Shown in pieces: positions 1-64,000 of a DNA stretch of 64,000 nucleotides. Each line of letters opens with the position of its first letter. The stretch's first letter is position 1. The position numbers and the translations under genes are program-made. The notes below the pieces were generated by a model. The model made no database searches. It was not told the DNA's origin and worked only from the letters and a program-made list of their open reading frames with translations. Source of the stretch: an uncultured delta proteobacterium (lineage in GTDB: Bacteria; Myxococcota_A; Polyangia; Haliangiales; Haliangiaceae). Where the stretch lies: NCBI GenBank assembly GCA_963848295.1, contig CAWKDB010000002.1, positions 448,001 through 512,000 on the forward strand. The letters are read 5' to 3'.

Positions 1-650
1 GCCTGCTCGGCGCGCGGCGCGGCGGCCATCGGTTGAGCCGGCGCGCGCGGCGGCGCCGAAACCGGGGGCTCGACGGCGACTTCGCGGACCGGGCGGCGCT
101 CTTCGCGGACCGCTGGCGCCGGCGCCGGCTCGGCAGCGTGAACGACCGGTGTCGGCTCGGGGCGCGGCGCAGGGGCCGGCTTCGCGGCGGGCGCGGGGGC
201 CGGTGCGGGCGGCGGCGGTGCGACAACCACCGGTGGCGCTTCCACCACGACCGGAGCCGGCTTCGCAGCCGGGGAACGTGCGACGACCGGGGCCGGCGCA
301 GGTGCGGCAGGCTCTTCCGCCACGGCGCGACGACGAGCCGGCGCCGGGGCGGCGGCGACAGCCGGCGCGGGCGTCGACCGAACCTCTTCGGCAGCTTTCT
401 CGCTGGTTTCTCCAGCTTTGTCGGCGCTCGAGCGGCGCCGAAGCACCGCGCCGCCGGTCGAAAGCCGCTGCGTCTGCTGAGGTTGCACCACCGCCTGCTT
501 CTCCTTCTCCAACGACCTTTTGATCCTCGCGACGTCATCGGCGTCGAGCGAGGACATGTGATTGTTCACTTCGAGACCGAGTGCGCGGATCTTCGCGATG
601 AGGTCCTTGTTAGGAATCCCCACCTCTTTGGCAATCTCGTAAACGCGCAT
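1..650 (-). CDS. infB: Translation initiation factor IF-2, N-terminal part (runs off the window start)
   Basis: Read manually: ATG at 650 after GGAGAG gives [36 protein letters not shown] (IF2_N motif) then an Ala/Pro-rich linker; canonical position after nusA-ylxR. Absent from the ORF track because the stop lies outside the window. Confidence 0.93.
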
Positions 651-661
651 CTTCTCTCCGG

Positions 662-1008
662 TCAATCCTTCGCCTGAAGCCGAGCGGGTTTTACAGCTTC
701 TGCCCGCATGTGGCCAGCGCCGAGTTCAGCGTTGAGATCGCTGACTTGTCCTGAATTGTCGTCGGCTCGTGACATCTCGGCGACGGTGCCACGAACGTCG
801 TCGGCCGACACCGTGCGGCGCAGGCTGCGGCCGAGGCCAGCTTGCATCGCCGCGACGCAGCTCCCGCGCGCGTGTACATACGCGCCGCGACCCGGTGCTT
901 CGCGAGAGTGGTCGATCACCACCCCGCGACCCTCCGCCCAGACCAACCGGACGAGGTTGGTGCGCGCGTCGACTCGACGGCAGCCCGCACACGTACGCTG
1001 CGGACGGC

Positions 1009-1012
<4 letters not shown>
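662..1012 (-). CDS. ylxR: YlxR/RnpM (DUF448) RNA-binding protein, probable CTG start
   Basis: Extending ORF 662..946 upstream gives (M)[23 protein letters not shown]...PGRGAYVH, with the PxRxCxxC and GRGAY family motifs; lies between nusA and infB. Confidence 0.88.
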
Positions 1013-2595
<1,583 letters not shown>

Positions 2596-2597
2596 GG

Positions 2598-3230
2598 CTA
2601 ACCCTGTTCCTTGTGCTTGGGCGGTTTCGGTTTGTGACTCGGTCGATGCCCCGGTTTGATCGGTCTTGGCTCTGGCGCGCCGACGCCGCTGCGACCGCGC
2701 ATGACCGCGTCCCAGTCGGGCACCAGCTTCGCGTGGTCGATGTCGGCGAGCACGAGCTCGAAGCGCTGGCCGTCGCAGTCGATCGCGATGCGCTCGTGGC
2801 CGGTTTCAGCGGCGACGCCGCGCAGGGTGCCGCGAAAGTTGCGGCGCTCCCCGGTCGGCAGCTGCAACGGAACCGCGAGCTGGATCTTGGCTTCGCTGCC
2901 GACGAAGTGCGCGAAGTGCGCGGCGGTGCGCAGCGGGCGATCGATGCCGGGCGAGCTGACCTCGAGGCTGTACGCCTGGGGAATCGGGTCGTCGACATCG
3001 AGCACCGCCGACAGCTCCCGCGACAAGTCTTCACAGCGTGACAAGTCGACGCGTTCCGCGGGCACGTCGCCGAGGTTCGCGTCGGCCGGCAGCGGCAGAT
3101 CGACTTGCACGCGCAACGTCCAGCCGCCCTGCTCGAGCAGGAACCGAACGTCGACCAGCTCGAGCCCGCCGGCTTGGCAGACGGGCTCGATGATCGAGAT
3201 CAGGCGAGTTTGGAGGGGGTTGCGAGACAT
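2598..3230 (-). CDS. rimP: Ribosome maturation factor RimP
   Basis: [24 protein letters not shown] motif; start reassigned to ATG at 3230 (MSRNPLQ), just downstream of the leader terminator. Confidence 0.95.
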
Positions 3231-3250
3231 TTGAGGGATGCGTTTGGGCG

Positions 3251-3277
3251 AAAAAAAAGGTGGCCGAGTGGCCACCT
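3251..3277 (-). terminator. Intrinsic terminator/attenuator in the rimP-nusA-infB leader
   Basis: Minus strand AGGTGGCC-ACTC-GGCCACCT followed by a T-tract, about 20 nt upstream of the rimP ATG. Confidence 0.8.
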
Positions 3278-3306
3278 CACCGCGGGAGCGATTGAAGCTG
3301 GGAGGG

Positions 3307-3335
3307 TTGCTACCATTCCCTCGAGGACATCGCAA
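3307..3335 (-). promoter_or_regulatory. Possible sigma70-type promoter of the rimP operon
   Basis: Minus strand TTGCGA-17 nt-TAGCAA with TG at the extended -10 position, just upstream of the leader terminator; weak -10 match. Confidence 0.3.
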
Positions 3336-3408
3336 GGTGTTTGCACCTGCGCCGGAGAACAGCGGACCAGAAACAGGGCGCGCACAACGGAGATCCGAGC
3401 CCGGTGCG

Positions 3409-4260
3409 TCAGAACTGCATTGGCGCAAAATGTCTGGGGATTATTAGCTTCGATCGCGGCGAGCAGCGGGACACCTCGGCGGCGAAGGCCGCGAGGTCGG
3501 AGTCGGGGTCCGCGTCGACCGGCGGCCCGGTGAAGTCGTCGAAGTGGGTGGCGATCACGACCGGTGGATCGCCGAGCGTATGGAGAAGGCGACAGGTGTA
3601 GTCGTGGATCCTGGCGCGCAGGCCGGGAGCGACGATGACGATCTCGGGGCGAAGGCCGACGAGCTCGCGCTCGATGAAGTTCGCGGTGTCGAACACGAGG
3701 ATCTCGCGGCGGCCGATTCGGATCAGATACGCGAGCGTGCCGCCTTCGGCGTAGCCAGATGCGGGCATCGGCAACGCGGGGTGGTCGACGATCTCGCCGA
3801 GGAGGTTCGACGCGCCGATCTCGGAGTGCAGGCTCGGGATGACGCGGACCGAGAACCCATCGAGCTCGAGATCCTCGCCGCCTTTGACCGCGATCAACCG
3901 ATCCTCGGGCACGCCGGCCGCGCGCCCCACCCGGATCGTGCTCGCGCTGCCGAGGAGCTTCGCCCCCGTGCGTAGCGCGACCGCCGGAGCGTCGAGTAGA
4001 TGGTCGAAGTGCGAGTGGCCGACCATGACGAGCGCCGCGTGCGGCGGTGCGTGCGCCGCGATCGCCGCGACATCAGGGACGAGCGGTACGTCGCGATCTG
4101 CCGGCCGCGAGAAGTACGGATCGGCGAGGATCGTGTGGCCGCCGGCGTCGAGCTGCCAGCCGGCGACGCCGAGATAGGTCAGCGTCAGGGGCCGCGCCGC
4201 TGGTTTCGCAATGGCGGCTCCGCAACCGGCGGCGATGAGAAATGCGAGGCAGCGAAGCAC
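3409..4260 (-). CDS. MBL-fold metallo-hydrolase (UlaG/beta-lactamase superfamily), probable lipoprotein
   Basis: LTYLGVAGW, ILADPYFSR, HSHFDH (HxHxDH), ATHFDDF; signal-like VLRCLAFLIAAGC. Start approximate (GTG 4260). Confidence 0.85.
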   Translation of the reverse strand: MLRCLAFLIAAGCGAAIAKPAARPLTLTYLGVAGWQLDAGGHTILADPYFSRPADRDVPLVPDVAAIAAHAPPHAALVMVGHSHFDHLLDAPAVALRTGAKLLGSASTIRVGRAAGVPEDRLIAVKGGEDLELDGFSVRVIPSLHSEIGASNLLGEIVDHPALPMPASGYAEGGTLAYLIRIGRREILVFDTANFIERELVGLRPEIVIVAPGLRARIHDYTCRLLHTLGDPPVVIATHFDDFTGPPVDADPDSDLAAFAAEVSRCSPRSKLIIPRHFAPMQF

Positions 4261-4316
4261 GGGCCGGACCAACGCACGACGTTCGCGAGGTATTCGCGTT
4301 GCTCGTAGCCGAGAAC

Positions 4317-4925
4317 GTTCATGTGACCCACGGGGGTCACATGAACCACGGGGGTCGTCGCGACCGCGAGCGCTCACGTGACCCACGGGGGTCGTCGCGA
4401 CCGCGAGCGATCATGTGACCCACGGGGGTCGTCGCGACCGCGAGCGATCATGTGACCCACGGGGGTCGTCGCGATCGCGAGCGATCATGTGACCCACGGG
4501 GGTCGTCGCGACCGCGAGCGATCATGTGACCCACGGGGGTCGTCGCGACCGCGAGCGATCATGTGACCCACGGGGGTCGTCGCGACCGCGAGCGATCATG
4601 TGACCCACGGGGGTCGTCGCGACCGCGAGCGTTCACCTGACCCACGGGGGTGGTCGCGACCGCGAGCGTTCACCTGACCCACGGTGGTCGTCGCGACCGC
4701 GAGCGATCATGTGACCCAGGGGGTCGTCGCGACCGCGAGCGTTCACCTCACCCACGGGGGTCGTCGCGACCGCGAGTCGTTCATGTGACCCACGGGGGTC
4801 GTCGCGACCGCGAATCGTTCATGTGACCCACGGGGGTCGTCGCGACCGCGAGTCGTTCATGTGACCCACGGGGGTCGTCGCGACCGCGAGTCGTTCATGT
4901 GACCCACGGGGGTCGTCGCCCCGCG
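4317..4925. repeat. Tandem array of about 16 copies of a 37-bp (36-38) palindromic unit with no spacers
   Basis: Consensus CATGTGACCCACGGGGGTCGTCGCGACCGCGAGCGAT; core ACCCAC-like positions at 4344, 4381, 4418, 4455, 4492, 4529, 4566, 4603, 4640, 4677, 4714, 4750, 4788, 4826, 4864, 4902. Confidence 0.97.
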
Positions 4926-4961
4926 ATCGCGCCGATTCGGCGACCGTGCTAACACGATGTC

Positions 4962-5795
4962 ATGACGTGGCAACTCCGCGTAGCCGCCGTCCAGATGCGG
5001 TCGACCGAGGATCTCGCGGCCAACCTCACGACCTGCGGGGCCCTCGCCGGCCAGGCTGCCGCCGACGGCGCCCAGCTGGTGGTGTTGCCGGAGTGTTTCT
5101 CGTTCCTGGGCAAAGGAGAAGGCGACAAGCTCGCCATCGCGGAGAACCTCGACCTGCGCACCGGCCCGGTGATGACGATGCTGCGCGAGGTCGCGACCAA
5201 GCACGGCGTGTGGATGATCGGCGGCGGGACACCGGAGCTCGTGCCGGGAGATCCGCAGCGCACGTTCAATACCGCAGTCGTTGTCGATCCGGGCGGCAAC
5301 CTGGTCGCGCGCTATCGCAAGATCCACTTATTCGACGTGGACATCCCCGGTGGTGCGACGCTCAAGGAATCCGAGAGCACCGCGCCCGGCGAGGATCTGA
5401 TCTCGCTCGATATCGGCGGCGCGCCGGTCGGCCTATCGATTTGCTACGACGTCCGGTTTCCGGAGCTCTATCGCAAGCTGGTCAAGGACATGGGCTCGCA
5501 GGTCCTGCTCGTGCCCGCGGCGTTCACCGCGCATACCGGCGCCGCGCACTGGGAGCTCCTGCTCCGCGCACGCGCCGTCGAGGATCAAGCGTGGGTGGTC
5601 GCACCGGCGCAGTGGGGCCGGCACAACGCGAAGCGCGAGAGCTTCGGCCACACGCTGATCGCGGATCCGTGGGGCACGATCGTGGGCGAGCGCGCCGACG
5701 GCGATGGCGTCGTGATCGCGACCCTAGATGGCGAAACGGTCGCGAAGCGCCGCACCCAGATGCCGGTGCTCAAGCACGCGGTCCTCTGGCGCTAA
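4962..5795 (+). CDS. Carbon-nitrogen hydrolase (Nit1-like amidase)
   Basis: Catalytic triad motifs LVVLPE, YRKIHLFDV, GLSICYDVRFPEL; AHWELLLRARAVE; SFGHTLIADPWG. Confidence 0.93.
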   Translation: MTWQLRVAAVQMRSTEDLAANLTTCGALAGQAAADGAQLVVLPECFSFLGKGEGDKLAIAENLDLRTGPVMTMLREVATKHGVWMIGGGTPELVPGDPQRTFNTAVVVDPGGNLVARYRKIHLFDVDIPGGATLKESESTAPGEDLISLDIGGAPVGLSICYDVRFPELYRKLVKDMGSQVLLVPAAFTAHTGAAHWELLLRARAVEDQAWVVAPAQWGRHNAKRESFGHTLIADPWGTIVGERADGDGVVIATLDGETVAKRRTQMPVLKHAVLWR

Positions 5796-5803
5796 CCCGC
5801 CCC

Positions 5804-6163
5804 CTAGTGCGCCGAGCCCGAGCCGGTCGCGTGCGCCGCTCGATACTTCTCGATCGCGTCCTTCGTCTGCTGCTCGGTCATGTCCGGCGTGAGGTGCAGG
5901 TAGTCGCTGCCGCTGCCGATCGCTGATCCGGCCGAACCGGAGCCCGCGCTGCCGCTGCCGTTGTCGAATTTGGCGAAGAACGTGCCGACCGCGTCGCCGC
6001 ACGGCTTCGCGAACACGATGACCGCGATCAGCATGATCACGGTGAACGCGATGCGGAACAGATCGGGACCGCGCAACCGCATCCCGCGACCGCGCGGCAG
6101 CTTGACCACTGGCTCGTCGTCGGGCTCGGAGGGCTCGGGGCTCGGGTTCGCCACGTCGGTCAC
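5804..6163 (-). CDS. Hypothetical single-TM membrane protein
   Basis: Hydrophobic segment IAFTVIMLIAVIVFA, GS-rich linker; co-oriented downstream of recJ. Confidence 0.7.
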   Translation of the reverse strand: MTDVANPSPEPSEPDDEPVVKLPRGRGMRLRGPDLFRIAFTVIMLIAVIVFAKPCGDAVGTFFAKFDNGSGSAGSGSAGSAIGSGSDYLHLTPDMTEQQTKDAIEKYRAAHATGSGSAH

Positions 6164-6189
6164 GCGGACGATCTACCACGCCGATGAGC

Positions 6190-7905
6190 TCACGACACGA
6201 TCGCGAGGTCCGACAGCTCGAGCTCGGCGCTGCGCCTACCCTGCCACGTCGACACGGTCGGCACGAACGCGAGATCGACGCGCATGCCGACCTCGATCGG
6301 GCGATCGCCCAGCCGAAACCCGATCGCGGACCGCGACGATTGCTGATCGTCCTCGACCGTCAGCCGCAAGTGCGAGCCGTCGCCGACGCGGCGGACCGCG
6401 GTGACCTTCGCGTGGCGCGTGGCGAGCAGCGGCGCCGGGTTCTCCTGGCCGAACGGGCCGAGGTTCGCGAGCTCGGTGGCGAGGCGCTCGTCGATGTCGC
6501 CGAGCCGCACCTCGGCATCGACGTCGGACGCGGTCTGGACCGGACCGGAGCCGAGCGCGAGGCGGCCGACCGCACCGGCCAGCATCTCGGCGAGCTGCGG
6601 CATGGCAGCGCGCTGGATCGTGAAGCCGGCCGCTGCCGCGTGACCGCCGAAGCGATCCAAGCACGGCGCCGCCTCGGCGAGCGCGTCGTACAGGTTGATG
6701 CCGCCGACCGTGCGCGCCGACCCCCGGCCCAGACCGGTCTCGGGATCGACTCCGACGACGAACGCCGGCCGGTGAAACTTGTCGACGAGCTTCGCCGCGA
6801 CGATGCCGACCACGCCGGAGGGCCAACCCTCGCCCGCGAGCACGATCGCCGGGCCGGGATCGGCGTCGCCGAGCTTGGCCAGTGCTTCGGTCATCACGCG
6901 CTCTTGGATCGTCCGGCGCTCGGCGTTCGCGATCTCGAGTGCTCGCGCGCAGCCCTCGGCACTCGCTGCGTCGGCGAGCAGCAGCGCGAGCGACGGTTCG
7001 GCATCGCCGAGGCGCCCGGGCGCGTTGATCCGCGGCGCGATCTTCCAAGCCACGGTGCGCGCGTCGACCTCGCGATCACCATCGACACCGGCGGCGGCGA
7101 GCAACGCGGCGATGCCCGGGCGCACGCGACTCTGCAAGCGACGCAAGCCGAGCGACGTCAGGATCCGATTCTCGGCGGTGAGCGGCACGAGGTCGGCGAT
7201 CGTGCCGAGCGCGACGAGGTCGAGCAGATCGCGAACATCGGGCTCGCGCCGCGTGCGAAAATGTCCGCGATCGCGGAGCTCGGTGCGCACCGAGCCGGCG
7301 ACGTAGAACGCGAGGCCGACCGACGCCATGCCGCGAAACGGGAACGTCGAGTCAGCGCGAAACGGATTGACGAGCGCCGCCGCGGGGTGCGCGACGCCGG
7401 CCGCCGGCACGGTGTGGTGATCCACGACGATGACCCGCGCGCCGCGCTCGGCCGCAGCGCGGATCGAGTCGCCATCGCTCGTGCCGCAGTCGCCGGTGAT
7501 GATCAGCTTGCAGCCGCGGTCGCAGAAGTCGAGCGCCGCGCCGAGCGTGAAGCCGTAGCCAGCGTCGCGTCGCGCGACCGCGACCACGACATCGCCCCCG
7601 GCCGCGCGCAGGAATGAAGCGAGCAACGTCGCGGTCGTGATGCCGTCGACGTCGTAGTCGCCGAACACGCCGATCCGCTCGCCGCGCGTGATCGCATCGG
7701 CGATCAGCGGAACCGCGGTCGACAGGCCGGCGAGCCCGACCGGCGGGCGCAGCGCCGCGAGCCGCGGATCGATGAAGCCCTGGGCGTCCCGAGGCTCGGC
7801 GACGCCGCGAGCGACGAGGCAGCGCGCGGTCACCGGCCGAACGCCGAGCGCGGTCGCGAGCCGACTGGCGGCGCGATCGTCGACCGAACGAACTCGAAGC
7901 TCCAC
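6190..7905 (-). CDS. recJ: Single-stranded-DNA exonuclease RecJ
   Basis: GDYDVDG, DCGT, VVDHH, GTIADLVPL, PRINAPGRL, FGGHAAAAG, PFGQENP. Start approximate (GTG 7905; ORF extends to 7971). Confidence 0.96.
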   Translation of the reverse strand: MELRVRSVDDRAASRLATALGVRPVTARCLVARGVAEPRDAQGFIDPRLAALRPPVGLAGLSTAVPLIADAITRGERIGVFGDYDVDGITTATLLASFLRAAGGDVVVAVARRDAGYGFTLGAALDFCDRGCKLIITGDCGTSDGDSIRAAAERGARVIVVDHHTVPAAGVAHPAAALVNPFRADSTFPFRGMASVGLAFYVAGSVRTELRDRGHFRTRREPDVRDLLDLVALGTIADLVPLTAENRILTSLGLRRLQSRVRPGIAALLAAAGVDGDREVDARTVAWKIAPRINAPGRLGDAEPSLALLLADAASAEGCARALEIANAERRTIQERVMTEALAKLGDADPGPAIVLAGEGWPSGVVGIVAAKLVDKFHRPAFVVGVDPETGLGRGSARTVGGINLYDALAEAAPCLDRFGGHAAAAGFTIQRAAMPQLAEMLAGAVGRLALGSGPVQTASDVDAEVRLGDIDERLATELANLGPFGQENPAPLLATRHAKVTAVRRVGDGSHLRLTVEDDQQSSRSAIGFRLGDRPIEVGMRVDLAFVPTVSTWQGRRSAELELSDLAIVS

Positions 7906-7976
7906 GTACGCACCGTAGACGCTGGGTCTGACAGAACTGCGCGAGATCAAAGCGATCCCGGGATCTCTCACAGCGA

Positions 7977-8918
7977 CTAGTGCTTGCGATACAGGTAGTG
8001 GCCAGCCGCCGTCCGAAGATCGGCATCGGACCAGGCGCGAAAGCGGGGCGCGAGCTGCGATCGCGCGATCCCCGGCGCTCCAGCGAGGGCGGCGGCCTCG
8101 TCATCGACCCAGCGGCGTTCGCCGGAGCCGGTGTCGTAGATCAACCGGCGCACCGCGATGCGCTCGAGGCCGGCTCGCTCGAACGCGGCAGCGACCTCGG
8201 TCGACGCGAGTCGCGCGTGATAGCCGAGGCGATGGCCGAGCACGGCGCGATAGATCGACTCGGGCCACGCGAGGTGCGCGAAGAACGCGATCCCGTTGTC
8301 GGCGTGATGCAGGTGATCGCGGTGATCGTAGACGTGCGAGCTCAGGCCGCCGGGCCGCAACGCGCGCGCTTGGTGGGCGACAAACGCGGCGAGCTCGGCC
8401 GGCGACTCGTGCTCGAGCGCTCCACCGGAGTGGCACAGGTCGATCGCATCGTCGCGGATCGCGCTCGGCTCCTGCTCGCGCACCGCCGCCACCGCGGCGA
8501 GCGCCTCGGCGATCGACAGCCAGCGCACACCTTCGATCACGCGGCGGCGGTCGTCCGGCACCGCGCCCGCAGGCCACGCAGCGTCGAGCGCCCCGGCTCG
8601 CGCGCGGTCGAGGTAGCGCGGCAACATCGCCTCGTCGCCGGTGAGCACCGCGCCGCGCCCGGTCAGCATGAACGCGGCGAACGGGAGGAACGGCGTCGCG
8701 CCGGCGTCGTGCAACCACAGCGCGCGCCCTTCGAGCTCGATGCCGAAGCGCCGCCACGTCGCGACGTAGCCGGGCCACACGCGCGCGAGCTTGTCGACGT
8801 GACTCGCCGCCGTACCGAGGCCGTAGCCACCTCGCGTCAGCGCGCGATACAGCGCGGGGCCACCCGGTGCGCGACCGAAGCCGAGCTGGACCGCGCCCTT
8901 GGTGATCGCCTTGATCAT
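7977..8918 (-). CDS. Class I SAM-dependent methyltransferase-like protein
   Basis: IDLCHSGGALEH...RALRPGG...YDHRDH pattern; ATG at 8918 overlaps the VanW-gene stop (ATGA). Confidence 0.65.
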   Translation of the reverse strand: MIKAITKGAVQLGFGRAPGGPALYRALTRGGYGLGTAASHVDKLARVWPGYVATWRRFGIELEGRALWLHDAGATPFLPFAAFMLTGRGAVLTGDEAMLPRYLDRARAGALDAAWPAGAVPDDRRRVIEGVRWLSIAEALAAVAAVREQEPSAIRDDAIDLCHSGGALEHESPAELAAFVAHQARALRPGGLSSHVYDHRDHLHHADNGIAFFAHLAWPESIYRAVLGHRLGYHARLASTEVAAAFERAGLERIAVRRLIYDTGSGERRWVDDEAAALAGAPGIARSQLAPRFRAWSDADLRTAAGHYLYRKH

Positions 8919-9724
8919 GCGACCCGCTCGACCGCGACATCCGGTGGCAGGGCGTACGCGATCCGCCCGCGGTTGTGCGCGACCTCGTGATCGACGAGCA
9001 GCGCGCCGTCGCTCGCGCGCATGATCCGCCGGCGGATCCGGTTCTCGCGCCAGATCGCGCCGTCGGATCCGTAGACGAAGCGATGGTCGACCTCGTAGAC
9101 CTCGGCGCGCACGTCGGTCGGCCGCTCGCTGCGCAGCTCGCCGACCAGGTCGCCGTCGACCAGCCCGATCCGGAGCACGACCGGCACGTCGAGCGGATTG
9201 CCGAAGCGCAGATCGGCCCAGTTGTAGAACACGGTCGCACCGCAGCCGAACGGCACGCGGCGATCCGAATCGGCGAACAGATCGAGCGTGTGGCGATGGC
9301 GTTCGACGATCGTCTGCGCGCCGACCAACGCGAGGTAGTAAAGCAAGTTCGCGACCTGGCATGCGCCCCCTCCGACGCCCTCGGCGAGCGCACCATCGTG
9401 GAGCTCGAGCCCCGCCGCGAAGCCGCGTCGCTGCGATGGCCGGCCGACCGCGTGGTGATACGACAGCACGCGACCCGGCGCGATCACGCGGCGATCGAGC
9501 CGCGCCGCCGCGACCGCGACGTTACGCTCCTTGCCCGCTTGCAACCGCGGATCGCCGCTCGTCCCGGGGCGGCGAAGCGGCGAGGTATGCCGCGCGATCA
9601 CGCAGTCCCAATCGTCGCCCCCGCGCGGCAACCCGAACCGCGGCGCTTCGACAAGCCAGCGCGGCCAGCGCCGGGCGCGCGCGAGCTCGACCCTCAGCGC
9701 GCGCGGTAGCAGCTCGCGGAACAT
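8915..9724 (-). CDS. VanW family protein
   Basis: GKERNVAVAAARLD...IAPG, GGGACQVANLLY, ERHRH, GATVFYNWADLRFGN. Confidence 0.88.
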   Translation of the reverse strand: MFRELLPRALRVELARARRWPRWLVEAPRFGLPRGGDDWDCVIARHTSPLRRPGTSGDPRLQAGKERNVAVAAARLDRRVIAPGRVLSYHHAVGRPSQRRGFAAGLELHDGALAEGVGGGACQVANLLYYLALVGAQTIVERHRHTLDLFADSDRRVPFGCGATVFYNWADLRFGNPLDVPVVLRIGLVDGDLVGELRSERPTDVRAEVYEVDHRFVYGSDGAIWRENRIRRRIMRASDGALLVDHEVAHNRGRIAYALPPDVAVERVA

Positions 9725-9760
9725 CGCAAGGACTCTAACGCGCGAGCGTGCGCGGTTGTT

Positions 9761-10054
9761 CTATCGTCGAGCGATGGCCCGCGGCAACTTGGTCGCTTTG
9801 GCCGTGGCGTAGGCTCGGCGGCGCGCGAAGACGACGAGCTGCGCGAGCACGACGCACACGACGAACGGAATCGCGAACTCGAACGATTCGGCGCTGATCT
9901 GGGCCTTACCTCGTGCCCCGGCGAGCTCCGGAAACAGCCACAGCACGCTCGCGATGAGGCCGATGCCGCTGATCGCCAGCCTGATCTGGCGATCGCGCTG
10001 GACCCGCTCGATATCCTCGGCCCAGTCGTTCTCGCCCTCGCCGCCGTCGTTCAC
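9761..10054 (-). CDS. Hypothetical small membrane protein (2 TM)
   Basis: Two hydrophobic stretches; starts immediately after the secF stop. Confidence 0.6.
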   Translation of the reverse strand: MNDGGEGENDWAEDIERVQRDRQIRLAISGIGLIASVLWLFPELAGARGKAQISAESFEFAIPFVVCVVLAQLVVFARRRAYATAKATKLPRAIARR

Positions 10055-10055
10055 A

Positions 10056-11321
10056 TTACTCCACGGGGACCGGCGCCGGTGCGCGCCGCTTCGGCGCCGG
10101 GCCCGAATAGTAGCGCCGCGAGATGTACATGAAGATCGGCGCGGCCAGGAAGATCGACGAGTACGTGCCGACGATGACCCCGATGTTCATCGCGAACGCG
10201 AAGTTCCGCACCAGGCCGACGCCGAAGATGTTCATGATCAGCGTGGTGGCGAACACCGTCGCCGACGTCAGGATCGTGCGCACGAGCATCTCGTTGATCG
10301 AGATGTCGATGATCCGCTCGATCTTCTTGTCCTTGAGCTTCGCCTGGTTCTCGCGGATGCGATCGAACACGATCACCGTGTCGTTGACCGAGTAACCCAT
10401 CACGGTGAGCAATCCGGCTACCGAGACCAGTGACACGTCGGTCCACGTGACCGCGAACACGCCGATCACCATCACCGCGTCGTGGATCGTCGCGAACGCC
10501 GCGCCGGGTGCGTAGCGGATATCGAACCGGAATGCGAGGTACAGCATGATCAGGAAGATCGCGTAGACGATCGACTTCGCCGCGTCATTGCGCAGCTTGT
10601 CGCCGGCCTTCGCGCCGACGCCGCTCGAGTCCTCGACGGTCACCTGGACGCCGAGCGACTTCTCGAGCACCTGTTGGAACTGGCGATCGAGACCCCACAT
10701 CGCGAACGACGCGTGGTACTCGTGCGTGCCTTCGTCGGGATGGGTGTACTGCTCTGTCTCCTTGTCGAGCCACGGCTTGAGCTCGAGCCCGAGCGCAGCA
10801 AACACCGGCGCAGCTTCCGCGTTCGTGATCTCTTTCTGCGAGCGCACGTTCAACCGCTCGCCCGACCAGGTCGCCTTGAGGATCTTCTGGCCGGGCATCG
10901 CGTCGAACTTCGCTTGAAATGCGGCGCTCGCCTTGTTCGCATCCTCGGCCTTGAGCACCGAGAACCGCGGCGTCTGGACGAGCATGCCGTGGACCGTGAC
11001 CTTCTTCGCATCGGCCCACGACTTCTCGCCGACGTCGAAGCCCTGTTCGCCGGCCTTGTCGAGCGCCTCGCGAACCTTGCCCGGATCGACCGAGACGTAG
11101 TTACCGGCCTTGTCCTTGAACGAGAACGTGATCTCGGTGCCGCCCTTGAAATCGATCGTCCAGTTCATGTAGTCGCCGCGCGTCGCCTTGTTGACGAACA
11201 AGGCGCCGATGCTGGCGGCCATGAGCAGACACGAGATGACGATCCAGATCCGAAACTTGGCGACGAACGCGAAGTTGTTGCCGGGCGGAAGCAGGTAACG
11301 GAATTTGTGGTGCTCGCTCAT
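10056..11321 (-). CDS. secF: Protein translocase subunit SecF
   Basis: IDFKGG, IHD, GYSVNDTVIVFDRIREN, GTYSSIFLA. Confidence 0.97.
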   Translation of the reverse strand: MSEHHKFRYLLPPGNNFAFVAKFRIWIVISCLLMAASIGALFVNKATRGDYMNWTIDFKGGTEITFSFKDKAGNYVSVDPGKVREALDKAGEQGFDVGEKSWADAKKVTVHGMLVQTPRFSVLKAEDANKASAAFQAKFDAMPGQKILKATWSGERLNVRSQKEITNAEAAPVFAALGLELKPWLDKETEQYTHPDEGTHEYHASFAMWGLDRQFQQVLEKSLGVQVTVEDSSGVGAKAGDKLRNDAAKSIVYAIFLIMLYLAFRFDIRYAPGAAFATIHDAVMVIGVFAVTWTDVSLVSVAGLLTVMGYSVNDTVIVFDRIRENQAKLKDKKIERIIDISINEMLVRTILTSATVFATTLIMNIFGVGLVRNFAFAMNIGVIVGTYSSIFLAAPIFMYISRRYYSGPAPKRRAPAPVPVE

Positions 11322-11336
11322 CGTCTGGTTCCTTCC

Positions 11337-13349
11337 TCAGATCGAGAGGGTGGCGAGCGTGCCCTTCTTCCGGGCAACGGCCCAGTCGAAGAGGATGCGG
11401 GTGACCCACACGTTGGTGGTGAGCGTCGTGAACACGCCGACGAGCAGCATGACCGCGAAGCCCTTGATCGGGCCGGAGCCGTATTGATAGAGGACCCAGC
11501 CGGCGGCGGCGGTCGTGAGCTGACCGTCGAGGATCGCGGTGAACGCGCGCGAGAACCCGAGATCGATCGCGCCGCGCACGCTCTTACCGAGCAACAGCTC
11601 GTCTCGTATCCGCTCGTAGATCAAGATGTTGCCGTCGACCTCCATGCCGATCGACAGCACGATCGCGGCGATGCCGGGCAACGTCAGGGTGGCGCCGAAA
11701 ATCGCCATCACCGCGAGCGTCATGATGATGTGGAACACGACGGCGAACACCGCGATGCCGCCCGACCACCGGTAGACCACGACCATGATGAGGATGACGA
11801 GACCGATACCGATCTCGAACGACAGCCTGGTCTTGTCGATCGAATCGCGGCCGAGCGTCGGGCCGACGTGGCTCTCGCTCTCCAGGTCGAGCTGCGCGGG
11901 CAGCGAGCCGGCCTTCAGCACGTTGACCAGATCGTTCGCTTCCTTCTGGATACGATCGCCATCGTTGCCGCCCATCGTGATCGTGCAGCGACCGCCGCGG
12001 ATCGCCCCGTTGATGACCGGCGCCGAGCGGACCTTGCCATCGAGCACGGTCGCGAGCTTCTGGCCGCTGATCTGCGCCGTCAGGTTGCCGAACACTCGGC
12101 CGCCGTAGCGGTTGAACTCGAGGGAGACGACCGTGCGGTTCTGCGCCTGGTCGAACACCGGCGCCGCATTCGAGATCGACGAGCCGGTGAGCCGGACCGC
12201 TTTCTCGAGGTAGTAGCTGTGCCAGTAGCTGCGCTTGTCCTTCGCGCCCGACGGCGGCTCGACCAGCTCGTAGCCGAGCTCGTGATCGTCGGGGATCTTG
12301 AATTTCGGATCTTGCTCCGCGAGCCCGACGTAGTCGAGCTGCTTGTCGCCCTTGACGTAGCGGTCGATCAACACCCAGCCGGGCACGGTGCAGTGGACGA
12401 CGCCGTTCTCGACATCCTCGTCCTTGTACTTGCAATCGTGCTTCTTCGCCCACGCGGTGGTGTGCGACTCGTCGACGTCGAACGCCTTGATCGTGTAGTC
12501 GACGTGGCTCTCGTTCGAGTCGTCCGGCTGCCACGTCTCGGGCTCGGCGGTGATCCCGAGCTTCTTCGCCGCTGGATCCGGGGCCACGAGCGCGCCGTGG
12601 TGCGCGTCGTCGTTGCCCATGATCTTGTAGAACAGCTCCTTCATGATCTGCGCGCCCTGATGCGTCGGGCCGTCGTCGACGACCTTGAACTCGAGCTTCG
12701 CGGTGCGCGCGATGATCTCTTTGGTGTCGTTGATCATGGCCTCGTTGAGGCCGGGCAGCTCGACGATGATGTCGTCGCCCTTCTGGACGACGGTCGGATC
12801 GGCGACGCCGGTCGTGTCGATGCGCTCGCGGATCGTCGAGATCGCGTTCTCGAGCGCGGCTTTCTTCACGCCGTCGGCGAAGTCCGACGACACGCGGAAG
12901 CAGATGCCCGTGATCGTGTCGCTCGTGCCGTCGGCGGCCGTGCAGTCGCGCGTCGTGATGATGCCCTTGCCGACCTCGTCGACGTCGGCGACGACCTTGT
13001 CGACGTCTTTGAGGGTCTTCGGGTACAGCACGGTGACCGCGCCGGTCGCGGCGTTCGCGCCGAACGGGGTCTTGACGACGACGCCGGCGAGCTTCTGATC
13101 GGAGATCATCGACTCGAGGTCGCGCTTGAGCTCGGTCGCCTTGTCGTCGACCGCGGCGTTGAGGTCGATGCTGTAGTCGAGGTACAGCCCGCCTTGGAGG
13201 TCGAGGCCGAAACTGATCTTCTTGTTAAAGATCGAAGTTACCCACGACGGCAACGAGCCTTTGGGCGCGAACGTCGGCGCGAGCGTGCCGACGCAATAGA
13301 CGACGATCCCGGCGAGGATGATCGTCCGCCACTTGAGAGACCGATCCAT
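11337..13349 (-). CDS. secD: Protein translocase subunit SecD
   Basis: GLDLQGG, IIVELPG, VGPTLG, ATLTLPGIA, VDGNILIYERIRDE, GPIKGFA. Confidence 0.97.
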   Translation of the reverse strand: MDRSLKWRTIILAGIVVYCVGTLAPTFAPKGSLPSWVTSIFNKKISFGLDLQGGLYLDYSIDLNAAVDDKATELKRDLESMISDQKLAGVVVKTPFGANAATGAVTVLYPKTLKDVDKVVADVDEVGKGIITTRDCTAADGTSDTITGICFRVSSDFADGVKKAALENAISTIRERIDTTGVADPTVVQKGDDIIVELPGLNEAMINDTKEIIARTAKLEFKVVDDGPTHQGAQIMKELFYKIMGNDDAHHGALVAPDPAAKKLGITAEPETWQPDDSNESHVDYTIKAFDVDESHTTAWAKKHDCKYKDEDVENGVVHCTVPGWVLIDRYVKGDKQLDYVGLAEQDPKFKIPDDHELGYELVEPPSGAKDKRSYWHSYYLEKAVRLTGSSISNAAPVFDQAQNRTVVSLEFNRYGGRVFGNLTAQISGQKLATVLDGKVRSAPVINGAIRGGRCTITMGGNDGDRIQKEANDLVNVLKAGSLPAQLDLESESHVGPTLGRDSIDKTRLSFEIGIGLVILIMVVVYRWSGGIAVFAVVFHIIMTLAVMAIFGATLTLPGIAAIVLSIGMEVDGNILIYERIRDELLLGKSVRGAIDLGFSRAFTAILDGQLTTAAAGWVLYQYGSGPIKGFAVMLLVGVFTTLTTNVWVTRILFDWAVARKKGTLATLSI

Positions 13350-13378
13350 GAAGTACCCCTAGGCGAAACGCGGAACGA

Positions 13379-13672
13379 TCAAGCTGCCCGAGCAGCAGTC
13401 GCCGGGACTTTGCCGTCCCACTTGGCCTCGATGTACGCGCGCGGCATCCGAACGCGAACCTTCTCTTGAAGCTCGAGCACCAGCACCCCGTCGTCCGACA
13501 CGCCGGTGATCTTGCCGATCAAGCCACCACGCGTGAGCACCTCGTCGCCCTTGCCGAGCTTCGAGAGCATCGCCTGGTGCTCTTTTTGTTTCTTTACCTG
13601 CGGCCGGATCATCAGCACGTAAAAGATGCCGAAAATCACCACCATCATCAGGATCGGTTGCATGGCTTCCAT
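13379..13672 (-). CDS. yajC: Preprotein translocase subunit YajC
   Basis: FYVLMIRPQ...KGDEVLTRGGLIGKI; lies between tgt and secD. Confidence 0.96.
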   Translation of the reverse strand: MEAMQPILMMVVIFGIFYVLMIRPQVKKQKEHQAMLSKLGKGDEVLTRGGLIGKITGVSDDGVLVLELQEKVRVRMPRAYIEAKWDGKVPATAARAA

Positions 13673-13735
13673 CGCGGGTTACCTCGGAAATTCGAGGGGT
13701 TGGTACCACCCGATCCTCGTGTGGTCAAGGGTTGC

Positions 13736-15924
<2,189 letters not shown>

Positions 15925-16038
15925 GGTCGCCGACGCTAGCACGTGTCGTTGGAGTCGTACTCGCAGCCGGTGCCGCGACCGAACGCTTGAGTGCAATCGC
16001 GCAGGGCCGCGCGTGTCGTCAGTGCTACCGTGTCCGCG

Positions 16039-18528
16039 ATGCGCTCCTGGCTCTTGGCGACCTCGCTCGTCGTCGCGACCGCGCGGTCGGTGGCCGCGGC
16101 CCCGCTCGCGCAGCTGTCGGCCGATGTCGACGGCGATGGCGCGCTCGACCAGGTCGCGCTCGGCGACGACGGCGTGTTGACGGTGCACCCCGGTCATGGC
16201 GCGACCGTCTCGGTGGCCCTCGGGGCAGACATCACCGCCGCGACCCTCGCGGTCGCCCAGGTCGCGAACAGGCCGCTGATCGTCGCGCAGCTCACGAAGC
16301 CTTCCGGAGATGAGGCGGTGATCGCCTCGGCGACCGCGCGTGGCCTCGCGATCGCCTGGCGCGGTCCGGTCGGCGGCGTCGGGCTCGATGCCGAGTACGC
16401 GGTCGAGGTTCAGGCGCGCACGACCGGCATCGTCAAGTTCGAGCAGCGCTACGGCTGGGAGCGCTGCGACGGCAAGCCGGCCGACTTGTTCGCCGAGTGG
16501 TTCGATGGCACCGCTTTTCGCCAGCGCGCGCCGACGTCTATAGATGTCGCGGACACCGCGCCGAAGCTCGCGGCGCGAGTGGACGGATCGGCGAGCGCGG
16601 CGCCGGTCGTGTATCAGGCGCGCGCCGCGTCTCGCGAGCCAGGCGCGAGCAACGCCGGCGATCTCGGGCTACCGTCCGAGCTCGACGACGGCAAGCTCGA
16701 CACCGGCTGGCGCACTTCGGGCGCGCTCGAAGGCGAGTTCTTCACGTTCGTGCCGCGGATCGCGAGTGCGCGCGCGCGCGAGCTTCGCATCGTGCCGCAC
16801 AGCCCGCGCGATCGCCTGCACGAGCTCGCGATCGTCAGCAAGTCCGGTGCGTGGCGAGTCGAGCTGCCCGACGCCGCGCGCGAGCCCGCCGGCACCGCAT
16901 TCGTCGTGACGTTGCCCGAGCCGGTCGCCGGCTGCGTGTCGGTCGTGCTCGACTCGGCCTTCCCCGGGGCGCACGAGCCGCTCGGTCTCGCCGAGCTCGA
17001 GGTGTTCGCTGACGGCGAACGCGGTGGCGGCGGGGGCGACGCCATGCTCGCGGCGGCGGTCGCCGCAGGTGGCGATGGCGCACTCGAGGCGGCCGCGACG
17101 CTCGCGCGTCATGGCGCAGTCGGCGCGAGCGCGGTCGAAGCCGAGCTGGCGAAGACGACCGATCGCGGGGCGCGGGGTCGGCTCGGTCACGTGCTCGTGG
17201 CCGACAAAGATCCGGCCGCTGCCGCGGCGCTCGTCGAGGTCGTGACCGAGGGCGTGCTCGCGGGTGGCGATCTGCTCGAGGCGATCGCGGCGCTCGGCGC
17301 TGATGGCAAGACCGAGCCGCTCGCGGCGCTCGTCGCGAGACGCGAGCTCGCGATCGACGTGCGCGTCGCGGCGGTCACTGCGCTCACCCGTTCGCCTGCG
17401 GAGCTCGTCGCGCTCGCCGGCAGTGGGCCGCGCGCGCTGCGCCGCGCCGAGATCAGCGCGCTCGCGCATGCGCCGATCGAAACCCTCGTCGCCGCTGCAC
17501 GCGCCGACTCCCGGCCGAGCGGCGCCGGCGACTTGTGGCGCGCGGTCACGGAGCGAGCGCATGCAGCGCCGGCCGACCGCCCGGTTGCACTCGCCGCGAT
17601 GCTCGGCGAGCTCCCTGCGAGCACGGACTACGAGCGGCGGGCTCGGCTCGTCGATGGCATCGCGACGCTCGGCGACGCTCAAGCGCTCGTGGCGCTCGGC
17701 AAGGTGCTCGCCGAACCGCGCCGCGATTCCGAAGCCGCGGCGTTCAAGCGCATCGCCGCCCGCGCGATCGCGAACGCTCCGCGGCCCGAAGCCTTCGACC
17801 TCGTCGTCTCCCTCGCGGGCGACGGTGATCCGGGCGTGCGGCTCGCCGCGCTCGCGGCCATCGCGTCGGCCGACGGTGGCGCCGCCGGACCCTGGCACGC
17901 CGCGGGCGGCGACGATGCGGTCGACCGCCTGCTCGAGACCGCGCTCGCGAAGGATACGTGGCCCGAGGTCCGCCGGCGCGCGGCGCTGTCGCTCGGCGCA
18001 CGGTGCACCCGCACCGGCCCGGCGCAAGCGCTCACCGCCGCACTCGGTCGCGATCCGGAGGCCGCGGTGCGCGTCGATGCGCTGGTCGCGCTCGTCGATT
18101 GCGACGCGCCCGACATCGCCGGCGTGCTCGCGCGATTGTGGGACGACGCGAAGGCGCCGATCGAGCTACGCCGGCGCGCGATCGAGCTCGCGGTGACGCT
18201 GGGCGATCACCGGCTCGGCGCCGACTTGGTCGTCGCGTTCGAACGCTGGCGCCGGGAGTCGCTCGACAGCACCGCTGCGCTCGCGCTCGCCCAGAGTGCG
18301 GCCTACGCGATCGGCGAGCTGCAGCCGGACGGCGCGGCCGCTTCGCTCGCGGGCGCACTCGATGAGATCGCGTTCCCGGAGATCGTGTCGGCGGCGGCGA
18401 ACGCGCTCGGCCGCATGGGCACCGCCTGCCCCGCCGCCGCGAAAGCGAAGCTCGCGGACCTAGCGCACAGCGAAGAGCCGCAGATCTCGACCGCCGCGAA
18501 GCGCGCCGCTGCGCACTGTGGCAAGTAA
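16039..18528 (+). CDS. Exported protein with an N-terminal beta-rich region and C-terminal HEAT-like repeats
   Basis: Signal peptide MRSWLLATSLVVATARSVAA; DVDGDG Ca-binding-like motif; LDDGKLDTGW...LAELEVF discoidin-like pattern; HEAT repeats (DGDPGVRLAAL, DTWPEVRRRAA, DPEAAVRVDAL). Confidence 0.75.
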   Translation: MRSWLLATSLVVATARSVAAAPLAQLSADVDGDGALDQVALGDDGVLTVHPGHGATVSVALGADITAATLAVAQVANRPLIVAQLTKPSGDEAVIASATARGLAIAWRGPVGGVGLDAEYAVEVQARTTGIVKFEQRYGWERCDGKPADLFAEWFDGTAFRQRAPTSIDVADTAPKLAARVDGSASAAPVVYQARAASREPGASNAGDLGLPSELDDGKLDTGWRTSGALEGEFFTFVPRIASARARELRIVPHSPRDRLHELAIVSKSGAWRVELPDAAREPAGTAFVVTLPEPVAGCVSVVLDSAFPGAHEPLGLAELEVFADGERGGGGGDAMLAAAVAAGGDGALEAAATLARHGAVGASAVEAELAKTTDRGARGRLGHVLVADKDPAAAAALVEVVTEGVLAGGDLLEAIAALGADGKTEPLAALVARRELAIDVRVAAVTALTRSPAELVALAGSGPRALRRAEISALAHAPIETLVAAARADSRPSGAGDLWRAVTERAHAAPADRPVALAAMLGELPASTDYERRARLVDGIATLGDAQALVALGKVLAEPRRDSEAAAFKRIAARAIANAPRPEAFDLVVSLAGDGDPGVRLAALAAIASADGGAAGPWHAAGGDDAVDRLLETALAKDTWPEVRRRAALSLGARCTRTGPAQALTAALGRDPEAAVRVDALVALVDCDAPDIAGVLARLWDDAKAPIELRRRAIELAVTLGDHRLGADLVVAFERWRRESLDSTAALALAQSAAYAIGELQPDGAAASLAGALDEIAFPEIVSAAANALGRMGTACPAAAKAKLADLAHSEEPQISTAAKRAAAHCGK

Positions 18529-18529
18529 C

Positions 18530-29866
<11,337 letters not shown>

Positions 29867-30041
29867 CGATCCCTATCGGCCGATGCTACTTGCGCGGGCC
29901 CTCGATCTCAACGGTCGGGGGCACTTACGTCCGGCGCGGGCGCGGTGGTCAGCGACTTGTCACGATCAGGCGGTTGGGGGGCTAGCGGCGCCGGTATACG
30001 TATTAGGTGCCGGCTGGAAGCTCACCGCGGGAGTGCCAAAC

Positions 30042-33000
30042 ATGAGTGGGGTCGAAAAAACGCATCGCCCGGAGCGCGAGTTGGCGGAACGAGATCCGGC
30101 GACCCCGGTCGCGCGAGCCAAGCCCACGCCGACCGCGAGCGCGGACGACACGAGCGGGCAACAAGCGCGGCTATGGCGCGAGCTCGGCGCGTCGCGGGCG
30201 CCTCGCGATCAAGAGGATGCAGCGAACCTCGCGGTCGAGCACCGCGGGAGCGGCCGAGGAGTCGATCCCGGGATCGCCGGCAAGGTCGGCGCGCACATGG
30301 GCGCGAACCTCGATGGCGTACGCGTGCACAGCGATCCGCTGTCGCAGCAGTCGACCCGGGCGATGGGAGCCCGCGCGTTCGCTTATGGCAACGACGTGTT
30401 CCTAGGTCCCGGCGAATCGCCGGCCGACACCGGGTTGATGGCCCACGAGCTCGCGCACGTCGCCCAGCAGCGCGGTGGCGCAGCGACGCCGCAGATGAAG
30501 ATCTCGATCGGCGGCGTCCTCGATGCCGCGGAGGCCGAGGCCGATGCGATCGCCGCGAAGGTCGTCGGCGGCACGCAGGCCGTCGTCGACGTACTGTCCG
30601 ATGGCGGCGCGCTCAACCCCGGCCAGCTGGTCAAGCAGGCGTTCCTCGCGCAGCTAAAGCCGCTCGTCGTCGCCGCTGCGGATCAAGAGCTTGGCAAGGC
30701 GGGCGCCGCGGAGGGCTGCCCGTACATCGAGACCTACTTCGCGAAATACAGCGCGATGCCGGCGGCGCAGACCCTTGCCCTGCTCCGCAAGTGGATCCCT
30801 TCCGCGGCTTCGGTCACGTCGGCGACCGACCTCGTCCCGATGGTGGTCGCGCGCGTTCGCTCCGGGATCAAGACGTGGAAGGAGACCGGCGCGCTGCCGC
30901 CGGAGCTCGCCGCGGCCGATCCCGGCATCGCCGCCGCAGCGCGGGCGTCATCTACGCCGGGCGCACCGACGGCGCAGCGCAAGTCCCTCGATGCGCTCGA
31001 ATCGGATCTCGGCGCCGGCGAGGCCGTCGACAGCAAGCTCGCCGGGCCCCTCGGCGCGCAGGGCGCCCGCATCCATCGCGGGCCGGTCGCGGCGCAGCAC
31101 GCCAGAGCCGAGAACGCGGTCGCGTTCGCGGTCGGCCAGAACGTCGTCATGGGCGCGGGCGCGCCGCAGCAGGGAACGCCCGCCGGTGACGCGTTGCTCG
31201 CCCACGAGCTCGCGCATACGGCGCAGCAAAAAGACGCAGCCGGCGATGCGACTGCTCGCATGAAGCCAATCGGCGCCGAGGATCACGGCGCCGAGCGCGA
31301 TGCCGACCGCGCCGCGAGCGGAGCGATCTCGGGCCAGCGCGTCGCCACGCTCGGCAACTTCGCAGGCGCGATCGGCGACGTCATGCGGACCGGGCTCCAG
31401 CTCCAGCGCTGCGCGAGCGACACGAGCGTCGATCGATTCGCGTACTACAAGAAGTACGAGATCGACATCGCCAACGATGCGGCGTCGACGATCCGCCAGA
31501 TGCCGTTCGGCACGACCGACAGCACGATCGCTTGGTCGGGCGGCGGCCAAAAAGCGTTCGCCGGTCACCTCGCCGATCAAGTCGCGGCGCCGTCGACCGC
31601 AGCTTCACTCGAAGCGCTGGTCAGGCCCGAGCGGATGAGCTCGCTGATCGACTCGTCGCGGTTGCTGAACGAAGCAGGCTCCGCGAAGGGGCCCGATCAA
31701 TACTTCCACGCGGTCGGCGTCGAGGTCGCGAACGCCCTGGCCCGCCGAACCGCGGAGTCTTTAGGGCGCGAGCTGCCGCGCTACGCGCAGGCGAAGCTGG
31801 CCGGCGGCGGCGAGCCGAAGGCCGACTCGATCGCGGTGTCGCACCCGATCGATCCGCTCGTCGTCAGCGCCCTCACGATGGCGCCGATCGTCACGATCGA
31901 CGGCGCTGGATTCCGGAGCGCTCACCCCGAGCTTGCGGGCGCGCCGCGCCACATCGATCAGACGCGCAACGTCGTCACCGAAAAGGTCGGAGAGACTGGC
32001 ATGTGGTACCGGCTCAAGGAGCCGATGGATGCGACCGTCGAGGAGATCGCGAACGCGCTGCTCGGCGCGCCGACCGAGGCGTACCGAGTCACGAACGCGC
32101 ACCCGCTGTACGGCGTCGACAAGCAGAACAACGACGAGTTCTATGGCAGCCCCGGCACGTCGAGCGCGGCTAACCAGCTGCTCGTCAACGAGCCGACGCT
32201 ACGCGACGAGGCCGCGTTGTCGCAGGCCGGCGGCGGAAAACCCTCGCGGTCGGGCGCGAAGATCCTCGAGCAGATGCGCCTCAACGCGACGCTGCTCGGC
32301 AAGTCGATCTACGGCAATGCGATCAAGTTTGGGCCCGACGTCGCCGATGTCTTGGTCGCCGCAGCCCAGCGGATCAACGACCGCGCGGCCCAACTCTCGC
32401 TCGCGAAAGAGCCGGATATCCAGAAGTGGGATGCGCAGGTCACCCAGCAGCAAGATCTGCTCGGCAAGGGTTCGCGCGGGTTGCAGGCCGACGTGCTCCG
32501 CCTCCAGATGTACGCGACCCAATTCGACACCAAGCTTGGCGAGGACCCGGGCGCGAACAAGTTGCCCGACGAACATCGCAACGCGCTTCACGAGGACGTA
32601 TCGCTGTGGTGCCAGGCGCTCGCCATGACCGACATGGTGGCGAGCGCGACCGCCGCATTGCAGACCGCGGCGCGGCATTCGGCGACGCTCGAAACGCAGA
32701 TCCTCGAGCGCCAGCTCGATATCGCGCAGAGTGCGAGCTACGCCGCAAAAGATTCGGGCACGACAAAGTCCGACACCAACGTCGACTCGCTGCCGTCGCG
32801 CGAGCTCGAGGCGCGGCAGAAGCTCGCGGCGGTCCGGGCTCAGGCGCTCACCGATCCGTCCGCGATGACCGACCCGAAGACGATCGCGCTCAACGCCGAC
32901 GCCAGCCAGAACGCGCGCGACCTGGTGTTCGAGTCCTCGGTGATCGCGCAGGCCGCGCAGCTCGATGCCGCGTGGAAGATGCTCGACGATATGGACGGCA

Positions 33001-36000
33001 CGCTGTCTAACCTGACCGGTGATCACGGCGACCTCGCCGCCCTGAAGAGCGAGGGCAAGCGCTACTACGTCCGGTGGACCAACATCTACAGCCAGATCAC
33101 GAAGATCCCGCGAGACCCGGCGGCCGCGAAGACCGCGAAGGCGAACGCGCGCCAGGACTACGAGAAGCTGGTCGCGACCCCCGACTTCCAGACGTTCATG
33201 AACCGCGTGCAGACGCTGGTCAAGGACACCCAGAAGCACCATCTGATCGCGACGATCATCGCGACCGTCGTCATCACGGTCGTGACGATGGGAGCCGGCC
33301 TCGTCGTCGAGGGCCTCGTCGGCGGCGGCGCGGTCGCGGCCGAGGTGGCCGATGGCGTCGAGGTCACGACCGAGGTCGCGTCGGCCGCGCGCAATGCGCG
33401 CATCGCCGGGATGGTCGCGAACGCGGCGACCGGCGCCGTCCTCAACCAGCTCATCTTCGCGAAGTCCGTGACGATCAAGGGCATCGCCGCCGACTTCGGC
33501 CGCAACATGCTGCTGTTCGGCGCATTCAAGATGGTGTCGGCTGGCTTCAAGATGGCGGGGCTCGCCAAGATCGCGGAGGCCGGCCTCAAGCCGGGCGCGA
33601 CCGCTGCCGACGTCATGAAGGGCGGCGGCGTGATGATCGGAGAGGCCGTGCTCAACGGCGGCGTCGGCGCACTCGAGGCGCTGTGCGAGGCGAAGCTGAG
33701 CCAGGCGATGGGTGGCAAGCCGCTCACCCAGGAGGAGGCCGAATCGATCGTCCTGCACAACGTCGTGCAGATGGTCGGGCTCGCGATGTTCTCGCGGTTC
33801 ATGAACTCGCCGATGCAGGCGCTCAAGATCAAGGCCGCGTTCCAGGGGCAAAACTGGCGACGCGCGGTCGCGCTGCGCAGCGCGAACCGGTCCGCGATGA
33901 CGGCGCTCGGCGCCGGCGAGCATACGTCGACCGAGATCGTCGCCGCCGCGAAGAAAGAGTCTCAGCTGATCGAGGTCGAGACCCAAGCGCTCGAGGAGCT
34001 CAAGGCGCAGGGCGACAAGGCGCTCGAGGGCACCGGCTACACCGAGGCACGACTAGACGGTCAGATCGCGACCCTCAAGGGCTATGGCGCCAAGGCGCGC
34101 GGCTTCCAGTTCGCGTTCGGGATGACGGAGGTCGGCGACGGCCTCTACACCGCGCCGCGAGCGCAGGTCGCGGACATGATGAACGCCCAGGCTGGCATCC
34201 TCGAGAAACCACCGACGGTCGAGAGCAAGGACCCGAGCACGGGCGCGCGCACGTGGGTCTTGCAGCCGAAAGACGGCGACGCGTTCCGGGTCCAGGAAGA
34301 GATGCCGGAGTGGAGCTACAAGACCGCCGCCGGCAAGGAGCTCGTGCAGGTCATCGAGCGCAACCCGGGCATGGCGTGGGTGTTCGAGGCGCCGCAGGCA
34401 CAGATCGACGCGATGGTCGACTACCAGCGCACGCTGTCGACGAACGATCCCAAAGCGGTGGCCGCAGCCGACCAACGGCTAAGCAAGGCCATCACGAAGA
34501 ACCAATTCGAGGAGGTCTCCGCCGCGATCAAGGCGTTCGCGAGGTGGCAGAGCGCCGCCGACCAAGCCGACGAACGCCAGGCGCTGATCGACGGCAAGCC
34601 GCTCGACGCCGCCCAACGCGAGCACCTCGAGGCCGAGCTTCGCCGCCAGGTGCCGGACATCCGGCTCATGGACGCCGTGCAGAACCGCGGCGCGAAGACG
34701 GTGCTGTCGGTGTTGGTGCCGGGCGGCGGAGAGTCCGGCATCAAGGCAATGAACGACGACATGATCGGCTACGGCATGAACTCCGGCTCTCTGATCCCGG
34801 CGCGCAATCGGATCATCAGCGACGCGTTCTCGCGCCAGGGCTTCGAGATCGTCGATCAGGGCTACAAGATGACGACGCTCACGACGACGATGCCGGCCGA
34901 GCAGACCGCAGGAAAGATCAGGATCGCGCTCGCCGAGATCGATCAGGGCATGAAGCCGCTGCTGATGAGGGTGCTCGGGGACGGCATCGCGCACTTCACC
35001 GTCGAGAAGTCCCAGCTCTCGCCGAAGGATCCGAACTACGCGGTGTACGAGAAGCGAATCGCGAAGATGACCGCACTCCGCGCGAAGATCGCGTCGAATC
35101 CAGACTTTCACTTCGATTTCCATATCGGCGAGTCCGAGATCGCCGGCGCGGGGCCGGGCCAGAAGCCCGACTACGCCGCCGTGCTCGCCGCCGAGATGGA
35201 TGCGTCTAAGGCCGCGATCATGGCACGCGACGCCAAGGTCACGAGTGGCCGAACGGCGGACACCGACGGGCGTGCGATGGTCTATTCGAAGGCGACGTTC
35301 ATCACGTTCTGCAAAGAGACGGTGGCGCTCAAGGCCAAGCTCGCCGGAGCGGAGCTCCCTTACGAAGGACGTGTGGTCCGCGTGTTCGCCGGTGACGGCG
35401 AGATCAATCACGACCTGCTCCGTGCGATCCGCAAGCAGTCGTACAAGGAGAAGCTCTCGGCTGCACAGTCCAAGATCCTCGAGGACCTCGGCCAGTACAT
35501 CACGCGGGTCAACTCGTTCGACTACGTGAAGCAGTTCACCGGTGACGAGGTCGCGAACCAGGGCACCGAGGTCGACGAGACCGCGGCGCTGATCAAGAAG
35601 CTGCAGAGCGGCGAGCCGATCGATCGCGACACGGCGGCGAAGATCGACCAGGTCCTACGTGGCTCGAACGGGATCGCGCAGCAGGATGCCGGCAGCGAGG
35701 CGCAGTACTTCGCGAAGGCTGCGAAGCTGCAGAACCGCATCGTGCTGAACGCGGACATCAAAGACATGGGCCTGGACCTGTTCGACGGCTACGCGAAGAC
35801 GATGGACAGCGTCGGCTCGGGCAAGGCGACCAACCTCGACGCCGCGTCGGCGTCGGCGAGTGACCCCATCGTCGAGTTCAAGCGCCACGCGTCGGAGGAC
35901 TTCGTGCGCTACTACAAGACCGACCTGATGACGAAGGCGCGCAACCTGGCGCAGCCTCGAGAAGACGGCCGCGTGCTGCTCGACGCGCTCGACCGCGAGA

Positions 36001-36446
36001 CCGAGCCGGTGCTGCTGCTCGGTGGTGACGAGGTCACCGTCTCGCTCGGCAGCGTATTCGAGGAGCTCGGTCTGGTACCGGAGATCGTCGCGAAGCTGAC
36101 CGATCCGAAGGTCGCGAACGCACGCGTCGCGGTGACTCGTACCGGCGCGGGCGACGGCGCGGCCGAGCACGAGTTGGCGATGGACCGCGGCAACGCGGGC
36201 CAGGGCCTGCTCAAGAAGACCGCCGAGCCTTACGCGCGCAGCCTCGACACCGCCGCGAAGTCGCTGTCCGGCGATCAGGCGGCACAGGCGCATGCGCTGG
36301 TCGACCTGTTCAATGGCATGTACACGGTCGAGCAAGATGGCCAACCCGTGCTCGTCGACAAGACCGGTACTCCGGTCGACTGGCCGGCAGTCCAGAAGCG
36401 CGCTGCAGGACTCATCAAGGCCGGCGGCGGCGAGGTGCCGCATTGA
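30042..36446 (+). CDS. Large DUF4157 (eCIS core domain) protein; putative polymorphic toxin with C-terminal GGDEF/Cas10-like Palm region
   Basis: ATG at 30042 after GGGAG; two DUF4157 motifs (VRVHSD...GARAFAYGNDVF...LMAHELAHVAQQ and ARIHRG...AVAFAVGQNVV...LLAHELAHTAQQ); hydrophobic segment near 33240-33480; LNADIKDMG and LLLGGDEV near the C-terminus. Confidence 0.88.
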   Translation: MSGVEKTHRPERELAERDPATPVARAKPTPTASADDTSGQQARLWRELGASRAPRDQEDAANLAVEHRGSGRGVDPGIAGKVGAHMGANLDGVRVHSDPLSQQSTRAMGARAFAYGNDVFLGPGESPADTGLMAHELAHVAQQRGGAATPQMKISIGGVLDAAEAEADAIAAKVVGGTQAVVDVLSDGGALNPGQLVKQAFLAQLKPLVVAAADQELGKAGAAEGCPYIETYFAKYSAMPAAQTLALLRKWIPSAASVTSATDLVPMVVARVRSGIKTWKETGALPPELAAADPGIAAAARASSTPGAPTAQRKSLDALESDLGAGEAVDSKLAGPLGAQGARIHRGPVAAQHARAENAVAFAVGQNVVMGAGAPQQGTPAGDALLAHELAHTAQQKDAAGDATARMKPIGAEDHGAERDADRAASGAISGQRVATLGNFAGAIGDVMRTGLQLQRCASDTSVDRFAYYKKYEIDIANDAASTIRQMPFGTTDSTIAWSGGGQKAFAGHLADQVAAPSTAASLEALVRPERMSSLIDSSRLLNEAGSAKGPDQYFHAVGVEVANALARRTAESLGRELPRYAQAKLAGGGEPKADSIAVSHPIDPLVVSALTMAPIVTIDGAGFRSAHPELAGAPRHIDQTRNVVTEKVGETGMWYRLKEPMDATVEEIANALLGAPTEAYRVTNAHPLYGVDKQNNDEFYGSPGTSSAANQLLVNEPTLRDEAALSQAGGGKPSRSGAKILEQMRLNATLLGKSIYGNAIKFGPDVADVLVAAAQRINDRAAQLSLAKEPDIQKWDAQVTQQQDLLGKGSRGLQADVLRLQMYATQFDTKLGEDPGANKLPDEHRNALHEDVSLWCQALAMTDMVASATAALQTAARHSATLETQILERQLDIAQSASYAAKDSGTTKSDTNVDSLPSRELEARQKLAAVRAQALTDPSAMTDPKTIALNADASQNARDLVFESSVIAQAAQLDAAWKMLDDMDGTLSNLTGDHGDLAALKSEGKRYYVRWTNIYSQITKIPRDPAAAKTAKANARQDYEKLVATPDFQTFMNRVQTLVKDTQKHHLIATIIATVVITVVTMGAGLVVEGLVGGGAVAAEVADGVEVTTEVASAARNARIAGMVANAATGAVLNQLIFAKSVTIKGIAADFGRNMLLFGAFKMVSAGFKMAGLAKIAEAGLKPGATAADVMKGGGVMIGEAVLNGGVGALEALCEAKLSQAMGGKPLTQEEAESIVLHNVVQMVGLAMFSRFMNSPMQALKIKAAFQGQNWRRAVALRSANRSAMTALGAGEHTSTEIVAAAKKESQLIEVETQALEELKAQGDKALEGTGYTEARLDGQIATLKGYGAKARGFQFAFGMTEVGDGLYTAPRAQVADMMNAQAGILEKPPTVESKDPSTGARTWVLQPKDGDAFRVQEEMPEWSYKTAAGKELVQVIERNPGMAWVFEAPQAQIDAMVDYQRTLSTNDPKAVAAADQRLSKAITKNQFEEVSAAIKAFARWQSAADQADERQALIDGKPLDAAQREHLEAELRRQVPDIRLMDAVQNRGAKTVLSVLVPGGGESGIKAMNDDMIGYGMNSGSLIPARNRIISDAFSRQGFEIVDQGYKMTTLTTTMPAEQTAGKIRIALAEIDQGMKPLLMRVLGDGIAHFTVEKSQLSPKDPNYAVYEKRIAKMTALRAKIASNPDFHFDFHIGESEIAGAGPGQKPDYAAVLAAEMDASKAAIMARDAKVTSGRTADTDGRAMVYSKATFITFCKETVALKAKLAGAELPYEGRVVRVFAGDGEINHDLLRAIRKQSYKEKLSAAQSKILEDLGQYITRVNSFDYVKQFTGDEVANQGTEVDETAALIKKLQSGEPIDRDTAAKIDQVLRGSNGIAQQDAGSEAQYFAKAAKLQNRIVLNADIKDMGLDLFDGYAKTMDSVGSGKATNLDAASASASDPIVEFKRHASEDFVRYYKTDLMTKARNLAQPREDGRVLLDALDRETEPVLLLGGDEVTVSLGSVFEELGLVPEIVAKLTDPKVANARVAVTRTGAGDGAAEHELAMDRGNAGQGLLKKTAEPYARSLDTAAKSLSGDQAAQAHALVDLFNGMYTVEQDGQPVLVDKTGTPVDWPAVQKRAAGLIKAGGGEVPH

Positions 36447-37021
36447 TGTTGCCGACCACGTCCGAGCTCGACGCGATGCTGCAGCGCTACTTCATCGGCG
36501 CCACGCCCGCGCACGCGGCCGCACTGCTCGTCGACCTCGAGAAGGTGCTCGGCGATCCGGCTCGCCACGCGGGCGAAGCCGGTAGCTTCGATCCCGCCAA
36601 CGGCGGCAGGTGCTACGGCCAGGCCTGGCGCGAGGAGCTGGCGTACGACCACCGGCGGCCGAACGAGCTCGAGATGGCGGCGTGGCTCGCGGCGACGTCG
36701 AAGGGCTATCCCGCGCCGCGGCCCTATTGCCCCGAGGTGTTCGTCGGCGCTTGGCGCCAGATCGAGCCGGTCGTGGAGCCCGCGCCGCGCTGGGAGCTCG
36801 CGCTCGACGGCGGGTTCAAGACGGACGAGCAGATGTTGCGTATCCGCGAGGCTTGGTGCTTGCACCGCGAAGGCCACGAGTCGTTCGTCGGCGACGCGAT
36901 CTGGCTCTACGACAACATGCGCGTCGGTCATCGGATCTTGGCGGTGCTCGGGATAGCGCCAGGCTCCCTCGAGGTGCATGCGTCGGGAGCGCGATCCTCG
37001 TATAAGCTCGTGAGGTCATGA
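36446..37021 (+). CDS. Hypothetical protein (191 aa), candidate immunity/partner protein
   Basis: ATG overlaps the stop of the DUF4157 gene (TGATG), preceded by GAGG; no family recognised. Confidence 0.75.
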   Translation: MLPTTSELDAMLQRYFIGATPAHAAALLVDLEKVLGDPARHAGEAGSFDPANGGRCYGQAWREELAYDHRRPNELEMAAWLAATSKGYPAPRPYCPEVFVGAWRQIEPVVEPAPRWELALDGGFKTDEQMLRIREAWCLHREGHESFVGDAIWLYDNMRVGHRILAVLGIAPGSLEVHASGARSSYKLVRS

Positions 37022-37308
37022 CCGTGCAGCAGATCCGGGCGCTCGGATTCGAGTGGCCCGGCAACGAGTCACTCGATCAATACGCCGTGGACCGCGACGG
37101 CACCATCGATCTCGCAGCGACCCTCGAGGCGCTGCGCAAGGGTCTCGGTGTGTACCAGCGCCAGCTCGACGGAATGGCGCAGTTCAAAGGCCGCCACCGC
37201 CCCGACTCGAGCGACGTCGACGACAACGGCGAGGTGGCGCTCAAGGCAGCCGATATGCGCCAGGCGATCTCGATCGTCGAGCAGATTCGCGCGCGCGCTG
37301 GACGCTAG
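37018..37308 (+). CDS. Hypothetical small helical protein (96 aa), second candidate immunity/partner
   Basis: ATGA overlap with the previous gene, GAGG just upstream; GC3-rich codons; no family recognised. Confidence 0.7.
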   Translation: MTVQQIRALGFEWPGNESLDQYAVDRDGTIDLAATLEALRKGLGVYQRQLDGMAQFKGRHRPDSSDVDDNGEVALKAADMRQAISIVEQIRARAGR

Positions 37309-37384
37309 GATCCATCTCAAGAACCGATCCGGGTCCTACGGGCGGTGAAGGTGCAGGGAACATGACGGCGAAGCCGCACCTTCG

Positions 37385-37825
37385 TTAGTAGCTCGGGCGG
37401 AACGCGAGCACATCGCGGGCGGAGAACAGCGCGCCGGTCTCGGTCAACGCGTGCGCCTTGACCGTCTCGGCGACTTCCGCGGCGGTCAGGAACCGACCGA
37501 CGACGATCGCGTCGGCACCTTCACGGAACGCGATCGGCAAGACACCAGTCGCGACGACGCGGATGTGCTGCTTGCCGTGGCGCAAGCCGAACGCGATCAC
37601 CCGCGTCTCCCGATCGTCGCCGACGGCGTAGAGCGGCCCCTCGACCACGCCGCGGACCCGCAGCTCGCCGGCTCGATCGGCTGGGCCGAGCTCGTCGACA
37701 TACTTCTGGACCACGGCGCCGCTCCCGCTCGGCGATGGCGATGGCGATGGCGGCGGCCGATCCCGGTCGGCCGCGCTACCACACGCGATCGCCACGATGC
37801 ACGCGAGGCACCAGCGCAGCTTCAC
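37385..37825 (-). CDS. CcmE-like OB-fold lipoprotein lacking the heme-binding motif
   Basis: ELRVRGVV...IRVVATGVLPIAFREGADAIVVG...FSARDVLA follows the CcmE pattern; lipobox-like IAC; ends LAFRPSY. Start approximate (GTG 37825 or ATG 37870). Confidence 0.7.
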   Translation of the reverse strand: MKLRWCLACIVAIACGSAADRDRPPPSPSPSPSGSGAVVQKYVDELGPADRAGELRVRGVVEGPLYAVGDDRETRVIAFGLRHGKQHIRVVATGVLPIAFREGADAIVVGRFLTAAEVAETVKAHALTETGALFSARDVLAFRPSY

Positions 37826-37945
37826 GGATCTATCGTAGAAGACGACCGCTGCCGGCACAAACCGAAGCATTGGCAGATCGCGCCTGGCGCGAGCCGCCGC
37901 CGTAAGGTTGTGACACCGGCACGGGCGGGCTAGATATGTCGTCGG

Positions 37946-39781
37946 GTGGCACGCAGCTCGCTCGTATATCTCCGGCCGTATCGCAAGCGGTTCGCAGCGG
38001 GCATCGCGATGCTGCTGCTGACGAACGTGTTCTTTCTCGGCGTGGCCGAGTCGCTGCGCGTCGGCATCGATCTGATCAAGCAAGGTCGGGCGGACGAGGT
38101 CTGGCCGGCCGCGCTGTGGATGGTCGGGTCGGCGTTCGCGACCGCGTTCACCCGGATCGCGTCGCGCGTGTGGATCTTCGACGCCGCTCGCGCCGCCGAG
38201 TACGACTTGCGTTCGGATCTGTTCGGCCACCTGATGACGCTGTCGCCGGCTTACTACCGGACTCATCCGACCGGCGACGTCATGTCGCGGCTGACGAACG
38301 ACGTCCAGACCGTGCGCGCGATGTGGGGCGCCGGGTTGCTCAACCTCGCGAACGCGGTGATCGCGTTCCTGACCGTGCTGACGATCATGATGTTCCACGA
38401 CCCGGTCGTCACGCTGTGGGTGATCCTGCCGTTCCCGCTGATCTACTTCACCGGCCAAGCGGTCAGCCGGCGGATCTATCGGACGAGCCGCGCGGTCCAG
38501 GCCCAGCTCGGGATGTTGTCGGCGCGGCTGCAGGAAGACCTCGGCGCGATCCAGGTGATCAAGACCTACGGGCTCGAGGACCTGCGACGCACCGGGTTCG
38601 TCGCCCGGTCGCGCAAGCTGCTCGACGAGAACATGGCCGCGGCGAAGGTCCGGATCCAGATGGGCCCGATGTTGACCACGCTCGCGTCGCTCGGCACCGC
38701 GATCCTGATCCTCGTCGGTGGCCGCGCGCTGATCGAGCTGTCCGCCGGCGGCAAGGGCATGACCACGGGCGAAGTCACCGCGTTCCAGACGTACATCGCG
38801 CGCCTCGTGTGGCCGACGCTCACGCTCGGGTTCATGCTCGCGCTCGTCCAGCGGGGCCGGGCATCGTGGAGCCGGCTGATCACGCTGCAAGACGAACAGC
38901 CCGAGATCGCCGACGGCTCGGGGCCGGCGCTCGCGGACAGCAAGCTGCCGGCGCGCGTCGAGGTCAAGGACCTGACGATCGCGATCGGCAGCCGCGCGCT
39001 CCTCGATCACGTGTCGTTCGTGCTCGAGCCCAGCACCGTCACCGCGATCGTCGGCCGCACCGGCGCGGGCAAGAGCACGTTGGTCGACGCGTTGTGCCGG
39101 CTGATCGATGTTCCGGCCAACACGGTGTTCATCGACGGCCGCGACATCACGACCGTGCCGCTCGCCTCGGCGCGCCAGCAGATCGGCTACGCGCCGCAAG
39201 AGGCATTCCTGTTCTCGACGACGATCGCGGACAACATCGCGATGGGTTACGGCGGCGGCAGTGCGATCCCGGCGGCGCGCGCCAAAGAGCTGGAGCGCGT
39301 GATCGGCGCAGCCGCGGCCGCCGATCTGCGCGACGAACCCCGCGTCGTGGCAGCGACGATCGCCGCCGGTCTCGAGCGCGACCTCGCGGTCATGCCGGAC
39401 GGACGCGCGACGATCGTCGGCGAGCGCGGCATCACGCTATCCGGCGGCCAGCGCCAGCGCGTCGCTCTCGCCCGCGCGCTCGTCGGCGCGCCGCGGCTGC
39501 TCGTGCTCGACGATTCGTTATCGTCGGTCGACGCCGACACCGAGAAGCTGATCCTGCGCAACCTGCGCGCGGTGATGGCAGGCCGGACCGCCGTCCTGAT
39601 CTCGCACCGGGTCGCCGCGATCAAAGACGCCGACCAGATCATCGTGCTCGACGAGGGCAAGATCGCCGAGCGCGGCACCCACGCGGAGCTGATCGCGAGG
39701 GCCGGCATCTACAGCGAGCTGTATCGGACCCAGCTCGATACCGAATTCGAGGTCGTCGTGGATAGCAAGGAGGCGATGTAG
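37946..39781 (+). CDS. ABC exporter, fused permease/ATPase (MdlA-like)
   Basis: TM domain with TGDVMSRLTND; Walker A GRTGAGKS; signature LSGGQRQR; degenerate Walker B LVLDD; SHR. Confidence 0.95.
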   Translation: MARSSLVYLRPYRKRFAAGIAMLLLTNVFFLGVAESLRVGIDLIKQGRADEVWPAALWMVGSAFATAFTRIASRVWIFDAARAAEYDLRSDLFGHLMTLSPAYYRTHPTGDVMSRLTNDVQTVRAMWGAGLLNLANAVIAFLTVLTIMMFHDPVVTLWVILPFPLIYFTGQAVSRRIYRTSRAVQAQLGMLSARLQEDLGAIQVIKTYGLEDLRRTGFVARSRKLLDENMAAAKVRIQMGPMLTTLASLGTAILILVGGRALIELSAGGKGMTTGEVTAFQTYIARLVWPTLTLGFMLALVQRGRASWSRLITLQDEQPEIADGSGPALADSKLPARVEVKDLTIAIGSRALLDHVSFVLEPSTVTAIVGRTGAGKSTLVDALCRLIDVPANTVFIDGRDITTVPLASARQQIGYAPQEAFLFSTTIADNIAMGYGGGSAIPAARAKELERVIGAAAAADLRDEPRVVAATIAAGLERDLAVMPDGRATIVGERGITLSGGQRQRVALARALVGAPRLLVLDDSLSSVDADTEKLILRNLRAVMAGRTAVLISHRVAAIKDADQIIVLDEGKIAERGTHAELIARAGIYSELYRTQLDTEFEVVVDSKEAM

Positions 39782-39783
39782 CG

Positions 39784-41580
39784 ATGGCCGTCGCCCGACC
39801 TCCGCGCAACGTGTTCGAAGCCGAGGCCGTGCTCGGCAAGGCGTACGATGTCCGGCTCGTCCGCCGGCTGTGGAAGTTCATCCGCCCGCACTGGAAGCTG
39901 CTCGCCGCATGGGCGCTGTTCATGCCCTGCACGATCGCGTTCGACCTCGCACAGCCGAAGCTGTTCCAGTTCTCGTTGACGCACCACATGTTGGGTGGCG
40001 ACCGCTCCGCCTTGCCGCTCGACGCGATGTTCTACGTCCTGCTCGTCGTCGGCCAAGGCCTGTCGGGGCTCGGCGAACAGTACCTGCTGCAGCTCGCCGG
40101 CCAGCACACGATGCACGGGTTGCGGATCGCGATCTTCGATCACGTGTTGGCGCAACGCGCCGCGTTCTTCGATCGCATCCCGGTCGGTCGGCTGATGACG
40201 CGGATGACGAACGACATCGAGAGCCTGAACGAGATGTTCGCCCAGGGCGCGATCACGCTGGTCTCGGACTTCATCAAGATGCTCGCGATCCTCGGCGTGA
40301 TGCTGACGATCGATGTCGGGCTCACGCTCCTCGTGATCGCGACGCTGCCGTTGTTGATCCTGCTCGTCGAGATCGCGCGGCGGGTCATGCGGGCATCGTT
40401 CCGCCAGATTCGCGTCCGGCTCGCCGCGATGAACGCGTTCGCCCAAGAGCACCTGTCCGGCATCCGCGTCATCCAGCTGCTCGGCCGCGGCAAGATCGCC
40501 TCGCGCGAGTACGACGAGATCAACGCGGGACACCGCGACGCCTACCTCGGGCAGATCCGCGCGGACGCCGCGATGTACGCGCTGGTCGAGGCGATCGGCT
40601 CGATGGCGATCGGGCTCGTGATCTGGTTCGCCGCCGGCCACCGCAAGGACGACATCGTGACGATCGGCGTGGTCGTCGTATTCATCGACTACATCGGCCG
40701 CTTCTTCATCCCGGTACGCGACCTGTCGGCGAAGTACGCCGTCATGCAAGGCGCGATGGCCGCGAGCGAGCGCATCTTCCAGCTGCTCGACACCGACGAG
40801 CCGGATGGCGGGACGAAGCCAGCCGCGAATGCGAATCGCACGCCGAAGCTCGATGGTCCCGCGGTCGTCCTCGCCGGCGTCAAGTTCAGCTACGGCGCGG
40901 AACAAGTGTTGCGCGGCATCGACCTCACCGTGCCGCGCGGCGCGACGGTCGCGGTCGTCGGCGCCACCGGCTCGGGCAAGTCGACCGTGATCAAGATGCT
41001 GACCCGGCTGTACGACTACGACAGCGGGACGATCGAGATCGACGGCGTCGATCTCCGCGCGATCGGACTCCCCGACCTGCGGCGGCGCATCACGGTCGTG
41101 TCCCAGGACGTGACCCTGTTCGCCGGCACGCTCGCCGATAACATCACGCTCGGCAAGACCTACGACCGGAGCAAGCTCGACGAGGCCGTGCGCCGCGTCG
41201 GCCTCGATCGCGCGCTCGAGCGCCGCGGCGATGACGTCACCTGCGAGGTCGCGGAACGCGGAGGCAACTTCTCGGCCGGCGAACGCCAACTCGTCGCGTT
41301 CGCGCGCGCGCTGCTCCGCGATCCCGAGATCCTGGTGCTCGATGAAGCGACCGCCCACGTCGATCCGATCGCCGAGGAGCTGATCGAACGCGGCGTGGCC
41401 GAGCTCATGAAGGGCCGGACGACGCTCGTGATCGCGCACCGGCTGACGACGATCCGCAACGCCGACCTGATCGTCGTGATGGACAAAGGCCAGATCATCG
41501 AACAAGGCCGTCACGAAGAGCTCGTCGCGCGCGGCGGCCTCTACGCCGCACTCGAGCGCACGTTCCGCCGCCAGGACTAG
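39784..41580 (+). CDS. ABC exporter, fused permease/ATPase (MdlB-like), heterodimer partner
   Basis: PVGRLMTRMTND; GATGSGKS; FSAGERQL; LVLDEATA; IAHRL. Confidence 0.95.
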   Translation: MAVARPPRNVFEAEAVLGKAYDVRLVRRLWKFIRPHWKLLAAWALFMPCTIAFDLAQPKLFQFSLTHHMLGGDRSALPLDAMFYVLLVVGQGLSGLGEQYLLQLAGQHTMHGLRIAIFDHVLAQRAAFFDRIPVGRLMTRMTNDIESLNEMFAQGAITLVSDFIKMLAILGVMLTIDVGLTLLVIATLPLLILLVEIARRVMRASFRQIRVRLAAMNAFAQEHLSGIRVIQLLGRGKIASREYDEINAGHRDAYLGQIRADAAMYALVEAIGSMAIGLVIWFAAGHRKDDIVTIGVVVVFIDYIGRFFIPVRDLSAKYAVMQGAMAASERIFQLLDTDEPDGGTKPAANANRTPKLDGPAVVLAGVKFSYGAEQVLRGIDLTVPRGATVAVVGATGSGKSTVIKMLTRLYDYDSGTIEIDGVDLRAIGLPDLRRRITVVSQDVTLFAGTLADNITLGKTYDRSKLDEAVRRVGLDRALERRGDDVTCEVAERGGNFSAGERQLVAFARALLRDPEILVLDEATAHVDPIAEELIERGVAELMKGRTTLVIAHRLTTIRNADLIVVMDKGQIIEQGRHEELVARGGLYAALERTFRRQD

Positions 41581-41688
41581 CGGCCTGCGGCAGCGCTGGC
41601 GACGGCTGGGTTGTCCACCGGGGCCATCTAGCAGCTCGACCACCTGGCCTGTGTCTTGGCTCCGCCGTTTCGGTATGATCACCGACCG

Positions 41689-44082
<2,394 letters not shown>

Positions 44083-44086
44083 AGCG

Positions 44087-44587
44087 CTACGACGCCACGC
44101 GGGTGACGTCGACGCGCAGATGGGCGCGCAGCTCGTCGGGCAACCTCGCGAGCTCGGCCGGATCGTCGTCGACGATCAGCCCCCGGCAGGTCGCCGCGCC
44201 GCACGCGCAGACCTCGGCCGCCTCGGCGACGAACGCGTAGTCGTACGTGATCTCCTCGCCGACCGCGAGGTCGCGCAACGCGACCCACCACGCGCGCGGC
44301 ACGCCGGCGGCGTGGTCCCAGGTCGAGCGGACCTCGGTGTTCGGCTCGCACGAATGGTTGAACCATCGCGTCTGATCCGCGAGGTCCCAGAAGAAGTCCT
44401 CGCCGGGCAGGCCGGAGTCTTCGACCGGCAAGATCAGCGCGTAGGTATCGTCGAACTCCTCGTCCTCGCGATAGAGCACGCCATCGCCGTAGCAGACGAT
44501 CTCCCCGGCGCGAAACGGCCGCGTGGTCACCACGCCATAGCCATGGATCGCCGACATCACGACTCGCAGGCCATCGAGCAAAGGCAT
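44087..44587 (-). CDS. SET-domain protein-lysine methyltransferase with post-SET Cys cluster
   Basis: IHGYGV, WFNHSCEPN, GEEITYDY, CACGAATCRG. Confidence 0.93.
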   Translation of the reverse strand: MPLLDGLRVVMSAIHGYGVVTTRPFRAGEIVCYGDGVLYREDEEFDDTYALILPVEDSGLPGEDFFWDLADQTRWFNHSCEPNTEVRSTWDHAAGVPRAWWVALRDLAVGEEITYDYAFVAEAAEVCACGAATCRGLIVDDDPAELARLPDELRAHLRVDVTRVAS

Positions 44588-44665
44588 CGCCGCGATCTGC
44601 CACAACCCGAGCTAGAAAAGCAACGATGGCGAACGCCGACCGCGCGCGTTAGATTTCGCGCTGCC

Positions 44666-45751
44666 ATGGCTGACAAGCTCAAGGTAGGAGTGCTCGGCGC
44701 GACCGGCATGGTCGGCCAGCGATTCGTCTCGCTGCTCGCGAATCACCCCTGGTTCGAGGTCACCGCGGTCGCCGCGAGCGCCGCGTCTGCGGGCAAGTCC
44801 TATGGCGAGGCGGTGACCGGCCGGTGGACGTTGGCCACCGCGGTGCCGCGCGCGACCGCCGAGCTCGTCGTCCGTGATGCGTCGGAGGTCTCGCGCATCG
44901 CGGGCGCGGTCGACTTCGTGTTCTGCGCGGTCGACATGGCGAAGGACGCGACCGCGAGGCTCGAAGACGACTACGCGCGAGCCGAGACCCCGGTCGTGTC
45001 GAACAACTCCGCGCATCGCTGGACGCCCGACGTGCCGATGATGATCCCGGAGATCAACGCCGATCACGTCGCGGTGATCCCGGCGCAGCGCAGACGGCTC
45101 GGCACGAAGCGCGGCTTTGTCGCGGTCAAGCCGAACTGCTCGATCCAGAGCTACGTGCCCGCGATCCACCCGCTGCTCGCGTTCGGACCGACCAAGCTCG
45201 CGGTCTGCACGTATCAGGCGATCTCGGGCGCGGGCAAGACGTTCGAGACCTGGCCCGAGATGACCGACAACGTCATCCCGTTCATCAAAGGCGAAGAAGA
45301 GAAGTCCGAGAACGAGCCGATGAAGATCTGGGGCCAGGTCCAGGCCGGCAAGATCGTCGCGGCGACGGCACCCGCGATCACCGCCCAGTGCATTCGCGTG
45401 CCGGTCAGCGATGGCCACATGGCCGCGGTGTTCGTCGCATTCGCGCGCAATCCGAGTCGCGACCAGATCCTGTCGGCGTGGAGCGAGTTTCGCGGCAAGC
45501 CGCAAGCGCTCGCGCTGCCCAGCGCCCCCTCCCCGTTCTTGCAGTATTTCGACGACGACTCGCGGCCGCAGACCCGCCTCGACCGGGATGCCGGCAACGG
45601 CCAAGCGGTGACGATCGGTCGACTGCGCCCGGATTCGGTGTTCGACTGGCGATTCGTGGCCCTCTCGCACAACACGATTCGTGGCGCCGCCGGCGGCGCG
45701 GTCCTGACCGCGGAGCTGCTCAAGGCCGAAGGCTTTCTGGCGGCGAAGTAG
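44666..45751 (+). CDS. asd: Aspartate-semialdehyde dehydrogenase
   Basis: GVLGATGMVGQRF, SNNSAHR, KPNCS, QAISGAG, CIRVPVSDGH, SHNTIRGAAGG. Confidence 0.96.
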   Translation: MADKLKVGVLGATGMVGQRFVSLLANHPWFEVTAVAASAASAGKSYGEAVTGRWTLATAVPRATAELVVRDASEVSRIAGAVDFVFCAVDMAKDATARLEDDYARAETPVVSNNSAHRWTPDVPMMIPEINADHVAVIPAQRRRLGTKRGFVAVKPNCSIQSYVPAIHPLLAFGPTKLAVCTYQAISGAGKTFETWPEMTDNVIPFIKGEEEKSENEPMKIWGQVQAGKIVAATAPAITAQCIRVPVSDGHMAAVFVAFARNPSRDQILSAWSEFRGKPQALALPSAPSPFLQYFDDDSRPQTRLDRDAGNGQAVTIGRLRPDSVFDWRFVALSHNTIRGAAGGAVLTAELLKAEGFLAAK

Positions 45752-45918
45752 GTGTCAGGTTCCTCGCAGAAATCCCGCAGTTAAACGAACGACGAGGAAT
45801 TCGTCGAACTTAGGGACACCGCGATCTCGGTGAGCGTACACGCACGGCTTTGTTGAGTTCTACGTAGGATCGAGCTTTCGCTTGCTTGGCCTGAGCGAGT
45901 GGGCGACGGTACTAGTTG

Positions 45919-48029
<2,111 letters not shown>

Positions 48030-48033
<4 letters not shown>

Positions 48034-48139
48034 TGAAGCTCGTGATCGCGGCCTAGTTGGTCGCGAGTTGCAGCGCGCCAGCCTCGAGACCAAGTCGTTC
48101 ATCCCGGCGATGGCGAAGTCGGTCGACGAAAACCTGTAG
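48030..48139 (+). pseudogene. Possible relic of a lipoprotein gene
   Basis: ATGA overlap with the recQ stop; reads MMKLVIAA*LVASCSAP (signal peptide plus lipobox interrupted by TAG); another frame ends LETKSFIPAMAKSVDENL*. Confidence 0.4.
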
Positions 48140-48171
48140 CGCCGACCGTGGCCTCGGTCTAGAACGACGCG

Positions 48172-48726
48172 ATGGCTCGCTGGTGGTACGCGCCGTGTAT
48201 CGCGCTCCTGATCGGAGCTCCCGTGTACCTCGTGTCGCAAACCCTCGGGCTGTTCGGCGAGTTCGCGCATATGCAACGCGTCGTGATGCCCGGCAGCGCG
48301 ACCGTGAAGCTGCCCGCTGGCCCGTCGACGTTCTATGTCGATACGACCGCGACGGTGGATGGCACGGTCTATCGGCTCGAGGGACAGATCAGCTTCACGT
48401 GTCACATCGATGGCGACCGCGGCACGTCGCTCACGCTCGACCATCCCAGCGCGTCGGTCCGCGCCTCGATCGGAACGTCCAGCGTCGTGAAGGTGTTCGA
48501 GACCAGCGCACCGAGCGAAGGTAAGTACCAGCTCGCCTGCTCGAGCGAGACCGGGGACAAGTTCGTGCTGGGGGTCGGCCCCGAGGTGGGCAGGATGTTC
48601 AAGGTCGGGCTCGTGTTCATCGCCCTGATGTTGTCGGGCGGAGGGCTCACGTTGCTCGTTTTCCTGCGGCGGCGCGCTGCCGCCCGAGCTCGTAAAGCGC
48701 GAGCGACGCCGCCACCGACACGTTGA
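48172..48726 (+). CDS. Hypothetical membrane protein (N- and C-terminal TM segments)
   Basis: Hydrophobic N- and C-terminal segments flanking a beta-rich domain; basic tail. Confidence 0.7.
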   Translation: MARWWYAPCIALLIGAPVYLVSQTLGLFGEFAHMQRVVMPGSATVKLPAGPSTFYVDTTATVDGTVYRLEGQISFTCHIDGDRGTSLTLDHPSASVRASIGTSSVVKVFETSAPSEGKYQLACSSETGDKFVLGVGPEVGRMFKVGLVFIALMLSGGGLTLLVFLRRRAAARARKARATPPPTR

Positions 48727-49429
48727 ACGAGCCGACCGCGGTCCGCGCCATCGGGATCAGCGCATGAAAATCGCATTGCTTCGCGACCAACGGGCGAACG
48801 CCACCGCCCTCCGAGCCGAGCACGAGGCAGAGCGCCATCGTGCCGTCGATCGTGTCGATCGGCTGCGCGTTCGGTGCGGCGTGGACCGCGACTCGCCACA
48901 GTCCGAGCTCGCGCAGGTCCTCGAGCGCGCGCACGAGGTTGCCGACCTGCGCGATCGGCAGCAACTCGCTCGCCCCCGCCGACGACTTCGCGACGATCGC
49001 GGTGACCTGTGCCGCGCGATGCTCGGGGATGATCACGCCATGGGCACCGAGCAGGTACGCCGAGCGCAAGATCGCGCCGAGGTTGCGCGGATCCTCGACG
49101 CCGTCGAGCGCGACGAGCATCGGCTTCTCGGCGGTCGCGAGCGCGACCAGGTCCTCGAGCGTGGCGTAGGCGAACGCGCCGAGCCAGGCGATCACACCCT
49201 GATGGCGCGCGCCCTCGCCCGCCGCGCGATCGAGCGACGGGCGGTCGCGATCCTCGACCTTGATGCCGGCGGCGCGCGCGGCGGTGACGATCTGCGCGAT
49301 CGGATCGCCGGCCGATTTATCCGCTCGCTTCGGATCGACCCAGATGGCGCGCACCTTCGCGGCCTGGCTCGCGACGAGCTCGCGCACCGGCCCGGCGCCG
49401 TAGACGCACCGGTCCCCCGGCGCGGTCAC
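48647..49429 (-). CDS. rlmB: TrmH/SpoU family RNA 2'-O-methyltransferase, RlmB-like
   Basis: [42 protein letters not shown]. Confidence 0.88.
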
Positions 49430-50124
49430 GCGACGAGCTCGGCGACGATCGCGCGCGCGGCGGCCGCCGGATCCGCGGCATCGCGCAACGGTCGGCCAAC
49501 GACCACGAGGTCCGCTCCCGCGGCTCGCGCCTCACGCGGCGTCATCACGCGTTTCTGATCACCGGCGGCGCTGCCGGCCGGGCGCACGCCCGGCGTGACG
49601 ATCAAGAGTTGTGGCGCCACCTGCCGAGCCAGCGCGACTTCAAGCGGCGACGCGACGATCCCGTCGCAGCCTGCAGCCGCGGCGAGCGCCGCACGGCGCA
49701 CGACGAGCTCGCCGACCGGTCCTTGCGCACCAATCGCGGCGAGATCCGAGTCGTCGAGCGAGGTCAACACGGTGACCGCGAGCACTCGCGTCTCGCCGAC
49801 GTCGCGCGCCGCTTTGACCGCCGCTTGCAACATCGCGCGCCCACCTGCGGCGTGAACGGTGAGCAACCCCGCGCCGAGCGCGGCGGCCTGCGCGCTCGCC
49901 CGCGCGACGGTCTCCGGGATATCGTGGAGCTTGAGATCGAGCATCACGCGCAGGCCGCGCGCGACGAGCTCGCGGACGAACGCCGGCCCTTCGGCGCAGA
50001 ACAGCTCGAGCCCGACCTTGACCCAGCTCGGCACGCCGTCGAGCTTTCGCACGAGCGCCTCGGCCTCCGCACGGTTCGGAGCGTCGAGCGCCGCGATCAA
50101 CCGATTGCCGGGCTCGAAGCTCAC
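49426..50124 (-). CDS. pyrF: Orotidine-5'-phosphate decarboxylase
   Basis: [41 protein letters not shown]. Confidence 0.97.
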
Positions 50125-50183
50125 CCGCCGGATCTAACACGGCCCGCGGTCGAGCCGTAGGCGATCGGAACCAGCAACGGGAG

Positions 50184-51113
50184 TTAGGCGCCGTGCACGA
50201 GGGTCTGGAGCCAAGTCACGATCGAATCGTTTGGTACGAGGCTGTCCATCTCGACGGTAGACTTGTCGCCGATCGCTACACCTGGACAGTCGGTGTCCGG
50301 CGGGAACACCTTGCGTTGCAGCGCTTGCCCGGACCGGCGATCGTAGACCACGACCTCGCGCTCCTTGAGCTGCAGCGAGACCGTCATGGCTTCGTCACCG
50401 GCTTTGTAGCCGGTGCATGTCTTCGTGCCCTTGACCGTCGGCAGTACATGGATGATCGCGACCGCGTCGAGATCGCGCATGTGCACCGCAGCGCCGACGA
50501 GCTGACTCGAGGACAAGTCGACGAGGTAGATCGATCGCGGCCGCTTCGGCATGTGGACCTCGTGTCCCAGCATCAGCCCGCCGCTCTCGACCGTCGCGAG
50601 AAAGTCCTCGAGGGACGGAGGGCGGATCGCGGCAAGCTCGAGCTCGGCCGTCTCACCGCTCGCGAACGTGAGCTCCAGCTTTCGATTCTTCGGCGCTACC
50701 TTCGCGTCGTCCCAGGCGCGACGATCAACCGGCAGGCCACCGATGTCATCGCGTACGTCACCGACTGCGAACGGATGCCCGGGCTTTTCCACGGTTCCGC
50801 TGTGATCGCCGAGCTGCCAGTGGGTGTTGTCGCTGGGAAGCAGGATCAGCTCCACCGTGTAGACACCGTTGTTTTCGACCGCAATCTCTCCGTCGAGGTT
50901 TGGCTGATCGACCACGTGGAAGTGAGTCCCGTCCCATGCGAACCGGATGGGCTCGGGGCCGGTATGGATCCTACGCGGAGCGCTCGCCACGGCAGCTGGC
51001 GCCGGTGCGACTGGCCGGGTCGGGGGAGGGCTCGGCACGCGGTCATCGCCAGGCGCGGGATCCCGTGATCGGCACGACAGAACAACCATAGCGATGAACA
51101 GCGTGCGCACCAT
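50184..51113 (-). CDS. Hypothetical lipoprotein
   Basis: MVRTLFIAMVVLSC lipobox, Pro-rich linker, C-terminal CTGY...DCP Cys pair. Confidence 0.7.
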   Translation of the reverse strand: MVRTLFIAMVVLSCRSRDPAPGDDRVPSPPPTRPVAPAPAAVASAPRRIHTGPEPIRFAWDGTHFHVVDQPNLDGEIAVENNGVYTVELILLPSDNTHWQLGDHSGTVEKPGHPFAVGDVRDDIGGLPVDRRAWDDAKVAPKNRKLELTFASGETAELELAAIRPPSLEDFLATVESGGLMLGHEVHMPKRPRSIYLVDLSSSQLVGAAVHMRDLDAVAIIHVLPTVKGTKTCTGYKAGDEAMTVSLQLKEREVVVYDRRSGQALQRKVFPPDTDCPGVAIGDKSTVEMDSLVPNDSIVTWLQTLVHGA

Positions 51114-51181
51114 GCCGCGACGAATAGCATGGTGCGTGCCACCACTCACCCCCTCCAGTCGGGAACACGCCCGCGTCGATC

Positions 51182-51215
51182 CGCGGGTGCAACGTTGCAC
51201 GCCGTTGCACCCGCG
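51182..51215. promoter_or_regulatory. Overlapping inverted repeats (13-bp stem; internal 14-bp perfect palindrome)
   Basis: CGCGGGTGCAACG (51182-51194) pairs with CGTTGCACCCGCG (51203-51215); GTGCAACGTTGCAC at 51187-51200. Confidence 0.5.
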
Positions 51216-51254
51216 TGCAGCGAGCATGATCGAAGCCCCAGCGCCGCACCCCAC

Positions 51255-51350
51255 CCGAAGCCGAAGCCGAAGCCGAAGCCGAAGCCGTAGCCGAAGCCGA
51301 AGCCGAAGCCGTAGCCGCAGCCGTTGCCGAAGCCGTTGCCGTTGCTGTTG
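51255..51350. repeat. Hexamer microsatellite, 16 units of CCGAAG and variants
   Basis: CCGAAG x5, CCGTAG, CCGAAG x3, CCGTAG, CCGCAG, CCGTTG, CCGAAG, CCGTTG x2, CTGTTG. Confidence 0.95.
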
Positions 51351-51363
51351 CAGCTACGTCCCG

Positions 51364-53232
51364 CTAGCGCGCCACCCTCACCGCGTACGCTCCGCCGCTC
51401 TCCTCGACGACCGTGTAGATCACGCCGTCGTCGGCGCGCCGGTGCTCGCGGTCGAACTTGATCGTGCCGGTCAACCCGACGAGCTGTCCGCTCGCGAGCG
51501 TCGCGGCGAGCGCGCTTCGTCCGCCCGCACCCGCTGCTGCCGCGAGCTGCGCGGCATCGAACGCATACGCTTCGAGCGCGCCCGGCGGATGCCCGAACGC
51601 GGCGACATAGCGATCGAGGAACGGCTTGCTCGCCGCGTCTTGATCGTCGGGGTAGTAGCCGGGCGCGAACAGAGCGCCTTCGGAGTGGCGGCCGGCATCG
51701 ATGACGTACTGCGGCGTCAGATCTTCGGCGGTCGACAGCAATAACACCGGGCGGCCACCGCGCAGCTTCTTCGGAAATGGCATCGCGCGGGCCAGATCGC
51801 CGGCCGCCGCGAGCGCGGGTGCGATCAGCCCGAGCTTCTCGGCCTGGTCCGGGACGAAGATCGCTTGCCACGCATTCCCGAGCTTGCCGACCACACCGCT
51901 GAAGGACTTCGTGTCCTTCGGATAGGTCACGGTCGAGACGATCGCGCCGCCACCCTTCACGATCTCGGCGGCGAACGCGGCGGTGATCGCTTTGCCGTAG
52001 CCGTTCTCCGGCGCGAGCACCGCGAACCTCGTCGCGCCTTCGGCGAGCGCGCGATGGGCGAGCACACGGGCGCGCGCTTCGGCCGAGTGCCGGATGTGAA
52101 ACGCGAGCTTGCCGAAGTTGCGCTTTTCGGCCGCGGCGCTGAGCGACAGCAGCGGCACGCCCGCAGCATCGGCGCGCACGGTCGCGGCGTCGACCGATTC
52201 GCCATCGATCGGCCCGATGATGGCGACGACGTTGAGCCGCGCGAGCTGGTCGACCGCGTCGGCCGCGGTCGCGGCGTCCGGCGCGGCGCGGACCTCGATC
52301 GCGGCGACGCCCTTGCCATCGGGCGCGCCGGCGGCCAACCCGAGCGCGGCCGCGGCCTTACTCGCGATCTTGTTCTGGCTGCCCGAGCCGAAAGGCATCA
52401 CCGCGCCGATCAGGCCGACACTGCCCGAGCCCGGCGCGGCCGGCCCGACGTCGGCTTCGCGGATCGTGCGCGGTAAGCCGAGCGCGGTCCGCACGGGGCC
52501 GAGATCGGTGCGCAGCTTCGCGGCGGTGCCCGGATCGCCCGAGCGCTCGGCGATCAGCGCGAGTCGGCTGCCGACGATCGCGATACTCGGACCCTTGCGA
52601 TCCGCGAGCTCGTCGTAGACCCGGCGCAGCGCGTTGCCGTCGGCGCCGGAGACGACCTGTTCGATCCGCGCGATCGCGACCGCGCGCTCGGTCGCGGTGA
52701 TGCCCGGGCGCGCGTACAGCTCGTCGAACTGCGGCAGCGCATCGAGCGGGCGCTCGCCGGCGGCGGTCGAGTACGCGAGCGCCGCGATGTACTCGGTGCG
52801 TTCGTCGTCATTATCGACCGCGCGCGCGTTCGCGACGAGCAGCTTGTGAGCGCTCGCCGGATCGCCTTCGTAGTTCTTCGCGATGCCGAGGAACAGCGCC
52901 CCGCGCGCCGCGAGCCCCGGATCGCGGTCGGTGCTGGCGACCTGCGCGAGCACCTTGTCCGCCTGGCTGAAGTCGCGTGCTTTGATCGCGGCGATGCCGG
53001 CGTAGAGCTGCGCCCACGGCACGATCGGATCGGCCGGGTAGTCGCGCACGATCTTCGCGAACTCCGGGCCCTGCGTGCCGTCGCGGAGGAATTGCGCCTT
53101 CGCGTCCTGAAACTTCGCGCGCGCGTTCGCGTCGCCGGTGCGCGGCGGCTCGGCTTCGAGCAGCGTGCGCCGTGGCCTCGGGCAGCCCGCGAGCAGCGCA
53201 GCGAAGATCAGCGTTCGGACGACGGTTCTCAC
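51364..53232 (-). CDS. LpoA-like penicillin-binding protein activator lipoprotein (TPR plus type I periplasmic-binding fold)
   Basis: VRTVVRTLIFAALLAGC lipobox; TPR-like N half; IGAVMP, AIIGP, LAPENGYG, AIFVPD, AYAFDA, GLTGTIKFD. Confidence 0.8.
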   Translation of the reverse strand: MRTVVRTLIFAALLAGCPRPRRTLLEAEPPRTGDANARAKFQDAKAQFLRDGTQGPEFAKIVRDYPADPIVPWAQLYAGIAAIKARDFSQADKVLAQVASTDRDPGLAARGALFLGIAKNYEGDPASAHKLLVANARAVDNDDERTEYIAALAYSTAAGERPLDALPQFDELYARPGITATERAVAIARIEQVVSGADGNALRRVYDELADRKGPSIAIVGSRLALIAERSGDPGTAAKLRTDLGPVRTALGLPRTIREADVGPAAPGSGSVGLIGAVMPFGSGSQNKIASKAAAALGLAAGAPDGKGVAAIEVRAAPDAATAADAVDQLARLNVVAIIGPIDGESVDAATVRADAAGVPLLSLSAAAEKRNFGKLAFHIRHSAEARARVLAHRALAEGATRFAVLAPENGYGKAITAAFAAEIVKGGGAIVSTVTYPKDTKSFSGVVGKLGNAWQAIFVPDQAEKLGLIAPALAAAGDLARAMPFPKKLRGGRPVLLLSTAEDLTPQYVIDAGRHSEGALFAPGYYPDDQDAASKPFLDRYVAAFGHPPGALEAYAFDAAQLAAAAGAGGRSALAATLASGQLVGLTGTIKFDREHRRADDGVIYTVVEESGGAYAVRVAR

Positions 53233-53286
53233 CCACAGACAGTAGCGATCGGACGGAGCGCGTGCAAATCGCGGTATGAACGCGGC

Positions 53287-54315
53287 ATGCCCGGCCGCAG
53301 CGATCGCCTCGAACGCGAAATAGATGGTGGCTTCACCGCGTTGGAGAACGCGCACATCGACGCCGCCGCGCTCCATCTCGAGCGCGCGCAGCGCATCGAC
53401 CGCCGGCATCCCCGCGTGGTCGAGCTGGCGGCGCTGGTCGCCGAGGCTACCGGTGACCCCGACGCCGCGGTGAAGGCGTACGAACAACTCGCCGCGCTCG
53501 ATCCGACCGCCGTAGTGCCGGCGATCCGGCTCGCCGGGCTCGCCCTCGATTTCAACGACGATCCCGATCGCGCGCTCGCGCTCCTCGCAAGAGCCGAGCC
53601 GTCGATCACCGACCCCGAAGATCGGCTCGAAGCGCTGTTCACCCGGGCGAAGGCCTACATCGCGAAGGCCGACCGCGCGGCCGCACTCGCGGCGCTCGCG
53701 AAGATCGACGCGAGCACGCTGTCCGGTTGCGACCGCGAACCGCTCGCGATGCTCGCGCTCGACGCGGAGGCGCCCGAGCTCGCGCTGTCGTTCGCACAGC
53801 CGTTGCTCGCCGAGCCCGAGCTCGAGCCCGCCGACCGCGCGGACGCCCTCCACTTGCTCGGCGCGATCTATGCGGAGCTCGGCCGCGACGCGGACATGGC
53901 GCGAGCGTGGCGCGAGTGTCGCGACCTCGACGCCAAGACCGCCGCGACGCCGGCGGTCGACCTCAGCAACGACGAGCTCGATGCGATCGCGACCGCAGCG
54001 CTCGCCGAGCTGCCGGCCACCGCGCGCGAGCTGCTCGAGCGAGTGCCGATCCTCGTCGACGAGGCACCGAGCGACGAGCTGATCGCCGACGGCGTCGACC
54101 CGCGACTGCTCGGCCTGTTCCAGGGCACGCCGTTGCCCGAAGGCGGCGACCTCGCGCCGAGCGTCACCGCGATCTGGCTGTTCCGCCGAAATCTCATGCA
54201 GCTTTCGGAGTCGCGCGACGACGTCGTCGAAGAAGTCCGGATCACCGTCTTGCACGAGACCGCGCACTACTTCGGCATGGACGAGGCCGATCTCGAAGAG
54301 CTCGGGTTGGATTGA
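53287..54315 (+). CDS. TPR protein with C-terminal zincin-like (DUF1025/Zincin_1) metallopeptidase domain
   Basis: LLGLFQG, IWLFRRNL, ITVLHETAHYFG, LEELGL; TPR-like N-terminus. Confidence 0.88.
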   Translation: MPGRSDRLEREIDGGFTALENAHIDAAALHLERAQRIDRRHPRVVELAALVAEATGDPDAAVKAYEQLAALDPTAVVPAIRLAGLALDFNDDPDRALALLARAEPSITDPEDRLEALFTRAKAYIAKADRAAALAALAKIDASTLSGCDREPLAMLALDAEAPELALSFAQPLLAEPELEPADRADALHLLGAIYAELGRDADMARAWRECRDLDAKTAATPAVDLSNDELDAIATAALAELPATARELLERVPILVDEAPSDELIADGVDPRLLGLFQGTPLPEGGDLAPSVTAIWLFRRNLMQLSESRDDVVEEVRITVLHETAHYFGMDEADLEELGLD

Positions 54316-54352
54316 GCCCGGAGCCGATCGATCGGGCCGAAGGGCGCGCCGC

Positions 54353-54664
54353 TCAGTCCGGGAGGCAGATGTTGTTGCCGACCGCGGTGCCGGGAACGCA
54401 GATCGCGACAAAGCAGCACGTGCCGCTATCCGGGCAATCGCTGTTCACGCTGCAGAACTGACCGCCCTCGCCCGCGTCGGGTCGAACGACAAACGCATCG
54501 GGCTGCACGTTCGACGTATCGTGAGTCACGCCGGCGTCGTGGTGGACGTCGCCGTCTTCGTGCAGGTGAGCGTCGTTCCGGACCGAGCCGTCGGTCGTCT
54601 CGAGCGCCCCGCCCTTCGCGCAACCGAAGGTGACCACCAAGCACGCAGCTAGAAGACGACTCAT
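54353..54664 (-). CDS. Small Cys-rich lipoprotein
   Basis: Signal MSRLLAACLVVTFGC; C-terminal CSVNSDCPDSGTCCFVAIC...C. Confidence 0.75.
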   Translation of the reverse strand: MSRLLAACLVVTFGCAKGGALETTDGSVRNDAHLHEDGDVHHDAGVTHDTSNVQPDAFVVRPDAGEGGQFCSVNSDCPDSGTCCFVAICVPGTAVGNNICLPD

Positions 54665-54769
54665 GGGAGTGAGCGCATCCTAGCCGTGAGGCCGATCGAC
54701 ACAACACGTTTTTCGGTGGTCGGACCGCTGGAGCGACAGGTTGTAACCCGATGAAGCGGTGCGTCACGC

Positions 54770-58295
<3,526 letters not shown>

Positions 58296-58319
58296 GATAT
58301 GACCCATCAGATCTAGCGC

Positions 58320-58724
58320 ATGAGGCCGATACTCCCGAGGCCGGAACGACACGAATTACCGCGACTCGCCCGGTTCGTCTTCGCGATCGCGCTCTCCGCC
58401 TGCGCGCACCCGCAACCGCCGGTCCCGCCGGGCGAGCCGATCCCGGCGGAGCCGGACACGAAGGTCGCCTCGATCGACAAGGAATGCGCCGGGGTCGTCA
58501 CCGCGATCGACACCTATAGCGCGTGCCCGAACCTCGAAGAGCCGCAGCGCGACTATTGGCGCCGCGTGAGCGAGCTCTCGGCCCGGAGCTTCGCGACGAC
58601 CGAGGACAGCACGCTGGATCCGAAAGGCGCGCGCGCGATCGCCGTGGCGTGCCATCGCGCGGCCACCGCGATCACGTTTGCCAACGAGCGCTGCATGGCC
58701 GGCAAGCCCCCGCTGGACCGTTAG
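58320..58724 (+). CDS. Hypothetical Cys-containing lipoprotein
   Basis: FVFAIALSAC lipobox, Pro-rich linker, four further Cys; start uncertain. Confidence 0.65.
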   Translation: MRPILPRPERHELPRLARFVFAIALSACAHPQPPVPPGEPIPAEPDTKVASIDKECAGVVTAIDTYSACPNLEEPQRDYWRRVSELSARSFATTEDSTLDPKGARAIAVACHRAATAITFANERCMAGKPPLDR

Positions 58725-58729
58725 CCGCG

Positions 58730-59296
58730 CTACTTCTGCGCGAGCGCCCAGACGACCTGGGGAAAGTCGGGCTCGTTCTTGAGCGAGTGCAGCCACGGGA
58801 TGTAGCTGCGCCAGCTGCGAAAGCTCGCCTTGATCGAGCCGCGATTGCCCCACGATCCAGTCTGGATCTGGTCGATCGGAAAGCCGCACTCCGCGAGCAG
58901 ATGTTTGAGCCCGAGCTCGGTCCAGCGCGAGCAGTCGACCGGATAGCCGTGGACGCGGATGAGGAACGGCACCGAAACCATGAAGTAACCGCCGGGCGCG
59001 AGCATCGCGTAGACGTTGCGGGTCGCGCGATACGGCCACAGCAGATGTTCCCACACCTGATCGGCGAGGATCAGGCCGAACGGCTCGGGCAGCGTCTGCG
59101 CGCAGATGTCGAGCTCGGGCAAGCCGACCGTGCGGTACGACTTCGCACCGAGATCTTTCCAGTTGTCGCCGGAGATCTCGAGTGCGTCGAGCTGTTCGGG
59201 ATGGATTTCGGCGAGCAACGCGCGCTGCGATCGCTCCATGACGATCCGACTCCAGTTCGGATTGCCATAGCCGGTCAGGAACGAGACCACGGACAT
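58730..59296 (-). CDS. Class I SAM-dependent methyltransferase
   Basis: ALEISG, LDIC, FGLILADQVWEHL, LAPGG, HGYPVDCSRW. Confidence 0.85.
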   Translation of the reverse strand: MSVVSFLTGYGNPNWSRIVMERSQRALLAEIHPEQLDALEISGDNWKDLGAKSYRTVGLPELDICAQTLPEPFGLILADQVWEHLLWPYRATRNVYAMLAPGGYFMVSVPFLIRVHGYPVDCSRWTELGLKHLLAECGFPIDQIQTGSWGNRGSIKASFRSWRSYIPWLHSLKNEPDFPQVVWALAQK

Positions 59297-59336
59297 CGGC
59301 GCCGAACCTAGCATTGGGGCATGCTGGAGAAGCGGC

Positions 59337-60821
59337 ATGTCCGACAGTCTCGAGAAGAAGATCAACCGCGGAGTGGCCTGGACCGGGGCGTCCCAAGCGG
59401 TGATCGCGATCGCGGATCTGGTCTCGCAGCTGCTCGTGGTGTCGCTGTGGCTGACGAAGGAGCAGTTCGGCATCGCGATGATGGCGGTGCCGCTGTACGT
59501 GGTGCTCGACAGCGCCGCAGACCTCGGCATCACGTCCGCGCTGATCCAGCACGACGATCACACGCCCGAACGGATCTCGACGGTGTTCTGGTTCAACCTG
59601 ATGCTGTCGGTCGCGCTGTTCGGGTTGCTGTTCGCGATCGGGCCGCTGTACGCACGGCTGCAGGGCTACGACGTCGTCGGGTGGCTGCTGATCGCGTACG
59701 GCGGCAAGCTGCTGCTGCAGAACGTCTACGCGATCCCGTACGCGCTGCTCCGCAAGGAGCTGCGGTTCGCCGACATCGCGAAGATCCGCACCGCGGCGTA
59801 CCTCGTCGAGTCGATCACCCGGATCGTGCTCGCCGCGTGCGGCGTCACGATCTGGTGCTTCACGCTCGCCGCGCTCGCCCGCGCCGTGATGTTCGCGGTG
59901 CTGATCCAGGTGCGCCACCCGTTCGTGCCGCGGTTCGTGTTCCGGCTGCGCGAGGTGCTGCCGTACGTGCGGTTCGGGATGCGCACGGCGTCGAGCTCGA
60001 TGCTGTACTACCTGTACACGAACCTCGATTACCCGGTCGTGTCGTACTTCTTCGGCGCGACCGCGAACGGCATCTACGCGCTGGCGTATTGGATCGTGCT
60101 CGAGGCGGTCAAGACGATCGCGAACGTCGTGATCGAGGTCGCGTTCCCCGCGTTCGCTCGGCTGCGCGCGGACCTGCCGGCGCTGCGCAAGCAGTTCATC
60201 CGACTCACCCGGCTGAACCTCGTCGCCGTGCTGCCGTTCGTCGTGCTCATCCTGCTCGTGATCCCCGAGCTGCTCGACCTCGGCTACGCGGGTGGGCGAT
60301 GGACGAGCGGCGATCTCGCGCTATGCGCGGAGGCCGCGCGGATCTTGTGCATCGTCGGGTTGCTGCGCGCGCTCGGGTTCATCGGCCCGCCGTTGCTCGA
60401 CGGCATCGGCCGCCCGCAGCTCACGTTGCGCTACATGACCGTGGCGACGATCGTCGTGCCGATCACCTTCGCGCTGTTCGCGGAGCTGTTCGGCCACCGG
60501 CTGGGCCTACTCTCGGTGGCGACCGCGTGGGCGGTCGGCTACCCGGTCGCGTTCGCGATCCTGATCTACCTCGTCGCCCGATCGATCCAGCTGTCCGTGC
60601 TCGACTACCTGCGCAGCGGCGGCGGGATCGTCGCCTGCGCGGCGGCGGGGCTCGGCGTCGGGGTCGCGATCAAGCTCGCACTCCGGGCGGCGCTGCCCGA
60701 CGCCGGAGACGCCACGGTGATCGTCGCGGTCGGCTTGCCCGCGCTCGCGACGATGTTCGGCCTCCTCGCGACCTGGCAGAAGATCACGCCGCGGTCGGTC
60801 GGACAGGCGCTACGCGCGTAG
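59337..60821 (+). CDS. wzx: Oligosaccharide flippase (Wzx/WzxC-like, MOP family)
   Basis: GVAW, DLGITSALIQ, STVFWFN, LLRKELRF, NLDY...GIY, AFPAFARL; many TM segments. Confidence 0.88.
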   Translation: MSDSLEKKINRGVAWTGASQAVIAIADLVSQLLVVSLWLTKEQFGIAMMAVPLYVVLDSAADLGITSALIQHDDHTPERISTVFWFNLMLSVALFGLLFAIGPLYARLQGYDVVGWLLIAYGGKLLLQNVYAIPYALLRKELRFADIAKIRTAAYLVESITRIVLAACGVTIWCFTLAALARAVMFAVLIQVRHPFVPRFVFRLREVLPYVRFGMRTASSSMLYYLYTNLDYPVVSYFFGATANGIYALAYWIVLEAVKTIANVVIEVAFPAFARLRADLPALRKQFIRLTRLNLVAVLPFVVLILLVIPELLDLGYAGGRWTSGDLALCAEAARILCIVGLLRALGFIGPPLLDGIGRPQLTLRYMTVATIVVPITFALFAELFGHRLGLLSVATAWAVGYPVAFAILIYLVARSIQLSVLDYLRSGGGIVACAAAGLGVGVAIKLALRAALPDAGDATVIVAVGLPALATMFGLLATWQKITPRSVGQALRA

Positions 60822-61842
60822 CCGGCGCGACCTCGATCGATGCGCCGGCGATCGCGAGCTGCGGCCCGCGCTCCGGCGGCGGTCGGCGCATCCGACCGAA
60901 TAGCCAACCGACCGCCCAGTACGCCCACAGCACCGGGAACGCGAGCGAGAACGCGGACAGCGCGACCGCTTTGCGCACCGGCCGCCCGGCGTACTTCCAG
61001 CTCTCGCCGTCGTAGATCCGCTCGCACGCGTGGTACCAGAGCAGGACCATGTAGACCGGGTACAGCGCGACGAACCGGATCGCGTGGTAATGGCCGACGA
61101 CGTTGTGCAGATACTCGAACAACCGGCGGCCGAACCCGATCGTCGACATCTTGCGCTTGTCGAGCCCGCCTTGGATGTCGAGCCGGCGCAGGATCCACGC
61201 GTCGGGATCGAACACCATGTACTCGTCGTCGCGCTTGCCGCGCTGGATGCGGAAGCACAGCGAGTTCTCGTCTTCGATCTGCGTGCAGGTGTCCCACATG
61301 CCGAAGCGCTCGAGCGCGCTGCGCCGGATCGCCGAGTTCGTGCCGTGGATATTCAGGATCCGATCGGAGCGCACGTCGACCTGCGTGTAGCAGCGTTGCC
61401 ACAGCATGCGGCTGTACGACAGCACGTTCGCGCGCGCGAACTCCATGTTCTTGTACGGCGGCTCGCGTCCGCCCTCGACGACGTGGCGGCCGCTCACCGC
61501 GAGGCACTTCGGATCGCGGAAGTTCGTCATGTGCGCCGACAGCCAACCCGGGTGTCCCGGGATGTCGTCGTCATCGAGCATGATGATGATATCGCCGCTC
61601 GCGATCCGGCACGCCTCGTTGCGCGACCCGGGCCCGCCGAGCGGTGGACGCTTCGCGACGACGACGCGCGGATCGGCGGCGAGCTCGGCCAACCGGGCTT
61701 GTTCTTCGGCCGTGAACCGCGTGCTCTGCTCGATCACGAGGATCTCGAAGCTCGGGTAGTCCTGAGCGAGACACTGGACGAGCGCATCGCACGCCGCCGC
61801 GAGGCGGTTGTACGAGCGGAGCACGACGGTAGCCTTCAGCAT
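60784..61842 (-). CDS. Glycosyltransferase family 2
   Basis: VVLRSYNR, QDYPSFEILVIE, SRNEACRIASGDIIIMLDDD (DxD), ED motif. Confidence 0.92.
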   Translation of the reverse strand: MLKATVVLRSYNRLAAACDALVQCLAQDYPSFEILVIEQSTRFTAEEQARLAELAADPRVVVAKRPPLGGPGSRNEACRIASGDIIIMLDDDDIPGHPGWLSAHMTNFRDPKCLAVSGRHVVEGGREPPYKNMEFARANVLSYSRMLWQRCYTQVDVRSDRILNIHGTNSAIRRSALERFGMWDTCTQIEDENSLCFRIQRGKRDDEYMVFDPDAWILRRLDIQGGLDKRKMSTIGFGRRLFEYLHNVVGHYHAIRFVALYPVYMVLLWYHACERIYDGESWKYAGRPVRKAVALSAFSLAFPVLWAYWAVGWLFGRMRRPPPERGPQLAIAGASIEVAPATRVAPVRPTAA

Positions 61843-61871
61843 GGCTGGCCGATCGCGACTATAGTCGCGGC

Positions 61872-62477
61872 GTGGGCCTGCGCAGCTTGTTCGAATCCGC
61901 GACCGGCGGGGGGCCGTTTCGTCGCCGCGATTACACCAAGCGGCTCGCGTACCAGGACAATTACCGGCAGCTCGCCGGGGCGCTGTGCGAGATCCTCGAC
62001 TTCGCCACGCACCTCGACGTCGGTTGCGGCCAAGGCCTGTTGCTCGGCCCGTTGCTCGAGCGCGGCAAAGACGTGTCGGGTATCGAGGGATCTGCGGCCG
62101 CGCGCGAGTTCATGCCGGCGGCGCTGCGCGACCGCATCCGGACCGCGAACATCACCGAGCTCGCGGTCGAGCGGCGTTACGATCTCGTCTCGTGCGTCGA
62201 AGTGCTCGAGCATATCCCCGAAGCCCAGGCCGATCGCGCGGTCGGCTTTCTCGCCGGCTCCGCCGAGCGCTGGATCTATTTCAGCGCCGCGATCCCGCGC
62301 CAACCCGGCGTCGGGCACATCAACTGCCAGCCGTCGCTCTACTGGATGCTCGCGTTCGAGCGCCACGGCTGGCAGCTCGATCTCGCCCGCTCCGGCAACT
62401 TGCACGCCGCGCTGCGCGGCATGAGCCCGTGCTGGTGGCTGCCGCAAAACGCGCTGATCTTCGCGCGCGCTCGGTAG
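61872..62477 (+). CDS. Class I SAM-dependent methyltransferase (polysaccharide-associated type)
   Basis: LDVGCGQG, YDLVSCVEVLEHI, FSAAIPRQPGVGHINCQ. Confidence 0.88.
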   Translation: MGLRSLFESATGGGPFRRRDYTKRLAYQDNYRQLAGALCEILDFATHLDVGCGQGLLLGPLLERGKDVSGIEGSAAAREFMPAALRDRIRTANITELAVERRYDLVSCVEVLEHIPEAQADRAVGFLAGSAERWIYFSAAIPRQPGVGHINCQPSLYWMLAFERHGWQLDLARSGNLHAALRGMSPCWWLPQNALIFARAR

Positions 62478-62550
62478 CGTCGGTTCGGCGGGGACCGCGA
62501 GCATGGTTTGGGACTTATCACGACTGCCCGCCCGAGCGCACCTGCCACGA

Positions 62551-63585
62551 TCAGCCGGGGTCGGCAGAGTCGCGGCGGAGTGAGGCGACCTGGTCGGGCG
62601 ACCCCAGCACCACGAGGGTCATGCCCGGCTCGAGCCGCTCGTCGGCGTCGGGATTGTAGATCCAGGTCGCGGCGTCGCGACCGCGCAGCGCGAGCACGGT
62701 CATCCCGAACCGCTCGCGGATCTTGGCGTCGCGCAGGGTGTCGCCGAGGCCCTTCTCGCCCAGCGTGATCTCCTCGATCCGGAACACCGCCCCCCGGTCG
62801 CGCAGCATGTCGTCGAGAAACCGCACGACCGCGGGCCTCAAAAGCTCCGACACCATCCGCATGCCGCCGATGAAGTTCGGTGACACCACCGCGTCGGCGC
62901 CCGACCGCTTGATCTTGTCGACGTGCGAGAGCTCGGCGCAGCGCGCGACGATCCGCGCGTTCGGGTTCGACTGCCGCCCCGACACCGTCAAGTACAAGTT
63001 GTCCTTGTCCGACGACAGCGCCGCGACGAGCCCGCGCGCGGCGCCGAGGTGGGCCTGGTCCATGATGTCGTCGTTCGTCGCGTCGCCGACGATGAAGGCG
63101 AACGGCGCTTTCGGATGCCTGTCGGCGATGTCGCGGAGCTCGGACTCGCGCGTATCGATCGCGATCACCGGCACGCCGGTGGTCAGCAATTCCTCGATGA
63201 CGTTGCGCCCGGTCGAACCGGCGCCACACACGATCACGTGATCCTTCATGCGTTTCATCCGTTTCTTGAGCTTGGACGCGAACAGGACGTTGCGAAGATC
63301 GCCTTCGATGATGAAGGCGGTGATGTTCGACGCGAAGAACACGATCGTGCCGGTACCGAACACGAGCAGCGCGACGGTGAACGCGCGCGCGCCCTCGGTC
63401 TTGTCCATCCCGTGCAGCACTTCGTCGTAACCCACGGTGGTGATCGTGATGACCGTCATGTACAGGCAGTCGCCGAACGACCACTTGCCGTCCCCGATCA
63501 GGTAGTAACCGACGCCACCGCCGAACACGATGAACGCGATCGCGAGCAGCCCGTAGAACAGGCGCCTGAATACCGGCGAGGACAT
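62551..63585 (-). CDS. Potassium channel protein (2TM pore, RCK/TrkA-N, TrkA-C)
   Basis: LYMTVITITTVGYD pore motif; HVIVCGAGSTG; GDAT; DKDN; GADAVVSPNFIGGMRM; YNP. Confidence 0.92.
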   Translation of the reverse strand: MSSPVFRRLFYGLLAIAFIVFGGGVGYYLIGDGKWSFGDCLYMTVITITTVGYDEVLHGMDKTEGARAFTVALLVFGTGTIVFFASNITAFIIEGDLRNVLFASKLKKRMKRMKDHVIVCGAGSTGRNVIEELLTTGVPVIAIDTRESELRDIADRHPKAPFAFIVGDATNDDIMDQAHLGAARGLVAALSSDKDNLYLTVSGRQSNPNARIVARCAELSHVDKIKRSGADAVVSPNFIGGMRMVSELLRPAVVRFLDDMLRDRGAVFRIEEITLGEKGLGDTLRDAKIRERFGMTVLALRGRDAATWIYNPDADERLEPGMTLVVLGSPDQVASLRRDSADPG

Positions 63586-63627
63586 CAGCAAGCGACCGAC
63601 GATAACAAATCTGGTAAGACCCTGCGC

Positions 63628-64000
63628 ATGCAGCAGCTCGCGAGCTTCCTGTCGGGTGGGTGGTCGGCGGGATCGGGCGCGCGCCTCCCGCTCGTCAACC
63701 CGGCGACCGAAGAGGTCATCGCGGAGGTCGCGCAGGGCGGCCACGACCTCGCCGGCGCGTTCGCGTACGCGCGCACCGCCGGTGACCGCGAGCTCGCGCA
63801 GATGACGTTCGCCCAGCGCGGTGCGCTGCTCGCCGCCCTCGCGAAGGCGATGCACGGCGCGCGCGAGGAGCTGATCGCGCTCGCGGTCGCGAACGGCGGC
63901 AACACGCGCGGCGACGCGAAGTTCGACATCGACGGCGGCGCGGCGACGCTGGGTCACTATGCCGACCTCGGCGCGAGGCTCGGCGAACGGACGATCCTCG
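63628..64000 (+). CDS. Aldehyde dehydrogenase, PaaZ/BoxD-like N-terminus (runs off the window end)
   Basis: Read manually: MQQLASFLSGGWSAGSG...LVNPATEE...MTFAQRGALL...GNTRGDAKFDIDGG. Confidence 0.8.
   Translation, partial: MQQLASFLSGGWSAGSGARLPLVNPATEEVIAEVAQGGHDLAGAFAYARTAGDRELAQMTFAQRGALLAALAKAMHGAREELIALAVANGGNTRGDAKFDIDGGAATLGHYADLGARLGERTIL

Follow-up and report, generated by a model that had tools for sequence, protein, structure and literature searches.

The genes at positions 30,042 to 37,308 of the window, the whole 64,000-nucleotide stretch of DNA analysed here, from a soil bacterium, very probably form a toxin–immunity module, as judged from their sequences and those of their relatives. 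On balance, taking sequence comparisons and structural models together, we favour the reading that the large protein encoded there, P0001, is a toxin delivered by an extracellular contractile injection system (eCIS), that its C-terminal tip consists of two GGDEF-like palm domains which would join free nucleotides, and that the product of the following gene, ORF2, would bind this tip and act as its immunity protein.

Gene unit, carrier body and tip exchange

The open reading frame at 30042-36446 on the forward strand contains no internal stop and encodes P0001, a protein of 2134 aa that is of polymorphic-toxin type by translation, domain scan and homology. The frame is already open from 29682, upstream of the chosen start; the start was taken as 30042 because GGAG lies just 5' of it and because the alignment with an in-genome paralog begins at residue 1. 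The toxin-gene stop overlaps the start of ORF2 (P0002, 191 aa, 36446-37021, forward strand) in TGATG, and ORF2 in turn overlaps ORF3 (P0003, 96 aa, 37018-37308, forward strand) in ATGA. GC3 values are 0.88, 0.89 and 0.85 for the toxin ORF, ORF2 and ORF3, respectively, and homologs spanning the full length exist for ORF2 as well as for ORF3, which are therefore not chance frames. Both flanking genes lie on the minus strand, these being a TPR-type gene ending at 29866, labelled from its sequence, and a CcmE-domain ORF starting from 37385, assigned by domain scan. Thus the single ORF of about 2134 codons, the two small ORFs coupled to it by short overlaps and the oppositely oriented genes on either side, all part of the original prediction, are borne out. 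Promoter and terminator scans of the unit gave results at chance level. A single DNA sequencing run spans the stretch in short pieces, one of which crosses the toxin–ORF2 junction with no differences; this run may not be an independent one. The source genome (G000) measures 7.8 Mb, is 85% complete and carries the unit on contig C2 (the window being C2:448001-512000).

Two DUF4157 motifs had been predicted, and the Pfam scan indeed returned two eCIS_core stretches (PF13699, DUF4157, the PVC-metallopeptidase domain) in P0001, both over the cut-off (E 5.7e-37), at 30264..30479 and 31050..31238 on the forward strand. Their HExxHxxQ motifs are both intact and read HELAHVAQQ (residue 135) and HELAHTAQQ (residue 388). 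The carrier body that follows (about residues 461-1493; 31422..34520, forward strand) is common to proteins ending in other tips and has no Pfam match and no significant PDB sequence match. It includes the hydrophobic stretch noted earlier, now placed at residues 1065-1106 (33234..33359, forward strand; 19-residue Kyte-Doolittle maximum 2.34), which may have a membrane-crossing role; a second, weak hydrophobic stretch lies at residues 606-625 on the same scale.

The tip (residues 1501-2134, 634 aa; 34542..36443, forward strand) starts beyond a swap point near residue 1495: homology to proteins with the same body ends at 1420-1540 and homology to proteins with the same tip starts at 1499-1503, in a comparison that leaves out locus L054, which separately shows a tip match and no body match. 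A paralog on contig C10 of the same genome is 43% identical to P0001 over residues 1-1488 and divergent thereafter; the paralog carries an HSHP..PSxxD motif, which we take to be JAB-like though it has no Pfam match, terminates in a DDE-transposase fragment and has two other genes behind it. The body was found in 37 of the 147 genomes of the order. The tips of other-tip loci were read in 11 of the best body loci, and six other tip types sit on the same body, one of them that of the C10 paralog. They include an adenosine deaminase tip (L044), a PRTase-CE tip (L046, with L045 related and its sequence incomplete), a zeta-toxin tip (L048, L050, L051) and an NAD/FAD-binding-like tip that scored below the cut-off (L047, L049); the tips of L041 and L043 match no assigned family, and L042 ends before its tip. 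The same tip also occurs on weakly related or unrelated bodies in proteins of up to 4665 aa, and in L056 it stands behind an ART domain. eCIS_core was present in 9 of the 16 long proteins scanned among the 139 matches of the tip. Across these sequences the P0001 tip is exchangeable between bodies, and the distinct, variable C-terminus of the original prediction is real.

P0001 is likely delivered by an eCIS, that is, by phage-tail-like injection. An eCIS locus lies in the source genome at C2:901-934 kb, about 420 kb from the toxin gene, and holds Pvc16, two sheaths, two tubes, CIS tube, GPD, spike OB, gp25, baseplate J, AAA and DUF4157 genes; T6SS VipB was not found in this 85% complete genome. 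At locus L027 the tip gene sits directly 3' of an AAA ATPase gene and is followed by two DUF4157 genes, and the tip gene of L028 likewise comes after an AAA gene. Pvc16 is present in 124 of the 147 genomes of the order, so that finding eCIS and tip in one genome counts for little; the drafts G085 and G108, both of which bear the tip, gave no Pvc16 match.

Predicted fold and split active site of the tip

Sequence searches assigned the tip to no family: it has no match in Pfam, NCBIfam or PADLOC, none against Pfam GGDEF (PF00990) up to E 1, nothing significant in a PDB sequence search with the tip profile and no match at E ≤ 0.001 in a viral fold library, while plasmid records queried with the tip and phage records queried with P0062 gave no match. 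phmmer returned 139 relatives. A model built from an 88-row alignment (pLDDT 96.5, pTM 0.93; a single-sequence model with pLDDT 45 was set aside) consists of two palm domains, at model residues of about 30-250 and 355-606. In this predicted model palm 1 matches the SiaD GGDEF domain 7e6g (Z 10.5, rmsd 3.1, 140 aligned) and palm 2 matches DgcZ 3tvk (Z 10.4, rmsd 2.5, 150 aligned). mCpol 9mnr (Z 9.6, rmsd 3.0, 113 aligned) and single domains of class III cyclases (Z 9.0-9.3) score somewhat lower. GGDEF domains fill most of the top structural rows, with class III cyclases within 1-1.5 Z; a Z of about 10 is moderate, and for helical models the comparison tool advises caution below a Z of about 13. 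Those matches that extend over both palms reach Z 7.7-8.8 at rmsd 8-17 Å and comprise human soluble adenylyl cyclase (sAC) 4clf (Z 8.8, rmsd 8.5, 288 aligned), GTP cyclohydrolase III (GCH-III) 2qv6 (Z 8.8, rmsd 16.5, 226 aligned) and Cas10 6ifk (Z 7.9, rmsd 8.4, 256 aligned). The top Foldseek matches are Cmr2/Cas10, at E about 1e-3 and TM-scores of about 0.2 (0.17-0.19). With these rmsd values and TM-scores, the relative pose of the two palms in the model is tentative.

The palm fold class is well supported by the model. The nearest family among palm enzymes is not settled, since mCpol and the class III cyclases come within about 1 Z and Foldseek ranks Cmr2/Cas10 first. Against a thin GGDEF alignment of 4 sequences, hhalign matched palm 1 at E 0.057 and did not match palm 2, so that neither this comparison nor Pfam yielded a sequence-level link between tip and GGDEF, and hhalign found no similarity between palm 1 and palm 2. 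Atlas leads for the tip, all below 0.9, were GCH-III, GGDEF and mCpol. Of the original prediction of a palm-fold cyclase or polymerase payload, the palm fold, with its GGDEF, Cas10 and cyclase matches, stands; a tandem of two palms with a split site takes the place of the single cyclase domain. Membership of the canonical GGDEF family was rejected for want of a PF00990 match and with the motifs split between two palms, and so was membership of Cas10 or mCpol, there being no Pfam, NCBIfam or PADLOC match, a GGDE in 92 of 93 relatives and no such neighbours among the scanned ORFs.

Conservation was counted over 93 sequences, being the query and its phmmer matches; locus translations, many of them duplicates, were left out. 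Only 26 of 625 positions are conserved at 90% or more, and these are mostly motif residues. Palm 1 (about residues 1530-1750; 34629..35291, forward strand) carries K1568-x-x-N1571-D1572-x3-G1576, K1609 and R1729, with K1568 kept in 91/91, N1571 in 93/93, D1572 in 87/90, G1576 in 89/93 and K1609 in 83/93, and shows neither a metal aspartate nor a GGDE in the 93 aligned relatives. Palm 2 (about residues 1869-2106; 35646..36359, forward strand) carries D1905-x-x-D1908-x-G1910, D1941, a GGDE at 1994-1997 (encoded at 36021-36032), R2028, H2043, K2058 and E2062. Here D1905 is kept in 93/93, D1908 in 90/93, G1910 in 93/93, D1941 in 84/93, K2058 in 90/90 and the GGDE in 92-93/93 (D1996 and E1997 each in 92/93), and the same relatives show no K-x-x-N-D in this half. 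A further invariant basic and polar set lies outside the GGDEF motifs (R1797 93/93, K1798 90/93, N1824 92/93, D1827 93/93, R2028 92/92). S1581, which adjoins an indel, varies within the toxin clade (S in 12, N in 7, D in 6 and A in 3 of 29).

Residue equivalences to GGDEF enzymes were mapped by motif spacing, and the first Asp and both Lys of the tip would play the parts that they have in GGDEF enzymes. In GGDEF enzymes an Asn and a Ser or Asp read the base, the GGDEF Asp binds Mg, and the Glu after this Asp deprotonates the nucleotide bound in the partner monomer, as described in parts of PMC6456294; a donor/acceptor asymmetry is described for Cas10 in parts of PMC12657230. Because the catalytic-type residues of the tip are split between the palms in complementary fashion, the sequence suggests one directional nucleotide-joining site: palm 1 would be its acceptor half-site, and palm 2 its donor half-site, which would also hold the metal and the base.

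The same two palms could instead form a mononucleotide cyclase making cAMP, cGMP or cUMP, a class III C1/C2-like pseudo-heterodimer with one NTP at the palm interface, within an otherwise identical toxin–immunity system. Class III cyclases have one metal site across two palms, an arrangement that the tip is predicted to share, and both the sAC match that covers the two palms and the Z values of the single class III domains speak for it. We hold this to be improbable: most of the top structural rows are GGDEF, though by the small difference in Z given above, the GGDEF-type base reader found in both palms argues for two nucleotides, and in GGDEF enzymes the fourth Glu of the motif, invariant here, serves as the base across the dimer. 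Alternatively, the tip might move an NMP from the palm 2 donor onto a macromolecule, for instance a protein or the end of an RNA or tRNA, and not onto a free nucleotide; we give this a similarly low probability. A one-way site fits such a transfer, and the invariant set of R1797, K1798, N1824, D1827 and R2028 could hold a larger acceptor; the same residues could, we infer, hold an acceptor triphosphate, palm 1 being without metal ligands, and the mononucleotide base-reading motif is kept in palm 1.

ORF2, ORF3 and the wider tip family

ORF2 belongs to no known family, with nothing in NCBIfam or PADLOC, nothing significant in a PDB search with its profile, and only lipocalin/staphostatin-like Atlas leads below 0.9. 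Its occurrence was followed over 27 other tip loci, 11 from genomes and 16 from metagenomes, which include the near-duplicates L016/L017 and L021/L030 and are not all independent. ORF2 stands beside the tip in 24 of the 27 by HMM, 17 of these having helped to build that HMM, and in 22 of the 27 by BLAST with P0002 alone as query. Where present it is the next gene after the tip, except at L019, where another tip and a gene lie in between, and at L021, whose ORF2 and tip share one reading frame; no ORF2 lies next door in L008, L028 or the clade B locus L011. Within the 147 genomes, all nine ORF2 matches outside G000 adjoin a tip. Conversely, ORF2 is absent from all 12 loci with the same body and another tip, 10 of which are informative (0/10). 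In these sequences, then, ORF2 travels with the tip and not with the body, and the proposed swapping of downstream genes together with the C-terminus holds for ORF2; ORF3 is only loosely linked, following the tip in 8 of the 27 loci.

Prediction of the tip–ORF2 complex gave a score of 0.82, against 0.00 for the best of three controls; among solved complexes 116 of 157 attain the mark applied to this score, and among mismatched pairs 2 of 215, rates that are approximate for these alignments. Contacts are at least 87% consistent between runs, with a partner pLDDT of at least 88, and the predicted ORF2 interface lies at palm 2 and includes K1907, D1908, D1941 and R1948. From co-occurrence and this complex model we predict that ORF2 binds to palm 2 of the tip and is its cognate immunity protein. 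Immunity genes are frequently duplicated in tandem or fused into multi-domain proteins, and ORF2 occurs as tandem copies at L001 and L056/L073 and as a domain fused into multi-domain proteins.

ORF3 has 45 other homologs and nothing in NCBIfam or PADLOC; one homolog is labelled Kofleriaceae, from which Myxococcota would be the likely lineage of the source genome. It is fused with the ORF2 domain in a 700-aa protein at L055, and two ORF3 matches have no tip in their 3.2 kb loci. With so few tip loci holding it, a role as obligate partner was rejected; its homologs and co-occurrence hint at an optional second immunity or accessory protein.

For the wider family 164 sequences were aligned, of which the 113 with at least 65% profile coverage fall into three clades of 48, 26 and 39 rows (FastTree support 0.998, 0.998 and 0.99); the tree is midpoint-rooted, and therefore no direction of origin is claimed. 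Clade B, with a median length of 801 aa, and clade C, with one of 699 aa, both retain the motifs. The base reader of palm 1, K-x-x-N-D..G..D, is present in 34 of 39 clade C sequences; that of palm 2 is G-D. Two of the nine clade C clusters looked up are labelled Patescibacteria, the remaining seven giving no lineage, and for clade B one neighbourhood was read (L011/L072). The tip is patchy, occurring in 10 of the 147 genomes of the order, a set that includes the unpublished genomes G037 and G038, from neither of which a locus was used; a phylum-wide sample gave matches in 2 of 401 genomes, with only two candidates scored per genome.

These distributions bear on whether P0001 kills at all. It could be a delivered or cytoplasmic signalling enzyme, with ORF2 a regulator and not an antidote, and forms of 611-1271 aa with the same motifs in clades B and C, together with the lack of ORF2 at L011/L072, L008 and L028, the last two being toxin-clade loci that keep the catalytic-type motifs, would suit such an enzyme. 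We consider this unlikely, as the tip occupies a slot shared with deaminase, zeta-toxin and PRTase tips and follows an ART domain at L056, ORF2 shows the tandem copies and fusions typical of immunity genes, and the distribution is patchy.

Proposed chemistry and relation to known systems

Taking P0001 as an injected nucleotide-joining toxin, the tip would likely join purine nucleotides. The donor NTP, probably GTP, would sit in palm 2, where D1941 would read it and D1905 and D1996 would bind Mg. The acceptor nucleotide would sit in palm 1 and be read by N1571 and S1581; at the position of the latter, Hypr GGDEF enzymes with a Ser accept G or A. E1997 would deprotonate the acceptor 3'-OH and K1568 would assist the transition state, to give pppNpG-type dinucleotides and, from these, cyclic di- or oligonucleotides. 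As a single chain supplies both halves, neither dimerisation nor sensor input should be needed, so that the enzyme could be active on arrival; the target would be drained of GTP/ATP and flooded with a signal-like product, and in the producer and its kin the donor pocket would be closed off by ORF2. Hydrolysis of GTP in the manner of the two-palm GCH-III, killing by depletion and with no joined product, is highly improbable: 2qv6 aligns to both palms and Atlas offers GCH_III at 0.80 as a lead, but the former does so at an rmsd of 16.5, the latter score is within the range reached by shuffled proteins, and the K-x-x-N-D and Glu set belongs to phosphodiester formation. A bolder extension of the nucleotide-joining reading, possible though doubtful, is that the tip founds an unrecognised family of GGDEF-derived single-chain pseudo-heterodimers, constitutive makers of cyclic di- or oligonucleotides used as injected weapons, which would be lethal by setting off, in the target, its c-di-GMP circuits or its anti-phage suicide effectors (CBASS, type III CRISPR) to its own harm, the Patescibacteria-labelled relatives of about 700 aa being host-directed epibiont versions.

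PVC toxins are defined, in parts of PMC3482391, by an N-terminal PVC-metallopeptidase and a variable C-terminal domain. P0001 shares with PVC/eCIS DUF4157 toxins the HExxHxxQ N-terminal domain, a linker of more than 1000 aa, the variable tip and an eCIS locus in the genome (PMC3482391, PMC8213781, PMC11297309, each in part), and differs in its two DUF4157 copies and in a tip family that is in no scanned library. Many eCIS toxins described in parts of PMC8213781 and PMC11297309 come without a tightly coupled downstream partner; P0001, unlike these, has one in ORF2. The same parts leave open whether eCIS target bacteria, and the tight link between tip and immunity gene suggests that the eCIS of this lineage is aimed at bacteria, kin included. 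The word GGDEF does not occur in the main text of PMC3482391, PMC8213781 or PMC11297309, nor cyclase in the main text of the latter two, and the literature searched yielded neither this tip family nor any polymorphic-toxin warhead described as a palm enzyme of the GGDEF/Cas10 type, though a supplement may list one.

By its motifs and predicted fold, the tip appears to work like a GGDEF enzyme and is not a canonical member of that family. With GGDEF diguanylate cyclases and Hypr cGAMP synthases, as described in parts of PMC6456294, it shares the palm fold (predicted here, Z about 10 per half), the K-x-x-N-D..G motif, the base-reading Asp/Ser and the GG[DE]E hairpin, but where those are symmetric homodimers the tip has two palms with complementary losses in a single chain, large helical insertions, a D-x-x-D-[LM]-G first motif, no sensor domain and the position of a toxin tip. 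In the Cas10/Cmr2/Csm1 cOA synthase, too, a single chain holds two palms, and its donor and acceptor sites are not equivalent (PMC12657230, in part); the tip differs in having GGDE instead of GGDD and a GGDEF-type palm 1, and no HD domain match, no Cas genes at the tip loci read and no PADLOC match were found. mCpol (Panoptes), in the same source, is a small homodimer acting as an antitoxin, whereas the tip is a two-palm chain within a toxin. If active, the tip would constitute a new toxin chemistry accompanied by a new immunity family, a GGDEF-like enzyme with a natural asymmetry that would allow its donor site and its acceptor site to be mutated one at a time, and a possible source of a new nucleotide product. 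A works-like analogy is offered by secreted (p)ppApp/(p)ppGpp alarmone-synthetase toxins, exported nucleotide-signal synthases that inhibit growth by overproduction; these belong to the RelA/SpoT family, whereas the tip has a palm fold and a different predicted chemistry (PMC12691689, in part). Set beside these relatives, the module is apparently a known kind of system with a new warhead family and a new immunity family.

Genes around the toxin

Upstream of the toxin ORF lies a very long TPR-type gene (window 18530-29866, minus strand), which shows up as at least four overlapping ORFs in differing frames, an arrangement that suggests frameshifts, perhaps arising from assembly indels. The toxin ORF retains an intact reading frame. 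The ORF at window 41656-44082 (plus strand) reads, from its sequence, as a protein of hybrid kinase/receiver type whose C-terminal part is GGDEF-like and carries the motif AGDDF; it served as a comparator. No sign of a tie between this protein and the toxin module was seen.

Tips and bodies in other combinations

The two-palm tip recurs in a 4665-aa DUF4157 protein that also carries an ART domain (L056:1319-19000, and also at L073), followed 3' by repeated genes resembling ORF2, the predicted immunity gene, with pentapeptide repeats fused to one of their products. Standalone tip relatives of ~700 aa comprise P0062, P0071 and clade C, their palms both bearing GGDEF-like Asp readers, and two clusters of such ~700-aa proteins are labelled Patescibacteria. 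In clade B, P0078 has the tip relative fused C-terminal to a VanY D-Ala-D-Ala carboxypeptidase domain.

The toxin's body carries further unusual warheads at L044, L046 and L047-L051, namely adenosine/AMP-deaminase-like, PRTase-CE, zeta-toxin-like and NAD/FAD-binding-like (the last under the cut-off), several with a small downstream gene of their own. A 2200-aa double-DUF4157 paralog in the same genome (L069; G000:C10:4147202-4157308, minus strand) contains a motif that we take to be JAB-like and has a DDE-transposase fragment at its end; two paralogous ~495-aa genes with weak kinase-domain matches follow.

The eCIS locus and its spread

The genome's eCIS structural locus (L067/L068; G000:C2:901825-933515, minus strand) includes DUF1257, a standalone DUF4157 gene and a gene labelled FHA-like from its sequence. 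Because the eCIS marker Pvc16 occurs in 124 of 147 genomes of the order, eCIS looks near-core in this lineage.
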